A DNA stretch of 64,000 nucleotides from an uncultured Gammaproteobacteria bacterium (lineage in GTDB: Bacteria; Pseudomonadota; Gammaproteobacteria; CAWCPV01): assembly GCA_963797555.1 (NCBI GenBank), contig CAWCPV010000003.1, forward strand, positions 96,001 through 160,000. Reading direction: 5' to 3'. Shown here one piece after another: positions 1 through 64,000 of this stretch (positions are counted from its first letter, which is position 1; the number at the start of each line of letters is the position of its first letter). A program made the position numbers and the translations under genes. Below the pieces are notes generated by a model that made no database searches, was not told the origin of the DNA, and saw nothing but the letters and a program-made list of their open reading frames with translations.

Positions 1-223
1 ACCGCGGAGCGGAGGCCGACACGCAGTTTGGGCTCTGGGTGCGCGTTTTCGCTCATTGCACGTATCGACCGCGGCGTGCTAAAAGGCCAGAATGCGGATG
101 TCGAGCGTTGGAGGCGGCTAAGGAAGGTGGGCAAAGCTTGACCCGAGCCGCGCTGGTCCGTGCACGGCCGCCGGGGTCCATCTCTAGCCATTGCAGTGTG
201 TTCCAGGATTGGGAGGCTTTCTT

Positions 224-784
224 ATGAACAACGCGTGTCGTCTTGTCATCGGTAGCGTCATGCTTGCCGTTGCAACCCACTGTCTGGCCGCGGACGACAA
301 GGACACCTACAGCCAACAGAATATCTTGCAGGCGATCAACGACTTTTTCGGCAAGACCACGGAGGGGCTCGCCAAGGTCGTGGAGAAGGCTTTCCAGGAA
401 CAGGGGCGCCCCGATGCCTATATCAAGGGTGAGGACATCGGGGTCGCCATCACCGTAGGTGTACGTTACGGCGACGGCGAGCTTCACATGAAGCGCGGCG
501 GCGCCCGCAAGCTGTATTGGCAGGGTCCTTCCATCGGACTGGACTTGGGAGTCGCCGCATCCAAGGTTTTTATCCTCATCTATCACCTTCCGCGGGTCGA
601 TGCCATCTTTCAGCGTTTCCCCGGAGTAGACGGCAGCCTGTTCTATGTCGGCGGTGTGGGCATGACCTATCTGCGAAGCAGAGGTGTCACGCTGGCGCCG
701 ATCAGGCTGGGGGCGGGCCTGCGCATCGGCGCCAGCGTAGGGTACATGGACTTTACGCGCACGAAGTCGTGGAACCCATTTTGA
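224..784 (+). CDS. DUF1134 / EipA-like exported protein
   Basis: Signal-peptide-like N-terminus. Motifs GRPDAYIKGED, GVRYGDG, YWQGPSIG, RFPGVDGS and C-terminal WNPF. ATG at 224 follows GGGAGG. Confidence 0.8.
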   Translation: MNNACRLVIGSVMLAVATHCLAADDKDTYSQQNILQAINDFFGKTTEGLAKVVEKAFQEQGRPDAYIKGEDIGVAITVGVRYGDGELHMKRGGARKLYWQGPSIGLDLGVAASKVFILIYHLPRVDAIFQRFPGVDGSLFYVGGVGMTYLRSRGVTLAPIRLGAGLRIGASVGYMDFTRTKSWNPF

Positions 785-906
785 AGCGGCGTTCTGCACA
801 CGACTGACCCGCATCCGGCCGCGGCCGACAGCCCGACGCTCGGCAGCCGACGGGAGAGCGGGGTGCGCCGGCGGCGTCCTGGCGGCAGCCCCGGGCGCGT
901 TGCGGC

Positions 907-1722
907 TCAGGGTACATGCACCTGCGCCATCTCATTCAGTATGGTGCGGGTGCGCTCGGCAAGATAGGTAGAATCGAGATGTCGTTCGTAATATCGCGGA
1001 TTGGGGAGCATGACTGCCAGACGAGCCGCCTGCCAGGGCGTCAGGTCGGCGGCATTCGTCCGAAAGTAATGGCCCGCGGCCGCCTCTGCCCCGAACAGGA
1101 GGTCGCCCCACTCGACGACGTTCAGGTAGATCTCCAGGATCCGTCGCTTGGACAAGGCCGCCTCCAGCATGATCGTCGCGAGGGCTTCCTGAGCCTTCCG
1201 CCAAATCGAACGCTTTGCGCTCAGGAACAGGTTCTTGGCAAGCTGCTGGGTAATGGTCGAGCCGCCGGCGACGATGCGGCCTCGCCGCACATTTTTTTCC
1301 AGGGCGGTATGGATGCCTTCCCAGTCGAAGCCGGAGTGCCGCAGGAAGCCGCTGTCTTCACTCGCCACCACCGCCCTCTTCAGGTGGATCGAGATGTGCG
1401 AGTATGCAACCCACTGGCGTTGCACGGTTGCCGCGGGCCGGGCGGCGCGCGCCTCCCGCGTGCGCTCATCCATGAATGCCGTCAGCGTCGGGTTGTGACC
1501 CGCCCACCAGAGCGCGTGACCGAGCACGAGCAGCTCATATCCGAGAAGGGCCCCCAGGAAGAGCAGCAGCGCCAAGCGCGCCCACGTCCGTGCGACGCGG
1601 CGTCTACCGCGCAGGGCTCGATGGCGTCGCCGCGGGGCAGAGATGTCTCTCCGCCTTGCAGAAGATCGTGATTCGCGCAGCGTGCTCGCCTCTGCGTTCG
1701 GGCCGTCGACGACGGCCAGCAT
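907..1722 (-). CDS. mtgA: Monofunctional peptidoglycan transglycosylase
   Basis: GT51 motifs ASEDSGF, GGSTITQQLAKNLFL, RKAQE, KRRILEIYLN. N-terminal TM helix; no transpeptidase domain. Confidence 0.92.
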   Translation of the reverse strand: MLAVVDGPNAEASTLRESRSSARRRDISAPRRRHRALRGRRRVARTWARLALLLFLGALLGYELLVLGHALWWAGHNPTLTAFMDERTREARAARPAATVQRQWVAYSHISIHLKRAVVASEDSGFLRHSGFDWEGIHTALEKNVRRGRIVAGGSTITQQLAKNLFLSAKRSIWRKAQEALATIMLEAALSKRRILEIYLNVVEWGDLLFGAEAAAGHYFRTNAADLTPWQAARLAVMLPNPRYYERHLDSTYLAERTRTILNEMAQVHVP

Positions 1723-1876
1723 ACCTCTGCGCCAGTCGGTGCCCGCCTGTCCAGGCTTCCGTCTCTAAAGACCTACACGGTCGACGATGGGTTGGATCTG
1801 GTCGCGGCCCAATCGCCGCGGGCGGAGCGACTGGAAGGGAGCGGGCTGCGTAGCGCGCGTCGCGCCGTCATGAGGC

Positions 1877-3589
1877 TCAGGCGGCCGGCGCCGGCAGCGC
1901 CTGCGGGCTGGTCAGCTCCAATGCTTTGTCCTGTTGGCGGCGCATCCATTCCGAGACCTTCTGGTCGCTCACCCCGTGCTCTTTCAGGACGGCTGCAGCC
2001 AGGTCGAGGCCCTTGGGAAAGCTGCGGGTGACTATCGCGCGCATGCCGAGGGCATCGAAGCGCGCCTTCTCCGCGTCGTTCTCGACGGAGACGAAACGAG
2101 TCAGGCGAGGGTAGCGTTCCCGCAGGATGGGCGTCAGCTCGCGGGACAGCTCGTAGCGGGCGATGGTCACCACGACGGTGCTGCGCTCGGCAATCTGCAA
2201 CGTCTCCACGAGGCGCAAATCCCCCAGGTCCCCGAACGCGACCCGATAGCCGTCCGCGTTGGCTCTGATGAAACGCTCGTGCTCCATCTCCACCGCCGTG
2301 TAGGGAATGCCGTGGGATTCCAAGCCGTCGGCGACGCGCCGCCCCACCTCCCCCATGCCGAAGATGACCACTGGCGGCACCTCGCTCGGGCGGGGCGCTT
2401 CAGCGGCCCGGGACACCGCGAGCTCCCGGCTGGCGAGCCAGGTTCCGATGCGGTACCCCAGAGCTGCAAGGGGCGGCGTCAATGCCAGACTGGCCGCCAC
2501 GGTCGTCATGAGGATCGCGGAAAGCTCGTGCCCCAAGACGCCGGTGAGCGCGGGCATGCCGAAGATCACGAAGGCGAACTCGCTGCCCTGGGACAGCAGG
2601 AAACCGAGCTGCACCGCAGCCCGACGGGACATCCCCAACACCCGCGCGGTGATGAACACCAGCACCACCTTGGACGCGATGAGCAAGGCGAGGAGGAGCA
2701 GGACTTGTGCCCACTCCCGCCGCAGGGTCTCGATGTCCAGGGACATCCCCACGGTGATGAAAAAGAAGCCGAGGAGCAGACCCCGGAACGGCTTGACTTC
2801 GGTGCGGATCACGTGCCGGTACGGGGTCTCGGAGATGATCATGCCCCCCAGGAAAGCCCCGAGGGTCAGGGACAGGCCCATGAGTCCCGTCGCGGTGGAC
2901 GCCAGCAGCACGATGAGCAGGGCGGTCGCCGTGAAGACCTCTTCGTTCCGCGACTTGGACAGGGCGTGGAACACGGGTCCGATGAAGAACCGACCCAGCG
3001 CGACCGCGACGACGAAGGCTGCCGCGGCGTGCACCGCGGCGGAGGCGACCGCCATGCCCAGGCCCGCCCCGACGCCTTGCAGGGACGCGGCGAGGATCAG
3101 CAGAAAGATGGCGCAGATGTCCTGGAAGATCAGCACTGCGGTCGCGGTCACCCCGATGGGACAGCTCTGCTGCCCGTAGTCCCCCAGCGTCTGCACTGCC
3201 ACTGCCGTCGAGGATAGAGCCAACGTCGCTCCGAGGACGATGGCCACGGGCGGGGTGAAATGCATTGTCAGGGCGAGTAACGCGAATACCCCGCCGCAGA
3301 GGCCCACCTGCAACGGACCCAGGCCCAGAATGTCGCGCCGCGCATCCCAGAGGTGGCCCAGGGAGAAGTGCACGCCGATGTCGAACAGCAGGAACACCAC
3401 ACCCAGCTCCGCCAGCAACTGTGTGGTCTGACTCTCCTGGACGACGCTCAGTCCGTGGGGGCCGATGGCGACGCCTGCGATCAGGTAGCCGACGATCGGG
3501 CTCAGGCGCGCGGGCCGCGTCAGCAGGATGGCGAGAATCCCCACGACCAGAAGGATGATCGCCGGGGCGAGAGCCTGAACCTTGTCCAT
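1877..3589 (-). CDS. CPA2 cation:proton antiporter (KefB/KefC-like) with KTN/TrkA-N domain
   Basis: Multi-TM N-terminus (AELGVVFLLFDIG, LSSTAV, FQD, LGAFLGG, SQGSEF). C-terminal GMGEVG Rossmann motif. Confidence 0.9.
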   Translation of the reverse strand: MDKVQALAPAIILLVVGILAILLTRPARLSPIVGYLIAGVAIGPHGLSVVQESQTTQLLAELGVVFLLFDIGVHFSLGHLWDARRDILGLGPLQVGLCGGVFALLALTMHFTPPVAIVLGATLALSSTAVAVQTLGDYGQQSCPIGVTATAVLIFQDICAIFLLILAASLQGVGAGLGMAVASAAVHAAAAFVVAVALGRFFIGPVFHALSKSRNEEVFTATALLIVLLASTATGLMGLSLTLGAFLGGMIISETPYRHVIRTEVKPFRGLLLGFFFITVGMSLDIETLRREWAQVLLLLALLIASKVVLVFITARVLGMSRRAAVQLGFLLSQGSEFAFVIFGMPALTGVLGHELSAILMTTVAASLALTPPLAALGYRIGTWLASRELAVSRAAEAPRPSEVPPVVIFGMGEVGRRVADGLESHGIPYTAVEMEHERFIRANADGYRVAFGDLGDLRLVETLQIAERSTVVVTIARYELSRELTPILRERYPRLTRFVSVENDAEKARFDALGMRAIVTRSFPKGLDLAAAVLKEHGVSDQKVSEWMRRQQDKALELTSPQALPAPAA

Positions 3590-3892
3590 GTCAGTTGCCG
3601 GTGAGACGGTGTGCCTGTGGGGAAGCCTATTGTGCCGCCGCCGCTGGAAAATGTCCCGAGCCGGCCGGTCGACGCCGCCATGCCTCGGGGGGTGAGGCGG
3701 TACGAACCCCGGTTCGTTCTCGCCTACCGTGTCCCTGTCTGAGCTTCGCAGCGCCCGAACCGGTCCACCACGCGCGACTCGGTACCTGACCCGGCTAGGC
3801 TCTCCCCGACGGGCGGCCCCTCGCAGGCTGCTGACCCTCGCGCGCTTGCAAGGCCGAATCGAGCCTGAGCGTGAGCGAATCGGCTGCCTGCG

Positions 3893-6665
3893 TTAGACCG
3901 TCTCGATCCGCACGGTTTCCGCGAGACCGAGTTCCTGCAAGATCTGCCGAAGCTCGGCCGCGAGACTTCCTGCGCTGTCGGCGTTGACCGTCACCGAGAA
4001 CTCCAGCCCAATCTTCAGCTCGGAGCCCGACCGCAGCTTCGGAAGGATCTTCGTCCCGAGGCGATTCCAGACCTCCGGAGGCACCGTGCCCGCGAGACGC
4101 AGCGTCTTCGTGTCGGCGACAGGCTGCGGTGGCGGCTCACGCGACCGCGGAGTCAGGTCTTCCGGGCCGCGGTTGGGGCTCGGGCTCCGGTACGCGGCTC
4201 GGGCGGAGCACCCGTCTTGAGCGCTTCCGCCGTCCCCTTCCTCAGCAGGAACACACCGGCCTCGAAGGCGACCTCGTCGGGCGCCACCGGCTCCTGCGAA
4301 CCAGACCCGCTCGTAGCTCCCGTCGGCCTTCGCGCCCGACGCCAGGCCGAAGTCGCCCCGGCTCACGAACTCGACGATCTTGCTCTTCAGGATCGCGTCG
4401 GGATCGACGAGGCGCGTGAGCGAGCCGTTGAGGAAGCTCTGCCGCAGGCTCGCGAGCGGCCACGCCCCGGAATCCTTGAGCGCCGGCGGCCAGTTGCGCT
4501 CGATGTAGCCGGCGCCGACGGACTCGTTGAGCAGCGCCTCGGACTTGAGCGCAGCGATGACCCGGCCGCACAGGGTCTCGCCGCTCGAGGAGTGCCCCGC
4601 GCCGAGGTCGATCACCTTGAGCCCGTCGGCTTCCTGGCCGTCGGCGACGACCGCGAAGCGGTAGTCGCCCCAGACCTCGTCCTTCGCCGCCTCCTCGGCG
4701 TCCTTGACCTTGGACTGGAGCTCCGCCCGGTCGCTCTTGTCGAACTCGCCGCCGAGCGTGCCCTCGGCGACCTCGCGCGCCACGCGCTTCCACGCGAGCA
4801 TCAGCTCGACCTTCTCGCGCAGGTCGCGCCCCGGCTTCTTGAGGCACCAGACGAGCGCGCCCGGATAGAGCCGCGGCGACTTGCCCGCGGCTGCGGGTCC
4901 ACTCGGCGAGCTGCGCGCGCAGCGCAGCCGCCGCCCGACCACTCCACCTCCGGATCGGCCGACGACGAGCGTGAGCCTGGGCGTGTCCGGAATCTCCGCG
5001 CCGTCGCGCGGGAACGGCACGACGGGGATGCTCGCGCCGCGCCGGAACTCGTCCTCGACGAGCTTGCGCATGGCGGGCTTGACCTCGGTCTCCTCGTCGA
5101 GCGACGCGCGCCGGTCGCTCACCACCTTCTTCATCGTCGGCTGGTAGCCGATCCGGAAGCCGTCCGAGCCCGCCTTGCGCACGAAGTAGGAGCGGTCCTC
5201 GAGCGCGAACGCGGCGTTGTCGATGGACGTCGTGTCCAGCTCCGGCTCGCCGAGCGCGAAGCGCAGCTCGGGCAGGTGCGCGACCTTGTCGGTCTGCCCG
5301 CCCGACGACTCGAACAGGATCGCGGTGCCGACGCGCCGGTGGATGTCGCGCAGCGGCCCCTTGGTGTCGGCGTCGAGCGCCTTGCTGTGCGCCTGCTCGC
5401 CGGCGATGTCGGTGTCGATCGCCGCGACGAGGCGCGACTCGCCGAGCTGGCCGAGCACCACGCTGCGGAAGCCGGGCTCCGCCGAGCGGCGCCGAGCCCG
5501 AGCGTGATCAGCGGCTCGGTGCGCGCCTTGCGGAAAGCGTCCTGCGCGGCGATCGAGATCCACTGCGCCAGCATCGCCAGCGTGCCGCGCGTCTGCTGGT
5601 ACTGCGGCAGCGCCTGCCACTTGCGCTGGAAGACCGAGAGCGTCGCCGGATGGAACGGATAGCAGGCCTCGAAGCGGCGCTGCAGGAACTCGCGCGCCTT
5701 GGCCTCGGTCGCGGCCGAGTCCACCGCCGTCCACTCGGGCGGGAGCTGCGCGCGCCGCTCGAAGCACCAGTCGCCGAAGGCCTTGGCGACGTTCTTGCGG
5801 ATCTTCTCGCTGCCGAGGTCCTCGAAGAGCCGCCGCCGGACGACCTCGCTGATCTCGGTCTCGTCGTTGGCGATCAGGTCCTTGGCGACGCGCCGCACCA
5901 CCTTCGAGATCTTGTCCTGCCACTCCTGATCCCACTCGGTCATCTCGACCTGGCTGCGCGGCAGGCTGATCACCGCACGCGCCGTGCGTGGTGCCGGTGG
6001 TGGCGACGGTCAGGTTCTGGATGAAGGCGTGGAAGGACTCGGCGCTCGCCGCGGTGGCGGTTCAGGAAGTTCAGCACCTCGTCGAAGAGCAGGAGCACCG
6101 GCGCGCCCGCCGCCTGCGAAGACGCGCGCGATCGCCTCGGTGCCGGGCGGCGTGGTCTTCGCCGCCGGGCCGAGCGCCTCGACGCCCTTGTCGCCCGCGA
6201 GCTGGCGGGCGATGTCGATCCACGGCGTCTCGCGCCCCGCGCTGCGGGTCCCAGGCATTGCCCACGAACACGGCAACCTTGCGCCTTCGGCACTGACGGC
6301 GACGCCCGCCTCCCGCACCAGATCGGCCACGCCCGGTGTAGCCGGCCGCCGCTTCGCCGTTCGTCGCCAGGTGGTAGAGCGTGGTCAGCGTGTGCGTCTT
6401 GCCGCCGCCGAACTGGGTGATGAGCGTGAGCACCGGCGCGGTGTTCTCGGTCTTGCCCGAGAGCCGGCGCAGCACCATGCCCGCGTGCTCGCGCAGCGCC
6501 CGCGTGAAGCAGGTGCGCGCGAAGAACTGGTCGGGCTTCGCGGTAGTCCTCGGGCGCCGTCCCGGCGACGACCTGCTCGAGGGCGATGGCGAACTCGTCC
6601 GGATTGAACGAGCGGCCTTCGCGGACTTCCTTGCGCGGCGTCGCGACCTTGTACCAGGGCTCCAT
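3893..6665 (-). CDS. DUF499 AAA+ ATPase, split by several frameshifts
   Basis: N-terminus EPWYKVATPRKEVREGRSFNPDEFA, Walker A TQFGGGKTH, Walker B LLLFDEV, YPFHP and QQTRGTL motifs. Spread over ORFs 5970-6665, 6071-6478, 6010-6330, 5131-5973 and 3893-5935. Confidence 0.85.
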
Positions 6666-6677
6666 TCAGCGATCCTC

Positions 6678-7633
6678 CTAGGGTCTCTGCATCCGCGCGA
6701 ACAGCGCCGCCGCCGGGCGCTTCAGCCGCGCGAGGTTCGCGTAGGCCACAGGCTCGAAGCCGCGACTGCCGGCGTACATCCGGTAGCGGATACCGTCGGT
6801 GACGATCACGTCGCGAGGCACGCCGAGCGCCTCCACGTACCCCTTGGCCTGCTCGAGCGCGCCTTCGACGCCCGCGCCCAGGCGCTTCGCCTCGATCACG
6901 AGGTGGCAGTTCTCCGGCGTGCGCGGCAGCGCCCGAAACACCGCCACGTCGATGCGCCGCCACTGAACGGCGATCCGCTCCGGCGGCCAGCCAAGCGCGC
7001 GCAGGAACGGCACCACGAAGTGGGCGATCAGCTCGTCCTCGCTCGGTGCCTCACCGAAGGCCTGCCGGTCCTGAAGCAGCGGCACGAGATCGGCCGCCTG
7101 CGGCGACCAAACCCTGCGAGGACGCCGGGCACCTCGTCGAGCGCCGGCTCTTCGGCTGGAAGCTCAGGCAGCGGGGCTGTCTGCCAGTGAGTCGGTGGCG
7201 ACTTGAGAAACCGCTCCGCGAAGTCCACGCACTTCCTCGTTCCACACCCGCGAGCAGCGCGGCGGGTTGGCGCCGAAGACCGCGCTCGCGAAGGCATGCT
7301 CCTCCGGAAGTCGGCACCACCGCACCCGTCGGGCGTGCTGCAGGTCCCAGCCGTTCACGTCGTCGAAGGCGTTCACGTACTGGTAGTCGCTCGCCACGAG
7401 GCCCACCGCGGCGATCGTCGCGATCCGCGTGCGCAGCAGGACTACGTCTCCAGTCGCGACCTCGCTCGCGAAGCGCCGCACGAAACCGCCCTCGAACTCG
7501 TCGTCGTCGCGCTCGGGCGTCCACGGTCCGGCGTCGCCCGGGCCGATCAGCGCGACGCCGTGCTTCAGCAATACGTCCGCGTAAGCCCGAGACACCGGAC
7601 CGGCCGAGATCTGCCACACCGGGCTGTTTATCT
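6678..7633 (-). CDS. Putative restriction endonuclease: EVE/PUA-like N-domain plus HsdR_N-type PD-(D/E)xK domain (frameshifted; start uncertain)
   Basis: N-part WQISAG..GDVVLLR..VGLVASDYQY..HARRVRW. C-part SEDELIAHFVVPFLRALGW..RIDVAV..VIEAKR..ALEQAKGY..IVTDG. Joined from ORFs 7164-7697, 7028-7297 and 6678-7085. Confidence 0.65.
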
Positions 7634-8256
7634 CACGAAAGCCACGCCGCCGGCGGCCACACCTCGGGGGCCATGCCTGCTGCTGCGGCAAGCGCACCGA
7701 AGGCGGTCACCAGCTTGCGAAAGCTGCGGCACTGCCGGTACGCGCTCTCCAAGTCGAGATGCGCCGTCATTGGGGCCTGATCGACGGTGGCGGAATAGCT
7801 GGAGCCGGACCGCATGCGTCGCTCCAACTCGCCTTTGGCATCGCGAGGCGTCTCCGGATCGGCGTGTGATGCGGCGTCGGGGAGAACGCCGGACATACCG
7901 CGCAGTGTTTCGATGCTCGCGAGAAACCACGATTCGTACTCACGGTTTGCCATTACGACCACGCACGGTATCTGGCCCGCTGCTTCGCGCGCCCACCGTT
8001 CGAGCGTCGGCGCCAACTCTGCGGGGCAATCGTCGTCAGCGTCGAAAAGGACGAGTATCCCCGCGCAATCCTCTCGCAGCGCCGCAAGCTGGACCGCGCT
8101 CTGCAGGGAGTCCTTCTTCACCAACTGTGTGCGCCGTCGGCGGTGCGGCTTGCCGAACTCGAGGCCCCAAACCTGGGCTTCGTCCCGGAGTCGGCGCAGT
8201 AGCAGCGGAACGGCGGACTCATCGCCCTGTCCCTCGACGATCGGCTGGATGATCAT
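7633..8256 (-). CDS. DUF4276-family TOPRIM-like protein
   Basis: IVEGQGD, FDADDD and EYESWFL motifs. Translationally coupled to the upstream ATPase (ATGA overlap at 8253-8256). Confidence 0.75.
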   Translation of the reverse strand: MIIQPIVEGQGDESAVPLLLRRLRDEAQVWGLEFGKPHRRRRTQLVKKDSLQSAVQLAALREDCAGILVLFDADDDCPAELAPTLERWAREAAGQIPCVVVMANREYESWFLASIETLRGMSGVLPDAASHADPETPRDAKGELERRMRSGSSYSATVDQAPMTAHLDLESAYRQCRSFRKLVTAFGALAAAAGMAPEVWPPAAWLS

Positions 8257-9453
8257 GCGAAATCCTCGAACAGGTCACCCTGCCGGAGATTCGCCTGATC
8301 ATCGAACAAGGGCGCCGGGTCGAGCGCGTTCGAGCGCAGCAACTCGCCCGCGCCCATCAGATGATCTTGCAGCGCCTTGCGCGTCGAATCGGACACGGGC
8401 GCGACCCGTGTCGCCCCTTCGGTCCACTCCACGATGCGCAAGTGGCGATCGGTGATCCACTTCGCGTCGAGCAGTTCGGGGCTGTGCGTGGTAATGACGA
8501 CCTGCATATGTTTTGAAGCGTGGCGCAGCAGATCAAGCACCGACTCCAGCGCGCCGGGGTGTATGGTCGCCTCGGGCTCTTCCACCGCGATCAGCGACGG
8601 CACCGGCCTCTGGAACACCGCGGCCAGATAGTCCGATCGCGCGCAGGGTGCCGTCCGACATGCTGAACCCCTCGAACCTCAGGCGCTTCTTCTCGCCCCA
8701 TTCCTGTGTGAACTCGAGCGACAGGTTCTTGCCGTGCTTCTTCACCTGCACGCGTTTCGTGTTCGGAACGATGGTTGCGAGAATGTCCGAGATGCGCTGG
8801 AAATCGCCTTCCGACTGGCGCTCGATCTCCTTGAGCACGCTCGTCACGTTGGCACCGTCGGACTTGAGGCTCGTACCGCTGTCCGGCTCCTGCATCTCGC
8901 GCACCTTGCCGGGTTCGATGGCATACACCCGCATGGCCGCGAGGGTGCGCAGCACCGGTGCGAACTTCGCTTCACCGCCCACCAGCGGCAGACTGAGTGA
9001 GGCGGGGTCGAGCAAGGGATTCATGCCGCCGACGTTGGATGTGAACTTCGTACCGACGCGGTCGAACCACGAGCGGGCACCCTGCTCGAATGCGACCGAA
9101 CACTGCTCTCGCACTACAGAGAAACCGTAGTTCGGCAACGCCTTGACTTCGAACGCGTAAAAACCGGACACGGCCTTTCCATTCATGCGTCCGAAATCGA
9201 CGCGCAAACCGAGATTCGGCGGATAACTCCTGCCGGAGGAACGGTTGCGAATGACCGAGATACCTCCCGCCCTGTCGAATACCGCCTGGAGGGGCGACGC
9301 CATCGCCTCGGCCAAAAAAGAAAATACGCTAACGAGATTGCTCTTGCCCGAGCCATTGCGCCCGACAAATATGGTCGGGTTGTCGAACGTGATGCGCTCT
9401 GAAGGAATGCTACGGAAGCGCTTCACCACCAGTTGCTTAATCGTCGGGTCCAT
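8253..9453 (-). CDS. ABC-type ATPase (AAA_15/AAA_21), one frameshift near 8625
   Basis: FRSI, Walker A GRNGSGKSN, signature MSDGTLR, Walker B IAVEEPE, H-loop ITTHSP. Confidence 0.88.
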
Positions 9454-9458
9454 ATTGC

Positions 9459-12400
9459 TCACCTGGGCACAGCCAATAGCATCGCGTCGAGCAGGCGCTT
9501 CTCCTCGCTGCCCTTCGGATAAAGGGCCGAAAGGGCGTTGGCGAGCCGCAGGAAGTCGGGGCTGCGTTCCTGCTCGGCCTTGAGGAGCGCGCGCAGCGCG
9601 TTGGTGCGCCCGCCGGCCTGGAGCAGCATGGCCGCGTGGACGCGGTCGAGGGTCGTGGCCTCGCGGGCGGCGGTGAGGCTCTCGTCGGAAACCTCGGCGC
9701 CGCGCTCGCTTGCCGCGGCCGCGCGCGCCGCGCCCGCGGACCTGTGGGCGCAGCCTCCAGCTCGGGGAAGAGCAGCCCCTGGAGCGGGTTGCTGCCGAGC
9801 GCCGCCTCCTGTTCGAGACGCGCGGCGACGGCCTGCGCGCCGTCCTCGCCGAAGAGCTGCTTCGCGCGCTCGGCGATCGGCAGCAGGCGCACGACGCCCT
9901 TCTTGGTCTCGATGACGCGGCCTTCCCATTTCGGCAAGCTCGATGCCGAGCGGCTGCGCGAAGCGGCGCACCACGTCGAAGACGAGCGTGAAGCCCTTGG
10001 CCTTGCCGCGGGACGAGCCCTCTTCGTCTTCGTCGTCGTCCGACGGCTCCTCGTCCTCGCCCTCGTCGCCCGCGGCTTCCGCCGCCTCGCCGTTCGTGCT
10101 CTGCAGCGTCCACAGGAAGAGCGCGGTGAGCCGCGCGTCCTCCTCGACGCGCGCCGGCCAGCGCCGTTGCGGGCCTTGGCCTCGGCGGTGCCGAGCACCT
10201 GCGCGAGCGCGCTGCGGCCCACGACCTCCCAGACCTTCTCCAGGTACTCGGCGAGCTCGACCTCGCGCCCCTCGGCGGTCTCGACCTTCGCGTAGCGGCT
10301 GAAGATCTCGAGCGCCGGCCCGATGCAGGCGAAGACGAGGTCGGCGCCGCGCACGCCTTCGCCCTGCAGGCGCTCCATCCAGTCGCCGACGCGGTTCGGC
10401 AGCTCGCGCAGCACGTCCGCCCAGTCGCCGACCGGCGCATCGTCCGGGCGCGGGCGGCAGACGAGGTGGACGCTGGTGGCGAGGGCGGCAGACTCGCGCG
10501 CGCGCAGGCGCGCCGGCCGTCTCGGTTGCGATCGGCCAGAACCCGTGATCGTCCAGCCGCCGCGGATCATGCCGGAGAGAAGCGCCTCCCAGCCCTCGGT
10601 CGTCTTGTGGGCGAAGACGACGGAGCCGACGCCGTCCTCGCGCAGCACACGCCGCCCCTCCGCGAAGGCGCTTCGCCATCGCCATTCAAAGAAGCCTGGT
10701 CCTTCGGCCGGCCGTCGTCGATCTTGACCTCGTCCTGCACCGCCTCCCGCGCTTCGGCGTGAGCGGGTTCGCCGCGTCGAAGGGGTCGCGCAGGAGCGGA
10801 TGGCCCGGAAACGCGCGCTTCAGCCAGACGAAGAAGAAGTCCGAAAGATCGGCGTAGGGAATGGCATCGTAGTACGGCGGGTCGGTGAACCAAACATGCG
10901 CACGCCTCGTCTGGCAGCGGTGAGGCGTCAAGCATCGGCAACCTGCACCTGTCCGCTTCGGTTCACCCTCGGAAGTGCCCGTAGGACGCGAAGAACGTTT
11001 TCGAGCGGCCTCGAAGTTACCCGCCGGCTGCGCGAAGACGGCGCTTCCGCGAAGTCCCAGACGAACGGAATCACCTGGCCCCGTAAACATCGCGGTCGAC
11101 TTGTTTTCCGGACTGCGCCACCAACACAGTGAGCATTGCAGATAGTTGGCGAAACGACCAAGAGCCAACGCCAGATCTCGCGCACTGAGGATCGTCGGAC
11201 GAGACCTTCTCGATGGCGTCGCAAGTGTGAGCATCGCGAGCTTCTGGCGACAGAAAATAGGTCTCCCCATTGAAGCATCCCGTAACGTTGCACGCTGAAA
11301 GCGCGGCCAGCCCCCGAACCGCCGCCAGTCGGCGTGGGCTCATCCGGCACCGGCGAGAGCAGCCAAGTGGCTTCGAAAGGGCCTGTTCGAGCGCCGCTGC
11401 TGCATTTCTCACCGAAAGATAATCGGTGTCATCCGGAGATCTGAAAGATCGACCTTGGTTTCCCTGTCCCTGCGTCGCGACGGCAAGCAACCTCGCTCCG
11501 CCAGCTCTGCGGCCGTCAGCCCCGAACACCACGTCGGCTCCTCCACGCTGGCGGGCGAGCTGGGTCGGCACCCGTGGATTCATCTTGTTGCCGGGCAGGA
11601 CCTTCTTGCAGCAGGGACACACGACGTTCGCGTTGTTCCCAGATGCCTTCTGCCCTCGAGCTTCACGAATCCGTCCCCCGGCATCCTCGCCGCGTGCCCC
11701 GTGGCTACGTGAAGGGCGATCGGCCCACCATGAGGTGCGCATCGACAAGAGCGCAACGCACGGACCGTCGGACGCTTCCTTGAAGTAGCCGCGCGCGCGC
11801 AATTCCACGACGAGAGAGCCAAGGAGAGCGATAGATCGGAATCTCGGCCCCGCAGTCGGGGGCCTCGCAGCGAACAGTCCGTGCCCAGAGATAGGCGATG
11901 GGTTTCCTTCGGGCCGAGCCGTTCGTGTCTCCTTCATAGAAGCTCCCCAGCGCGTGCTCGGCTACCTGGCGAACGCGCCGGCCGGCCTCCTCCACGCGGT
12001 CAAGGAAATCGGGGGCGACCGCGGGATGTCCTCCAGCATCACCTTCAGGATGAACGCCGCAACCGGATTGAGATCACTCGCGAATACCTCGCAGCCGAGC
12101 CGCAACGCCTCCAGGGGAATCGAGCCGCCGCCCGAGAACGGGTCGACGACCAGCGGGGCACGTAGGCGCCGTCAGCGGCCTGGGCTTCACCCGCGCGCGA
12201 TCTCGAAATAGGGGCCGTTGGCGGCTAGGTCAAAGTTGGCGAAGTCGGCGATGAACTTCAGCAGTCCCCGGCGTAGCGCCTCGTCGGCATCGCCCGGCGA
12301 AGCCGAACCTGCCCCAGCAGGCCGCCGGCCTTGATTCTTGAAGACGGTCGGGCAATACGGGTCACAGGGGTCGGGCAGCAGCAGTGCCAGGAGCACTGCC

Positions 12401-12553
12401 CGGCAGGAAGCCAGGGGCCGCCGCGCCCACCACAGGTGCAGCGTGGAGGGATGGCCGTGCAGAGATGGAGCTTCTCCCGTGCGCATGCCTGCTCACCTCG
12501 GCGATCGGAAAGTCAACCTCGGCGAGACGCTTGCATTCCTTGGGAATCCCCAC
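9459..12553 (-). CDS. DUF1156 adenine DNA methyltransferase with Zn ribbon (multiple frameshifts)
   Basis: [36 protein letters not shown] (SAM motif, read at 12115-12150), [39 protein letters not shown]. Confidence 0.85.
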
Positions 12554-12567
12554 GGCGCTCGATTCGA

Positions 12568-12807
12568 TCAGCCGTAGAAGCGCCGGCGAAGGTCCTGCTC
12601 TGCAACAAACCTGGCCGCCTGGCGGATTATGGCGCGGAGCGTGCCAGGGTCCAGCTCGCCATGCGCCGGCACCGTCAACGTCTGCATCCTTGCTTGCTGG
12701 CCCGCTTGAGTTTGATGTGACTGCCCCGCTGGGAGGCGACGGCAAAGCCGAGGCGCTGGAAGATCGCAACGACTCTCTGCGCTGGACAGCCTACGAAGCT
12801 TGGGCAT
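12568..12807 (-). CDS. hicA: HicA-family toxin (internal compensating frameshifts)
   Basis: MPKLRRLS..QRGSHIKL (alternate frame)..TLTVPAHGELDPGTLRAIIRQA. Confidence 0.8.
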   Translation of the reverse strand: MPKLRRLSSAESRCDLPAPRLCRRLPAGQSHQTQAGQQARMQTLTVPAHGELDPGTLRAIIRQAARFVAEQDLRRRFYG

Positions 12808-13036
12808 ACGCCGGCTCGATCTCCATCGTCACGATCAAGGTCGGCCGCTCGGCGAGCCCGAAGTCGGCTGCGCTCTCTCCTTCGAGATGGAGCGCCACGG
12901 CCTCTTGGAGGTTGCGAATGGTCTCGTCAACCGTCCGACCTTGTGTGACGACAGCGATCTCGACGCACTCGCCGACGAACCCTGACTCCTCACCGGGCCG
13001 GATGATCGCTTTTACCGTGCGTTGCAAATGCTTCAT
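12791..13036 (-). CDS. hicB: HicB-family antitoxin
   Basis: GFVGECVEIAVVTQGRTVDETIRNLQEAVALHLE. Overlaps the hicA start. Confidence 0.85.
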   Translation of the reverse strand: MKHLQRTVKAIIRPGEESGFVGECVEIAVVTQGRTVDETIRNLQEAVALHLEGESAADFGLAERPTLIVTMEIEPAYAQAS

Positions 13037-13153
13037 AAGACCCTCCTTCATTCCGACTCCTGCAACTGCCAATGAATTGTGACCCTGCGATGCTGGCCAA
13101 CCAAGGAGCTGAAAGGCTTAAATCGTCACTTCCGGTCCCCCCCGCCATCGCCC

Positions 13154-16100
13154 CTACCCACCATAGCACGGCGCATCCGACTCCCCCACCTGCATCGGCT
13201 TCGTCATCGCGTCCACCGACAGGTAGTAATGTGCGACCTTCGTGACCTCGTTCCAGTCTAGCCGCGCTGGGTCGCGGATCGGCTCCTGGAGCCGAGGCGT
13301 CGTACCGCAGTCGGTGACGACATAGAGCCAGTAACAGTCTCTCCGGTCCTCGGCGACGCGGCGCTCGTTGGGCGTGAGCAGGATGGTGCCGGTCGCGGCG
13401 CCGAGCCCCTTCACCTCGATGAGCCGCAGCTCGCCCGAGGCGAGGTCGAGGCTCGTCACGTCGTAGCCGAGGTTTTTTTCGGAGACGTCGTAGACCTGGC
13501 GGCCCTGGGCGCCCTCGTGCTCCATGACCACACGCATCGCGATGGCCTCGGTCTCGAAATTCGGCTTCAGCCGTTGCACCTCCGGCGCCTCCCGCTCCGG
13601 GTGCGGCAAGACCAGCACGCTGGTCAGCCTCTCGACCGCCTGAAGGGTGAGCGAGCGTTGGCGTTCGAGGTCGGTGCGGCGCCGCTCGCGCCGTGCCAGC
13701 AGCTCTGCATGGCGCGCTTCGGCCTGCGCCAGTCGCCCCTCGGCCCCCTGATCCCCGCGCTCCTTGGCTTCCTGAGCACGCCCAATCTCGTCGTCGGCGC
13801 GCTGGAGCAGCTCGGTGAGCGAAAGCTCCACGTGGGCGCTCACTCGCTCGATCTCGGCGAGACGATCCTTCCGCGTCTCATCGAGGAACGGCGCCAGCGC
13901 TCGCTCGTGGAGCCAGCCCGTCGCCTCGGGCAGTGCCGCGACCGCGGGCATCTCGAACGGCGGAGCGGCCGGTGTGAAGTTGCCGACCAGGCCGGGCTCC
14001 TGCAGCCGCGGTTCGCCGCCGTCGCCGATCTCGACGGCGAAGAGGCGCTCGTGGATGACCTGCCCGAGCCCATCGACGACCCGCGCCCGGTAGAAGTCGA
14101 CACGCGTCGGGATGCTCGTGCTGCAGGGAGTGGAAGGCCGCACCCTTGCCGAGGACGTCGAACGCCTTCGCGTGGGTGTGACGGCGCATCGCCTCGAACA
14201 GCGGATGGCCCGGCGTCACCCACTCCAGCTTCTCGGTCTCTGCGGTGTCGCGGTCGGTGGAGAGCCGCGGGTAGCGGTCGGAGAGCGCCGAAAGCTTCCA
14301 GTCCGGGTCTTTCTCGTAGCGGCGCAGCACCGCGGGCGTGCGCGCCGGCTCGAAAGTGTGCGGCAGGTTCGGGACCATTTTGAGCGTGAGCGGCACGAAC
14401 TCGGCGGCCTCGCGCAGGAAGCGCGCGATGGTCTCCGGCACGACACGCCGTTCCTGCGCTCGGGCGCGCCGCTCGATGAGCATTTCCAGGTTGAGCTTCT
14501 TGCTCGCCAGCCCCTCCAGCGCGTTCTGGCAGATAGACCGGAACTGGCCTTCATCCACGTTGCGGAGCAGCCGGTCTTCGAGGTCGGCGTCGCCGAGCTT
14601 TCCGGCGTAGTAGTCGCGCAGCACGCGCTCCACGTGGGCGGCGGGCAGCACCTCGCCGACCACGTTGAAGACCGCGTCGTCGTCCAGCGCGTCGCGGATC
14701 TCTTGGAGCTTCTCCAGCAGCCGCTGCAGCACCTTGCCTTCGATGGTGTTGGTCGCGACGAAGTTGAAGATCAGGCAGTCCTTGCGCTGGCCGTAGCGGT
14801 GGATGCGGCCCATGCGCTGCTCGAGGCGGTTCGGGTTCCAGGGAATGTCGTAGTTGAAGAGGATGTTGCAGACCTGGAGGTTGATCCCCTCGCCCGCCGC
14901 CTCGGTGGCGACCAGGATCTGGATGGCGCCTTCGCGGAACTGCTGCTCCGTGTAGAGGCGCGTACCTGGCTCGTCGCGCGAACCGGACTTCATGCCGCCG
15001 TGGATGAAACCGACGCGAAAGCCCCAGTCCTTCAGTCGCGCCACGAGATAGACGAGCGTGTCCTTGAACTCGGTGAAGAGCAGCAGCCGCTGGTCGGGGC
15101 GGTCGAAGAACCCCTCTTTTTGGAGCAGGTCCCGGAGCTGGGCGAGCTTGGCCTCTGCGCCCGAATCCTCGACCTCCTGCGCTTGCGCCGCGATGCGTGC
15201 GAGCTCTTGCACCTCCGCTCGGACTTGGTCGGCGCTCGCGGCGAGCGTGACTGCTTCGAGCATCTCCTCGAGCCGCTCGCGCTCGGTTTCCTCCATCTCC
15301 TCCAGCTCTTCCGGGTCGGGCAGATCCGGGGGCGCCTGGCGGGCGAGTGTCTCTGCGCGCTTCAGCCCCTCTTCCAAGCGCCGCGCACGGTTCTCGAGCG
15401 AACGGCGCATGGCGTGGGTGCTCGATGCGAGCCGCCGCTGGTACAGCGACATCAGGAAACCGATGGCGCGTGCACGCGGATCCTCGCCCTCGGCGGCCGC
15501 GCGGGCGCTCTCGCGCTTCACGAAGCGCGTCACTTCCCGGTAGAGATCGAACTCCGCGCCGTCGATCTGGAAGTCCACCGTGCGCGGTATGCGCCGGGTG
15601 AAGATCGGTTGCGCCGCCCATGTTCCATCCGCACGGCGCTCCGGGAAATAGACCATCGCTTCCTTGGTGCGGCGCAGATAGAAGGGCGCACGGCGGCGGT
15701 CCATAGCCTGCCGGATGGACTTCACGTCGGCGTACGCGTCGGCGTCCAGGAGCTGCAGGAACAGGCTGAAGTTCAGCGGATCGCCCTTGTGGGGTGTCGC
15801 CGTGAGCAGGAGCAGGTGGTCCGCGGTATCGCGCAGCAACTCGCCCAGCTTGTAGCGCAGGCTCTTGTGCGACTCGTCCGCCGCCGACATGCGGTGCGCT
15901 TCGTCCACGATCACCAGGTCCCAGTGCACCTGGCGCAATCCAGGGAGGATGTCTGCGCGCTTGGCGAGATCGAGCGAAGTGATGATGCGGTTGCGGTCCA
16001 GCCATTGATTGACGCCGAACTGCTCGCGGATGTCCTGGCCCTTCATGACCAGGAACTTGGCGTCGAACTTCTCCTTCAGCTCGCGCTGCCACTGGAACGC

Positions 16101-16586
16101 GAGATTCGCCGGGCAGACGATGAGCATGCGCTCCGCGAGGCCCCGAAGCTCCAGCTCGCGGGCGAGCAGCCCCGCCATGATGGTCTTGCCCGCACCGGCG
16201 TCGTCCGCGAGCAGGAAGCGAACGCGCGCGAGCTTGAGCAGGTAGTCGTAGACCGCTTCGAGCTGATGCGGCAGAGGATCGACGCGCGAGATCGATAGCC
16301 CGAAGTAGGGGTCGAACTCGTAGGCGATGCCGAGTGCATAGGCCTGCAGGCCGAGACGGAGCAGGCGCCCGTCGCCGTCGAAAGAATGGCGCGCGTCGAG
16401 GATCGTGAGCTGATCGAGGTCCGCGGCCGTGAGCGTGACTTTGCGGAAGCGCTCGGTCTGCGTGCCGACCAGCCCGACGACCCAGCTCGCCGGGCCAGTC
16501 ACCTGTACCGTCTCGACCCGCATCGGCTCGTTGAACAGCGCGCCGGTGAGGATCTGGCCCGAACTGATGGGAGGCATGCGAGTCAT
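13154..16586 (-). CDS. SNF2-family helicase with C-terminal DUF3883 (NOV_C) nuclease domain; one frameshift near 14110
   Basis: PLPHQLEAV, LLADDAGAGKT, VDEAH, TATPH, TEAAGEGINLQ, LEQRMGRIHRYGQ. C-terminal LGYDVTS..IEVKG..LTPNE..YWLYVV. Confidence 0.9.
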
Positions 16587-16859
16587 CGTGCCGCGCCACG
16601 CATGACGTGTAACCTCTCGACCATCGATGCGTCCTGTTCTTGCTCTTTCGCCCCCGGCGCGGGCGGTTTGCACACGGCAGTACGCCGCATCCCCGGCCAA
16701 GGATGGTGAGCGCGCGCTGGGCTGTCAAGGCGGCAGTGCGGTCTGGTGGCCCACTGCGTGCCCACGGAGGCGAGACTTCCAATCCCTGGAGTACGCGGCG
16801 CCGTTGCCAAGCCGTAACGGGCCCCCTTTCCCGTATAACCTGCTGGCGAGATGTCAGTT

Positions 16860-17110
16860 GCGGAGCTTCTCGGTACACAGTCTCGCACGCACAATGCGTC
16901 TGACCGCCACCAGATGCAGGCCGAAGTGCCCGGCGATCTCTCTGCGACTATACGCCCCCGTGCACGAGGACGACGATAGCCTCATGCCGGCCACGGCCCT
17001 TCTTCGCGATCACGTCCAGCGACGACGGTGGCCGGCGCTGAGCACGCGGGATGGTCATCTCGTCCGGCGCGCTCGCGTTCTGTTGTTTGCGCTCGACGAA
17101 TCTGTGGTCT
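16860..17110 (-). pseudogene. C-terminal remnant of a Y1/RAYT-like transposase with HTH
   Basis: Minus-strand translation gives FVERKQ..IPRAQRRPP..EAIV, then after a frameshift TGAYSRREIAGHFGLHLVAVRRIVR. Confidence 0.5.
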
Positions 17111-17174
17111 CGCAATAGGCTAGGGTATAGTCAAGCGGCCTTTGGCCACGAGGACCGACGTCGAGGCCTGTCGC

Positions 17175-17753
17175 ATGCCACACGCCGAACGACTGGAACC
17201 TACGCTCTACGAGCAGTTGCAGGCGCTGCCGGAGAATCTCGTCGGCGAGATCGTCGGCGGCAGTCTGCACACGCAGCCGCGGCCCGCCGGACCCCATGCG
17301 CTGGCGAGTTCCAGTCTCGGCGCCGATCTCCACGCGGCCTATCAGCGCGGACGCGGCGGACCGGGCGGCTGGTGGATCATCGACGAGCCGGAGCTGCATT
17401 TTATCCGCGACACCCTGGTGCTGGTGCCGGACATCGCCGGGTGGCGGCGCGAACGCCTACCGCGAATCCCGCGTGATCAGCGATTCGAGGTGGCGCCGGA
17501 CTGGGTTTGCGAAGTGCTGTCGCCCGCCACGGCGAAGTCCGACCGAGTCGTCAAGATGCCCGTCTACGCGCAATACGCAGTGGCTCACCTCTGGCTGCTG
17601 GACCCTCTCGCACGCACCCTGGAAGCATTCGCCCTGAATGAAGGCAAATGGACCGTGGTCGGTCTGTTCAAAGACCAGGACGAGGTCCGCGTGGCACCCT
17701 TTGACGAGATCAGGCTCCCATTGGCGGATCTGTGGGTGGACGAGGCGGATTGA
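17175..17753 (+). CDS. Uma2-family endonuclease (DUF820)
   Basis: GEIVGG, WWIIDEPEL, LVPDIAGWRRER, PDWVCEVLSPAT, KMPVYA, WLLDP. Confidence 0.9.
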   Translation: MPHAERLEPTLYEQLQALPENLVGEIVGGSLHTQPRPAGPHALASSSLGADLHAAYQRGRGGPGGWWIIDEPELHFIRDTLVLVPDIAGWRRERLPRIPRDQRFEVAPDWVCEVLSPATAKSDRVVKMPVYAQYAVAHLWLLDPLARTLEAFALNEGKWTVVGLFKDQDEVRVAPFDEIRLPLADLWVDEAD

Positions 17754-17917
17754 CCGGAAAAGCCGAATACCGACCCGTTCGCGTCGGCAACGGCATCCGG
17801 CTCATCGTCCGCAAGACGGATTCCAGCCTGCTGGCGCGTTGACGGATTCAGGCCGGGTCGCCTGCGACCCCGTTGACCCGCGGCTGAAAAGCGGGTCCAT
17901 GACCCCCGTGACTCAAT

Positions 17918-19557
17918 CCTGATTCCGTGACTTCGCGTCTTAGCGGGTGGCTGCAACCTGCTGATTTATCGTGGCAGTTCGGGTAAAATCGGCCCGCACG
18001 CCCACTCACCCGGCAGGTGAACGATGAAAGCGGTTCATCCTGGAGCAGTCCGACGAAGAGTTCTACACCTCCCATTCCGGTCTGGCTCTGGTGGGTCTTT
18101 GCGTAAACCGCTTCAGCGGCCTGGGCAAGGCGCTCAAGCAGGCCATCCCGCTACGCCACGGCATTTCCCATGAAGACATAGCCAGGAGCTATCTGGGGTT
18201 GATGTGTTTGGGCAAGAGCGACTTCGAGGCGGTCGCCAACGTCCGAGGGGACGATTTTTTCCCCCAGGCGCTGGGGCTGGAGCGGGTGCCTTCGGCGGAA
18301 ACCTTGAGGCAGCGCCTCGATGAGCACGCAGCGCTCATGCGGGAGGTCATCGACGAGGCCGATATCGAGTTCATGGTCAACGCCAAAGTGCCGGTGAGCC
18401 CGCTCAAGACCGGCCATGTGCCGCTCGACATCGATGTGTTTCCCATGAACAACTCCGGGACCAAGAAAGAAGGGGTCTCGCGCACCTACCACGGCTATGA
18501 CGGTTATGCGCCGATCGCCGCCTATCTGGGAACCGAAGGCTGGGGGCTGGCCTGTGAGCTGCGTGAAGGCAAACAGCACTCCCAGAAGGAATTCCGCTAC
18601 GTCTGGGAGCGTATTTTGCCGCGGGCCCGGCGGCTGACCAAACTGCCGCTGCTGGTACGCCAGGACAGCGCCCATGACGCCTTGGAGAACCGGCTGCGCT
18701 ACCTCGAAGAGGAGGTGGACTTCATTATCAAGTGGAACCCCCGGGGCGAGGACCCTGGCGAGTGGCTGGAGCGCGCCGAGCGCCAAGGGGTATGGGAGAC
18801 CCCGCGCCCCGGCAAGCGCGTGGCGCTGTTCAGCGTCATCGAGGAGCACCTCCATCGGGAGCACACCTACCACGTTCGCCGGGTGATGCGGGTGACCGAG
18901 CGCACCATCGACAAGAGGGGCCAGGCACTGCTGGTGCCGGAGCTTGAGATCGAGGGCTGGTGGACCTCCCTGGCCTATCCGGACGAGGAGATCGTCGCCC
19001 TGTACCGGGACCACGGCACCTCCGAGCAGTTCCACGAGCCGAGTTCAAGACCGACCTCGATATCGAACGGCTGCCCTCCGGGAAATTCGACACCAATGAC
19101 CTGGTGCTCGCCTTTGCCGTGTTCGCCTACAACATCCTGCGCTTCATCGGACTTATCGGGCTGACCGGCGCGGCGGCTCCTCTTCGCCATCCAGCCAAGC
19201 GCAGGCGGCTCAAGACCGTCCTCCAGGAGCTGATGTACCTCGCCGCCCGGCTGGTGGCCACCGGCTCTGTCCCGGCTTTCGCGCCTTCGAACAGCTGTAT
19301 TACCAGCTCGCCTTCGGGTAGCTAGGACGACATCCCTAGAAACTCGACCCGGGCCTTACCAGGCCCCGGTGTAAACCTATGCCTGAAATTCAGCGCCAAA
19401 AGGTCAAAGCCCCGCCATCACTCCTGCGCCGACCAGGTTCCACGCCTGCTGTGCACAGCCGATGTCGCCAGCTGGCTAAACACTAACCAACTCAACTGAG
19501 AATACCTCCCATTATCCCGTGCCCCGGATGCCCAGAACTCGAAGTCACGGATCCAGG
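17918..19557 (+). mobile_element. IS1380-family insertion sequence
   Basis: IRL CCTGATTCCGTGACTTCG (17918-17935) and IRR CGAAGTCACGGATCCAGG (19540-19557) match at 16/18. 5-bp TSD TCAAT at 17913-17917 and 19558-19562. Confidence 0.9.
18024..19325 (+). CDS. IS1380-family DDE transposase (frameshifts near 18030, 19037 and 19265)
   Basis: LDIDVFPMNNS, GYDGYAP, ELREGKQHSQ, VRQDSAHD, YRDHGTSEQFH / EFKTDLDIERLPSGKF. Confidence 0.85.
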
Positions 19558-19719
19558 TCAATACCACAAACTGGAAGCCTGACCGGTCCTTCCGGGGAAC
19601 CTTCGCGGGATTCGCCTCCGCTCAACCATGGAGATGGGCAGCCGTCCATAGGGGCGAAGGCATGGACTCGGCCCGGCGGCTCGGCTGGCTCCGACACGGC
19701 TCAGGATACGCCTGTGCGC

Positions 19720-20097
19720 TCAGCGCCGTTGCCAGTACCCATCCCTCATTCGCCAACCATGGCCTTCCCTAGCCCAGTGCGGAGACACCCAGTAATGTCC
19801 GGCGCGCCCCTGGGTCCAATGGCCGGGAGCCCAGGCATAGTGCCTGCCTCCCCAGCGCCAGTAGCCTCCGATCCAGACGTAGCCGGGTGCCGGCGCGACG
19901 CCCACGACCTCCACCCGAGGCGGCGGCGGGGCGACCGTGACGACCTCACCGCCGTAATACGGCGTACCCGGGGCAGCCGTGCCTACATCGTTGCCGTAGT
20001 ATGGCGGTGGTACCGGCGCGACGATGCAGCCGCCCAGGATGAGGGCGGTGACGGCCGTCGCAATGGCGATTCCGCCCTGATGAGAAGACGCATTCAT
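19720..20097 (-). CDS. YXWGXW-repeat lipoprotein
   Basis: Lipobox-like LGGC, Pro-rich linker, repeats YVWIGGYW, YAWAPGHW, HYWVSPHW. Confidence 0.8.
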   Translation of the reverse strand: MNASSHQGGIAIATAVTALILGGCIVAPVPPPYYGNDVGTAAPGTPYYGGEVVTVAPPPPRVEVVGVAPAPGYVWIGGYWRWGGRHYAWAPGHWTQGRAGHYWVSPHWAREGHGWRMRDGYWQRR

Positions 20098-20467
20098 GTC
20101 TCACCTCTCGTTGAACAAGCCGTGGCCCGAAAGCGGCCGAGCCCGTGGATGACGGCAGGCCCCTGACATTCGCGAGACCCCTCTCGAGGGTAGTAAGCGC
20201 GGCAGCACCGTTCGAGTCCTCACTGCGGCGTGCGGCTCGCCACAGAGAAAGCGGGATTGCACTGCTGGAGCGCCTCGGTTACGTACAAGAGGCATCAGTG
20301 GGTACCGGGGAATGCCTACGCCGAAGCCCAGCGGGCCTTTGCAGGTAGCCCCACGTTCTGCCTTCGAACCCCGCCGCCTTGGGCGGCTCAGGGTATCATG
20401 GCCTCTTCGAGGACGCACCGATGACTCCCCCGGCTGTTCCGGGACCATGTAACTTGGAGGTACAGCG

Positions 20468-21025
20468 ATGTCCGTTCACGTACTTGGGTTTGCCGGCAGT
20501 CTGCGTGAGAAATCCTACAACCGAGCTGCTCTTAGGGCGGCGGAGGAATTGGCGCCTGCAGGCATGGAAATCGAGACTTTCGACCTCGCACCCATTCCGC
20601 TCTACAACGAGGATGTGCGCGAACGGGGCTACCCGGCAGCGGTGGCGGAATTCCGCAGCCGCATCGCTGCCGCCGATGCACTGCTGATCGTGACGCCCGA
20701 ATACAACTATTCGATTCCCGGGGTGCTGAAGAATGCCATCGACTGGGCGTCCCGCCCTCCCGAGCCGCCGCTCGACGACAAGCCGATTGCGGTCATGGGC
20801 GCATCTCTTGGACCTTCGGGCACGCTACGAGCTCAGTATCACCTCCGCCAAGTCTGCGTGTTCACGAATATGCATCCGTTCAACAAGCCGGAGGTCATGA
20901 TCGCGCGCGCGCACGAGAAATTCGACGATCAGGGCAGGCTTCAGGATGCCGAGACCCGGCGATTCATCAGCGACCTTCTGCTCGCCCTGATGGCGTGGGT
21001 CGAGAGAATCCGGCCGAAACCCTAG
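20468..21025 (+). CDS. NADPH-dependent FMN reductase (ChrR/SsuE family)
   Basis: GSLREKSYN, TPEYNYSIPGVLKNAIDW. GGAGG RBS upstream. Confidence 0.92.
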   Translation: MSVHVLGFAGSLREKSYNRAALRAAEELAPAGMEIETFDLAPIPLYNEDVRERGYPAAVAEFRSRIAAADALLIVTPEYNYSIPGVLKNAIDWASRPPEPPLDDKPIAVMGASLGPSGTLRAQYHLRQVCVFTNMHPFNKPEVMIARAHEKFDDQGRLQDAETRRFISDLLLALMAWVERIRPKP

Positions 21026-21155
21026 CGACTCGGCACGCAGGCGCGCGGGACGGGCCCCCGCTGCGGCGGCCTCAAGCGCGCGAGATATCCGAGACTCCCG
21101 GACGGGGGTGGCCAAGGTCCTGCGCCCACCCACCTCAAATGAGAGGCGGCGCCGC

Positions 21156-21851
21156 TCACGCACCGCTTGGCTCGATCGCTGCCCGATCGGCGAAAACCAC
21201 CGCTCCGTCGGCGCGGATACGCCCCGCCGGGATCGTGCGATCGCCGTCGCGCAGGCGTCGGAGCGCCTCGGCCTTCGACGATCCGGCCACCACCCAGAGG
21301 ATGTGTCTGGAACGGTTGAGCAGGGGGTAGGTCAGAGTCATGCGGCGTCGCCCCTGGTACGGACCCGTAACAGCGACGTCGGCGGCTTTGACCTCCAGCA
21401 CGGGGTCACCAGGCACCAGCGAGGCGGTGTGGCCGTCGCCCCCGATGCCCAGATGGACCAGATCGAGCACCGGCGGTGACCCGGCGACGGCCCCCAGGAG
21501 GCTGGCGTAGCGGGCGGCGGCCGCCTCCAGGTCTTTCTCTTCCACTGGCATGGCGTGGATCTGCTCCGCACGCAGCGCAGCATGGCCGAGCAGGCTCTCG
21601 CTCAGGTGCGTCAGGTTGCGGTCCGGGTCACCCGCAGGCGCGACGCGCTCGTCGACCTGGAACAGATGGACGCCCGGCCAGGGGATATCCTCGTCCGCGA
21701 GGGACCTCAGCATCTTGCGCGGTGTCGTGCCGCCGCTCACGGCGAGCACGAACCGGCCCCGCTCGGCGACGGCGGCGCGAGCGACTCCGGCGAGGTAGGA
21801 TGCCGCATGACTTGCAACGGCGTCGGCATCGGGACAGACCTCTATCCTCAT
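21156..21851 (-). CDS. pgl: 6-phosphogluconolactonase
   Basis: LAVSGGTTP, QVDERVAP, LGIGGDGHTASL, RRMTLT. Confidence 0.9.
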   Translation of the reverse strand: MRIEVCPDADAVASHAASYLAGVARAAVAERGRFVLAVSGGTTPRKMLRSLADEDIPWPGVHLFQVDERVAPAGDPDRNLTHLSESLLGHAALRAEQIHAMPVEEKDLEAAAARYASLLGAVAGSPPVLDLVHLGIGGDGHTASLVPGDPVLEVKAADVAVTGPYQGRRRMTLTYPLLNRSRHILWVVAGSSKAEALRRLRDGDRTIPAGRIRADGAVVFADRAAIEPSGA

Positions 21852-22459
21852 GAGCCCTCCACGTAAACCAGATGGCTGTCCTGATTCCACTTGCTCACGA
21901 TCCGCGTCCCGTGCTCATGGCCGAGCACGCTCAGGGCGGCCGTATCCAGGGCGAACAGCCGGCCCTGCGCGGGGGCTAGTCCGAGCCAGCAGGCCGTGAG
22001 CACACGCAACACGTGGCCGTGGGCAAACAACACCGCATCTCCGCCGGCGGCAGCGGCCCGGTCGATCACCCTCAGTGCTCTTCCGGCCACTTGCTCCACC
22101 GTCTCGCCCCCCGGCACGCCGCCACTCCAGATTGTCCAGCCGGCCACGCCGCTGCGGATTTCCGCGGTCGTGCGGCCCTCGTAGGCGCCATAGTCCCACT
22201 CCACGAGATCGTCGGTATAGTTGGCGACGTCGGCATAACCGGCGATCCGGCAGGTCTCCGCCGCCCGCGCCAGCGGGCTCGCCAGCACCAGCGCGAAGGA
22301 GCGGCGCGACAGGTATCGGCCCAACGCCGCCGCACGGCGCCTGCCCTCGGCGTTGAGAGGGATGTCGGTCCGGCCCGTGTGGCGCCCGCCGGCACTCCAG
22401 TCCGTCTCGCCGTGGCGTATCAGCCAGAGGCTGAAGTCGTTCTCGGACACCCTGCGCAT
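21848..22459 (-). CDS. Histidine phosphatase family protein
   Basis: LIRHGETDW, SPLARA, EWDYGAYEG, FAHGH. Confidence 0.9.
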   Translation of the reverse strand: MRRVSENDFSLWLIRHGETDWSAGGRHTGRTDIPLNAEGRRRAAALGRYLSRRSFALVLASPLARAAETCRIAGYADVANYTDDLVEWDYGAYEGRTTAEIRSGVAGWTIWSGGVPGGETVEQVAGRALRVIDRAAAAGGDAVLFAHGHVLRVLTACWLGLAPAQGRLFALDTAALSVLGHEHGTRIVSKWNQDSHLVYVEGS

Positions 22460-22784
22460 CTATTGCGCCGAACCCGCCAGGTTTTGGGCTCAGAGCTTGC
22501 GAATAAACTGGCTGCGCGTTCCCTGGCGGCGTTGCGCGGTGGTCATGGCGTACCTCCCTGTACTGCCACCCCTTCGGGGCGTCCTGCGGACGTGCCGAAT
22601 GGCTGTCCTGCCATTCGGTCGGTCCTCGCCCGTCTGCCGGACGGGTCTCGTGGCTGCGCTCCGTGCGCTCTGCTCTCGGGGGGCTCGCGGCGAGTTCTTC
22701 ACAAGCTCCGAGTCGTTCCCGCGCGGCGCGGCTGGACCTGGGAGGCGGGGCGCGGCGCTTTCGAGGCGACGGGCGCTCGGGGCG

Positions 22785-22922
22785 TCAGCGGTTCATGAGT
22801 CCCAGGATACCGATGACGATGAGGTAGACGGCGACGACGTAGCTGAGGACTTGCGGCACCACCAGGACGAGAACCCCCGCCACAATGGCCGCCACCGGCT
22901 CGATGTGAGACAGACGCCTCAT
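22785..22922 (-). CDS. DUF3096 small membrane protein (45 aa, absent from the ORF track)
   Basis: MRRLSHIEPVAAIVAGVLVLVVPQVLSYVVAVYLIVIGILGLMNR. GAGGAG RBS upstream. Confidence 0.75.
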   Translation of the reverse strand: MRRLSHIEPVAAIVAGVLVLVVPQVLSYVVAVYLIVIGILGLMNR

Positions 22923-23277
22923 CGCTCGATCTCCTCAGTGCGTTGGAGCGGGACGGACCATGCTGCTCGTCCGTGAAATCCCGGTCCCTGAGTTGATGAT
23001 TCCGTGCCCGGAGATCGCCCCCAGCGCTGACCGGTTGCATCGTGCCGCGCAGCCCTCGGGGCCGACCCCCCGCTCACGTGTCCGCCCGGATGTTCTCTGA
23101 CGCTGTCAGAGGCCGCCGAGCCCGGCCAGTGTAGCGTATTCCAGCGCGGAACACACAACCAACCGCTGGTGGTCACATCGGGCTCGGGCGGATCGCGCGT
23201 CCATGCCGGCGCGCGGCGCTGAAAGATGTACGTGGAGAATGGGGGCGGCCGCCCGTCGTGAAGTTCGCGCTGACTCT

Positions 23278-23322
23278 CGGCCTCCGCTATGGCCCGACGG
23301 CCTCCGCTATGGCCCGACGGCC
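23278..23322. repeat. 20-bp tandem duplication
   Basis: CGGCCTCCGCTATGGCCCGA twice, followed by a partial CGGCC. Confidence 0.85.
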
Positions 23323-23460
23323 GCCGGGATGCGGCCCGAGCTGAGCGCCCTCTCGGCCCGAGTGGTGAGCGCCCGTGCGGAGTACAATTCGCACTGAAGG
23401 CTCCACCCCTCGCACTGCGGAAGCGTTCGTTTCGAGACACCCCCGGGTACAGGAGAGCAC

Positions 23461-26400
23461 ATGGTCCGGCGTGCAGCATGGCACCTCGCGACGGTAGTCT
23501 CGCTGCTAGTCGTTCCTTGGGCAGCCTTGGCCCAGGTTCACCACGCCATCCACACCCGACTGCAGCCCGACCTGCACCGCATCGAGGTGATGGACACCAT
23601 CACCCTTCCGGGTGTGCCGGCAGGCCCTGTCGAGTTTGGCCTGCACGGGGGGCTGGTGCCGGAGATCCAGGACGCTGGCGCGAGACTCCGCCGCCTCGAC
23701 GGTCAGGAAACGGGGCCGGCAGCCCAACATCGGGCAGTGCCGCTGGCCCGCTATGCCGTGGACCTGCCTGCCGGTGCTCGCCGCTTTACGGTGCGTTACG
23801 CAGGCGAGATTCTCCATCCCGTCGAGGGGCAGGGAGAAGAATACGCACGCAGCTTCAGCGCGTCGCCAGGTCTGATCGAACCCGAAGGAGTGTTCCTGGC
23901 GGGCTCTAGCTACTGGTACCCCCGCCTCGGTGAGACCATGGTCACCTTCACGCTGGAGGCAGACCTGCCTGCCGGCTGGCGCTCCGTGAGCCAAGGCGAG
24001 CGCACCCGCCACACCGAGGAGAGCCACCGTACCCAGGAGACTTGGACCATCGACAAGCCCCAGCAGGAGGTGTACCTGGTGGCGGCGCCTTTCACCGAGT
24101 ACGATGCGCCCCCCGCAGCGGCCAAGGCCATGGTGTTCCTGCGCAAGCCGGATGCGCCGCTGGCGCGCAAGTATCTGGACGCCACCCCTCGCTACCTCGA
24201 GATGTATAGCCGGCTCATCGGCCCGTACGCGTACAGCAAGTTCGCGTTGGTCGAGAACTTTTGGGAGACGGGCTACGGCATGCCGTCCTTCACCCTGCTG
24301 GGGCCAACGGTCATCCGCTTCCCGTTCATCCTGGAGTCCTCCTATCCCCACGAGATCCTGCACAACTGGTGGGGCAACGGGGTGTACGTCGACTACGCGG
24401 GCGGCAACTGGTCGGAGGGGCTGACCGCCTACCTGGCGGACCACCTCCTCAAGGAGCAACAGGGTCAGGGCGTGGAGTACCGGCGCGCGACCCTGCAGAA
24501 ATACACCGACTACGTGCGCGGGAAGCAGGACTTTCCGCTGACCGAGTTCCGCTCCCGGCACAGCGCAGCGACGGAAGCGGTGGGCTACGGCAAGGCATTG
24601 ATGCTGTTCCACATGCTCCGCCGCCAGTTGGGCGACGCGACCTTCGTGGAGGGGCTGCGGCGCTTCTACCGCGACTATCTGTTCCGGGTGGCGAGCTTCA
24701 AGGACTTGGCTGCGGCCTTCAGCGCCGTCGCCGGCCGCTCCCTGGACACGTTCTTTGACCAGTGGGTGAAGCGCGCTGGGGCCCCTGCCCTGCGGGTCAG
24801 CGACGCCCGCGCCCGGCCGGAAGGCGACGGTTTCCTGCTGTCCGCGGTCATCGAGCAGGTGCAGGCCGACGCCCCCTACCGGCTGAGCGTGCCGCTGGCC
24901 GTGTCCCTGGAGGGTCAGGACACGGCCTACCAGACCCGCGTCGAGGTGGACGGGCGGCGCGTTTCAGTGACGCTGCACCTCAAGGCGCGGCCTGTGCGCC
25001 TGGACGTCGACCCGGAGATCGACGTGTTCCGGCGCCTGGATCGCAGCGAGATCCCGCCCTCGCTGGGTCAGGCTTTCGGGGCGGACAAGGCCCTCCTCGT
25101 CCTGCCGGCAGGCGCCCCGCCGGCGCTGCGCGACGCCTATCAGGCGCTCGCCCGCTCTTGGATAGGTCAACGTCCATCGGACATGCAGGTGCGCTTCGAT
25201 GATCAGTTCACCGAGCTGCCGGGCGACCGCGCCGTCTGGCTCTTCGGCTGGGAAAACCGTTTCCGGCCATTGCTGGCGAAGGCCCTGGCCGGTTATGCCT
25301 TCAAGGACGAGGGCGAAGCGGTGCGCATCGGGGGGCAGGAGCTGAAGCGCTCCGAGGAAGCTGCGGTGGCGGTCGCCCGCCGTCCCATGCATCCCGACCA
25401 CGCGCTCGCCTGGGTCGCCGCAGCCGACCCGGCTACCCTGCCCGGTCTGGGCCGCAAGCTCCCCCACTACGGCAAATACAGTTACCTGGGCTTCACGGGC
25501 AGCGAGCCCACCAACGTCCTCAAGGGCCAGTGGCCCGTGCTGGACTCGCCCCTGTCGGTGGCGGTCACCCAAGCCGACGGCAAGGCCGTGCTCCCTACCG
25601 TAGGCCGGCTGGCGCCCCGCAAGCCGCTTGCCGAGATCCCGCCGCCCTTCTCTGCCGAACGCATGCTGCGAGACATCGCCTACCTGGCGGCTCCGGAGAT
25701 GGCCGGACGCGGCCTCGGCAGCCCGGAACTCGACCGCGCCGCCGATTACATCGCCGGGGAGATGCGCAGCGCCGGGCTGCAGCCCGGCGGCGACCGCGCC
25801 GGAGACTGGTTCCAGACCTGGACCGCACAGGTCGGCGGGCTGCCCCGGCCGCTGAGGCTCCGCAACGTGGTCGGAGTGATTCCCGGCACCCGCCCGGATT
25901 GGGCCGGCCAGAGCGTAATCGTAGGCGCCCACTACGACCACCTGGGGCGCGGCTGGCCCGACGTACACCACGGTGACGAAGGCAAGGTGCACCCCGGCGC
26001 CGACGACAACGCCAGCGGCGTCTCCGTGCTGCTGGAGCTGGCGCGCCTGCTCGGGCGCGACTGGCACCCGGAACGCAGCGTGGTGTTCGTGGCCTTCACG
26101 GGCGAGGAAGCAGGCAAGCTCGGCTCCCGCCACTACACCCAGCACGCCTTGGATTACCCCGCCGGCAAGGCCATCGCCATGCTCAACTTGGACGCCGTCG
26201 GCCGGCTCGGAGACCGGGAGCTTCTGATACTTGGCAGCGGCTCCGCCCGGGAGTGGGTGCACATCTTCCGCGGCGCCGGCATGGTCACCGGCGTTCCCGT
26301 CAAGCCGGTGGAACAGGATATCGGCTCCGGCGATCAGACCAGTTTCCTCGATGCCGGCATCCCGGCCGTGCAGCTCTCCAGCGGGCCGCACCCGGATTAC

Positions 26401-26829
26401 CACCGTCCCACCGACACCGTCGACAAGATCGACGCCTCCGGCCTCGGCAAGACCGCGGCGGTGCTCAAAGAGGCGCTGGAGTACCTGGCCGCCCGGCCCG
26501 AGCCCCTGAGCGCCACGGTGGGGACCCGGCAGGCCGTCCCCGAAGGTGGCGGTCCGCCGCAGATTCGGCGCGTCCTGCTCGGCACCGTGCCCGACTTCGG
26601 CTACAGTGGGCCGGGCGTACGGCTTTCCGGCGTGACCGCCGACTCCCCTGCCGCGCAGGCCGGGCTCAGGGAAGGGGACGTTGTCGTCGCGATCAACGAT
26701 CGCGCTATTCCGTCTCTGCCTCAGTTTGCCGAGGTGCTGCGCGGCTTGCGTCCGGGGGACCAGGTGACCGTCCGTTTCCTGCGGGCGGGCGTCGAGCGCT
26801 CCGCGGCGACGCGGGTAGTCGCTCGTTAG
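23461..26829 (+). CDS. Secreted M1 aminopeptidase-like + M28 peptidase + PDZ fusion
   Basis: Signal peptide. HEILHNWWG..WSEGL and YGK (M1). GAHYDHLG, GADDNASG, GEEAG, DYH (M28). C-terminal PDZ SPAAQAGLREGD. Confidence 0.88.
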   Translation: MVRRAAWHLATVVSLLVVPWAALAQVHHAIHTRLQPDLHRIEVMDTITLPGVPAGPVEFGLHGGLVPEIQDAGARLRRLDGQETGPAAQHRAVPLARYAVDLPAGARRFTVRYAGEILHPVEGQGEEYARSFSASPGLIEPEGVFLAGSSYWYPRLGETMVTFTLEADLPAGWRSVSQGERTRHTEESHRTQETWTIDKPQQEVYLVAAPFTEYDAPPAAAKAMVFLRKPDAPLARKYLDATPRYLEMYSRLIGPYAYSKFALVENFWETGYGMPSFTLLGPTVIRFPFILESSYPHEILHNWWGNGVYVDYAGGNWSEGLTAYLADHLLKEQQGQGVEYRRATLQKYTDYVRGKQDFPLTEFRSRHSAATEAVGYGKALMLFHMLRRQLGDATFVEGLRRFYRDYLFRVASFKDLAAAFSAVAGRSLDTFFDQWVKRAGAPALRVSDARARPEGDGFLLSAVIEQVQADAPYRLSVPLAVSLEGQDTAYQTRVEVDGRRVSVTLHLKARPVRLDVDPEIDVFRRLDRSEIPPSLGQAFGADKALLVLPAGAPPALRDAYQALARSWIGQRPSDMQVRFDDQFTELPGDRAVWLFGWENRFRPLLAKALAGYAFKDEGEAVRIGGQELKRSEEAAVAVARRPMHPDHALAWVAAADPATLPGLGRKLPHYGKYSYLGFTGSEPTNVLKGQWPVLDSPLSVAVTQADGKAVLPTVGRLAPRKPLAEIPPPFSAERMLRDIAYLAAPEMAGRGLGSPELDRAADYIAGEMRSAGLQPGGDRAGDWFQTWTAQVGGLPRPLRLRNVVGVIPGTRPDWAGQSVIVGAHYDHLGRGWPDVHHGDEGKVHPGADDNASGVSVLLELARLLGRDWHPERSVVFVAFTGEEAGKLGSRHYTQHALDYPAGKAIAMLNLDAVGRLGDRELLILGSGSAREWVHIFRGAGMVTGVPVKPVEQDIGSGDQTSFLDAGIPAVQLSSGPHPDYHRPTDTVDKIDASGLGKTAAVLKEALEYLAARPEPLSATVGTRQAVPEGGGPPQIRRVLLGTVPDFGYSGPGVRLSGVTADSPAAQAGLREGDVVVAINDRAIPSLPQFAEVLRGLRPGDQVTVRFLRAGVERSAATRVVAR

Positions 26830-26847
26830 CCAAAGAAGAGGAATCCC

Positions 26848-27930
26848 ATGCGCAAGACCACGACGCTATCGCTTCTGGCGGCCCCGGTGCTGTTCGTCGG
26901 CAGTACGGCAGTGTACAACGTCCGTGCCCAGCCCGGCGTGCCGGCCGAGCCCGCAGCCGGCGAGTTGTCCTACCCGGGCGAGAAGCACCTCGCCAACCTG
27001 CGCCAGCTCACCTTCGGCGGCGATAACGCCGAGGCCTACTTCTCTTCTGACGGCCGCGAGCTGATCTTCCAGTCCACCCGGGGCGGCCTGGAGTGCGACG
27101 CCATCTTCCGCATGAACGCGGACGGCTCCAACGTGCGCAGGGTCTCCTCGGGCAAGGGCCGAACCACCTGCTCGTTCATCGCCCCGGACAACAAGTCCAT
27201 CATCTATGCCTCGACGCATCTGGCCGGCGACGCGTGCCCGCCCAAGCCGGACTATTCCCACGGTTACGTCTGGCCGATCTACAAGAGCTACGACATCTTC
27301 CGCGCCGACCCCGAAGGAGGCCACTTGGTGCACCTTACCGACACCGACGGCTACGACGCGGAGGGGGTCTATTCACCGCGCGGAGACAAGATCCTGTTCA
27401 CTTCGGTGCGCACCGGCGATCTCGAGCTGTTCATGATGAATCCCGACGGCAGCGCCGTGGAACAGCTCACTCATGAGCCGGGCTACGACGGCGGCGCCTT
27501 CTTCTCCCGCGATGGTCAGTGGATCGTGTGGCGCGCGTCGCGCCCCACCGGCAAGGAACTCGAGGAGTACCGGAACCTGCTGACCCAAGGTTTGGTCCGG
27601 CCTCACAGCCTCGAAATCTACATCATGAGCCTCAAGGAGCGAAAACCGATCCAGGTCACCCACAACGGCGCAGCCAACTTCGCTCCCTACTGGCACCCGG
27701 ACGGCCGGCACGTCATTTTCGCCTCGAACATGGCCGATCCCAAGGGGCGTGACTTCGACCTCTACATGATCGATATCCTCACCCGCAACCTGGAGCGCAT
27801 CACGTACTACCCCGGCTTCGACGGCTTTCCGATGTTCTCCTACGACGGCAGCAAGCTGGTTTTCGCCTCCAACCGCAACGGCAAGGTCAAGGGGGAGACC
27901 AACATCTTCATCGCGGATTGGCGGTGGTGA
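26848..27930 (+). CDS. TolB-like PD40 beta-propeller protein
   Basis: Repeated FSSDG, YSPRG, FSRDG, WHPDG and FSYDG blades. Signal-like N-terminus. Confidence 0.85.
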   Translation: MRKTTTLSLLAAPVLFVGSTAVYNVRAQPGVPAEPAAGELSYPGEKHLANLRQLTFGGDNAEAYFSSDGRELIFQSTRGGLECDAIFRMNADGSNVRRVSSGKGRTTCSFIAPDNKSIIYASTHLAGDACPPKPDYSHGYVWPIYKSYDIFRADPEGGHLVHLTDTDGYDAEGVYSPRGDKILFTSVRTGDLELFMMNPDGSAVEQLTHEPGYDGGAFFSRDGQWIVWRASRPTGKELEEYRNLLTQGLVRPHSLEIYIMSLKERKPIQVTHNGAANFAPYWHPDGRHVIFASNMADPKGRDFDLYMIDILTRNLERITYYPGFDGFPMFSYDGSKLVFASNRNGKVKGETNIFIADWRW

Positions 27931-28145
27931 GATCTCCGTCGAGCAGCGCCCCGAGATCTGGCGCCCGCCGTTTGGTCCTCGAGGCGGGCCTTGCGCGCGG
28001 TGCCGGGGGCGCGGGAGAATGCGCTGCGTGTCGCGCGCGGGGTCAGGCGGCGGGAGACTGCCGGGAGCGCCGAGCCGCCGCTATTCACTCGCCAAGGCCG
28101 CCGCTGCCCCGCGAGACTGGTCCCGCACTCCCATACGGCACCGGT

Positions 28146-28580
28146 CTACCGGCTCGGGAACACTCCCCGCTTCACCAGGATCAGCTCGTTGCCGCCCCCA
28201 TCCGCGCTACGGTGCCTCATCTCGTCCACGACCTGCTTGATCAGATACACACCCAGCCCCCCTAATGGCGCCGTTCCAGGAGGACAATTCAGGCCCACGT
28301 CCGGGGCAGGAAGTGCGGTCGGATCGAAAATTGGGGCCTTGTCACGCAGGCGGACGAACAAATCTCGGCCCTGACGGCCGACTTCCAGCTCTACATATCC
28401 CCCCGTCCCACCGTACCCGTGGATGCTGACGTTGCTGACCACTTCGTCCACCGCAAGCTGAAGGTCCGAGGTGGTCGAGGGGCTTGCCCTCAGCGACTTC
28501 GCCGCTTCCCCGACGAATCGCCGAATCTCCGACAGATTGTCCAGGCTTGCGGTGGTCGAAAGGAAATGTGTCGCGCTCAT
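28146..28580 (-). CDS. Anti-sigma factor / RsbW-like Ser kinase (HATPase)
   Basis: LAVDEVVSNVSIHGY, RDKAPIFDP, GGLGVYLI, GGNEL. Confidence 0.88.
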   Translation of the reverse strand: MSATHFLSTTASLDNLSEIRRFVGEAAKSLRASPSTTSDLQLAVDEVVSNVSIHGYGGTGGYVELEVGRQGRDLFVRLRDKAPIFDPTALPAPDVGLNCPPGTAPLGGLGVYLIKQVVDEMRHRSADGGGNELILVKRGVFPSR

Positions 28581-28600
28581 TCCGGATGCGGTTCCGGCAC

Positions 28601-29047
28601 TCAGAACGACGTGACCGCTCCGTCGAGATCGTCGTAGATTTGAAAGTATCTATCGAATCCAAGGGCTTTCAGCACCTTGCTGGCGTCCGGCGACGGTTTG
28701 AACAGTTTGAGATGAGCCGGTCTGCCCCATATTTCCGACTCTCCGGCCTTCAGCTTCTTCGCAATCTCTTCGGACTGCTTGATGAACTCCCCATACAGGC
28801 CGCCCTCGGCTTCTCCTACCTCCAGCTTGCAGGCAATGGCGTGCATGGCACGAACTCCCGCGCTGCCGAGATAAGTCACGCCGCTGAGATCGAGAACCAG
28901 GTTCTTAGCACCGCCCGCCATGACCTCGTCGGCCCTAAGTTCCAGGCTCTTCTGCGTTTTGGCGTCGAGTTCACCCGCCAGATGAAGAACCGTGACGGGG
29001 ACGTTTCCCTTCTTTTCCGAGAGAGATATATCGAGCTTAGAAACCAT
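28601..29047 (-). CDS. STAS anti-anti-sigma factor
   Basis: LAGELDA, VLDLSGVTYLGSAG (phosphorylatable Ser), LGFDRYFQIY. Confidence 0.85.
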   Translation of the reverse strand: MVSKLDISLSEKKGNVPVTVLHLAGELDAKTQKSLELRADEVMAGGAKNLVLDLSGVTYLGSAGVRAMHAIACKLEVGEAEGGLYGEFIKQSEEIAKKLKAGESEIWGRPAHLKLFKPSPDASKVLKALGFDRYFQIYDDLDGAVTSF

Positions 29048-29185
29048 TTGCCTCCTCCTCTTGCGTTTCTCGCTGCAAGCCGCGGGATTGCTTTCCACCC
29101 CACGGAGACGCGCCCCACTCGTGCCACCTTGTTTACTGGCAAATACGCCTCCAATCACCGTCCGCCCTTTCCGTCCTGTGTCGCA

Positions 29186-30460
29186 TCAAGCGGTGCGCTG
29201 GATCGCCAACATCGTTATATCGTCGGATTGGCTGGCCCCCGCCGTGAAGGTACGGAGGTCCGAGACGATATCCTCGAGCAACGCCGATACCGGCCGGCTC
29301 GACCGGCCCACACGCGAAAGTAACCTCGATTCCGAATACTGCTTACCATCTTCATCGATGGCTTCCGTGACTCCATCGGTGAACGCCAGCAGCGTGTCAA
29401 ACGGTTCTAGTTGCGCCTCTGCGACCTCGAAGCGCGCTCCCGGGAAGATTCCGACGGCTGGGCCGGTGGCGTCGAGCCTCGTCATAGTTCCTCTCCGCCC
29501 GAAAATGACCGGCGCCTCATGACCACCGTTGATATACAGCAAGGAGCCGCTATCGGCGCCGAGCAGCCCAAAGAAGAGGGACGCGAACATGCTGGTTCCG
29601 GCGTGCGTGCAGGAGACGTAATTGTTGGTAAGCGCAACGCTATTCTTCAGGTTTTGCACGGCGCCGAGGCGGGGATCATTTACACTAGAGCGACGTTCCG
29701 GCACTCGAGTTTCCGCTGCTGCCTGCGCCACGAAGTCACCGGAAAGCGATGTGGCGCGGAGCAGGCTTCGGAATAGCGTCATGAACAGCGCAGCCCCGAC
29801 ACCTTTGTCACAGACGTCGCCGATCACCAAACCCACCCGATGGATCGAGGAGACCCAAAACACATCATAGAAGTCCCCTGCCACCTCGTGCGCAGCTCGA
29901 AAATAGGCACCGAGTTCCCAACCCGGCAACTTCGGGAATTGCTTGGGCAAAAATTCGGTTTGGATCTGGCGCCCGATTTCCAATTCATGCTCCAATGCCC
30001 GGACTTGCCAGGAGCGCTCCGTGACATCGTTTATGATGTTTCTTTCCCTCTGAGCCAGTACGCGCAGGAGGCCGCTGGCGGCCTCGGGTTGAGTCGACAA
30101 CACATCCCGCAGCGATTGCTGTGTGATCTCGATTAGCGTCGTATCCACTTCCGCCGTTATCGACGCACTACGGACCTCGCCGGTGAGTGCTGCCATCTCC
30201 CCGAACACGTCACCTTTGCTGAGGTGTTTCAGCACCAAGTCATCGTCGTGCACCCGCACGAGTCCGTCCGCGACAATGTACATGGTGGTCCCCGGCTCTC
30301 CTTTGCGGATGACCGCCTCCCCGGCCTTGACCGAGATCGTCCGGACCACCTCCCCGAACCGGACAATGACTGCGTCCGGTGCCGCTCTGAGGAACTCGCT
30401 TTGTCTGAGCTGCTCGATGAGATCGTCGGGGCTAAGCATGGACCTGCCACTCGTCACCAA
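29186..30460 (-). CDS. cNMP-binding domain + SpoIIE/PP2C phosphatase
   Basis: GDVFGEMA..RSAS (cNMP). GDFYD, GDVCDKG, NGGH, FTDGVTEA, DDIT (PP2C). Confidence 0.9.
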   Translation of the reverse strand: MVTSGRSMLSPDDLIEQLRQSEFLRAAPDAVIVRFGEVVRTISVKAGEAVIRKGEPGTTMYIVADGLVRVHDDDLVLKHLSKGDVFGEMAALTGEVRSASITAEVDTTLIEITQQSLRDVLSTQPEAASGLLRVLAQRERNIINDVTERSWQVRALEHELEIGRQIQTEFLPKQFPKLPGWELGAYFRAAHEVAGDFYDVFWVSSIHRVGLVIGDVCDKGVGAALFMTLFRSLLRATSLSGDFVAQAAAETRVPERRSSVNDPRLGAVQNLKNSVALTNNYVSCTHAGTSMFASLFFGLLGADSGSLLYINGGHEAPVIFGRRGTMTRLDATGPAVGIFPGARFEVAEAQLEPFDTLLAFTDGVTEAIDEDGKQYSESRLLSRVGRSSRPVSALLEDIVSDLRTFTAGASQSDDITMLAIQRTA

Positions 30461-31003
30461 GGTGAACGCCCCTTGGCTCGTCGATTAGATGAGCTGCACG
30501 CTACCCCGCACTGTATGCTTCTGTTACCTCGATATCAATATCATCAATATCGGTGGGCTCGGAGACTCGTGAAGAACTCATCGCAAGCACCCCAATAGCC
30601 TGGCGCGCGAAAAGTTCGATTGCTTGAGCGGTGCTGGTCGCGAACGTGTGGGACGCCCGCGAGAGATGCATGAGCCCTCGACGGCGCCTGCATCTGCTTC
30701 GGAAACACGCCGCGTCCGCCGTGGAGCCGGCCCGGCGGGGCTGTGGGGAAGGCATCCTGAACCGTGGCACCGAACAGGGCGAAGCCACCGGCCATCGGCC
30801 GTTCAAACGCCCGGCCGGGACGCCCGGTTGTCCTCGGACGGGACTGCTCGGGCATTCCAGACTCCGATATCTGCACCGGACTCGAAGGGATCAGCAACCG
30901 CGGCAGCAAAGGGCTCGAACGCCAGCCCAGCGGCTTCCACGGCCTGGGCTGCCTCCTCCGCCTGAAAGTGCTTGTCCTACACGAAACGACTTACGGGAAG
31001 CCG

Positions 31004-32377
31004 CTACGATACCTGCGCGGGCTCCGGATTCGCGCCAGCCTCCAGATTTTCAGCGACCATCTCCAGCAGACTGTGGACCGTCTTGTCCCAGTGGAAGTGT
31101 TTCTGGCCGTCGTCCAGGGTCAGGCGGCAATTGGAGCAGCTCGTGGCGAATATGTCGGCCCCCGTCTCTTCCACCTGTTCCATCTTGATCTTGAACGCCC
31201 TGTAGCGTAACGGATCGGCCCGATGCTGGGCGACCACGCCGCCCCCGCCTCCACAGCACCAGTTCAGGGTGCCGGACGCCTCCATGTCGCGAACCTCCGC
31301 GCCCATGGCCCGCAGGATCTCACGAGCTTCATTCACCGCCCCGCCACGGCGCGTCACCTGGCAAGGGTCGTGGAAGGTCACGGATTTTGGGTACGGCCTC
31401 AGCTTCAGCCTGCCCTCCTTGATCAACTTGCTCAAGAACTCGGTGATGTGCAACACCTCGAAGGGCAGCGGCTTGCCATAGAAGTTTGCCCCCGCCCAAC
31501 GCAGCGCGGGGTAGGCGTGCCCGCACTCCGGCAGCACCAGGGTCTTGGCACCGACGTGGATCGCGGCATGGATGAGCTTCAGGGAGAACTCCCGCTGCCA
31601 GCCGACCTGCCCGGAGAACAGGCCGAAGTTGGTGGCCTCGTAGCCGTCGCTGCGGAACGTCCAGTTCAAGCCCACGTGCTTGAACACCTTGGCGAGGGCA
31701 ACGATCGACTCGGGATACTTCATGATCTCGATGGACGACACCGTCATCAGCACATCGGCCTTTTCCCTGTCCATAGGGATCTTGATGTCGTGCTCGTCTT
31801 CCAGCCATTCGATACGGTCTCTCAGGACCTCGGGGCTCGCACCCAGCGGGCTGCCCTCGGCATGGGCACGCGCCGTGGGCTCCCACAGCTCGTGGGGCAC
31901 CATCTGAGCGTCTGCCCAGGCATGGCGCGCCAGGCTCACCAGACTCGCGATATCGATGCCCATGGGGCAGATCATGGAGCAGCGCCCACACACGGTGCAG
32001 GAGTCGTATATGAGATCCTGCCAATCCATCAGATCCTGGACACCGAAACGATGGCCCAACGCCTTATGGACCCACCGGAACGGCCCGACCTCACGCCGGT
32101 ACGTGCGGCGCATCAACTCCAGTTTGCGGATAGGCGTGTACTTCGGATTCTTGGTCTGGACGAAGAAATGACACGCCTCGGCGCACTGCCCGCAGTGGAC
32201 GCAGGATTCCAGCCAGAGCGCGGTGTCGCTCCAGGAGTCGCGCACGAAGGCACGGACGGCGCGGCCAATCCGCTCGGCGTCAGACAAGTCGCCCTGCATG
32301 TCGATGCGCTGCTCTGCCTTGACCGCGGTGGCCCGAGTCTCCGAGGCCGCCGACGAGTGCAGTTCTGTCTCGGTCAT
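31004..32377 (-). CDS. (Fe-S)-binding CCG-domain oxidoreductase subunit (HmcF/TmcB/DsrK-like)
   Basis: CVHCGQCAEAC, CTVCGRCSMICP, ECGH, FHDPC, CCGGGGG, CSNC. Confidence 0.85.
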   Translation of the reverse strand: MTETELHSSAASETRATAVKAEQRIDMQGDLSDAERIGRAVRAFVRDSWSDTALWLESCVHCGQCAEACHFFVQTKNPKYTPIRKLELMRRTYRREVGPFRWVHKALGHRFGVQDLMDWQDLIYDSCTVCGRCSMICPMGIDIASLVSLARHAWADAQMVPHELWEPTARAHAEGSPLGASPEVLRDRIEWLEDEHDIKIPMDREKADVLMTVSSIEIMKYPESIVALAKVFKHVGLNWTFRSDGYEATNFGLFSGQVGWQREFSLKLIHAAIHVGAKTLVLPECGHAYPALRWAGANFYGKPLPFEVLHITEFLSKLIKEGRLKLRPYPKSVTFHDPCQVTRRGGAVNEAREILRAMGAEVRDMEASGTLNWCCGGGGGVVAQHRADPLRYRAFKIKMEQVEETGADIFATSCSNCRLTLDDGQKHFHWDKTVHSLLEMVAENLEAGANPEPAQVS

Positions 32378-32931
32378 GCGTGCTCTCCCCTGCGTTCACG
32401 CGAGACAGGCTGCGTGTCTCGCAAACAATGACCGCTTTTCGCCAAAGGCGATCGGTGAGACGTGTGGTAACTGAGGCTGCAAAGTCAGCTTCTACTCTTT
32501 TTGTGCGCTGTACGTCAAGAGGGTATCCTGGCTCGGCGTCGCTGCCCCGCTCGGGCTGCGCTCACGGGGGATCGTGGCCCAGGCGGTCGAGCCTGCCGCC
32601 GGCCAGTCTTGGGTCGCCGCAATGCGGGTCGTCGTCGGCTTCGCTGGGCAGCCCGTTGGCGACCACTGTCGCCTCTTGGCCCAACGGATGCTGGAGAACT
32701 GTGAGGCGGTCGGAGCCGCGCGACCGGCGGCTCGCGGTGACAACCCCGCCGAGCCTTGCCGGCCAAGATCGCCACCGAGACGACCCGGCGCAGTCTGGCT
32801 GCGGTGTTCCCAGTAGCTTGGCATCCGGCTAAACTCTTGGCCTGCCCGCAGAGCGTTTTACGGACACGCGGGATCGCGGCCTCCAAGAGCGGTGATCCAC
32901 CCCGACATTAGAGCCACAATGTGAGGGCCCC

Positions 32932-34206
32932 ATGGCAGAAATCACTCGACAACAACTGATACTCGCCCTGACCGACACCGGAGTGCGACCGCGCTTGGCG
33001 GGCGTCGATCTCAGCGGATTGGACCTGCGGTCACTCAACCTCAGCATGGCCGATCTCAGCGGCGCCAACCTGGCCGAAACAAACCTCAGCGGGGCCAACC
33101 TGAGCGGGGCTGAGCTGAGGAGAGCCAACCTGACCGAGACGGACCTGACCGGTGCGAGCCTGACCAAGGCCAGCCTCAGCAGAGTCGCCTCCGCAAAGGT
33201 CCGATTGAGCATGGCCGACCTCACCGAGGCCGACCTGACCGAGGTCCAGATGGAGGCAGCCAACCTGAGCGGGGCGGTCCTCAAGACAGCGGGTATGGCC
33301 GGAGCTCGTCTGGCGAGGGCCGTCATCACAGGCGCCGATCTGTGCGGGGCAAAGTTGAGCGGAGCGGACCTGCACGAGGCCAATCTGAGCGGGGCCAAGC
33401 TTTGCGGGACCGACCTCAAGAAGGCCACACTGAGCGGGGCCGACCTCAGTGGGGCCAATTTGTGCGGGGCTGATCTCGCCGGGGCCTACATGCTGGGGGC
33501 CAAGCTGAGCGGGGCCAATTTGTGCGGGGCCAACATCAGCGGGACCAACCTGACAGGCGCCAACTTGACCGACGCCAAAGTGTGCGGCAGCAACCTCAGT
33601 GGCGTCTTCCTGAGGGGCGGGGCTGTCCTGACCCGCTCGGACCTGAACCACGCCAACCTCTGCGGGGCAGATCTCAGCGGCGCCAATCTCGGCGCGGCGA
33701 TACTGGCAGCGACCAATCTGAGCGGGGCCAACTTGAGCGGGGCCAACCTGGAGAGAGCCGACCTGGCTTACGCCAATCTGGAAGATGTCAACTTGAGCCG
33801 CGCCAACCTGAACGGGGCCATCATGACCAAGCTCAATCTGAGCAGAACCAGCCTGGTCGGAGCCGACCTGACCCATGCATTGATGTTCGAGGCGTATATG
33901 CCCAACGCCAATCTGAGCGACGCCAACCTCAGTCATGTCAATCTACACGACGCGAATCTGAACGGGGCGGACCTGAGCCGAGCCACGCTGATCCACGCCG
34001 ATCTGACCTCTGCCGATCTCCGTGGGGCCAACCTGAAAGGCGCCCGATTGGCCCATGCCGACATGAACAGAGCCAATCTGAGCGGGGCCGACCTGACCGG
34101 TGCCGACCTGAGCGGGGCCAACCTTCGAGTCCGCTACGACGACGCCACTCGTTGGCCCGAAGGCTTCGCCCCCGGGCCTGAGGCCATTCATGTCAGCCGG
34201 TACTGA
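32932..34206 (+). CDS. Pentapeptide repeat protein
   Basis: Long A(D/N)LxG repeats over about 380 aa. C-terminal YDDATRWPEGF cap. Confidence 0.92.
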   Translation: MAEITRQQLILALTDTGVRPRLAGVDLSGLDLRSLNLSMADLSGANLAETNLSGANLSGAELRRANLTETDLTGASLTKASLSRVASAKVRLSMADLTEADLTEVQMEAANLSGAVLKTAGMAGARLARAVITGADLCGAKLSGADLHEANLSGAKLCGTDLKKATLSGADLSGANLCGADLAGAYMLGAKLSGANLCGANISGTNLTGANLTDAKVCGSNLSGVFLRGGAVLTRSDLNHANLCGADLSGANLGAAILAATNLSGANLSGANLERADLAYANLEDVNLSRANLNGAIMTKLNLSRTSLVGADLTHALMFEAYMPNANLSDANLSHVNLHDANLNGADLSRATLIHADLTSADLRGANLKGARLAHADMNRANLSGADLTGADLSGANLRVRYDDATRWPEGFAPGPEAIHVSRY

Positions 34207-34354
34207 CCCGAGTCCTGTCGGAAGGGGTTCGCGGTGGATCGCGGATCCGGCGGCGCGCACTCCGGCGGCTGCCCGGCGAGTGACTCGAAGGGCATTTTCG
34301 TGCGAGCCCCCGTTAGAATGACGACCGGTCGCCGACGCGACCGGTACCAGTACC

Positions 34355-37198
34355 ATGGCACGTATAGCCGGCAAGAAGAGGCAGCCCCAGAGCCGTAGGG
34401 TCCAGCGCCCGCCGCAGGCGCGCCCTCGGTTCCAGGGCTGGGCGACCAGCGACCAGGACGAGATCGAGCGCCGCCGCCTGCGCGGCATCGAGGAAGACAT
34501 CGTCGTCGAGCCCCTGGAGCCGGAACACGGGCCCTTCGGCACCTTCCTGGCCCGTTCCGGCAGCGGCGAGACCTACCATGTGGAGATCCGCTCGCTGGTC
34601 GACCCGGCCAACTCCTGCGAGTGCCCTGACCATCAGGTCAACCGCCTGGGGACCTGCAAGCACATCGAGGCCACGCTGCACCGCCTGCGCAAGGAGGATA
34701 AGGGCGAGCTAGCGGACTGGACGGCCAGAGGCCCGCGGCGTGTCGAGGTGTACCTGGACCGGCGCGACGGACGGCTCAGGATCGCCTGGCCGAAGGGCAG
34801 CCGCGGCCGCTCGCAGGCGCGCGAGATGCTCTCGCCGTTCTTCTCCGCCGACGACACCCTGCTGGCCGACCCCCTGACCGCGGTGTCCGCCCTGCGCCGC
34901 GAGGTCGACAGGACCGCTCCCGGCCTGCGGGCCAAGATCCGCCTCTCCCGCCACTTGGAGCCCTGGCTGGAAGACCTGCGCCACGTGGCCGAACGGGAGC
35001 GCGCCCGCGCGGCCTTCCTGGCGGACGTAGCGAGCGGCAAGCGCAGCCTCGACGTCGTCAGCGTCCCGCTCTATCCCTATCAGCGGGAGGGCATGCTCCA
35101 CCTCGCCTTCACCGGGCGGGCACTGCTGGCGGACGAGATGGGTCTCGGCAAGACCGTCCAGGCCGTCGCCGCTTGCGAGCTGCTGCGCCGGCTGCACGGC
35201 GTCGAGCGGGTGCTGGTGATTGCACCGGCCTCCCTCAAGGCCGAGTGGGAGGAGCAGATCGCCAAGTTCACCGCCCTGCCCTCGCTCATCGTCCAGGGGC
35301 CGCGCGCTGCGAGGCTGCGACAGTATCGCGAGCGGGCCTTCTTCTATCTCATGAACTACGAGCAGGTGCGGCCGGACCGCCGGGATATCGACGAGGTCCT
35401 CGCCCCCGACGTGGTCATCCTGGACGAGGCCCAGCGCATCAAGAACTGGCAGACCAAAACGGCCGAGGCCGTGAAGCGCCTCTCGAGCCGCTACGCCTTC
35501 GTGCTCACCGGCACCCCCATCGAAAATCGCATCGACGAGCTGTACTCCATCGTCCAGTTCCTGGACCCGCACCTGTTCGGCCCCCTGTTCCGCTTCAACC
35601 GCGACTTCTACCAGCTCGACGAGCAGGGGCGGCCCGCCGGCTACAAGAACCTGGACGAGTTGCACCGGCGCTTGCGGCCGGTCATGCTGCGCCGGCGCAA
35701 GGAGGAGGTGGAGGGGCAGCTCACGGGCCGGACGGTGAACACCTTCTTCGTGTCCATGGCAGAGGAGCAGGCCGTGCGCTACGAGGAATACCAGGAAAGG
35801 GTCGCCCGCCTGGCCGCCCAGGCGCGGCGCCGGCCGCTCACCAAGGAGGAGCTGGAGAAGCTCCAGAAGTGGCTCGCCTGCATGCGCATGCTCTGCGACA
35901 CCCCGTACATCCTCGATCCGAAGTGCCGCCTCTCTCCCAAGCTCGACGAGCTGGAGAACATCCTGGCCGACCTGAGCGATGACGGCGACCACAAGATCAT
36001 CGTCTTCTCCGAGTGGGAGCGGATGCTGGAGCTGGTGCGGGAGCTTGCCGGGCGCCTCAAGCTCGACTTCGCCTGGCACACCGGAAGCACCGAGCAGGGC
36101 CGGCGCCGCAAGGAGATCCGCCGCTTCAAGGACGACCCGCAGTGCCGGCTGTTCCTGTCCACCGACTCGGGGAGCGTGGGGCTCAACCTGCAGGTCGCCG
36201 ACGTGGTGATCAACCTCGATCTGCCCTGGAATCCGGCCCGGCTGGAGCAGCGCATCGCCCGCGCCTGGCGCAAGCACCAGACCCGTGCGGTGCAGGTCAT
36301 CAACCTGGTGTGCGAGCACTCCATCGAGCACCGCATGCTGCACCTGCTGGAGCAGAAACGCACGCTGGCCCAAGGCGTGGTCGACGGTGCCGGTGAGGTC
36401 ACCGAGATGGCTCTGCCCTCCGGTCGGGCGGCCTTCCTGGAGAAGGTCGGCAGCCTTCTCGGGCAGCCGATGCCCGGAGCACGAGCCGCCGAGCACGAGC
36501 CGACCGAAGACCCCACGGAGCGGCTGCGTCAGGACATCCTGGCGCGCTGGAGCGAGCGCCTCGATCTGCTGGAGATCCACGCTGCCGGGAACGGCTCGCC
36601 CACGGTGCTCGCGGTCGTGGACCGCGCGGACGAGGCGGCTCGCACGCAGATGACACGGTCCGCGGAGGAGCATCTCGCCGGACAGTCCCCCCGCGTGGAG
36701 GTCCTGGACCGGGACACTTACGACGCAATCCAGCGGCTCATTGAAGCAGGGGTGCTGAGCCTCAACGCCCAAGGAGCGAAGACGCTGCACCACAGCCCCG
36801 CCGTTGCGACCCGGCGCGCCGGGGAGCGGGAGAAGCGTTTAGTCGAGGCACGCAAGCGGTTCGAGGACGCCCGGCGCAAGCAGCGCATGGCGCGGGTGCT
36901 CGCCGAAGGCGGCTTTCCCAGGGAAGCCCTGGCGCCCTTGCGCGAAGCCGTGGAGACGGCGCTGCAGTCGCTCGCCTGCCTGGTAGGCGAGGAGTCCGCG
37001 ACCGCCGTTCCGGCCGACTTGGTGCAGTCCAGGCTGGTCGCGGAAGGCCTGGTGTCTCCGGAGACTCCCTCGCTCGTCGCAAGATTGCGGGACGGCGCAG
37101 AGGCGGGGAGCGAAGAGCAGGCGAGGGAGCTGCTCGACATTGGGCACGGCCTCCTGGATCACGCTGCAGGCGAATTGGAGAAGCCAGCGTTCCCGTAG
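34355..37198 (+). CDS. SWIM zinc finger + SNF2 helicase with C-terminal extension
   Basis: CECPD..CKH (SWIM), LLADEMGLGKT, LDEAQRIKN, TGTPIEN, GLNLQ, QRIARAWR. Confidence 0.9.
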   Translation: MARIAGKKRQPQSRRVQRPPQARPRFQGWATSDQDEIERRRLRGIEEDIVVEPLEPEHGPFGTFLARSGSGETYHVEIRSLVDPANSCECPDHQVNRLGTCKHIEATLHRLRKEDKGELADWTARGPRRVEVYLDRRDGRLRIAWPKGSRGRSQAREMLSPFFSADDTLLADPLTAVSALRREVDRTAPGLRAKIRLSRHLEPWLEDLRHVAERERARAAFLADVASGKRSLDVVSVPLYPYQREGMLHLAFTGRALLADEMGLGKTVQAVAACELLRRLHGVERVLVIAPASLKAEWEEQIAKFTALPSLIVQGPRAARLRQYRERAFFYLMNYEQVRPDRRDIDEVLAPDVVILDEAQRIKNWQTKTAEAVKRLSSRYAFVLTGTPIENRIDELYSIVQFLDPHLFGPLFRFNRDFYQLDEQGRPAGYKNLDELHRRLRPVMLRRRKEEVEGQLTGRTVNTFFVSMAEEQAVRYEEYQERVARLAAQARRRPLTKEELEKLQKWLACMRMLCDTPYILDPKCRLSPKLDELENILADLSDDGDHKIIVFSEWERMLELVRELAGRLKLDFAWHTGSTEQGRRRKEIRRFKDDPQCRLFLSTDSGSVGLNLQVADVVINLDLPWNPARLEQRIARAWRKHQTRAVQVINLVCEHSIEHRMLHLLEQKRTLAQGVVDGAGEVTEMALPSGRAAFLEKVGSLLGQPMPGARAAEHEPTEDPTERLRQDILARWSERLDLLEIHAAGNGSPTVLAVVDRADEAARTQMTRSAEEHLAGQSPRVEVLDRDTYDAIQRLIEAGVLSLNAQGAKTLHHSPAVATRRAGEREKRLVEARKRFEDARRKQRMARVLAEGGFPREALAPLREAVETALQSLACLVGEESATAVPADLVQSRLVAEGLVSPETPSLVARLRDGAEAGSEEQARELLDIGHGLLDHAAGELEKPAFP

Positions 37199-37289
37199 CC
37201 AGAATGGCCGCGGGCGAAATTACGCTCAAAGCCTGGCCCAAAGCCCTTTATCCTCAACGCGATAATTGAACGGAGATGCGGTCGCTGCG

Positions 37290-37309
37290 GTGTAGCCCAT
37301 GGGCTACAC
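37290..37309. promoter_or_regulatory. Perfect 20-bp palindrome, probable TA operator
   Basis: GTGTAGCCCATGGGCTACAC lies just upstream of the toxin GTG start at 37317. Confidence 0.65.
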
Positions 37310-37316
37310 TATCTTA

Positions 37317-37607
37317 GTGCTCGAAGTCCGGCAGACGGATGACTATGCACGGTGGTTCAGCGGCTTACGTGACCGACAGGCGCGGGCGCGCATCGATGCG
37401 CGTATTCGCCGTTTGTCGCTGGGCAATCCCGGCGACGTTAGACCGGTGGGCGAAGGCGTGTCGGAGCTGCGCATCGACTACGGCCCGGGCTATCGGGTCT
37501 ATTTCGTGCAGCGCGGCCGCGAGCTGGTAATCCTGCTCGCAGGGGGCGACAAGGGTACCCAGGACCGAGATATCCAGACCGCGCTGGAGCTGGCGCGCCG
37601 ACTCTAG
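37317..37607 (+). CDS. RelE/HigB-like addiction module toxin
   Basis: RIRRLSLGNPGDVRPVGEGVSELRIDYGPGYRVYF..LLAGGDK. Confidence 0.9.
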   Translation: MLEVRQTDDYARWFSGLRDRQARARIDARIRRLSLGNPGDVRPVGEGVSELRIDYGPGYRVYFVQRGRELVILLAGGDKGTQDRDIQTALELARRL

Positions 37608-37616
37608 GAGACTGAG

Positions 37617-37955
37617 ATGGAACAGTACAAACTGGAAACCAGGCCGTGGGATGTGGCGGAGCACCTGGAAACCGAGGCGGACATGGCCGCCTACCTCGAG
37701 GCCGTGCTGGAGGAGGGCAACCCGGCGCTGGTCACGGCCGCGCTCGGCGACATCGCGCGCGCCAAGGGCATGACCCAGATCGCCCGCGAAACGGGCCTGA
37801 CGCGTGAGAGCCTTTACAAGGCGCTGTCCCCCGAGGGCAACCCTGAATTCGCCACGGTGCTGAAGGTAGTCCGGGCACTGGGGCTGCGGCTGCACGCCAC
37901 GGCCGCTGCCGGTGTGTCCGCGCCGCCAGCGAAGGGCACCGGGCCATCGGTCTGA
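37617..37955 (+). CDS. Addiction module antidote (HTH antitoxin)
   Basis: ALGDIARAKGMTQIARETGLTRESLYKALSPEGNPEF. Confidence 0.9.
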   Translation: MEQYKLETRPWDVAEHLETEADMAAYLEAVLEEGNPALVTAALGDIARAKGMTQIARETGLTRESLYKALSPEGNPEFATVLKVVRALGLRLHATAAAGVSAPPAKGTGPSV

Positions 37956-38099
37956 AAACCGGGCCAACTCGGCGTCCCCCAAGCGCGATTCATCCCCGAG
38001 CCCACGTCGGGTGTCAGTTCGCATATGACGGCTGATGCCTGAAGGGCGATCCGCGGCACGAACTATTGGTCGGCAGGCTGCGTAGAACCGCCCGGGATC

Positions 38100-38370
38100 C
38101 CGGCAGCACCGAGCAGGGCCGGCGCCGCAAGAAGATCCGCCGCTTCAAGGACGACCCGCAGTGCTCGAAGGAGTGCTCGCACACCGATCGAGATTGATCA
38201 CCACGTCGGCTGAACCTCCAGGTCGCCCCACGCTGCCCGAGTCGGTGGACAGGAACAGCCGCGACGGCGCACAGGCGGACAGCGAAGAGCAGGCGAGGGA
38301 GTTGCTCGATGCGGGGTACACCGTCCTGGACCATGTCGGCGGTGAACTGGAGAGGGCAGCCCGGGCCTAG
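38100..38370. pseudogene. Scrambled remnant of a paralogue of the SWIM-SNF2 gene
   Basis: Six short blocks match 36081-36331 and 37091-37198 in mixed orientations. Confidence 0.8.
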
Positions 38371-38596
38371 CAGATCCGGCCGTGTCAGCGGGCTCGCGCC
38401 AATCCATGTCTGTCAGGCCCGTGGCAAGCCACCTTTCCGGAGGGGACATCTTGGCTTCCAAGCCATGTCGCCCGTGCCTGGCTAGGGGGAAAGGAGCCCT
38501 AGCGGGTACCTGTCCCACGGAATGGAACCACGGTGCACATATCCAGGTCCTGAGCTGATGTGGCGCTCCCCCGCAAGCGGTGTTCCGTTGCCTGGT

Positions 38597-38992
38597 CTAG
38601 ACCCAAGTCTCCAGGGTCAATCCTGGCACGTTCTCGAAATGCCGCGCGTTGTTGCTTACCAACGTCGCACCAAGGCCGAGCGCGTGTGCGGCGATCAGCA
38701 TGTCCATGCAGCCGATGGGCGTGCCGCTCCGTTCCAGCGCGGTGCGCAGGCGGCCGTATCGGTCGGCGGCAGCCTCATCCCAGGGGATTACGCGGACCCG
38801 GCTGGCAAAATCGTCCACCTCAGCGCGGATCTCGGCACCTCTCGGGTGCCGCGCCGCACCGTAATAAAGCGCCGCGAGGACCACCGACGAGATCGCCAGA
38901 TTCTCCGTACCCACCCGGTCGAACTGAACCTTGACGGACGGGGGGCGCTTGCGCAGCACGTAGCTGCAGACGTCCGTATCGAGCATCCACAT
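38597..38992 (-). CDS. vapC: VapC PIN-domain toxin
   Basis: MLDTDVCSY, ISSVV, GTPIGCMDMLIAAHA, LVSNN. The usual acidic residue in VVxAEL reads AAL here. Confidence 0.88.
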   Translation of the reverse strand: MWMLDTDVCSYVLRKRPPSVKVQFDRVGTENLAISSVVLAALYYGAARHPRGAEIRAEVDDFASRVRVIPWDEAAADRYGRLRTALERSGTPIGCMDMLIAAHALGLGATLVSNNARHFENVPGLTLETWV

Positions 38993-39222
38993 CAGAACAG
39001 CCCCCGCGCCTTGGGCGGCGGGTCGCGGCGGTCAGTGAGGAAATCGTCGGGCACACTCGACGGCCGTGAAAAGAAGTCTTCCCAGCCCTGCGGCTTGGAC
39101 CGCAAGATGACCTTGTCACCGTCCCGCTCGATGTAGACTTCGTCGCCGTCGAAGCGGAACTCGGCCGGCAGCCGCACCGCCTGGCTGCGGCCGTTCATGA
39201 ACAGCTTCGCTGTGCGCGGCAT
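38992..39222 (-). CDS. vapB: VapB (AbrB-type) antitoxin
   Basis: [21 protein letters not shown]. Confidence 0.9.
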
Positions 39223-39429
39223 CGAATGCGTCCTCCCAGATTGATATAGACCGTAGTATATATTAGCCAAGGCGAATCTTTACGCCGGCTGGCCCGCGGG
39301 GATGGCTGCGGAAACTCATCACGGTGAAGTATCGGGCCCCCACGCCGCCAGGCGGTTGCAAGGTTCTCTCCGGGGCCGAATTAGCCAGAAAATGGTTCAA
39401 GACCTTTGGTTATAGGCGACCCGTGACTC

Positions 39430-41502
39430 TCACATCTTCAGGTCATCCAGAAACTCGGATGCCGGCTCCACGCCGGTGACGAGCAGGTCATCGCGGGCTC
39501 GGGTGCAGGCGACGTACAGCAGATGTCGCTCGGTGTCGTAGACCTCTTCCAGATCGGCATCATCGGCCACGGTCTCGATACGCGCCTGTAGCGGAATGAC
39601 CTCGTCGTCACAGGCCATCACCGCCACCGCTTTGAACTCCAGTCCTTTGACCAGATGCATGGTGCTGACCGAAAGCTGACCACTGACCGTTTCCACGTGC
39701 TCGTCCAGCACCTTGGACGGCAATCCGGCCTGGGCCGCCGCCGCGCGGGCGCGGTCCAGCTCCGCGTCCGATCGAACGAATACTCCGATCTCATGAGGTG
39801 CCATCCCCTCGTGACCGCGCTCTGCCAGCCAGGCGCCGACCGCGCTGATCTCCTCCTCTTGGCTGTCGAAGGTGCGGATTTGAGGGGCCGGCCCGTTGAA
39901 CAGCGACACCGTGCCGCGCCGTTCCTCGGCATTGCCGTCCACATCGGATAGCTCCGGCCCCAGCAGGCGGTCGGCCTGCATCCGGATCTGATGCGAGGTG
40001 CGGTAGTTGACGTGCAGGGTGCGCGAGCGCCCGCGTATATCCACGCCGAGCGACTTCCACGAAAAGGGTTGCTGGAAGATGCGCTGGCCGAGATCGCCCG
40101 CGAAGAACAGGCCGTTCGTTCGATCCGCCCCGAGCGCGGCGAGGAAACGCAACTCCGCGACGCCGACATCCTGCGCTTCATCTACCACGACGTGCTCGAA
40201 GGGCGGATGTTCGCGGTCGGCCAACCGGGCGGCCAGGCGGGTGAACAGGCCCGAGTGAGTGATGATGCCTTCAGCCTTCAGGCGTGCACGCACGGCATCG
40301 AAGACGGACCAGACTGCTGCCCGCTGCGGCTCCGGCAGGCGCGTTTTCCTGCCCAAGCGCTTGACGTTGCGATAGGCCTCCCAGCTCTCCACCTGCCACG
40401 CATCCACCAGTTCCTCCCACTCGGCCACTAAGAAATTGAGGTTGAACCTCTGACCGCCGACCTCTGCCGCGGCCTCCGCCAGTCGCTGCCGAATCATGTC
40501 GCGGGAGGCGATGCGCGGGCGGCCGAAGTGGCGCTCGTAGAGCCGCTCACCGATGGCGTTCGTGGCATGCACCTCCAGGCGCTCGGCCAGGCGCGGCTCG
40601 TTGCTGATCAAGCGCCTGAGTTTGGTGCGCAGCGCATTCGCCAGAGCGTCGGAGAAGGTGGTCAGCAGCACGCGGGCTTCGGGATGGCTGCGAGCGAGAA
40701 ACACCGCCCGGTGCAGAGCGACGATGGTCTTGCCCGTACCCGCCGAGCCGGAGACGCGCGCCGGGCCGCTGTAGTCGCGCTCCACCCACTGGCGCTGCGC
40801 GGGGTGGAGAAAGACCATCCACTTCTCCCACGGAAACGCCAGCGCGCGCTCCAGCTCCTCGATGTCGCTCATTACCCGGAAGCGGCGCTGAGCGTCCGGG
40901 TGACTGTAGGGGTCGGCGCCCGCGGCAACGGGTTGGCTGACCTGCGGCCTGCCGCCCGTGGCCAACTCCAGCAGAGCCTCGGCCGCCTCGGCGGGCAAAT
41001 GGTCGGCGATTGCCAGCAGGCTGTCTTCGTCGGCCTGGCGTACGTCGCCCAGCCACTCTGCCGGCACACCGTAGCTCAGCAGCTCATCGTCGGTGCGATG
41101 CGCGAACAGAAGCGGCTCGGCAGGGGCAGGTCGCGGAACCTCGATGTACTTCGGTACGGCGACCTCCTCCACCCGCTCGCGGATCTCCACCCACTGTGCC
41201 GCCCCGGTCTTGAAGTGGGTTTCCAGCTTGCGGCGGTTCGCCCACTCGTACGCCTCGTCGTGGTGATCGACGTAGCACAGCAGCAGGCTGTGCTCGGTCC
41301 TGTGCACGATGAGCCGAATATCACTGCTCACCCGCACCGACCAGAAGTTCTTGTCCCTGGCCTTGTCCAGCTTGTGGAAGCTCAGGCCCGGACCCGCGGG
41401 GTTCAGTTGCAGGTCGAAGGCCGTGGTCTTGACCGCCTTCTGCTCCTCGCCGGTGAGCTTGGCGAGGCTGTCGGTAAAGGTGTCGGAGATGCGGAAATTC
41501 AT
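39430..41502 (-). CDS. UvrD-like SF1 helicase with N-terminal RelE-like domain
   Basis: N-terminal WSVRVSSDIRLIVH..YVDHHDEAY. Helicase motifs GSAGTGKT, VDEAQD, GDLGQRI, NYRT, KGLEF, LYVACTRAR. Confidence 0.85.
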   Translation of the reverse strand: MNFRISDTFTDSLAKLTGEEQKAVKTTAFDLQLNPAGPGLSFHKLDKARDKNFWSVRVSSDIRLIVHRTEHSLLLCYVDHHDEAYEWANRRKLETHFKTGAAQWVEIRERVEEVAVPKYIEVPRPAPAEPLLFAHRTDDELLSYGVPAEWLGDVRQADEDSLLAIADHLPAEAAEALLELATGGRPQVSQPVAAGADPYSHPDAQRRFRVMSDIEELERALAFPWEKWMVFLHPAQRQWVERDYSGPARVSGSAGTGKTIVALHRAVFLARSHPEARVLLTTFSDALANALRTKLRRLISNEPRLAERLEVHATNAIGERLYERHFGRPRIASRDMIRQRLAEAAAEVGGQRFNLNFLVAEWEELVDAWQVESWEAYRNVKRLGRKTRLPEPQRAAVWSVFDAVRARLKAEGIITHSGLFTRLAARLADREHPPFEHVVVDEAQDVGVAELRFLAALGADRTNGLFFAGDLGQRIFQQPFSWKSLGVDIRGRSRTLHVNYRTSHQIRMQADRLLGPELSDVDGNAEERRGTVSLFNGPAPQIRTFDSQEEEISAVGAWLAERGHEGMAPHEIGVFVRSDAELDRARAAAAQAGLPSKVLDEHVETVSGQLSVSTMHLVKGLEFKAVAVMACDDEVIPLQARIETVADDADLEEVYDTERHLLYVACTRARDDLLVTGVEPASEFLDDLKM

Positions 41503-41506
41503 CGGG

Positions 41507-41938
41507 CTACCGGCGCATGTACGAAAAGCGCGGAGCCATTCTCTGTGCCTGATCCATCCAGAAGTGCTTCAGCTCACTGTCCGGAAGATCGCGCGAGTCG
41601 TGCCAGCCTATGATGTTGGCGTCCTGAGGGTACGGTTTGCCGTCCGCGTCAAACCCCAGACCGATTGCAAACACCGCTTCGGCAGGGCCGACGCCGCGGC
41701 CAATTGCCGGCCTTGGTGCGTGTTTGTCAAAGTACGTCGAGCAGATTTCCCAAACCTGTGCCTCGGTCAGGTGCTGCGACCGGCAAACCGATGTCTCCAG
41801 TCTTCCGTTAGGCATCTTGTCTCGGCGCCGGGGCATCAGGCGTGAATAGTGAATCGAGTTGGTTCTCTTGACCACGTGTTCGGGCCGAAACACAAAGGTG
41901 CTTAACGATTCATCAGGCTGCACGTCTGACGGCAGCAA
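41507..41938 (-). CDS. Hypothetical protein, possible ADP-ribosyltransferase-fold toxin
   Basis: DESLSTF..ETSVCR..VWEI..IGRG..ANIIGW pattern. TTG start at 41938 overlaps the end of the upstream gene (start inferred). Confidence 0.5.
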   Translation of the reverse strand: MLPSDVQPDESLSTFVFRPEHVVKRTNSIHYSRLMPRRRDKMPNGRLETSVCRSQHLTEAQVWEICSTYFDKHAPRPAIGRGVGPAEAVFAIGLGFDADGKPYPQDANIIGWHDSRDLPDSELKHFWMDQAQRMAPRFSYMRR

Positions 41939-42461
41939 GCGCGTAGAGCCGGCCAACGTATCGGACCACATCGTCAAGAGACTCTTCAAGAGCGCTGCGA
42001 CTCGTCGCATCAATTGACTGCCAGGCATGAATCCCTCCCTCGCTCCCAAACTGACCGGCAAAATTGATCTTTCCGTGTTCGCCAACGCTCACAGAAAACA
42101 TCCGAGTGGTGTCGACCGACCAACTTATGCAGATCTCCCCGTCGAATTCGGGTATCAGATCCGGCGCTGGTGTGCCTTTCGGGAGCAAAGCGAACAAAGT
42201 CGCGGCGATTCTTGCCGCAAGATTTATCGTGTGGTCCGTGACAGGAACCGCTCCACCACTGTCCCAGTCGGCATTGCGGCACTCATTGCCTATGCCACCC
42301 AACGCTGCCTCAATAGTCGGGAGCCAATCCGATGCGCTTCTACTCAGGTAGTTTCGTTCCTTTTCCCATGAGCGCTGAATCGCGCGGCTACCGTCGCTGA
42401 CGGGCTCATAGTCGTCGTTATCGATTAGATGCAAACCCTGCATCGCGATCGCAGTGCTCAT
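41913..42461 (-). CDS. Hypothetical protein (WDxxGA...PxLxPxxDGEIxxxW family), putative antitoxin
   Basis: ADWDSGGAVPV..LPKGTPAPDLIPEFDGEICISW. ATGA coupling with the upstream gene. Confidence 0.6.
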   Translation of the reverse strand: MSTAIAMQGLHLIDNDDYEPVSDGSRAIQRSWEKERNYLSRSASDWLPTIEAALGGIGNECRNADWDSGGAVPVTDHTINLAARIAATLFALLPKGTPAPDLIPEFDGEICISWSVDTTRMFSVSVGEHGKINFAGQFGSEGGIHAWQSIDATSRSALEESLDDVVRYVGRLYALAAVRRAA

Positions 42462-43207
42462 TCGTACAACTCGGCTGACGCCTCAGTGATGCTGCTGAAG
42501 AAGGTACGATTTTTCAGTTCCCGCAGGCGTTCAAGAATTTTCCACAGCCGTCCGTCCGTTGAAACCAAATCAGTCACCATGAATGCATCAACATCCAGAA
42601 TTACCGGCGCCGGCCCCGTCGGTGGAGTCGTCTCGAGCGCCAACGTTAAATTCACACGGGCGGTGCTTTCGACTTCGACCAACTGGAATCGCTGAAAAAA
42701 CGATGCCACAGCCTGTGGAGCTTCGTCTGGAACATCCACCAGCTTGCGAAGATAAGTCTGGTACGAGCCCCCCTGCCGCAAGGGGAGTTGAAGATTGTTG
42801 ATGAAACGCGTGGCGACCCGAGTCACACGCACCGGCCCGAGTCGCTCCGCGTAGACCGCCCAGACGCGCCTTGTCTCTTCGACCAATCTGCTCCACTCCT
42901 CGTACGGCGGCAGTCGACTCAGCGTGAACCCCGAAAGCCGGCACTGGGCGACGTACTTTTCATCCAACGAATGTAACCGCAACCCCACCTGCGCGGACTC
43001 GGCGGTGCTCTCCGGCTGCTGCCCGTCGGATGTCAGCTTAAAACCGAAAAAGCCCTGCGAAATCGGATTCTTCAGGTAGTAGCCGAAATCCGGCGTGCCA
43101 AATGCTTCCTTCAGTCCAGCAAAGGTGAGGTCGTGGCGTGGGACCACGTGAATATCGATCAGCGCTTCCGTGATCGGTGCATTCGGCAGATGTCGCTGCC
43201 TAGCCAT
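42458..43207 (-). CDS. TIGR04255-family protein
   Basis: LPNAPITEALIDI, LSRLPPYEEW, RVATRFINNL, VILDVDAF, LRELKNRTFFSSIT. Confidence 0.78.
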   Translation of the reverse strand: MARQRHLPNAPITEALIDIHVVPRHDLTFAGLKEAFGTPDFGYYLKNPISQGFFGFKLTSDGQQPESTAESAQVGLRLHSLDEKYVAQCRLSGFTLSRLPPYEEWSRLVEETRRVWAVYAERLGPVRVTRVATRFINNLQLPLRQGGSYQTYLRKLVDVPDEAPQAVASFFQRFQLVEVESTARVNLTLALETTPPTGPAPVILDVDAFMVTDLVSTDGRLWKILERLRELKNRTFFSSITEASAELYE

Positions 43208-43308
43208 GACTTGACCGGCTGGGCCGGCTCCAGCGTCTGAGATTGCGACACCAATTTACCGCAGTCCGCCTCGGTGTCCGGTGAGGAACTGGGGAGAGAT
43301 CCACTACG

Positions 43309-46300
43309 TTAAACACGAAACACCTTCATCACCTCATCCCCCAGGTGATTGATGACCTTCACCGCGATCCGCCCCGACTTCGGCTTGTCGAAGGGCCGGG
43401 AAGTGTCGCTGTTGAGCGTGGCCCAGGCGTCTTCGTTGATCTCGGCTTTGAGGGTGGTCTTGAGCGCCTTGTAGGGGTCGTTGGCGCCGAGGAAGTAGGC
43501 GTGGCGGACGAAGAAGGCTTCCATGTTGTAGTCGGTGTCGATGAACCAGCAGGCGATGCCTTCGGCACCGTCGCTGCGGACTTCGCCGGTGTTGGGGTGG
43601 AAGACGTCCACGCCGTGGACGGTGACCTGTGACTTGTGGTCTGTGGTCAGTGAAAGCGGGAAATCTGCGGCGCTCAGGCTCTGGAGCGCAGCGAGCGTTT
43701 GAGTCCGTTGAGCATTCGACCAACGTCCGCCGCCTGAGCCTGTAACAGGGCAATTTTTTCCTGTGTGACCATCCCGAGTCTTTCCGCCAGTATCAAAAAC
43801 GTCTCTGTCTCCGCCAGAGAGCCGCTGGCGATCCCCAGGAACTGGAGAAACTCCCCTGTTCCCGACCGTTCCGCTCCCTCCGCGATATTCGCTGCTATCG
43901 ATACTGCCGCCCGCCTGATCTGGCTGGTCAGACCGTATTTCTCTTCCGGCGGGAACTGAGCAGAGACGCGATAGACCCTCTCGGCCAGCTCGATTGATTT
44001 CTTCCAAACTTCCAAGTCCTGATAGCTCTTTAACGTACTCATAATTCGCAACCATCCCGCCGTTTCTAGCCACTAACCACTGCCCACTGGTCACCGTAAT
44101 GTCCGGCTCGCCGAAGATGACGAAGAGGTTGCCCTTGCCGGTGTTCTTGAGGTCGTCGGCCATGTGCAGGTCGGCGTTCATGCGCGCCTTGAGCACGGGG
44201 ATGCGGCCGAGGTTCTTGAAGTCCGAGGAATGCGCGTCGTAGTTGAAGGCGCAGGCGATGAGCACGTCGAAGCCGGCATCGCCGGCCTCGCGGGCAGCGG
44301 CGACCAGATCGGGGCGCGAGACGGTGCCGAACTCGGGGCCGATGAAGATTCCAGCACGGTATCCCGAGCGGGAATCGGTGGCCTGTGACCCGTGGTCGGT
44401 GCTGGAATCAGTGGCTAGTGACTTGTGGTCGGTGGCTTGTCTTTCTCCGCTAACCACTGGCCACTGGTCACTGACCACTGTCCCAGCGGTGGTCTGTGGC
44501 CCGTGGTCAGTGGCTTGTATTGGTTTTTCCCTAATCACCGACCACTGGTCACTGGCCACTGTCCCAACGGCGCAGACCAGCTCGCCCGGCCAGGGGGTGA
44601 GCGAGGTGAAGCTGATCTTGTCGTCCTTGTGCGCTTGCTGTACGCCCGCGGTCTTGAGATTCTCCAGGATGATCTGCACAAAGTCGCGCTCCTGGCCGTA
44701 ACCCTCCGTGGGCTCGGCCGCGGTGTCGATCAGCTCGTCGTTCTCGTCCACCGCCAGCACGCGGTGCGGCGACAGGCTCTCGACGGTGAACGGCCCGGCG
44801 ACGCGGACGATTCTCTTGTCCTCATACGGCTTGTCGTAGAGGTACTCGAACCCGGCCTTGGCGGCGATGGAGGCGTCGATCTCTTTCTGTCGCGCAATCC
44901 TCGCGCTCCAGAAAGCAGTGATCAGTGACTGAGTGGCTTGTGGCCAGTTAGTGGGACGTTCGCGCGGGATTTCCCATTCTTCCAGGGTTCTTTTCTGACC
45001 ACCGGCCACGGACAACTGATCACGGAGCGATGCGAGCGTTAGCTCGTAACGCTCCCAGATGACGTTGATCTCGGCGTTGTTGGCAATGGATTTTAGGGTG
45101 ATGTGCGGCACGCGCTCGTAGACGAAGCCCTGTCTCAGTGACTCGTGGCCAGTGACTTGCGGTTTGCTTTTCAGGTCACTAGCCACTGACCACCGACCAC
45201 TGATTTCCGCTTCCTTGATCTGCCCCTCGCGGCTGTCGGCGAGCAGGTAGTAGGGGTAGCGCGCGCCCATGATGCGCGCACGGGCCAGGGCGAGGGCGAC
45301 GCGGGAGGTGTCGATGGTGATCCAGCGGCGGCCCCATTGCTCGGCGACGTAGGCGGTGGTGCCGGAGCCGCACGTGGGGTCGAGGACGAGGTCGCCGGGG
45401 TCGGTGGCCATAAGCAGGCACCGTTGGACGACCTTTTCGGATGTTTCCACAACGTATCGCTTCTCCGAGGCGAAGCCCGCAATCCCGGTGTCGCTCCATA
45501 CGTTGTCCTCAGGGAATGCCGCGAAATCATCGAAGTAGCGAACGTAGTAGAGCCCCTTGCCGGTAGAGCTCAGCCGCCCGGCTAGCCGTAGGCGGGACAT
45601 TCCAAGCTCATTTGTCTTCCAGCGCACCTTCTCAGACGGTCGTAGCGTTTGGCCCTCAAACTGTACTGGGAACCAAGATGCAGCACCCTCGCCCTTATCG
45701 CGCCCGACGCTCTGGCTCGTAAGATTATCGATTCGAAACACACGAGCCCCGCTGGGAAGTAGTGACGTCCCCGCCAGTTCCTCTGGCGAAATGCTTCGTT
45801 CAGACAAGTCTGACAGACGAACGCGCTTGTACGCGCTGCCTCCGATGCCCCCAATCTGCTTCAGCATGAGCGGCTGGTGATATTTCAGCCGGTCCCGCTG
45901 CCTTGCATAGAACAGAAGGAACGTCATAGGTGCCGGCAAGGTACTCCGATGTAGCACTAGCCGTCTTCGCAAAAATTATTTGAGACACAAAACTTTCAGA
46001 ACCAAACACTTCGTCCAGCAAACTGCGCAGCACGTGTGAGTTCTCTTCGCCAATCTGCACGAATATCGATCCGGAATCCGCCAACAAATCCCTTGCCACT
46101 GTCAGCCGATCCCGCAGATAGGTCAGGTACGAGTGAATCCCATCCCGCCAGGTATCCCGAAACGCCTTGACCTGCTCCGGCTCGCGCGTGATGTGGTCGG
46201 GGTTGCCGTCCTTCACGTCGCGGCTGGTGGTGGACCACTGGAAGTTGGAGTTGAATTTGATGCCGTAGGGCGGATCGATATAGATGCACTGCACCTTGCC

Positions 46301-46813
46301 GCGCAGCCCTTCGCGCTCGGCCAAACTGGCCATCACTTGCAGGCTGTCGCCGAGGATCATGCGGTTGGACCAGTTCTGGTCGTGGCGGTAGAACTCGGTC
46401 CTGTCCACGCCCTCGGGGATGCCGTTGAAGTCCGCGAACAAGTCGAGCTGGCGCTCGACAGTGGCTAGTGGCTCGTGGTCAGTGGCCTGTTTTCCACTAG
46501 CCACTGCCCACTGCCCACTGGCCACTGATTGACGACGCAAGTCGTCAATCAAGACCTTCGGTTGGATCTTCTCCTGGATGTAGAGCGGCGGGGCCTGAAC
46601 GACGAGGTCGGACCAGTCCTGCTCGTCCTTGCCGCGCCAGACCAGTTGCGGGTCCAGGTCCCGGTTGCGGCGCTCGTAGGCGACGCGGATGGGGTCTTGC
46701 TCCTCCTTCCGCATCACCGACTGGTATTCGGCGGTGGGGATGTTCTTGCGCGTGGCTTCGTCGTGCTTGAGGGTCGCGACGGTCTTGCTGGTCGATGTCT
46801 GCCGCTTCGCCAT
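43309..46813 (-). CDS. Type III-like (Mod, beta-class) adenine DNA methyltransferase; one frameshift near 45922; five in-frame hairpin insertions
   Basis: NRMILGDSL and YIDPPYG (motif IV) precede a variable TRD, then DPTCGSGTT (motif I). C-terminal IAVKVINHLGDEVMKV. Built from ORFs 45800-46813 and 43309-45972. Confidence 0.9.
43619..44097. mobile_element. Heptamer-repeat hairpin element enclosing the four-helix-bundle gene (site 5)
   Basis: Left arm ACG-GTGACCT-GTGACTT-GTGGTCT-GTGGTCA-GTGAAAGCGGGA. Right arm TCCCGCCGTTTC-TAGCCAC-TAACCAC-TGCCCAC-TGGTCAC-CGT. The outer 9 bp are a perfect IR. Mobility is inferred, not shown. Confidence 0.7.
43674..44042 (-). CDS. Four-helix-bundle protein (23S rRNA IVP / bAvd-like), nested inside mod in another frame
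   Basis: SYQDLEVWKKS..FPPEEKYGLTSQIRRAAVSIAANIAEG..FLGIASGSLAETET..RMLNGL is the canonical family signature. Confidence 0.92.
   Translation of the reverse strand: MSTLKSYQDLEVWKKSIELAERVYRVSAQFPPEEKYGLTSQIRRAAVSIAANIAEGAERSGTGEFLQFLGIASGSLAETETFLILAERLGMVTQEKIALLQAQAADVGRMLNGLKRSLRSRA
44376..44562. repeat. Heptamer hairpin site 4: two tandem hairpins plus a half arm
   Basis: GTGRYYN x3, then GTGRYYN x4 / NRRYCAC x4 twice. Both hairpins end in CACTGTCCCA. Confidence 0.88.
44916..45024. repeat. Heptamer hairpin site 3 (degenerate arms, about 40-nt loop)
   Basis: GTGATCA-GTGACTGA-GTGGCTT-GTGGCCA ... TGACCAC-CGGCCAC-GGACAAC-TGATCAC. Confidence 0.75.
45136..45202. repeat. Heptamer hairpin site 2
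   Basis: CA-GTGACTC-GTGGCCA-GTGACTT ... AGGTCAC-TAGCCAC-TGACCAC-CGACCAC-TG. Confidence 0.85.
46459..46527. repeat. Heptamer hairpin site 1
   Basis: CA-GTGGCTA-GTGGCTC-GTGGTCA-GTGGCCT-GTTTT-CCAC-TAGCCAC-TGCCCAC-TGCCCAC-TGGCCAC-TG. Confidence 0.9.
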
Positions 46814-46865
46814 GTCGCTCCGGGTTCTCCCGATGTCGGGTTACGGCCTGACGGCCTAGCCCGAC

Positions 46866-47125
46866 CTACTTCTTCTCCCGATAGACTTCACCGCGGCGGC
46901 CTACCTTGACGGTCCCCACCAGCAGTTCAGCATCCGAGACGCTGTAAAGAACGCGGTAGTTGCCCTGCCGCACACGGTAACGCTCCTGCGCGGAGAGCTG
47001 TTCGCTTCCGAGCGGACGCGGATCGTCGCGCAAGCTTTCGATACACGCGAGGATGCGCCGCGCATCCGCGCGGGGAATGCCGCGCAGGTCCTTGGCCACC
47101 GATGGCTTGACCCGCAGATCATAGC
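46866..47125 (-). pseudogene. RelE/ParE toxin lacking its start codon
   Basis: RYDLRVKPSVAKDLRGIP..DDPRPLG..YRVRQGNYRVLYSV..VKVGRRGEVYR. Abuts the res fragment directly. Confidence 0.75.
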
Positions 47126-47241
47126 GTACGGCGTTCGATGATCCGCTGGGTCGGCTGGCCCTGCTCGTCGAGCTCCCAGTAACGAGCCGGATACTCGTAA
47201 GGAGAGTTGAGGATGGGCTGTTCGAAGAACTTGTTGTCCAT
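47119..47241 (-). pseudogene. First 40 or so codons of a type III-like restriction (Res) subunit
   Basis: MDNKFFEQPILNSPYEYPARYWELDEQGQPTQRIIERR then a stop. This is the typical N-terminus of the Res partners of this Mod family. Confidence 0.75.
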
Positions 47242-47458
47242 GTGTGGTATTTCTCTGATGGGCCGTACTGTCCCCAGCCCAAAGAGAAGGAGGTCACCCT
47301 TAGCCTTCCGTTCTTCTGTTCCGCGAGCGTACGAGATGGATCTCGGCAAGACCGTCTTAGGCCGCGTCGCCGGCTGCACAGCATCGAGTATGCTGGTAAT
47401 TACGCTCCCGCAAATCGGGCTTCGGCCCTTCTACCACCTCGCGCTTCACCCTTCCCCG

Positions 47459-47880
47459 TCACTCTTTGAACGGGTTCTCGATGATCAGTCCGTCGATCCG
47501 CTGGCCATGCTGCAGGTCTTCGCTGTAGAGCCGGGTACATCCGGCGTCGAGGGCGGCGGCGATGATCAGGGCGTCGTAGAAACCGTAGCGGTAGCGCGCC
47601 TGGATATCGAGGGCGCGGTGATAAAGCCCCTGGCTGGGCCATGATGCGCCACAACGGCACGAGCACTTGGTCCATGAAACGCCGCGCGTCTTCCGGGGTT
47701 GCCGGCGTTTCGAGCTTGCGGGTGATGACATGAGGGTTTCCTGAATCACCTGGAAGCTGATACCGGCTGTACCGGTTTCCAGCGCCGAGTAGATCAGTTG
47801 TTCTGAGGTCTGGCGTTGCGGGGGTCGGTCTCGTCGAACAGGTAGAGGAAGACGTTGGAGTCGATGAACTCACCGCTCAT
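47459..47880 (-). CDS. PIN-domain toxin (frameshifted)
   Basis: FIDSNVFLY, SFQVIQE, FYDALIIAAAL, LYSEDLQHG. Confidence 0.8.
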
Positions 47881-48094
47881 TCATCTCGTCCCGAGTAAAC
47901 TTGCGCCCACCCGTGCGTACATAGTCCCGCAGGCGCTCCACCACGGCCATCGCCTCATCGGCCCGCTGCTTGCGCTGGCCGTAATCGGCGAGCCAGCGCC
48001 GGAACTGCTCGTTGAGCGTGGTATGCTCGGCGCGCGCGCGCTTGCGGGCCGCCTCGATGAGCTTCTCGTCGGCGCTCAGCGTGATGTTTTTCAT
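47870..48094 (-). CDS. Ribbon-helix-helix-type antitoxin
   Basis: MKNITLSADEKLIEAARKRA..TLNEQFRRWL..FTRDEMNER. Overlaps the PIN start. Confidence 0.8.
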   Translation of the reverse strand: MKNITLSADEKLIEAARKRARAEHTTLNEQFRRWLADYGQRKQRADEAMAVVERLRDYVRTGGRKFTRDEMNER

Positions 48095-48474
48095 GGCTCG
48101 GACCTCTCGGTGAATTCGAACACGAGCGCAGTGTACACGATTGCCGCGTGCACTCAGCGCGGGGTGCCTCGTTCTCGACCCAGGCGGCGATCATGGGGGT
48201 GCGACTCAGCCTCGATCCGATAGGCTTCGGCGATCTCAGCGCAAGCCCAGCCGCCGTGATAGCGCAGGTTGCTCACGCCCGGCACCCAGTAGGTCTCCAT
48301 AGTGGCCTGCTTCTGTCGCTTCTCCTCGTATCCAGAGAAATCGAGCCATGAATTGCGGGTGACGGCTGCTTTGGGAACGCGGGGCAGGCGGCATCACGCC
48401 ACATCATGCGGCCGCGCGGGATCGGGCGGCACCCCCAGAGGGCGACGACCGCTGAGCGCAGGCCCCCTTCGTCT

Positions 48475-48960
48475 CTACGACTGGACCACCAGGGAGGTGA
48501 GACTTGCCCGGCAGGGCCTGCCACCCTTATCAGGCTTGATCCACAGGCGCAGATGGGTCACCGGCTCCGCGCTGACGGACCATTCTTCTCGCTCGAAAGC
48601 CGTATCGGGCGGGCTGAAGTTGTATTCCTGGCGGACCAGCTCGCGATAAGTTTGTCCGCCATCGTGGGAGATGGACAGTTGGAGCTCCTGCGTGCGGCTG
48701 GTTTCCCGCTCTTCGATTTCCAAGCCGACGTGATGAATTGTCTGCGGGGTATCGAACGCCAGGACCAGTGTCTGCTCCCCGGGCTCCGCTGCGGACCAGC
48801 GAGTTCCTCCCCGCCCCCGCCGCAGGTCGAACGCGTTTTCGATAGGATGATCTGCGTCCTCCGAGGTGACTAATGCCGTAGCGACCGCAGCGATGTCCAG
48901 TTCGCCTGGCCGCGGAACCGTTTCGCCGGGACTTTCCTTTCCGAGGATCTTCTTGCGCAT
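48475..48960 (-). CDS. Galactose-binding/discoidin-like domain protein
   Basis: TSEDADHPIENAFD, RWSAAEPGEQTLVLAFD, QEYNFSP, HLRLWIKPDKGG. Confidence 0.65.
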   Translation of the reverse strand: MRKKILGKESPGETVPRPGELDIAAVATALVTSEDADHPIENAFDLRRGRGGTRWSAAEPGEQTLVLAFDTPQTIHHVGLEIEERETSRTQELQLSISHDGGQTYRELVRQEYNFSPPDTAFEREEWSVSAEPVTHLRLWIKPDKGGRPCRASLTSLVVQS

Positions 48961-49062
48961 GGTGCCTCCGGATTGCGTGAGTGCGGGTTACGGCTCATTG
49001 TAGGCGCATTCAAGCGCTAGCGGGGAAGGCCCAAAACGCCGCCCCACGCTCATGCGCATCTT

Positions 49063-49152
49063 GTCATTCCGGACTGGGTGTTGGAATCCAGGGGCAAGGA
49101 CGCGATCCATGCCTCCGTGGCCTCTGGATTCCAGCTTCCCCCCCGGAATGAC
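49063..49152. repeat. REP-like nested palindrome
   Basis: Outer IR GTCATTCCGG / CCGGAATGAC. Inner IR TGGAATCCAG / CTGGATTCCA. Confidence 0.7.
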
Positions 49153-49252
49153 GATCGGAACCAGCGATTATGCAATGGCATGGCGTTCCGCCCGCTCGGC
49201 GGTCCGGCGACGCCCATCGGTCCGGACACCATGCGGGGCCATGCTCTCCCCG

Positions 49253-49870
49253 TCATGTGCGGCTGATATGCGGGTTGCCGGTGAGGTAAAAGCGCAGGGG
49301 CTTCGCGGCCCATTCCTTGGCGTACGCGATACCGATGCGGCGGGTCGTGGTAATGCGATCGGCGGGCACGGCGGGGGAGCGATCGATGAACAAGCGCTCG
49401 GACGTGACCATGTCCTCGCCATCGAGGTCACTGCTGATTGCCATCGCCTCGGTCAACTTAGCCGGCCCGGAGCACAGGTCGCGCGGCTTCAATCGGTCGG
49501 CGGGAATCTTGCCGGCCCGGTGGCGCCGCATCGCGTCGATGCCTTCCAGAGGTTCGAGCGCGCGCAGCAACACGGCGGTCGGCTGGCCGACCGTCTCCGC
49601 TACGACGTTCAGGCAGTGGTGCATGCCATAGGTGAAGTAGACGTACCCGGTACCCCCGTCGCCGTACATCGACTCGTTGCGCTTCGTGCGCCGCCCGCCC
49701 GCGGTGTGAGCCCCCAGGTCCGGCACGCCCAGGTACGCCTCGACCTCCACGATGCGCCCGCTCAGCCGCGTCCCGTCATCCAGCACGCGTACCAGCACCT
49801 GCCCGAGCAGCGCCCGGGCGAGCGTGACCGGGTCGCGACGAAAAAAGCGGCGGGTCAGCCGAGCGTGCAT
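49253..49870 (-). CDS. DNA-3-methyladenine glycosylase (MPG/AAG family)
   Basis: GRIVEVEAY, YVYFTYGMHHCLNVV, AVLLRALEP, CSGPAKL, RIGI. Confidence 0.92.
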   Translation of the reverse strand: MHARLTRRFFRRDPVTLARALLGQVLVRVLDDGTRLSGRIVEVEAYLGVPDLGAHTAGGRRTKRNESMYGDGGTGYVYFTYGMHHCLNVVAETVGQPTAVLLRALEPLEGIDAMRRHRAGKIPADRLKPRDLCSGPAKLTEAMAISSDLDGEDMVTSERLFIDRSPAVPADRITTTRRIGIAYAKEWAAKPLRFYLTGNPHISRT

Positions 49871-50082
49871 GGTCGATCAACTGCCAAGCCCATCCACCCG
49901 GTCCTCAGCACGGGCCGGTAACGCCGCAGCCGGAGCGGCAGCCACGCCGTGTGCCGGCCATTGGCAGGTGATTTCCGTAACCGGCCGTCTCTCGCTGTTG
50001 CGCCCCGCGCCTCGCGCTGGCAGGCGCGCGTAGAGCGGTGCTTTCGCCGACCATCGCGGCTGAGCGGGGTCGGTCTCCGCGG

Positions 50083-50652
50083 CTACTTCGGCTCGAAGCT
50101 GAATTTCTGTCCCCCGACACTCGCCTCGGCCATCAGCCCTGCCTTGGCAAGGGTAAAGACGGCCACGCCTTGGCTGTAATCCGCATTCCGCGACGCACCC
50201 TTCTTGACCGCCACTGCCGAGGCCTGAGCCCCAAGCTCGTAGTTTCCCTTCTTGAAGTCCTCCAGCGCCGGCTTGTCCTTGAAAAAGATGATCTCGCTAT
50301 AGGTTTGGGCGCCCATCTGAAAGCCGATGCTCACCTGGGTCATGCTGGTGAAGCCGATGACACGGGGCGCCATGGCTCGGATAAACCCACGCTGGAACAC
50401 GACACCCTTTCCGTAGGCCCCGCCCATACCCATGCCGGCCTTGCTGACCGTCGGGAACACCGCGTAGCCGTGGGCTGAGTCTAAGAAGGTCTTGAGGTCC
50501 GGGTCGGCCTCCCGGAGGCGGTCGATGGTCGCGAGCGCGTCCTGTTCCCTCTCCTTCTGTTCTTCGGGGTCCCAGCCCGCGAGGGCCGGCGTGACCAGGA
50601 GCAGGGTGAGCTGCACGGCGATAAGGGTGGGATACAAGACGCGTGGCATCAT
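50083..50652 (-). CDS. SYLF/Ysc84 lipid-binding domain protein
   Basis: Signal peptide. YAVFPTVSKAG..GGAYGKG, SIGFQMGAQ, GLMAEASVGGQKF. Confidence 0.85.
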   Translation of the reverse strand: MMPRVLYPTLIAVQLTLLLVTPALAGWDPEEQKEREQDALATIDRLREADPDLKTFLDSAHGYAVFPTVSKAGMGMGGAYGKGVVFQRGFIRAMAPRVIGFTSMTQVSIGFQMGAQTYSEIIFFKDKPALEDFKKGNYELGAQASAVAVKKGASRNADYSQGVAVFTLAKAGLMAEASVGGQKFSFEPK

Positions 50653-51029
50653 TCGGACCTCCGGGAATCCTTGTCGTAGAGATTAGGGACTGGTACCTGC
50701 GGGCTTGGACAGGCGATGCGGCCGGTGGCATCCCAGCGACACTTCACACGCAGAAGACCGCCGCTGCGTCCGAGACGCGCGGGCATTTTCCCCCACTGCG
50801 CGGGGCCGCGGCAATCCATGTCCCGCTGCTCCGAAGACCGCTGTCGTGGCTCACCCTTGGTACCGCATCGCCGCATTCGCGCGCACCGCGCTGGTGCGGA
50901 AGGGCTTCAACCAACAAATGCTTACGGGCGGCCCCATCCAACTCTCGGTACGACACCGCTCACAACCCGTGCTGCGCGTCCTCCTGTAACAGCGGAAGTC
51001 GCCTCTCGGTTTGCTGGGGCGGGGAGGTT

Positions 51030-51444
51030 CTTCCGCGGAGGCCGCACCTTGCATCTGCTCCTCGGCCCACGCAAGAAGGCGTTGCAAGTCATTGACCGAT
51101 CGAGATATCTCTAGACTTTGCCGCCCAAAGGATGTGATACGATTCGACGGGGCCTGCAGCAACTCCCCGGTGGCGGTCTTCACGGCGCTCTCCGGCGCAG
51201 CCCGCTCCTGAACCTGGACGAGTGCCTTGAGCTGCGAAACCAGCTTCTCGCGCTCCGCCGGGTTCTCCAGAGTCTTGATGAGGGCTTGGACGCGGTCCGG
51301 CGAGACCTCGGCGCCCGCGGGTGCCGAAGCCGCGGGCTGCAGAGGTGCGGCGGGGGCGAGAGATGTCAGAGCCAAGCCGAATGCTAGGATCAACGCACCG
51401 CGCAACCCGGTCCCGGAAACCGCGATAGGAGAGCCGTGAATCAT
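51030..51444 (-). pseudogene. N-terminal fragment resembling large MscS-family channel periplasmic regions
   Basis: Signal peptide, then VQALIKTLENPAEREKLVSQLKAL. Coding-like sequence is lost after about 130 aa and no TM channel domain follows. Confidence 0.4.
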
Positions 51445-51584
51445 GACTGTCGCTCGTTCTTCGGCGCCTTGGGCAATAGCCACCCGAGTCTACCAGGCCG
51501 GCTTCCCGCCATGCACCTCGGCTGCGCCGCGGACGATGGGGCACGACCTCTTCCTACGCTTCTGATATTTGACAGGATCTCCTC

Positions 51585-52490
51585 ATGGAGAAACAGCTCC
51601 TGGAACGCGTTTACCAACTGCTGGACAGGGTGGACAGCCTCTTCTCTCGGCTGGAGGGTGCGGTGCCCATGACCGCTAAAGAGCCCGACTGGACCGCCCT
51701 CGCCTATCGCTGGCGCACGGCCGGTGATGGCGGGTCGCTGCAGCCAATAGCGCGTCCAGATACGCTCCCTCTGGGAGATCTGCTCTGCATGGATGCCCAG
51801 AAAGCGGCGCTGGTTCGAAACACCCGCCAGTTTCTGGCAGAGGCGCCCGCCAACAACGCCTTGCTCTGGGGCTCACGGGGCACGGGCAAGTCGTCGCTGG
51901 TGAAGGCGCTGCTGACGGAATACGGCCGCAGCGGGCTGCGTCTGATCGAGGTGGACAAGAGCGATCTCCTGCACCTTCCGGAGATTGTCGAACGGCTGTT
52001 CGACCGCCCCGAGCAGTTCATCCTGTTTGCGGACGACCTGTCCTTCGAGTCGAACGACCCCAGCTACAAGGCTCTCAAAGCGATCCTGGAGGGTTCGCTC
52101 TACTCCTCGCCCCAGAATGTGTTGTTCTACGCCACATCCAATCGCCGCCACCTGATGCCGGAATATCTCGACGAAAACCTGGACGCGAGAGTTCATGGCC
52201 ACGAGGTCCACCCGAGCGAGGCTGTCGAGGAGAAAATTTCTCTCTCGGAGCGCTTCGGACTGTGGTTGTCGTTCTACCCCTTCCGTCAAGAAGAATACCT
52301 GTCCATCGTGGATCACTGGCTGAATCGCCTCGGCCTCGACCCCAGCAGCAGCCCGGTCATTCATCGGGAGGCCCTGAGGTTCGCATTGCAAAGGGGATCC
52401 CGTAGCGGACGGGTCGCCCAGCAGTTCGCCCGCGACTGGGTCGGCAGGACCAGGCTCGGCGACCCGGAAACCCGCGGGCAGCCAGGCTGA
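51585..52490 (+). CDS. DUF815 AAA+ ATPase
   Basis: NNALLWGSRGTGKSS, FADDLSFE, YATSNRRHL, EEKISLSERFG, SGRVA. Confidence 0.9.
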   Translation: MEKQLLERVYQLLDRVDSLFSRLEGAVPMTAKEPDWTALAYRWRTAGDGGSLQPIARPDTLPLGDLLCMDAQKAALVRNTRQFLAEAPANNALLWGSRGTGKSSLVKALLTEYGRSGLRLIEVDKSDLLHLPEIVERLFDRPEQFILFADDLSFESNDPSYKALKAILEGSLYSSPQNVLFYATSNRRHLMPEYLDENLDARVHGHEVHPSEAVEEKISLSERFGLWLSFYPFRQEEYLSIVDHWLNRLGLDPSSSPVIHREALRFALQRGSRSGRVAQQFARDWVGRTRLGDPETRGQPG

Positions 52491-53282
52491 TCGCGTGGGA
52501 TCCGACCGTCGCGGCAAAGGCCGCGCCCATCTCCACTATTGGGCTCGCGGGCCTACATTCGCTCCACCACGAGCGGCATTCCGTGGCGACGGCGGCGCCT
52601 GAGCGCCGGCCAGCGACTCCGATAGCAAGCAGCCGGAGGTTTTGCTCCGCCAGCGACGCCTCCGGTCTGTTTCCCCGCTTGATCGCGCACAGCGCCCCGA
52701 ACCCCTGGCCGCAGGACAGTCAGGCAACGGGCCGAAGGTGCCGTGCCCTTCTCGGCCATACCCGCGAGGGATGCGTGTGCCGGGTGGATGGACCCGCCCA
52801 TCGGCGCCGTAACGCGCCAACGAGCACCGCCCGCCGATGCAGCGGGCAGTGCGCCAAGTTTGCCTCGCCCCCACCCTGCCGGTTGAGGTACCGCCCGGCT
52901 CAAGGTGTCGGGAGGTGCAATGGGAGCCTGGCGCCCTTGGCCCGGGCGAGCGTAAGATGCCGCCGATACCTCGTCCGAGGCGATTTTCTGGTGCTCACCG
53001 GCCTGATGCGCGCGGTCGACAGCGTGGCTTGGGCGCAGCCGCGCAGCAGCGGGCGCAACCAGTCTGCGATGCTGGCGAGTTGACCGACTTCAGCACCCAC
53101 CAGAGGTGGAGGAAAAGGATCTGCTGGCGGCCGCGCCCACCGTGCGTCCCAGCGGAATCACGATGGGAAGGTGTTCGCGGCGGCCTATGCCGGTGGGACC
53201 TTCGCGGCGAGCGTCGGGTCACTGTGCGGCACGCTCGACCGCGCGAATCGGGTAAGGCCATCTTGGAGAGCGGAAAGCAAGG

Positions 53283-57479
<4,197 letters not shown>

Positions 57480-57916
57480 AGGAAATTCAACGGCCTATTT
57501 TGGAGGCCGGTGTAACGGTGGAGCGGTCGAGGGTCAAGGCGCCGCGGGAGATGTGAAGGTCGCAAGGGCGGTGTAGAGTGCCCTTGGCCGCCCGAGCCAG
57601 CCCAAGGGGTGGCGGGGGTTGCGGTCGGGGTGCTTTCGCGGATACCCACGCGAGCCCCGCCGCGCGAAGTCTACCAGGAGACTCTCTGGTCGAATTCGAC
57701 CTGCAGCGGCGACCAGAGTGGCACCCGCCTGGAAGCCCCGGGTCTGGAGCGCGGTGGTGTAGCCCGCCCCCGCGAGCCGCCAGGCGGTGCACTCCGCCTG
57801 CCCCGGGTCCGAGCGGATGTGGGCCACGCCGCGCAGCCTGTGCGAATGCTGCAGGCCCGCACGGCATAGCGAGCCCACCGCCTGAGCATGTCCCCAGGGA
57901 GGATCGACACCTCTCG

Positions 57917-58456
57917 TCACACCGCCCACGCTCCCGCCAACAGACGAGGCAGCAGCGGCTGCAAGATGCGGTACGTGACTCCCCAGAGCCGGAACGAGCC
58001 GACTTGGTAGAACCCGATCCGCTGCGGTTCCGAGCCTCCAGGAAAGCATGCCACCTCTTCCCCATGCGCCTCTGGACGCCCCAGATCCCGAACCTTGACC
58101 TCGATGACTTCGGCAATCTCCCCTTCTCGTGGACACCATACGGGCGGCGGCACCATCCGAGCCAAGAACGGGAAAATCAGGAATCCCGTGGTCATGGTCT
58201 CCACAGCCGGCAGAGCCTCCAAGACCTCGATAGCGCCGGTCGCAATTCCAATCTCTTCGTTCGCTTCACGCAGCGCGGTGTCAAGCACGGAGGCATCCGC
58301 CGGCTCACGTTTCCCGCCGGGAAAGGCCAGTTGTCCGGCGTGGATGCCTCCTTCTCCACGCCGAACGAGTACCAGTCTCAGGTCTGCGTCGTTGCGGCGA
58401 CAGAGAGGGACTATGACCGCAGCCTCGCGGACAGCTTTCTGTCGGTTTGACATCAC
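57917..58456 (-). CDS. Nudix CoA pyrophosphatase
   Basis: AAVIVPL, HAGQLAFPGGKRE..TALREANEEIG, LWGVTYRIL. Confidence 0.88.
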   Translation of the reverse strand: MMSNRQKAVREAAVIVPLCRRNDADLRLVLVRRGEGGIHAGQLAFPGGKREPADASVLDTALREANEEIGIATGAIEVLEALPAVETMTTGFLIFPFLARMVPPPVWCPREGEIAEVIEVKVRDLGRPEAHGEEVACFPGGSEPQRIGFYQVGSFRLWGVTYRILQPLLPRLLAGAWAV

Positions 58457-58574
58457 AATGCCCCAGGCCCGAGACCCAACCGGCTGCAGTCTCGCCGTTC
58501 TCCACGGCCTCCGCCATCGGAGGCATTCGGGGGGTCCCTCTCGGTCCGATTAAGACTATCACGTGTCCCATCGC

Positions 58575-59228
58575 CCCACCGACTTGGAGCGGTTCGAAAG
58601 CGTCAAGCACTTCTGCTCCTGGCTCGGACTGTGCCCGGCGTCAGCGCTCGCGCGATGTCTTGCTCGCTGGCCCGGATGCGCCGGCTGACGGTGCCGCGCC
58701 AGCACCCGCGCATCGCGCTGGCCGGACACAATGTCGCCGATGATCGCCTGGCCCGTCTGGCCCATCACGTCGCTGATGACCTCGGTGAGCTGGATGTTCA
58801 TCTGCACTAGCGCCTTTTGCATGCGCTGCACCCAACTGGCCTGCTCGGTGAGCCGCGGGTCGCAACGCTGCGCGCAGCAGCCCATGGCTCATGAGCTTTT
58901 GCAGCCACTGGCAGTCCTGCACGTCGCTCTTGCGCCCCGGCACGTACTTCACCTGCCGCGCATCAACCCGCCACACCTTCAAGCCACGGCTCTCCAACAC
59001 CTCGTACACCGGGACCCAGTACCCCCCAGTGGACTCCAGCGCCACCCCATCGACCCCGCAGGCGAGTAGCCAGTCGGCCAGGGCGTTGAGGTCATCGGTC
59101 ATCGTAGCGACTTCGCGCACCGGGGCATCGCTGCTATGCGCAGGCACTGCCACCCAGTGACTCGATGCCCCTACCTCCACCACCGCCGCGTTGGGAAAAA
59201 CCTCCTCTTCTCGCTTGCGCATCGCCAT
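58575..59228 (-). pseudogene. IS110-family transposase remnant, deleted and partly inverted
   Basis: Minus strand: VALESTGGYW, PGRKSDVQDCQWLQ, RMQKALVQMNIQL. Plus strand 58575-58640: DLERFESVKHFCSWLGLCP. Confidence 0.85.
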
Positions 59229-59489
59229 GGCCTGCTCCACTCTCGTTGAGGAACGGCAGCGCCATGGGAAGCATCGAAATCGACTCGATCCTCTCAAACG
59301 GGATGCGGCTCGCGCCGCTCACCATTGTCACCGACGATTCCCGGACCACGCTCAGAGACGAGCCTCGCACCAAGGCGTCGGCTAACGCCGCGGGCTCGCA
59401 CCCATGACGTGTCGGTCATCTCGGCGCTGCCGCTCACCTTGTACCTCATCGGCGTTTCTTCCAGAACACCTGGCCCGCGCGCGGGATTG

Positions 59490-60020
59490 GGTTGCTCAGA
59501 GCGCGCTCAATACGGGCCAGACACAGACTTGGATTCCGGAGTGTACACGAGGGTCTCGGTGGACGAGGCGGGGCCATACTCCGGGAGCGCGTCGTCCCAG
59601 GGACCCAAGCTGGAAGAGATGCCGCCCCTGGAGCTGGTCAATGCTTACTACACCGCAGACACCAACGTCAACGTGCGGGGCGGCCCCGCCACGGAGTATC
59701 CCATCCTGCACACGCTGCGCCGCGGCGAGCGCGTCCCGGTGATCGGGAAGGTCCAGGGGGCCGAGTGGTTCATGATCGCCGAAGGAGGGACCGGGAGCGG
59801 ATTCCTGTATGCACCCATCGTGTCTCCCTCGGACAGCCAGCCCGAGAACGGCAACGCCATCCGGCACGCGATGATGCTGGGAGAGCAGCCCCAGCGCTAC
59901 ACGGCCGACACTCGGGAGTGCCGGCGTATCACTCAGGAGGTCGTTCTGCCGAGCGGTCAGAAGAGCGTGCACCACTTCACCGCCTGCCGGCAGCCGGACG
60001 GCGCCTGGGCGGAGGTCTAG
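59490..60020 (+). CDS. SH3b-domain protein with surface-antigen-like C-terminus, probably 5'-truncated
   Basis: NVNVRGGPATEYPILHTL..VIGKV..W..GFLY. C-terminal ECRRITQEV..ACRQPDGAW. No convincing start or signal peptide. Confidence 0.6.
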   Translation, partial: GCSERAQYGPDTDLDSGVYTRVSVDEAGPYSGSASSQGPKLEEMPPLELVNAYYTADTNVNVRGGPATEYPILHTLRRGERVPVIGKVQGAEWFMIAEGGTGSGFLYAPIVSPSDSQPENGNAIRHAMMLGEQPQRYTADTRECRRITQEVVLPSGQKSVHHFTACRQPDGAWAEV

Positions 60021-60022
60021 GC

Positions 60023-61009
60023 GTGCGGCCAGCAAGGCTGGTCGCATGCGCAGGCACGCTCGCTGTGGCGTTCGCGGGTCCTGCGGCTGCGGACCGCCTC
60101 CTGATGGAGGCTCCCGGGCTCACGGCCAGCCTGGACCAGCCCCTGCAGTGCGACAAACCCGCGAGCGTGACGGTGGAGGCGGCTCAGCCGGATCTGTTCA
60201 ATGCGCAGTCACCGGAGCTGCAGCGGCTGGTCGATGCCCTGCACGCCATGCTGGCCTTCGAATGCCCCGGCCTGCCCGAGATCCAGGTGCGCGGGGTGTT
60301 GAAAGGCTTGCGCGAGCCGGTCTATCGCGGGACCGCCGCGTCTCAGGGGAACTGGGCGCTGCAAGCCGAGCGGACGGTCCAGTCGGAGGTCCCTTCGGCA
60401 CCCGAGACGGCCGGCCGAGCGCCGGAGGCGGAGGGCGCCCCAGGGCCGGAAAGCGCCGCCTACACGGTCGCCGGCCTGTCCCCGGGAATGACCGTCGAGG
60501 AGGCCGGTGCGGCCGTCGCGGACACCTTCGGCGTGCGGCCCGAATATGATGCGCAGAATGGCCTGATGACCATGTACGCCGACGGATGCCCGCAGGGATA
60601 TCCTCGGAACGACCGGCAGCTTGCGCCCCGCGCCGGTTGGAAGTGCCTGCGGGCCTGGTTCACGGACCAGCGCGTGCCGAAGCTCTATCTGCTGGAGCTC
60701 GTTCAGGTTGTGGGCGGCCACGGGACGGATGCGGTCGAACGCGCACTGACGCAGCGCTACGGGGAGCCCGCCCAAGCATCGCACGGAGCGCCGCCGGCAA
60801 GGGAAAACGCCCTTTATCTGTCCTGGGGGGACACCGTGGATGCGGGGATAGCGCTGCCGCCGGGGGCGCCACGTCCGTCTCACGTGCTGGAGGCGGTGGT
60901 CGAGCCGGTCGACGAAGTGGTCGTCACGACCGTCACGCTGTCCGGACCCGGCCTTAAGAGTCCTCGCGGCCGGTCCCAGCCAGCCGGCGGGCTCGACCTG
61001 AAGTTCTGA
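60023..61009 (+). CDS. Hypothetical exported protein
   Basis: GTG start 2 nt after the upstream stop. Signal peptide ending AGPAAA-D, paired Cys, coding-like codon usage. Confidence 0.65.
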   Translation: MRPARLVACAGTLAVAFAGPAAADRLLMEAPGLTASLDQPLQCDKPASVTVEAAQPDLFNAQSPELQRLVDALHAMLAFECPGLPEIQVRGVLKGLREPVYRGTAASQGNWALQAERTVQSEVPSAPETAGRAPEAEGAPGPESAAYTVAGLSPGMTVEEAGAAVADTFGVRPEYDAQNGLMTMYADGCPQGYPRNDRQLAPRAGWKCLRAWFTDQRVPKLYLLELVQVVGGHGTDAVERALTQRYGEPAQASHGAPPARENALYLSWGDTVDAGIALPPGAPRPSHVLEAVVEPVDEVVVTTVTLSGPGLKSPRGRSQPAGGLDLKF

Positions 61010-61034
61010 GCGCGCAGAGAGTCGCAGGGCGTGC

Positions 61035-61260
61035 TCGCCGGTTGCCTGCCGCTTCCAAGCGAGGCGACAAAGACTGCCCGGGGGCATGGCGGCGTCCGCG
61101 GTGTCTATGTAGCATGGGCCGACATGGCCTACCTTTCGCTTGGGCCAAGATCCACTGCCTGGCTGTCGCGAGGGCACCGTGCACAAAGTAACCTGCTGTA
61201 TACTCGCGGGAGTCCTCTGGCCCTCCGATGCCGCCGCAGGACGGCGGGCACAGGCGACGG
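61035..61260 (+). repeat. About 225-bp diverged direct repeat, copy 1
   Basis: Shares GCATGGCGGCGTCC, GGCCGACATGG, AGGGCACCGTGC, CTGCTGTATACTCGCGGG and GACGGCGGGCACAGGCGACG with 61974-62195. Confidence 0.85.
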
Positions 61261-61337
61261 CGGGGATTGGCGGACAGTGTCCGTGTTTAGGAACAGGCAC
61301 CATCCGGCTAACCACATAATGTCAGACGCTCGATCCA

Positions 61338-61619
61338 GTGACGCGGCACACGATCAGCTATATTCGCGAGTGCATTCGGTCGCTGAACTACGTCGTTTCC
61401 TTGCATGCCTCGGAAGAGCTTGACGATGACAATCTCACGATCCTCGACCTCGAAAACATCGTCCTCACGGGCGAAATCACCGAGCGCCAGCGCGATCGCC
61501 AAACGCGGCAAGTCAAGTCGCTCGTCCGCGGAACCACGCTCGCCGGCGACGAAGGTGAGGCCCTCGTCAAAGTCGGACCAACCGGAACGCTCGTCATCAT
61601 CACCGTCTATCTCGTCTAA
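61338..61619 (+). CDS. DUF4258 toxin-like protein
   Basis: YVVSLHASEEL..DLENIVLTGEITERQ..LVIITVY. Confidence 0.75.
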   Translation: MTRHTISYIRECIRSLNYVVSLHASEELDDDNLTILDLENIVLTGEITERQRDRQTRQVKSLVRGTTLAGDEGEALVKVGPTGTLVIITVYLV

Positions 61620-61860
61620 GGACGTCTGCGCCTCATGTGGACGGAAGGGAGTTGAACTTCGGCACGTCACGCGCAGTTTCGGGCGCGGTGAAAAGCTGCT
61701 CGTCATCGAGAACATCCCCATGTGGTCGTGTCCTCACTGCGGGCAGTCGTATTTCACGGCGCGTACGATGCACGAAATCGAGCGCATCAAATCGCTGCGG
61801 AAGTCTGTAGCTGTTGATCGTTCGGTTCCAGTGGCGGTGTTTCACGAGCCGCGTGTGTAA
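61609..61860 (+). CDS. YgiT/MqsA-type zinc-finger protein (ATC at the expected start)
   Basis: CASCG..VIENIPMWSCPHCGQSYF. Overlaps the toxin stop. Confidence 0.75.
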   Translation: MSSKDVCASCGRKGVELRHVTRSFGRGEKLLVIENIPMWSCPHCGQSYFTARTMHEIERIKSLRKSVAVDRSVPVAVFHEPRV

Positions 61861-61973
61861 CATTTCGCTCAACGCGGACGCCCGCGACGCCGGCAAGGGC
61901 AAATGCACGGTCGCAGGTCGTTGCGGACCTGGCACAAGGCCGATGCGGTTCACACCCACGGAACAACGCAGAT

Positions 61974-62195
61974 TCGCCGGTTGTCGCCTGCAAGAGAGGC
62001 GGCGAAAACTTAACCGGCAGCATGGCGGCGTCCCCCGTCTCTGTACGGAGGATAGGCCGACATGGTCCACCTTTCGTCTCGGTGGAGATCCCATGCCTGA
62101 GTGTCGCAAGGGCACCGTGCGCAAACTAATCTGCTGTATACTCGCGGGGCTTCTGGCCCCCCGCTGCAACGGCGAGACGGCGGGCACAGGCGACG
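61974..62195 (+). repeat. About 225-bp diverged direct repeat, copy 2
   Basis: Same blocks as copy 1. Its end abuts the glycosyltransferase PGHLNP codons. Confidence 0.85.
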
Positions 62196-63467
62196 AGCCG
62201 GGGCACCTCAACCCGATGGTGGCGCTCGCCGACGCGATCCGCCGCCGCGGGCATCGCGTCACCTTTTTCCTGTTGGGCGACACGCCTGGGTCGGCGGCAG
62301 CGGCGGGGTTCGAGGTCATCCCGTTGGGCGGCTCCATCTTCCCGCCGGATGAGTACACAGCCGGGATGCACCGGCTCGGCACCCTCGAAGGCCGGGCGGC
62401 GCTCGAGCATACGCTCGCGCTGGGCGCCCGCGCGGCCGAAGCCATCTTGGAAGTCGGCCCGGTCGCCGCTCGTGGGGCCGGGATCACGGCCCTGCTCGTG
62501 GATCAGGCTTCGTTCCCCGGCGGCACGGTGGCGGACCAGCTCGGCCTGCCGTTCGCGACTGTATGCAACGCGCTGCTGTTGAACCCTGACCCGGCCGTCC
62601 CGCCGTTCTTTCACCCACTGGCGACCGCGCGATGTCTGGTGGGCGCGACTGCGCAACCGGATCGCCTGGGCGGGGCTGAACCGGCTGTACGCCCCGATCC
62701 TGATCCGGATCCAGGAGCGGCGACGGCAGCTCGGCTTGCCGGTGCCCGCGCACATCGCGGATGTTTGGTCGAGCCGACTGCAGGTCAGCCAGCAGCCGGA
62801 GGCGCTCGAGTTCCCCCGGCGGGCGCTGCCGAAGCAGGTCCGGTTCGTCGGGCCGCTGCGGGTCCCGGCAGGCTACCCCCCGGTTCCGTTTCCCTGGGAG
62901 CGGCTCGACGGCCGCCGGCTGATTTACGCGTCGCTCGGCACGCTGCAGAACCGCGTCGCCGGGACCTTCCGGATGATCGCGCAAGCCTGTGACGGGCTCG
63001 ACGCGCAGTTGGTCATCTCGACCGGCCACGGGGTCGCTCCGGAGGCTCTCGGCGATCTCCCAGGCCGGCCGGTCGTGGTGCCCTACGCTCCACAACTGGA
63101 GATGCTCCGCCGGGCCGTCGTCGCGGTCACCCATGCCGGCCTGAACACGTCCCTCGACGCGTTGAGCAGCGGCCTCCCGATGGTGGCCATCCCGGTAGCC
63201 AATGAGCAGCCGGGCATCGCCGCCCGGATTGCCTGGATAGGGGCCGGGGAGAGCGTCACGCTCTCACGGGCGACCCCATCGAGGCTGCGCTCGTTGATAA
63301 GCCGGGTGCTGTCAGCCCCGTCCTACACCGCCGCTGCCCAGCGTGTCCGTGACTCCATCCAGGTCGGTGGCGGTGCTCCGCGCGCCGCAGAGATGATCGA
63401 GCAGCGCTTGGGCCCTCGGGACCTGATTTCGCAGTTCGGTGGTGCAAGCGGCGCGCCCGGGAAATGA
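62196..63467 (+). pseudogene. GT1 glycosyltransferase (MGT/CrtX-like), start missing, frameshift near 62612
   Basis: PGHLNPMVALA..RGHRV, YASLGTLQN, YAPQLEML, THAGLNT, EQPG. Confidence 0.8.
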
Positions 63468-63505
63468 TCGTCGGTCCCCTACTGTTCTCTACTTCATCCC
63501 TGGAC

Positions 63506-63856
63506 TTACCCGGTCTCGTCCTCGCGAATGATCCGAAGCACGTCCTCAGCCCCGATGTCTGACTGCTCGGTCTTCGAGTAGATGGTCACGAGCACCAGCT
63601 CCGTATCCGTTTTCAGGTAGTAAATGACCCGATAGCCACCGCTCTTGCCGCGCTTGGCGTCGGTGTTTCTCGCCCGTACCTTGAAGACCGTGTACCCCAG
63701 ACCCTGGATTTGCTCGCCAGGCGCTTCGCCGGCCTCAAGCTGGTGGACGATCGGCTGGACATCTGATCGGATGTGGCGGTATCGGCGGCTTAAGCGCTTG
63801 AGCTGGCGTTTGAATGCCTCTGAGTAGCTGACCGCTACAGCGCTAGTCCGCGTCAA
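63506..63856 (-). CDS. RelE/HigB-like toxin
   Basis: [41 protein letters not shown]. Confidence 0.88.
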
Positions 63857-64000
63857 TATCGTCCCACAGGGTTTCGACCGGACGGACGCGGCCGGCCTTC
63901 ACGTCGCACCACCCTTCGCGGAAGGACTCGGCCGCAGTCGGCCAAGGCTCGTCCTCCTCGATGCCCTCTCGGAAGGAATGGACCAACCGCAGCAGCAGCG
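63843..64000 (-). CDS. Cognate antitoxin, partial (runs off the window)
   Basis: [40 protein letters not shown]. Overlaps the toxin start. Confidence 0.7.

Follow-up and report, generated by a model that had tools for sequence, protein, structure and literature searches.

An intervening-sequence-type four-helix-bundle cassette, probably read in two frames, inside a Type III-like Mod gene

How can a methyltransferase gene accommodate several arrays of hairpin-forming repeats, one of which encloses a second gene? The question is raised by a Mod gene in the window, as we call the whole 64,000-nucleotide stretch of DNA analysed here. An initial annotation had listed five heptamer hairpins in this gene, each in an open Mod frame and yielding recurrent peptides, and had read them as a full element with miniature copies that colonise variable loops. 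We consider it probable that a cassette of the rRNA intervening sequence (IVS) type, carrying a four-helix-bundle (4HB) gene, has become fixed in Mod and is read in two frames, and that the cargo-less hairpins nearby are translated as well. The evidence for this reading, and for its rivals, is set out below; coordinates are collected in Table 1.

Table 1. Features of the Mod locus, in coordinates of the window
Feature	Coordinates	Strand	Description
Mod, N-terminal open frame	45800..46813	(-)	motif IV DPPY; PF01555 8e-12
Mod, second open frame	43309..45972	(-)	target-recognition region, motif I, C-terminal domains; PF01555 8e-14
+1 frameshift in Mod	45921..45935	(-)	tblastn frame change between LAGTYD and FLLFYARQRD
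Res remnant	47128..47226	(-)	first 33 codons; NF046055 BPTD_3080 family, model positions 1-33 of 970
ParE-type toxin-antitoxin toxin gene	46866..47150	(-)	PF05016 2.4e-8; no obvious start codon
Site 1	46458..46528	(-)	cargo-less heptamer hairpin, peptide SVASGQWAVASGKQATDHEPLAT; missing in G001
Site 4	45135..45203	(-)	cargo-less heptamer hairpin, peptide SGRWSVASDLKSKPQVTGHES
Site 3	44916..45024	(-)	two degenerate heptamer-like tracts around conserved EEWEIPR; marginal
Site 2	44375..44562	(-)	five arrays, F-F-R-F-R, nested or tandem hairpins
Full cassette	43615..44100	(-)	486 nt = 162 Mod codons, between GEPD and GVDVFHP
Cassette stem 5' arm	44043..44097	(-)	four heptamers + inner segment
Four-helix-bundle gene	43674..44042	(-)	122 codons, ATG start, +1 frame relative to Mod
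Cassette stem 3' arm	43612..43673	(-)	complementary heptamers

Heptamer arrays and hairpins in a broken Mod gene

The heptamer arrays are real and almost restricted to the Mod gene within this 5.35-Mb genome. The pattern GTGRYYNGTGRYYNGTGRYY (GTGRYYN x3), allowing one mismatch, matches 22 times in the window, every time within 43615-46487, whereas 100 shuffles averaged 0.07 matches and never had more than 1. The initial annotation had reported no such arrays elsewhere in the 64 kb, and this is borne out. At the scale of the genome, a strict regular expression finds 11 arrays, 9 of them inside the Mod gene, and a looser anchor expression finds 23, with 11 inside it. The many dispersed copies typical of Rickettsia palindromic elements (RPEs) or MITEs were not seen in either scan. 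Forward arrays always come first at a site and complementary arrays second. The recurrent peptides are also present, but they are an automatic outcome of the periodicity: three heptamers equal seven codons, so that the same cyclic peptide emerges from any frame.

Variable loops of Mod hold cargo-less hairpins at sites 1, 2 and 4, each a short palindromic element that lies in frame inside an ORF, as an RPE does. Compared with 200 shuffles, the predicted RNA folds are strong at site 1 (46455-46530; -44.6 kcal/mol, z -6.4), site 4 (45132-45206; z -5.5) and site 2 (44370-44568; z -8.1 for the whole, -4.7 and -3.7 for its halves). The loop that contains site 2 measures 279 nt in the window and has a modal length of 114 or 102 nt among homologues; that of site 4 measures 99 nt here, whereas all 67 cassette-free loci have 75 nt. 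Alignment with homologues also reveals empty sites, as in G001. No target-site duplication was found when filled and empty loops were compared. Residues of the empty loop are replaced by the hairpins, not extended, so that the comparison offers no clean junction.

Site 3 is a different matter. Its fold is marginal (z -2.6, 200 shuffles), the pattern is matched by its 3' arm only, with one mismatch, and it lies within confident helices of an AF2 model of the second open frame (global pLDDT 58.7, pTM 0.30). As the 'loop' between its tracts specifies EEWEIPR, a conserved stretch of Mod, site 3 is not the simple insert that the initial list had made of it. Sites 1, 2 and 4 and the cassette thus stand from the original list, site 2 as a composite and not as a single hairpin, and with them the picture of one full element accompanied by small hairpins in Mod loops. 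In the AF2 models, which are globally poor for the window and for the intact homologue P0001 alike (54.6 and 0.33 for the latter), pLDDT falls below 50 at site 2, at site 4 and over 80 residues in the centre of the cassette segment, a weak hint that the inserts may be disordered.

The host gene has retained the N6/N4 methyltransferase motifs IV (DPPY) and I (DPTCGSGTT), and PF01555 matches both of its open frames. A tblastn search with P0001 follows frame +1 up to LAGTYD, so that real coding in the N-terminal part ends near 45.92 kb; the second frame runs through sites 4, 3 and 2 and the cassette. The frameshift falls between sites 1 and 4, at the edge of a target-recognition block of lower GC content (0.49-0.53). 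What four metagenome runs yielded came largely from cassette-free relatives, apart from some short contigs that are near-identical to the window; these data gave no cover of 45.8-46.0 kb, so that an assembly error at the frameshift is possible, and no 7-nt indels, in a sample too thin to speak to phase variation. No RNA run was found to contain the locus. In place of an intact mod ORF beside an intact res, the window holds a frameshifted Mod and 33 codons of Res. The position expected for Res is occupied by the ParE-type toxin gene. Because Mod is frameshifted and Res deleted, the system in the window is probably dead, and nothing in the window need be expressed. The initial annotation mentioned neither defect: its claim of an open Mod frame at every site is right for the local frames but does not extend to Mod as a whole.

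A nested gene and the Mod frame over the same DNA

The insert, 486 nt long, belongs to the IVS type of cassette, with an S23p/PF05635 gene closed by a heptamer stem. The enclosed gene had been recognised as a four-helix bundle from the start, and database matches confirm this (PF05635 4.1e-40; TIGR02436 3.9e-38; NF008911 3.6e-43, above its cut-off; PDB 2gsc 1.7e-25). Terminal inverted repeats with tandem heptamers in their arms form a long stem, and the inner segment of the 5' arm, which covers a GGCGGGA stretch upstream of the ATG, pairs with the region past the 4HB stop. The arms are paired in the minimum-energy fold of the cassette (43605-44105; z -3.4, 100 shuffles). About 32 pairs arise from the inverted heptamers, and 7 homologues preserve them: 92% of cells pair, against 33-57% once the partners are slid. 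Six pairs carry changes on both sides. Variable columns make up 34% of the paired stem columns versus 81% of 4HB third positions. Strictly, an IVS is located in a helix of 23S rRNA; this cassette is located inside a Mod ORF.

Why should the Mod frame stay open over a gene that is read in another frame? Substitution ratios differ sharply between the two, with dN/dS at 0.05-0.23 in the nested 4HB frame and 1.5-2.3 in the Mod frame over the same DNA; judged by these ratios, the nested gene is under purifying selection. The middle of the 162-codon Mod segment is not conserved in sequence. An older Mod domain, overprinted by the 4HB gene, was considered as the source of the insert peptide and is ruled out by dN/dS.

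The Mod frame carries a mark of a different kind. In six DNA sequences, which are related and include the near-duplicates L053 and L054, T is never found at a 4HB third position before AA, AG or GA codons (0/174), compared with 89/552 elsewhere (16%; Fisher 6e-12, or 1e-9 without L054). Each sequence would be expected to contain 2.1-6.0 Mod-frame stops, with a probability of 0.001-0.11 of containing none; all six are open. Among 23 intergenic 4HB genes the corresponding frame has 1-12 stops and is open in none, nor is it open in any of the nine such controls with GC3 of at least 0.6. Six stops interrupt the third frame of the cassette in the window. The at-risk sites give a similar result in L036, an independent second case in which a DUF1156 methyltransferase holds the nested gene in the same relative frame (0/21 vs 16/82). 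The cassette site is exactly 162 codons long in 115 of 120 Mod homologues among the matches listed, in a protein-database sample that consists of called ORFs and is thereby biased towards open frames. The Mod frame over the insert appears to be kept readable by selection and, because it is kept open, Mod is probably translated through the insert.

Could this instead be neutral junk in a dying gene, open by chance in GC-rich DNA, with nothing selected? The frameshifted Mod and the 33-codon Res would suit such a view, as would the decay of the BREX locus that houses another hairpin cluster of this genome. For the family, however, the stop controls and the dN/dS of the nested gene already argue against it, as do the intact Mod ORFs of 1070-1250 aa that occur in many genomes; we regard it as very improbable.

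The initial annotation had left open whether the inserts are tolerated as peptides or are bypassed or processed at the RNA level. Removal of the inserts, through RNase III excision and rejoining or through ribosome bypass, such that they are never translated, would draw on the strength of the stems and on an architecture like that of the rRNA IVSs excised by RNase III (PMC4990558). Such removal would have no need of 162 stop-free codons, yet stops are avoided, and two deletion remnants, L063 (225 nt) and L064 (270 nt), still preserve the frame. Moreover, bacteria are not known to rejoin what RNase III has cut. As the read-through frame stays open, excision in the RNA is unnecessary and would leave the stop-free frame unexplained; we find it scarcely credible, whereas stop avoidance and the in-frame remnants both fit tolerance as a peptide.

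In the dual-read arrangement that we prefer, the cassette would have become fixed in a Type III-like Mod at the beta-turn of a hairpin near its C terminus, and the same DNA would be read twice, once as 162 Mod codons and once as the nested gene in the +1 frame. Full-length Mod with its insert would be made and functional. Translation of Mod may melt the stem and thereby expose the start region of the nested gene.

Inheritance of the cassette and source of the cargo-less hairpins

Was this arrangement created in the genome at hand? Homologues such as P0001, at about 65-72% identity, have the same inserts at the same sites, so that the inserts arrived with the gene. The cassette-in-Mod arrangement is, on this comparison, inherited and not made here, which speaks against colonisation in this genome. 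Among 80 public DNA loci, kept from roughly 600 or more relatives, six carry a full cassette (exactly 486 nt in five), two carry in-frame remnants and 72 are empty; the six genomes with a full cassette span several phyla. The empty loop at the cassette site is 16 codons long. A cultured carrier, Thioflavicoccus mobilis 8321, has an intact allele that encodes a Mod of 1251 aa (P0015). The matching records in the plasmid database PLSDB number 18, and the 12 listed match the flanks only (38-52% of the query); no record covers 80%. That the cassette-bearing alleles form one clade is rejected by an AU test on their flanks (p 0.004), for a group named after inspection of the tree and rows that differ in base composition, and trees of conserved Mod blocks are largely unresolved. 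On this result, recombination, repeated gain or loss may each have shaped the history of the cassette. Probably, the cassette moves between phyla together with the Mod gene.

The association between arrays and 4HB genes extends beyond Mod. A strict period-7 array lies no more than 120 nt away in 19 of 30 PF05635 loci from 24 genomes of the class, in keeping with the link that the window had suggested, and 13 loci have arrays on both sides, inverted in 11 of the 13 pairs; the counts are conservative, as the strict lag-7 detector misses degenerate arms, the window's own included. The heptamer unit varies between genomes, and in unrelated operons, too, 4HB genes in intergenic spacers have such arrays on either side. 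This genome has a further heptamer family, GTCGTCR, which is grouped in the same manner near two other 4HB copies of its BREX locus and is read in frame in PglX. Both families are found almost exclusively beside their own 4HB cassettes.

Phase variation through simple repeats is classical in mod genes, and the heptamer arrays might likewise act as a contingency switch, in which one 7-nt unit more or less would put Mod out of frame. The locus L060 offers an example, its 5' arm being short by exactly one heptamer (479 vs 486 nt), with Mod frameshifted and the nested gene intact; several pairs of homologues also differ in loop length by 7 residues, the equivalent of three heptamers. A switch of this kind is nonetheless improbable. 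The arrays are short (3-5 units) and imperfect, slippage has no need of inverted pairing, and the same arrays flank 4HB genes in the intergenic spacers. The one-unit change is seen in only 1 of 8 loci with a full or partial cassette, and comes from a metagenome assembly, while the frameshift of the window lies outside any array.

Where, then, do the cargo-less hairpins come from? GTGR-type arrays are present in the loops of 5/9 cassette-bearing loci, compared with 3/72 that are cassette-free, counts that rest on related alleles. We envisage that these satellites derive in cis from the cassette arms, occupy permissive loops, mainly in cassette-bearing alleles, and are translated. Alternatively, loops that tolerate any insert might have captured them independently from hairpin families of past hosts. 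The same loops do harbour unrelated palindromic repeats in frame, such as three copies in the s3a loop of L105 (525 nt) and the RGNDN and IPAKAGIQ types in P0083/P0087 and G039, and relatives in the class have long GTGGTCA and GTGGCTA arrays. Against this stand the heptamer family that satellites and cassette arms have in common, the skew towards cassette-bearing loci and the near confinement of both families in this genome to the vicinity of their own cassettes, so that independent capture is unlikely, if worth keeping in mind. More speculative, and rather doubtful in our eyes, is an autonomous hairpin element, whose ring-forming 4HB protein would recognise its own heptamer arms as RNA or ssDNA and copy arm hairpins nearby, seeding satellites in cis. 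Once domesticated in Mod, its stem would be opened by translation, switching on the nested gene, and slips of a single heptamer would turn the methyltransferase on and off.

Meaning and comparison with known systems

Our literature search, which did not extend to supplementary files, found neither a PF05635 gene nested in a protein gene nor a link of this family to inverted heptamers. If the dual-read cassette is what it seems, it would bring together, as one family of elements able to live inside protein genes, three subjects so far treated apart: the 'four helix bundle protein' family, which is very large and obscure in function, rRNA IVSs and orphan heptamer hairpins. It would also provide a clear example from bacteria of selection acting on two reading frames of the same DNA, of a sort that gene callers miss, and a defined setting (one gene, one stem and methylation as read-out) in which the role of the 4HB protein can be tested. 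Annotators may take it as a warning that long low-complexity stretches in defence methyltransferases can conceal a nested gene.

Like phase-variable Type III mod genes (phasevarions), the locus has a mod ORF with tandem repeats of a unit length not divisible by three; here the arrays are short, imperfect and arranged as hairpins, with the single one-unit variant in L060. The accessory protein Avd of DGRs belongs to the same four-helix-bundle fold family (PF22296 6.7e-8; NF033474 1.9e-7), but the 4HB protein scores 31.3 bits with NF033474 against a cut-off of 80. No reverse-transcriptase domain was found in nine ORFs scanned between 39.4 and 48.1 kb. Both kinships proposed at the outset are thus confirmed, that to the 23S IVS family and, as a weak likeness, that to Avd.

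RPEs are short elements in frame inside ORFs that add a peptide at tolerated positions (PMC10969869, a review), and like these and intragenic MITE-like repeats, the present hairpins are short, palindromic and read in frame as peptide. RPEs are dispersed over many genes, whereas the hairpins keep to one gene or one defence locus, are built of tandem heptamers, and belong to a gene-carrying parent cassette; no target-site duplication was found at them. Inverted tandem heptamers able to form stem-loops are also known from Nostoc/Calothrix and from Xanthomonas, where convergent GGGAATC pairs number 70-75 per genome (PMC4692102). The accessible text of that study treats the repeats as intergenic G-quadruplex formers, describes no intragenic read-through and contains no match for 'S23', 'four-helix' or 'intervening'.

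The closest likeness is to ORF-bearing 23S rRNA IVSs, reported in PMC4990558 from helix 45 of Coxiella burnetii and from Leptospira, Brucella and Xanthomonas. The Coxiella IVS has tandem heptamers (GACAGAT x3) and a 28-bp terminal stem, and is excised by RNase III. In both it and our cassette a long terminal stem closes a loop that holds a PF05635/S23p ORF, tandem heptamers form part of the stem or of the 5' region, and the start region lies in the stem or beside it. The difference lies in the host: here it is a protein gene, in which the insert is in frame and apparently translated, and RNase III excision is not required.

Heptamer hairpins and the gene they enclose

The initial annotation confined heptamer arrays to a single gene of the window, and this holds: all 22 matches to three GTGRYYN units (at most one mismatch) in the 64 kb fall within 43615-46487, against a mean of 0.07 in 100 shuffles. 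Across the whole 5.35-Mb assembly, a strict expression finds 11 arrays, nine of them in Mod, the Type III-like DNA methyltransferase gene; a looser expression yields 23, of which 11 are in Mod. A complementary array follows each forward array. Of the five hairpins proposed, sites 1 and 4 and composite site 2 fold far below shuffled sequences and the two arms close the cassette's minimum-energy fold, whereas site 3 is marginal. One hairpin indeed encloses a four-helix-bundle (4HB) gene (PF05635, 4e-40; NF008911 matched above cut-off), whose product has XCC0516 (entry 2gsc, five chains) as its nearest solved relative.

Elsewhere in this genome, another methyltransferase-like reading frame (DPCMGSGHF; C16:103375-103405) includes a one-sided array of heptamers whose in-frame translation is SLTTDHRSPVTAH, and a degenerate mini-hairpin occupies the spacer upstream of a prepilin-peptidase-like frame (C4:184749-184810). 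The window also contains long 15-nt tandem arrays, CTGAGCGGGGCCAAC-like; our guess is a pentapeptide-repeat gene.

Features of the window, with fold scores relative to shuffles
Feature	Position	Strand	Fold z
Mod, open frame	45800-46813	minus	
Mod, open frame	43309-45972	minus	
Mod +1 frameshift	near 45921-45935		
Target-recognition block of Mod	45440-46040		
Site 1	46458-46528		-6.4
Site 4	45135-45203		-5.5
Site 3	44916-45024		-2.6
Site 2 (composite)	44375-44562		-8.1
Cassette	43615-44100		
4HB gene	43674-44042		
Res remnant and ParE-type gene	46866-47379		
15-nt tandem arrays	33036-34124		

Distribution and history of the insert

Alignment of homologues, as the initial annotation had advised, separates filled from empty sites. 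Mod of genome G001 lacks all of the inserts, as does that of the unpublished genome G039, on which alone we build no conclusion. Among 80 public loci, retained from 595 relatives, 72 have no cassette and six have a full one, exactly 486 nt long in five and 479 nt in L060, a Dehalococcoidia allele. The 5' arm of L060 (4206-4240) is one heptamer short, with Mod frameshifted and the nested gene intact; slippage, phase variation or an assembly error may account for this loss. Two loci carry in-frame remnants (L063, 225 nt; L064, 270 nt), internal deletions that spare both arms as well as the initial 34-35 codons of the nested gene. The unpublished genome G140 has a cassette at the same Mod site. 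The loop at this site is 48 nt long in 54 of the 77 loci measured.

A protein search listed 120 homologues, with Thioflavicoccus, Desulfobacterium, Limisphaerales and Rhodocyclaceae as named sources. In all 120, GNLFVIFGEPD and GVDVFHP are separated by an insert whose length ranges over 158-189 residues and is exactly 162 in 115. The closest listed protein, P0001 (65-72% identical), shares the hairpin peptides at all five sites, and the inserts are therefore older than this genome's copy of Mod. The cassette is a real and inherited feature.

How did the cassette come to its present alleles? The AU test rejects a single clade for the cassette-bearing flanks (p 0.004); it is weakened by composition bias and by naming of the group after the tree was made. 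L125, cassette-free with an ordinary empty loop, is placed among the cassette-bearing Dehalococcoidia alleles. The simplest reading is that Mod alleles underwent exchange through homologous recombination.

The loop of site 4 measures 75 nt in all 67 cassette-free loci and is filled just in the window and L058. GTGR-type arrays occur in Mod loops of 5/9 cassette-bearing versus 3/72 cassette-free loci (p 2e-4, the alleles being related). Unrelated palindromic repeats also lie in frame within the same Mod loops, so loop tolerance is part of the explanation. REP-like repeats are found in Mod loops of L105 (3335-3859), where three copies in tandem span 525 nt and contain no stop, and of proteins P0083 and P0087.

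The window's Mod carries a +1 frameshift, a point the initial annotation overlooked, at the edge of a target-recognition block whose GC (0.49-0.57) is below that of the remainder of the gene and to which relatives in four metagenome runs give no cover; together these fit a swapped specificity domain. The partner restriction gene Res (BPTD_3080-family) is reduced to its first 33 codons, adjoined by a ParE-type gene without an obvious start codon, in what looks like a deletion junction that took out Res. This copy of Mod and its cassette is probably inactive.

Two reading frames and a stem

Is Mod itself read across the insert? The nested gene lies in the +1 frame relative to Mod. In six cassette sequences compared, its dN/dS is 0.05-0.23, and every pair but the near-duplicates L053/L054 shows synonymous differences of 0.53-0.75; the identical bases in the Mod frame give 1.5-2.3. 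A T at a 4HB third position before an AA, AG or GA codon creates a Mod-frame stop. Such at-risk junctions (27-31 per sequence) never have T (0/174, versus 89/552 at other third positions; Fisher 6e-12, or 1e-9 without L054), where T frequency predicts 2.1-6.0 stops per sequence. In the same frame, 23 intergenic 4HB relatives contain 1-12 stops each and none is open, including nine with GC3 of at least 0.6. L036, an unrelated DUF1156 methyltransferase, harbors a cassette whose heptamers belong to a different family and whose gene sits in the same relative frame, with T at 0/21 at-risk junctions versus 16/82 elsewhere. Stop avoidance in the cassettes, with none of 23 intergenic relatives open and with L036, indicates that ribosomes probably translate Mod through the insert. 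L036 (483-2696) is a defence methyltransferase from a different genome; its host frame is open, and downstream there is a second mini-hairpin.

The cassette stem has been conserved. Across its 32 pairs, 92% of cells are paired, versus 33-57% after sliding the partners, and six pairs are changed on both sides; 34% of the columns in the stem vary, versus 81% at 4HB third positions. Mod-frame identity across the insert is high solely at its two ends. Two AF2 models, poor overall, both give pLDDT <50 at sites 2 and 4 and across 80 residues at the centre of the cassette segment.

Relation to IVS-type cassettes

The suggested link between heptamer arrays and 4HB genes is borne out by a survey of 30 PF05635 loci in 24 genomes, the best matches from 151 class genomes searched (25 with a match). 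A strict period-7 array lies within 120 nt of 19 loci, on both sides in 13, and 11 of these 13 pairs are reverse complements; the background is 52 such arrays in the 5.35 Mb of the window's genome. The unit varies between genomes. Surveyed cassettes mostly sit between co-directional genes (T2SS E/F, hsdS/hsdR, carA/carB, flgI/flgJ, cas6/cas4). In L026, cas6 is followed by a 4HB cassette in opposite orientation, then by cas4 and cas1; two gene-less hairpins of the cassette's heptamer occur there, one within the cas6 frame. A second 4HB gene of a different subfamily lies immediately upstream of the cassette-bearing Mod in L055 (1229-1597).

The other PF05635 copies of the window's genome are also flanked on both sides by inverted heptamers, of a different unit, GTCGTCR. 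One 14-kb BREX locus holds 21 of the 52 strict arrays, all of this unit; they lie around two additional copies of the 4HB gene, and PglX reads them in frame. This decayed locus, outside the window (C3:512001-530000), contains the BrxL N-terminus, PglZ, a frameshifted PglX and BrxC; at least three hairpins are in frame in its PglX, read as SSVVS.../...RRPTTDD.

Our literature search found no paper on a 4HB cassette nested in a Mod gene. A study of Xanthomonas counts 70-75 convergent heptamer pairs in each genome and makes no mention of the 4HB gene (PMC4692102). The 23S rRNA intervening sequence (IVS) of Coxiella is excised by RNase III and matches the cassette in its S23p reading frame, 28-bp terminal stem and three tandem heptamers (PMC4990558). 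The IVS-type cassette is known; what is new is the variant of it found here, in Mod.

What the first reader, a model, noticed from the sequence alone, without database searches (positions are those of the whole stretch)
43619..44097. Complete gene nested in a stem-loop within another gene, both frames open on the same strand
Seen: about 160 codons separate GEPDI from VHGVDVF in Mod, where homologues I recall have roughly a dozen residues. This stretch has no stop, and a different frame encodes an intact 122-aa four-helix-bundle protein. The stem has a perfect outer 9-bp IR, and an inner GCGGGA/TCCCGC pairing covers the likely RBS region of the nested gene. The IR-to-IR length of 479 nt is not a multiple of 3, and the outer arms encode plausible Mod strands (ITVT, QVTV). 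Inference: selection kept read-through, so precise full excision is unlikely. The hairpin may control translation of the nested gene.
Basis: partly seen in the sequence, partly recalled or inferred. Interest (0 to 1): 0.85.

Follow-up and report, generated by a model that had tools for sequence, protein, structure and literature searches.

The report
Gene nested inside a methylase gene
A small four-helix-bundle gene, held in a hairpin, sits inside a DNA methylase gene and is read in a second frame, while the methylase frame runs straight through it, and relatives in many bacteria keep the same arrangement.

Summary
Between the Mod motifs GEPDI and VHGVDVF lie 477 nt (159 codons). In 47 of 51 insert-free homologous loci the gap is 39 nt, a beta-hairpin turn.

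The insert is a PF05635 (23S rRNA intervening-sequence / Avd-like) gene in the +1 frame, bracketed by inverted heptamer-repeat arms.

It is not a local accident. 28 of 80 related loci from several phyla carry an insert at this codon position. 28 of 29 inserts (window included) are a multiple of 3 in length, and 27 of 29 have no stop in the Mod frame. Five are in-frame deletion remnants.

Selection switches frame along the insert:
- Arms: constrained in the Mod frame (pN/pS about 0.3).
- Core: constrained in the nested frame (dN/dS about 0.19; the Mod frame there is about 2).

None of 29 free-standing PF05635 genes is stop-free in that alternate frame. The stem shows compensatory changes.

A second, unrelated methyltransferase family (Eco57I/MmeI-like) has the same arrangement: 19 of 19 inserts are in frame, and the nested gene is +1 in 17 of 17.

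In this genome the system looks decayed. Mod has a frameshift elsewhere and only fragments of the restriction gene remain.

What the hairpin does (RNase III site, translational coupling, mobility) is untested.

The parts
43309..45972 (-). Mod methyltransferase, C-terminal reading frame. Real coding starts at about 45922. It holds the end of the N6_N4_Mtase domain, the variable region, and the C-terminal domain that carries the insert.
   Evidence: ORF list; PF01555 7.8e-14; 62-69% identity to nine full-length homologues of 560-1251 aa.
45800..46813 (-). Mod methyltransferase, N-terminal reading frame, including the IDPPYG motif. Real coding ends at about 45923.
   Evidence: aligns with the N-termini of the homologues.
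45919..45925 (-). Frame change that splits Mod in this assembly, between ...GTYD in one frame and FLLFYA... in the other.
   Evidence: Three-frame translation and DNA. The homologues are continuous here. No metagenome contig covers this place, so it is not verified by reads.
43621..44097 (-). The whole insert between the GEPDI and VHGVDVF codons (477 nt). It is translated through in the Mod frame. Net gain over the empty site is 438 nt.
   Evidence: The empty site in 51 loci reads GEPDI-DILDAEDGQIQVKV-NGVDVF.
43674..44042 (-). Nested four-helix-bundle gene: ATG at 44042-44040, stop at 43676-43674, 122 aa, +1 frame relative to Mod.
   Evidence: PF05635 4.1e-40, TIGR02436 3.9e-38, NF008911 146.8 bits against a cut-off of 137. 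PDB 2gsc at E 1.7e-25. ORF open in 16 of 16 alleles of the 477-nt class; 14 have ATG at the start position. dN/dS 0.19.
44043..44097 (-). 5' arm in mRNA sense. Heptamer array CAGTGNN, encoding TVTSGQWLVARNGGMVAN in the Mod frame. It includes the SD-like GGCGGGA at 44055-44061 (GGGAGGA in most homologues).
   Evidence: Mod-frame pN/pS 0.32; the other frames are 1.37 and 1.24.
43621..43673 (-). 3' arm in mRNA sense. Heptamer array NNCACTG, encoding ..ADFPLSLTTDHKSQVT in the Mod frame.
   Evidence: Mod-frame pN/pS 0.33; the other frames are 1.38 and 1.70.
44071..44095 (-). 5' half of the conserved outer stem (helices at 44089-44095 and 44071-44080). It pairs with 43621-43627 and 43636-43645.
   Evidence: RNAalifold consensus. 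17 pairs, 92.3% of cells paired, 5 pairs with changes on both sides, covariation 0.251 against 0.192 (0 of 500 shuffles reach it); slid controls pair in 22-61% of cells.
43621..43645 (-). 3' half of the conserved outer stem.
44368..44570 (-). Cluster of short heptamer-repeat hairpins without a gene, read in frame as ..SDQWSV..ATDH..SDQWPVVSG..ATDH..
   Evidence: The same position is variable among homologues.
44918..45023 (-). Heptamer-repeat hairpin or remnant, in frame in Mod.
45131..45207 (-). Heptamer-repeat hairpin, in frame in Mod (GRWSVASDLKSKPQVTGH).
46451..46530 (-). Heptamer-repeat hairpin, in frame in the N-terminal part of Mod (SVASGQWAVASGKQATDHEPLAT).
47128..47226 (-). Remnant (first ~33 residues) of the partner BPTD_3080-family restriction endonuclease.
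   Evidence: NF046055 matches profile positions 1-33 of 970 only. Intact 933-975-aa copies lie upstream of Mod in L031 and L018.
48205..48354 (-). Second remnant of the restriction endonuclease, about residues 903-954.
   Evidence: tblastn with the L031 protein, 50% identity over 52 aa. No other piece in the window or next to it in the genome.

Best explanation
**What it is.** The insert is a cassette of the same kind as the gene-bearing intervening sequences of 23S rRNA. It consists of a PF05635 four-helix-bundle gene with its own start and Shine-Dalgarno-like motif, bracketed by two inverted arrays of 7-nt repeats that form a long stem. Here the cassette lies inside a protein-coding gene. 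It replaces the turn of a beta-hairpin in the C-terminal domain of the Mod methyltransferase of a BPTD_3080-type restriction-modification system.

**How the host gene survives.** The cassette is not removed. Ribosomes translate through it in the Mod frame.
- The arms encode conserved peptides (SGQWLV..NGRM.AN and DFPLSLTT.H..QVT).
- The stretch that overlaps the nested gene becomes a loop whose sequence is dictated by the other frame and is only kept free of stops.
- The four-helix-bundle protein is made from the same strand in the +1 frame.

**Shown.** Selection switches frame along the insert. Stops are avoided in the Mod frame. The stem keeps its pairing. The empty and occupied sites are defined. 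The arrangement recurs in two methyltransferase families.

**Inferred.**
- The nested protein starts at its own ATG, about 13 nt after GGGAGG.
- The cassette persists as a hitch-hiker. Losing the methylase of a live restriction system is harmful, so only frame-preserving states survive.
- The stem serves the cassette, not Mod. Possible roles are RNase III processing as in rRNA, coupling to Mod translation, or mobility.

**In this genome.** The restriction gene is gone and Mod carries a frame change. The methylase is probably no longer functional here, while the nested gene is still intact.
For: **Site and spread**
- Among 80 related loci, 51 are empty (39 or 51 nt) and 28 carry an insert at the same codon position. 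One more (L022) is cut by its contig end but holds the gene.
- The hosts are labelled Chloroflexota, Pseudomonadota, Thermodesulfobacteriota, Planctomycetota, Verrucomicrobiota, Latescibacterota, Cyanobacteriota and Myxococcota.
- All 9 protein homologues that I aligned read through the insert. The best 120 of the protein search cover at least 85% of the query region.

**Frame kept open**
- Window included, 28 of 29 insert lengths are multiples of 3 and 27 of 29 have no Mod-frame stop. The exceptions are L012 (one stop) and L021 (470 nt).
- Five inserts (L016, L023, L027, L028, L032) have lost most of the nested gene by in-frame deletions and still read through.

**Null tests**
- 0 of 29 free-standing PF05635 genes of the same phylum are stop-free in that frame; they have 1-19 stops. 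The 8 with GC3 of 0.62-0.69 have 1-6 stops.
- Synonymous shuffles within each gene give P(0 stops) of 0.00-0.33.

**Selection by frame, 16 alleles**
- Nested frame: pN 0.182, pS 0.572, median dN/dS 0.19.
- Mod frame over the same stretch: median dN/dS 1.99.
- Variation is concentrated at nested codon position 3.
- Arms: Mod-frame pN/pS 0.32 and 0.33, other frames 1.24-1.70.
- The same pattern holds in the second insert class of 5 alleles: 0.29, 0.28 and 0.36 in the expected frames.

**Stem**
- 92.3% of cells paired, 5 of 17 pairs with changes on both sides, and 0 of 500 shuffles reach the covariation score.

**Second host family**
- The read-through peptide finds 52 representative proteins. 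Two of them are Eco57I/MmeI-like methyltransferases.
- 19 of 76 loci of that family have an insert. All 19 are in frame with 0 host-frame stops. The nested gene is +1 in 17 of 17. Shuffles there give P(0) of 0.004-0.40.

**Structure and family**
- In the AlphaFold2 model the insert leaves and re-enters through paired strands E82-92 and E242-253. Residues 134-211 have pLDDT of about 25.
- Family membership.
Against: - There are no expression data of any kind. No RNA run holds the sequence, so translation of either frame is inferred from selection only.
- The Mod tree is poorly resolved, and the insert state needs 9 changes on 66 rows. A single origin, repeated insertion at one site, and allele recombination cannot be told apart.
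- The alleles are related, so the per-gene probabilities cannot simply be multiplied.
- AlphaFold2 gives high confidence (blocks of about 90) to Mod-frame residues 94-134 and 212-240. These partly overlap the nested gene, so part of the read-through peptide may be structured, not just a tolerated loop.
- The flanking ORFs of the free-standing PF05635 genes sampled from the same phylum matched mostly sugar-nucleotide and other housekeeping enzyme families (16 of 67 flanking ORFs match GDP-mannose dehydratase/epimerase families). The link to methyltransferases is therefore not general.
- In this genome Mod is frame-shifted and the restriction gene is lost, so present-day selection on the read-through here is doubtful.
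- The spacing of about 13 nt between GGGAGG and the ATG is long. The window's own motif is GGCGGGA.
Confidence: 0.75

Rival explanations
1. The stem is a translational switch. It hides the ribosome-binding site of the nested gene, so the four-helix-bundle protein is made only when ribosomes translating Mod melt the hairpin. This is compatible with the main explanation and concerns only the role of the stem.
For: - GGGAGG (alignment columns 52-57) can pair with YUUYCC (columns 450-455) in 93.8% of cells.
- The window has a perfect GCGGGA/TCCCGC.
- The start codon lies in a small local hairpin of the consensus fold.
- The outer stem is conserved.
Against: - Pairing is no better than the shuffled columns (94.4%; 416 of 500 shuffles are as high), and there is no covariation.
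- Both partners are constrained for other reasons: the SD function, and the Mod-frame residues DFP.
- RNAalifold did not predict this helix.
Confidence: 0.3
2. The stem is an RNase III site, as in 23S rRNA intervening sequences. Cleavage releases a separate mRNA for the nested gene and cuts the Mod mRNA, so the cassette lowers Mod output. Full-length Mod would come from transcripts that escape cleavage.
For: - The protein family and the overall architecture (gene inside a long stem) match the rRNA element, where excision by RNase III was shown (abstract of PMC4990558).
- The stem is conserved with compensatory changes.
- Most free-standing copies sit tightly between co-oriented genes, so they depend on host transcripts.
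Against: - There are no RNA data.
- The stem is interrupted by an 8+8-nt internal loop.
- If cleavage were efficient, selection for an open Mod frame and for the Mod-frame arm peptides would be hard to explain.
Confidence: 0.3
3. The nested protein is a working part of the defence system, for example a regulator or partner of the methyltransferase, and not a hitch-hiker. That would explain why it is kept inside methyltransferase genes.
For: - It is nested in two unrelated methyltransferase families.
- A second copy in this genome lies between what I read by eye as pglZ and brxL of a BREX system.
- The family was reported as frequent near immune genes (passage read in PMC10053308).
- It is under purifying selection.
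Against: - 51 of 80 close Mod alleles lack it, and none of the 37 plasmid records with this Mod covers 80% or more of the insert-bearing query.
- Remnant alleles lost it while keeping Mod.
- Neighbours of the 29 free-standing copies are mostly not defence genes.
- The state flips between sister alleles: L015 and L074 pair at SH-aLRT 99.
Confidence: 0.15
4. It is a local accident: a recent insertion into a dead gene, or an assembly artefact, and both frames are open by chance in GC-rich DNA.
For: - Mod is frame-shifted and the restriction gene is lost in this genome.
- The genome is 65% G+C.
- For the window alone, a synonymous shuffle leaves the frame open in 7.6% of trials.
Against: - The same insert lies at the same codon in 28 other assemblies from several phyla, with frame-specific selection.
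- Low-depth metagenome contigs from three of the four runs laid cover parts of the insert at 0-4 differences.
- 0 of 29 free-standing genes are open in that frame.
Confidence: 0.03
5. The selected product is the Mod-frame peptide, a true extra domain of Mod, and the nested ORF is incidental.
For: AlphaFold2 gives confident helices for Mod-frame residues 106-134 and 215-226 of the model. The arm peptides are conserved.
Against: - Over the nested ORF the Mod frame has dN/dS of about 2 and the nested frame 0.19.
- Variation peaks at nested codon position 3.
- The nested ORF scores far above the PF05635 cut-off.
Confidence: 0.04

Closest known systems
Gene-bearing intervening sequences (IVS) of 23S rRNA, e.g. 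the 428-nt element with the S23p ORF described in PMC4990558 (abstract and outline read)
   Same: Same protein family (PF05635). Same layout of a small ORF inside a long stem formed by inverted flanks. It is embedded in a host transcript, replaces the tip of a hairpin, and has a patchy, horizontally spread distribution.
   Different: The host is a protein-coding gene, not rRNA. The element is not removed but translated through in a second frame. Its arms also encode conserved host-frame peptides. Its length is kept a multiple of 3. Excision by RNase III is shown for the rRNA element and untested here.
Rickettsia palindromic elements and other MITE-like repeats inserted in frame in protein-coding genes (recalled; named in the listing for review PMC10969869, which I did not read)
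   Same: Palindromic DNA inserted in frame in ORFs, tolerated as extra surface peptide. The gene-free heptamer hairpins elsewhere in this Mod look like this.
   Different: The element here carries a complete, selected gene in another frame. In this genome the repeats are not genome-wide: 5 of the 6 arrays found lie in this one gene.
Same-strand nested or overprinted genes in bacteria and viruses (e.g. the GndA small ORF inside gnd, PMC11230408; the virus overlap review PMC8227390; listings and abstract starts only)
   Same: Two proteins are read from one strand in two frames, one wholly inside the other.
   Different: In those cases the nested frame is the novelty created within an old gene. 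Here the nested gene is an old, widespread family that was imported, and the host frame across it is the secondary reading. The overlap is long (122 codons) and recurs in two host families.
Avd, the accessory protein of diversity-generating retroelements
   Same: Distant homology: bAvd Pfam E 6.7e-08, NF033474 E 1.9e-07. Homology between the families is stated in PMC10053308 (passage read).
   Different: The scores are below both curated cut-offs (33.4 against 40 bits; 31.3 against 80 bits). I saw no long reverse-transcriptase-sized ORF next to the gene in the ORF lists, but I ran no reverse-transcriptase search.
Short tandemly repeated heptamers (STRR) of cyanobacteria (recalled, not searched)
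   Same: 7-nt repeat units in arrays. One Chloroflexota genome holds about 119 CACTGNN-type arrays dispersed genome-wide.
   Different: Here the arrays come as inverted pairs around a gene or as hairpins inside one gene family. In 4 of the 5 genomes checked, most of the listed arrays lie at the Mod locus.

Membership tests
PF05635 / TIGR02436 four-helix-bundle (23S rRNA intervening-sequence protein) family | Profile match above the curated cut-off over the full domain | tested here: met
   PF05635 136.7 bits (cut-off 33.8), profile positions 1-106 of 106. TIGR02436 130 bits (cut-off 24). NF008911 146.8 bits (cut-off 137).
PF05635 / TIGR02436 four-helix-bundle family | Sequence relative with a solved structure of this family | tested here: met
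   2gsc (XCC0516) E 1.7e-25 over residues 5-121; 2rld E 1e-07. I did not fold the nested protein itself.
23S rRNA intervening sequence (IVS) element | Lies in a helix of the 23S rRNA gene | tested here: not met
   It lies inside the Mod coding sequence. Rfam finds no rRNA in 42500-47500.
23S rRNA intervening sequence (IVS) element | ORF of the S23p family enclosed by a long stem of inverted flanks | tested here: met
23S rRNA intervening sequence (IVS) element | Excised from the transcript by RNase III | not testable with these tools
   No RNA run holds the sequence.
Diversity-generating retroelement Avd | Match above the curated cut-off of the Avd models | tested here: not met
   NF033474 31.3 bits against 80; PF22296 33.4 bits against 40.
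Mod subunit of a type III-like restriction-modification system (partner of the BPTD_3080-family endonuclease) | N6/N4 DNA methylase domain | tested here: met
   PF01555 in both halves (profile 1-87 in the N part, 141-217 in the C part); IDPPYG is seen in the N part.
Mod subunit of a type III-like restriction-modification system | One uninterrupted reading frame | tested here: not met
   Frame change near 45919-45925; not checked by reads.
Mod subunit of a type III-like restriction-modification system | Intact partner restriction gene beside it | tested here: not met
   Only about 33 and 52 residues remain in the window. It is intact in L031 and present in L018.
Genome-wide MITE / palindromic repeat family | Many dispersed copies in the host genome | tested here: not met
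   6 arrays in 5.35 Mb, 5 of them in this Mod gene; a Markov control on contig C3 gave 0. It is met in one other genome (G403, 119 arrays against 23 for the control).
Same-strand nested (overlapping) gene pair | Both frames show signs of being translated | tested here: met
   By selection only. Nested frame dN/dS 0.19. Mod frame: arms at pN/pS 0.32-0.33 and stop avoidance. No protein data.
Intein or self-splicing intron | Conserved splicing motifs or a known ribozyme, with the insert removed from the product | tested here: inconclusive
   No Pfam intein or homing-endonuclease hit in the 887-aa ORF and no Rfam intron. Frame-specific selection on the arms argues that the insert stays in the product. 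Removal itself is not testable here.

The most novel reading that the evidence does not exclude
PF05635 cassettes with inverted heptamer arms are a so-far undescribed kind of mobile gene cassette. One lineage has specialised to live inside coding sequences of defence methyltransferases. It always sits with the host frame one base upstream of its own, with arms that double as a protein stalk.

The cassette, or its Avd-like nucleic-acid-binding protein, also seeds the gene-free heptamer hairpins in the same gene. Such hairpins occur elsewhere in Mod in 9 of 17 cassette-bearing alleles against 1 of 51 empty ones, and almost never in the flanking DNA.

Because losing the methylase of a live restriction system is harmful, the cassette uses the addiction logic of the system as its own insurance.
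Probability: 0.25. Interest if true: 0.9.

Novelty: new variant of a known kind. Interest (0 to 1): 0.8.

Why it matters
- Long, conserved same-strand gene overlaps are rare in bacteria and are usually doubted. This one has clean comparative support: frame-switching selection, stop avoidance against two nulls, in-frame decay products, and an independent second host family.
- Annotation pipelines call only one of the two genes, so both are systematically mis-described.
- It ties the old puzzle of gene-bearing rRNA intervening sequences to protein-coding hosts. It shows that the family's inverted heptamer arms are a common feature of these genes.
- It gives a testable system for three questions: how a selfish cassette can live inside an essential-when-paired gene, what a 146-residue forced loop does to a DNA methyltransferase, and what PF05635 proteins do.
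- A practical point: heptamer arrays beside these genes may be mistaken for other repeat systems.

Tried and rejected
- **RNA evidence.** The look-up of sequencing runs listed no RNA holder, and no run holds more than 0.22 of the words.
- **Reads.** Four metagenome runs were laid. None covers 45478-45961, so the frame change could not be checked. Most related alleles in those runs skip the insert: joints run 43616 to 44092-44099 with 37-40 letters between, the size of the empty site. A few low-depth contigs carry parts of the insert.
- **SD/anti-SD pairing.** No covariation.
- **Known RNA families.** Only sub-threshold microRNA look-alikes on the gene-free hairpins, 35.9 bits against a gathering score of 93.3. 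I take these as chance.
- **Fold of the interrupted Mod domain.** Foldseek against the PDB gave no match at E 0.001 or better. The model itself is only moderate (mean pLDDT 60.8).
- **Plasmids.** 37 records hold this Mod. None covers 80% or more of the query, so I take none to have the insert.
- **A general defence context for free-standing PF05635 genes.** Not seen.
- **Single origin.** The tree does not decide.
- **Other copies of the nested gene within about 6 kb in the 80 loci.** None.
- **Literature.** Searches found no paper describing a PF05635 gene nested in a methyltransferase gene. Subscription journals are mostly outside that library, and supplements were closed and not seen.
- **Not tried.** Complex prediction, the ESM Atlas, folding the nested protein, and a reverse-transcriptase search.
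- **By eye only.** My reading of RelE-like and PIN-like genes at 46866-47749, and of pglZ/brxL around the second copy, rests on recalled motifs. NCBIfam gave no hit for 46866-47384.

Full report
**1. What is in the window**

The finding lies on the minus strand. A large DNA methyltransferase gene (Mod) runs from 46813 down to 43309. Its N part, 45800..46813, holds PF01555 profile positions 1-87 and the IDPPYG motif. Its C part, 43309..45972, holds PF01555 positions 141-217.

The two parts are in different frames. The change lies between ...GTYD and FLLFYA..., near 45919-45925, whereas homologues are continuous there.

Inside the C part, 477 nt separate the codons for GEPDI (ending at 44098) and VHGVDVF (starting at 43620). 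The Mod frame has no stop there.

In the +1 frame lies an ORF of 122 aa from the ATG at 44042 (125 aa from the TTG at 44051), ending at 43674. It matches PF05635 at 136.7 bits (cut-off 33.8), TIGR02436, and NF008911 above its cut-off. It also matches the solved protein 2gsc at E 1.7e-25.

The region folds somewhat better than shuffles, with a z-score of -2.85.

The arms are arrays of 7-nt repeats: CAGTGNN on the 5' side of the mRNA and NNCACTG on the 3' side. Five more short hairpins of the same repeats lie elsewhere in Mod, all in frame.

In the 5.35-Mb genome I found only six such arrays, and five of them are in this gene. A Markov control on contig C3 gave none.

**2. The empty site and the spread of the insert**

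A scan of species-representative genomes with the Mod C-terminus gave 457 relatives, of which 80 loci were kept. This ranking favours insert-bearing loci, because the query contained the insert.

| GEPDI-to-VHGVDVF distance | Rows |
|---|---|
| 39 nt (empty) | 47 loci |
| 51 nt (empty) | 4 loci |
| 477 nt | 15 loci plus the window |
| 450 nt | 5 loci |
| 471, 627, 470, 201, 219, 216 nt | 1 locus each |
| 294 nt | 2 loci |
| flank missing (L022) | 1 locus |

The empty site reads GEPDI-DILDAEDGQIQVKV-NGVDVF, which is two strands and a turn. The insert replaces the turn, for a net gain of 438 nt.

Window included, 28 of 29 inserts are multiples of 3 in length and 27 of 29 have no Mod-frame stop. 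L012 has one stop, and L021 is 470 nt long.

There are two classes of nested gene:
- Class A (the 477-nt inserts) is 61-87% identical to the window's protein.
- Class B (450, 471 and 627 nt) is 50-56% identical.

Five inserts (L016, L023, L027, L028, L032) have lost most of the nested gene by deletions that keep the Mod frame. In L026 the nested ORF has a stop while the Mod frame is open.

At the protein level, the best 120 of the database hits cover at least 85% of the query region. All nine that I aligned carry the read-through insert.

Thirty-seven plasmid records hold this Mod. None covers 80% or more of the insert-bearing query, so I take none to have the insert.

Metagenome contigs show the same polymorphism. 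There are many alleles with the 37-40-nt empty site and a few with the insert.

**3. Which frame is under selection**

The 16 class-A alleles align without gaps. The nested ORF is open in all 16. It starts with ATG in 14, has TTG at that position in one and ATA in one.

| Stretch | Frame | Result |
|---|---|---|
| Nested ORF | nested | pN 0.182, pS 0.572, median dN/dS 0.19 |
| Nested ORF | Mod | pN 0.313, pS 0.182, median dN/dS 1.99 |
| Nested ORF | third | median dN/dS 1.36 |
| 5' arm | Mod | pN/pS 0.32 |
| 3' arm | Mod | pN/pS 0.33 |
| Arms | other two | pN/pS 1.24-1.70 |

Column entropy over the nested ORF is 0.53, 0.36 and 1.04 at nested codon positions 1, 2 and 3.

The arm peptides are SGQWLV..NGRM.AN and DFPLSLTT.H..QVT.

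The five class-B alleles give the same switch: 0.29 in the 5' arm (Mod frame), 0.28 in the core (nested frame), and 0.36 in the 3' arm (Mod frame).

So translation in the Mod frame enters and leaves the insert. The core is shaped by the nested protein.

**4. Is an open Mod frame expected anyway?**

No, by either of two nulls.

The first null is natural. Of 29 PF05635 genes elsewhere in genomes of the same phylum, none is stop-free in the corresponding frame. They have 1-19 stops, and the eight with GC3 of 0.62-0.69 have 1-6.

The second null is a shuffle. Permuting synonymous codons within each nested gene leaves the Mod frame open in 0.0-32.8% of trials per gene, and in 7.6% for the window. 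Fifteen of 16 real genes are open.

The alleles are related, so these figures cannot be multiplied. Synonymous divergence is high, however (pS 0.57).

**5. The stem**

RNAalifold on the 16 alleles predicts an outer stem of 7 + 10 pairs. Counted on its own, it gives the following:
- 92.3% of cells pair, against 89.0% for shuffles (0 of 500 as high).
- 5 pairs change on both sides, in 19 cells against 10.2 expected (1 of 500).
- The covariation score is 0.251 against 0.192 (0 of 500).
- Slid partners pair in 22-61% of cells.

The tool warns that related sequences can beat shuffles without any structure, so I rate this as moderate support.

The proposed pairing of the ribosome-binding site has conserved potential but no support beyond sequence conservation.

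**6. The cassette elsewhere**

- At least 11 of 28 free-standing PF05635 genes that could be scored have clear inverted arms made of lineage-specific 7-nt repeats, such as GTAGGCA/TGCCTAC.
- Most lie tightly between co-oriented genes.
- Their neighbours are mainly sugar-nucleotide and other housekeeping enzymes, not defence genes.
- The second copy in this genome (contig C3, 514843-515181, outside the window) lies between two genes that I read by eye as pglZ and brxL. It is flanked by GTCGTCA-type arms.
- In 4 of 5 other genomes with an insert-bearing Mod, most of the CACTGNN arrays listed lie at the Mod locus. One Chloroflexota genome has about 119 dispersed arrays, against 23 for the control pattern.
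- Within the loci, such arrays occur elsewhere in Mod in 9 of 17 class-A alleles, 1 of 7 class-B, 0 of 5 remnants and 1 of 51 empty alleles. They almost never occur in flanking DNA. This count is not corrected for relatedness, and my pattern favours the class-A repeat unit.

**7. A second host family**

I searched the 159-residue read-through peptide against 1.84 billion representative proteins. It found 52 at E 0.001 or better and 25 at 1e-10 or better.

Of ten that I scanned:
- two are Eco57I/MmeI-like methyltransferases with the peptide near their N-terminus;
- one has DUF559;
- one has PF01555;
- six have no family.

Their sequences show the same arm peptides.

A metagenome scan with part of one of them gave 80 loci, 76 with both flanks. 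Nineteen of those have an insert of more than 150 nt. All 19 are multiples of 3 with no host-frame stop. Seventeen have a PF05635 relative (44-62% identical), always in the +1 frame. Two (L127, L139) have no recognisable copy of the gene, and L115 carries a shortened one.

Synonymous shuffles there give P(0) of 0.004-0.40 for 13 distinct genes. Two of those have a stop in the nested frame, while the host frame stays open.

**8. Context in this genome**

In relatives, a BPTD_3080-family restriction endonuclease of about 970 aa lies upstream of Mod, and a UvrD-like helicase lies downstream.

In the window only two fragments of the endonuclease remain, at 47128-47226 and 48205-48354. Small genes lie between them. 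The helicase (39430..41502) and a TIGR04255 protein (42458..43207) are present.

With the frame change in Mod, the system looks decayed here, while the nested gene is intact.

**9. History**

On a tree of 66 Mod sequences built from four conserved segments with the insert left out, the state empty/occupied needs 9 changes, and well-supported branches force at least 2. L015 (class B) and L074 (empty) are sisters at SH-aLRT 99.

Fifteen rows lacked a segment and were left out.

The tree is shallow and Mod is very conserved. One origin with allele recombination and repeated insertion at one site therefore both remain open.

**10. Structure**

I made an AlphaFold2 model of Mod residues 539-887 with 75 aligned sequences. 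Its mean pLDDT is 60.8.
- The insert sits between strands E82-92 and E242-253.
- Model residues 134-211 have pLDDT of about 25.
- The two ends of the insert are confidently helical.

This fits a stalk plus a loop, but the alignment signal there is partly imposed by the nested gene. No solved fold matched.

**11. Reading**

The descriptive claim is well supported: a conserved, translated-through cassette with a selected nested gene. How the nested gene is expressed, what the stem does, how the cassette moves and what the protein does are inferences.

I found no description of this arrangement in the searchable literature. The closest known thing is the gene-bearing rRNA intervening sequence (PMC4990558; abstract and outline read).

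Noticed in passing
own genome contig C3:514843-515181 (minus strand; outside the window): A second PF05635 gene, 50% identical to the nested one, lies in the gap between two long genes that I read by eye as pglZ and brxL of a BREX system. It is flanked by inverted GTCGTCA/TGACGAC heptamer arrays. A 38-residue fragment of a third copy lies at C3:528804-528917.
   Followed up: partly
window 46866-48354 (minus strand): Between the two remnants of the restriction gene and Mod lie small ORFs that look by eye like a RelE/ParE-type toxin (46866-47384) and a PIN-domain toxin with its antitoxin (47459-47749, 47870-48094). NCBIfam gave no hit for the first; the others were not scanned.
   Followed up: no
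window 45919-45925: A one-base frame change splits Mod in this assembly. No public run that I could lay covers it.
   Followed up: partly
window 39430-43207 (minus strand): A TIGR04255-family protein, two ORFs without family hits, and a UvrD-like helicase follow Mod. A UvrD-like helicase also follows Mod in L031, so it may belong to the system.
   Followed up: partly
G403 (genome of locus L020, labelled Chloroflexota): About 119 CACTGNN-type heptamer arrays are dispersed over the chromosome, against 23 for the control pattern. The other four genomes checked have 16-22 each, and most of those listed lie at the Mod locus. This may mark a lineage in which these repeats are at home.
   Followed up: partly
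loci L086, L087, L090, L094, L102: Free-standing PF05635 genes are flanked by perfect inverted arrays of up to about six GTAGGCA / TGCCTAC units. Such arrays could be mistaken for other repeat systems. A figure legend in PMC10910872 lists '23S rRNA IVP' among CRISPR-associated proteins; whether that is the reason is my speculation.
   Followed up: no
P0098 (record named Thioflavicoccus mobilis 8321), alignment A1 columns about 800-935: The gene-free hairpin region of Mod is expanded to about four tandem GDQWPV...ATGH units in this homologue, so these hairpins can multiply in place.
   Followed up: no
L019 (labelled Pseudanabaena), insert of 627 nt: The class-B insert carries an extra tandem repeat, read as GQGLVDSKGVNS x3 in the Mod frame, after the nested stop. 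It is still in frame.
   Followed up: no
P0151 and P0162: A more distant Mod-like C-terminal domain (GQPD...QGFDYY) carries a read-through insert at what looks like the equivalent hairpin. P0162 also has an N-terminal DUF559 domain. P0165, which has no Pfam hit, carries one at another kind of site.
   Followed up: partly
window 44401-44561 (plus strand): Sub-threshold Rfam microRNA-precursor matches fall on the gene-free heptamer hairpins (best 35.9 bits against a gathering score of 93.3). I take them as chance likeness between hairpins.
   Followed up: yes
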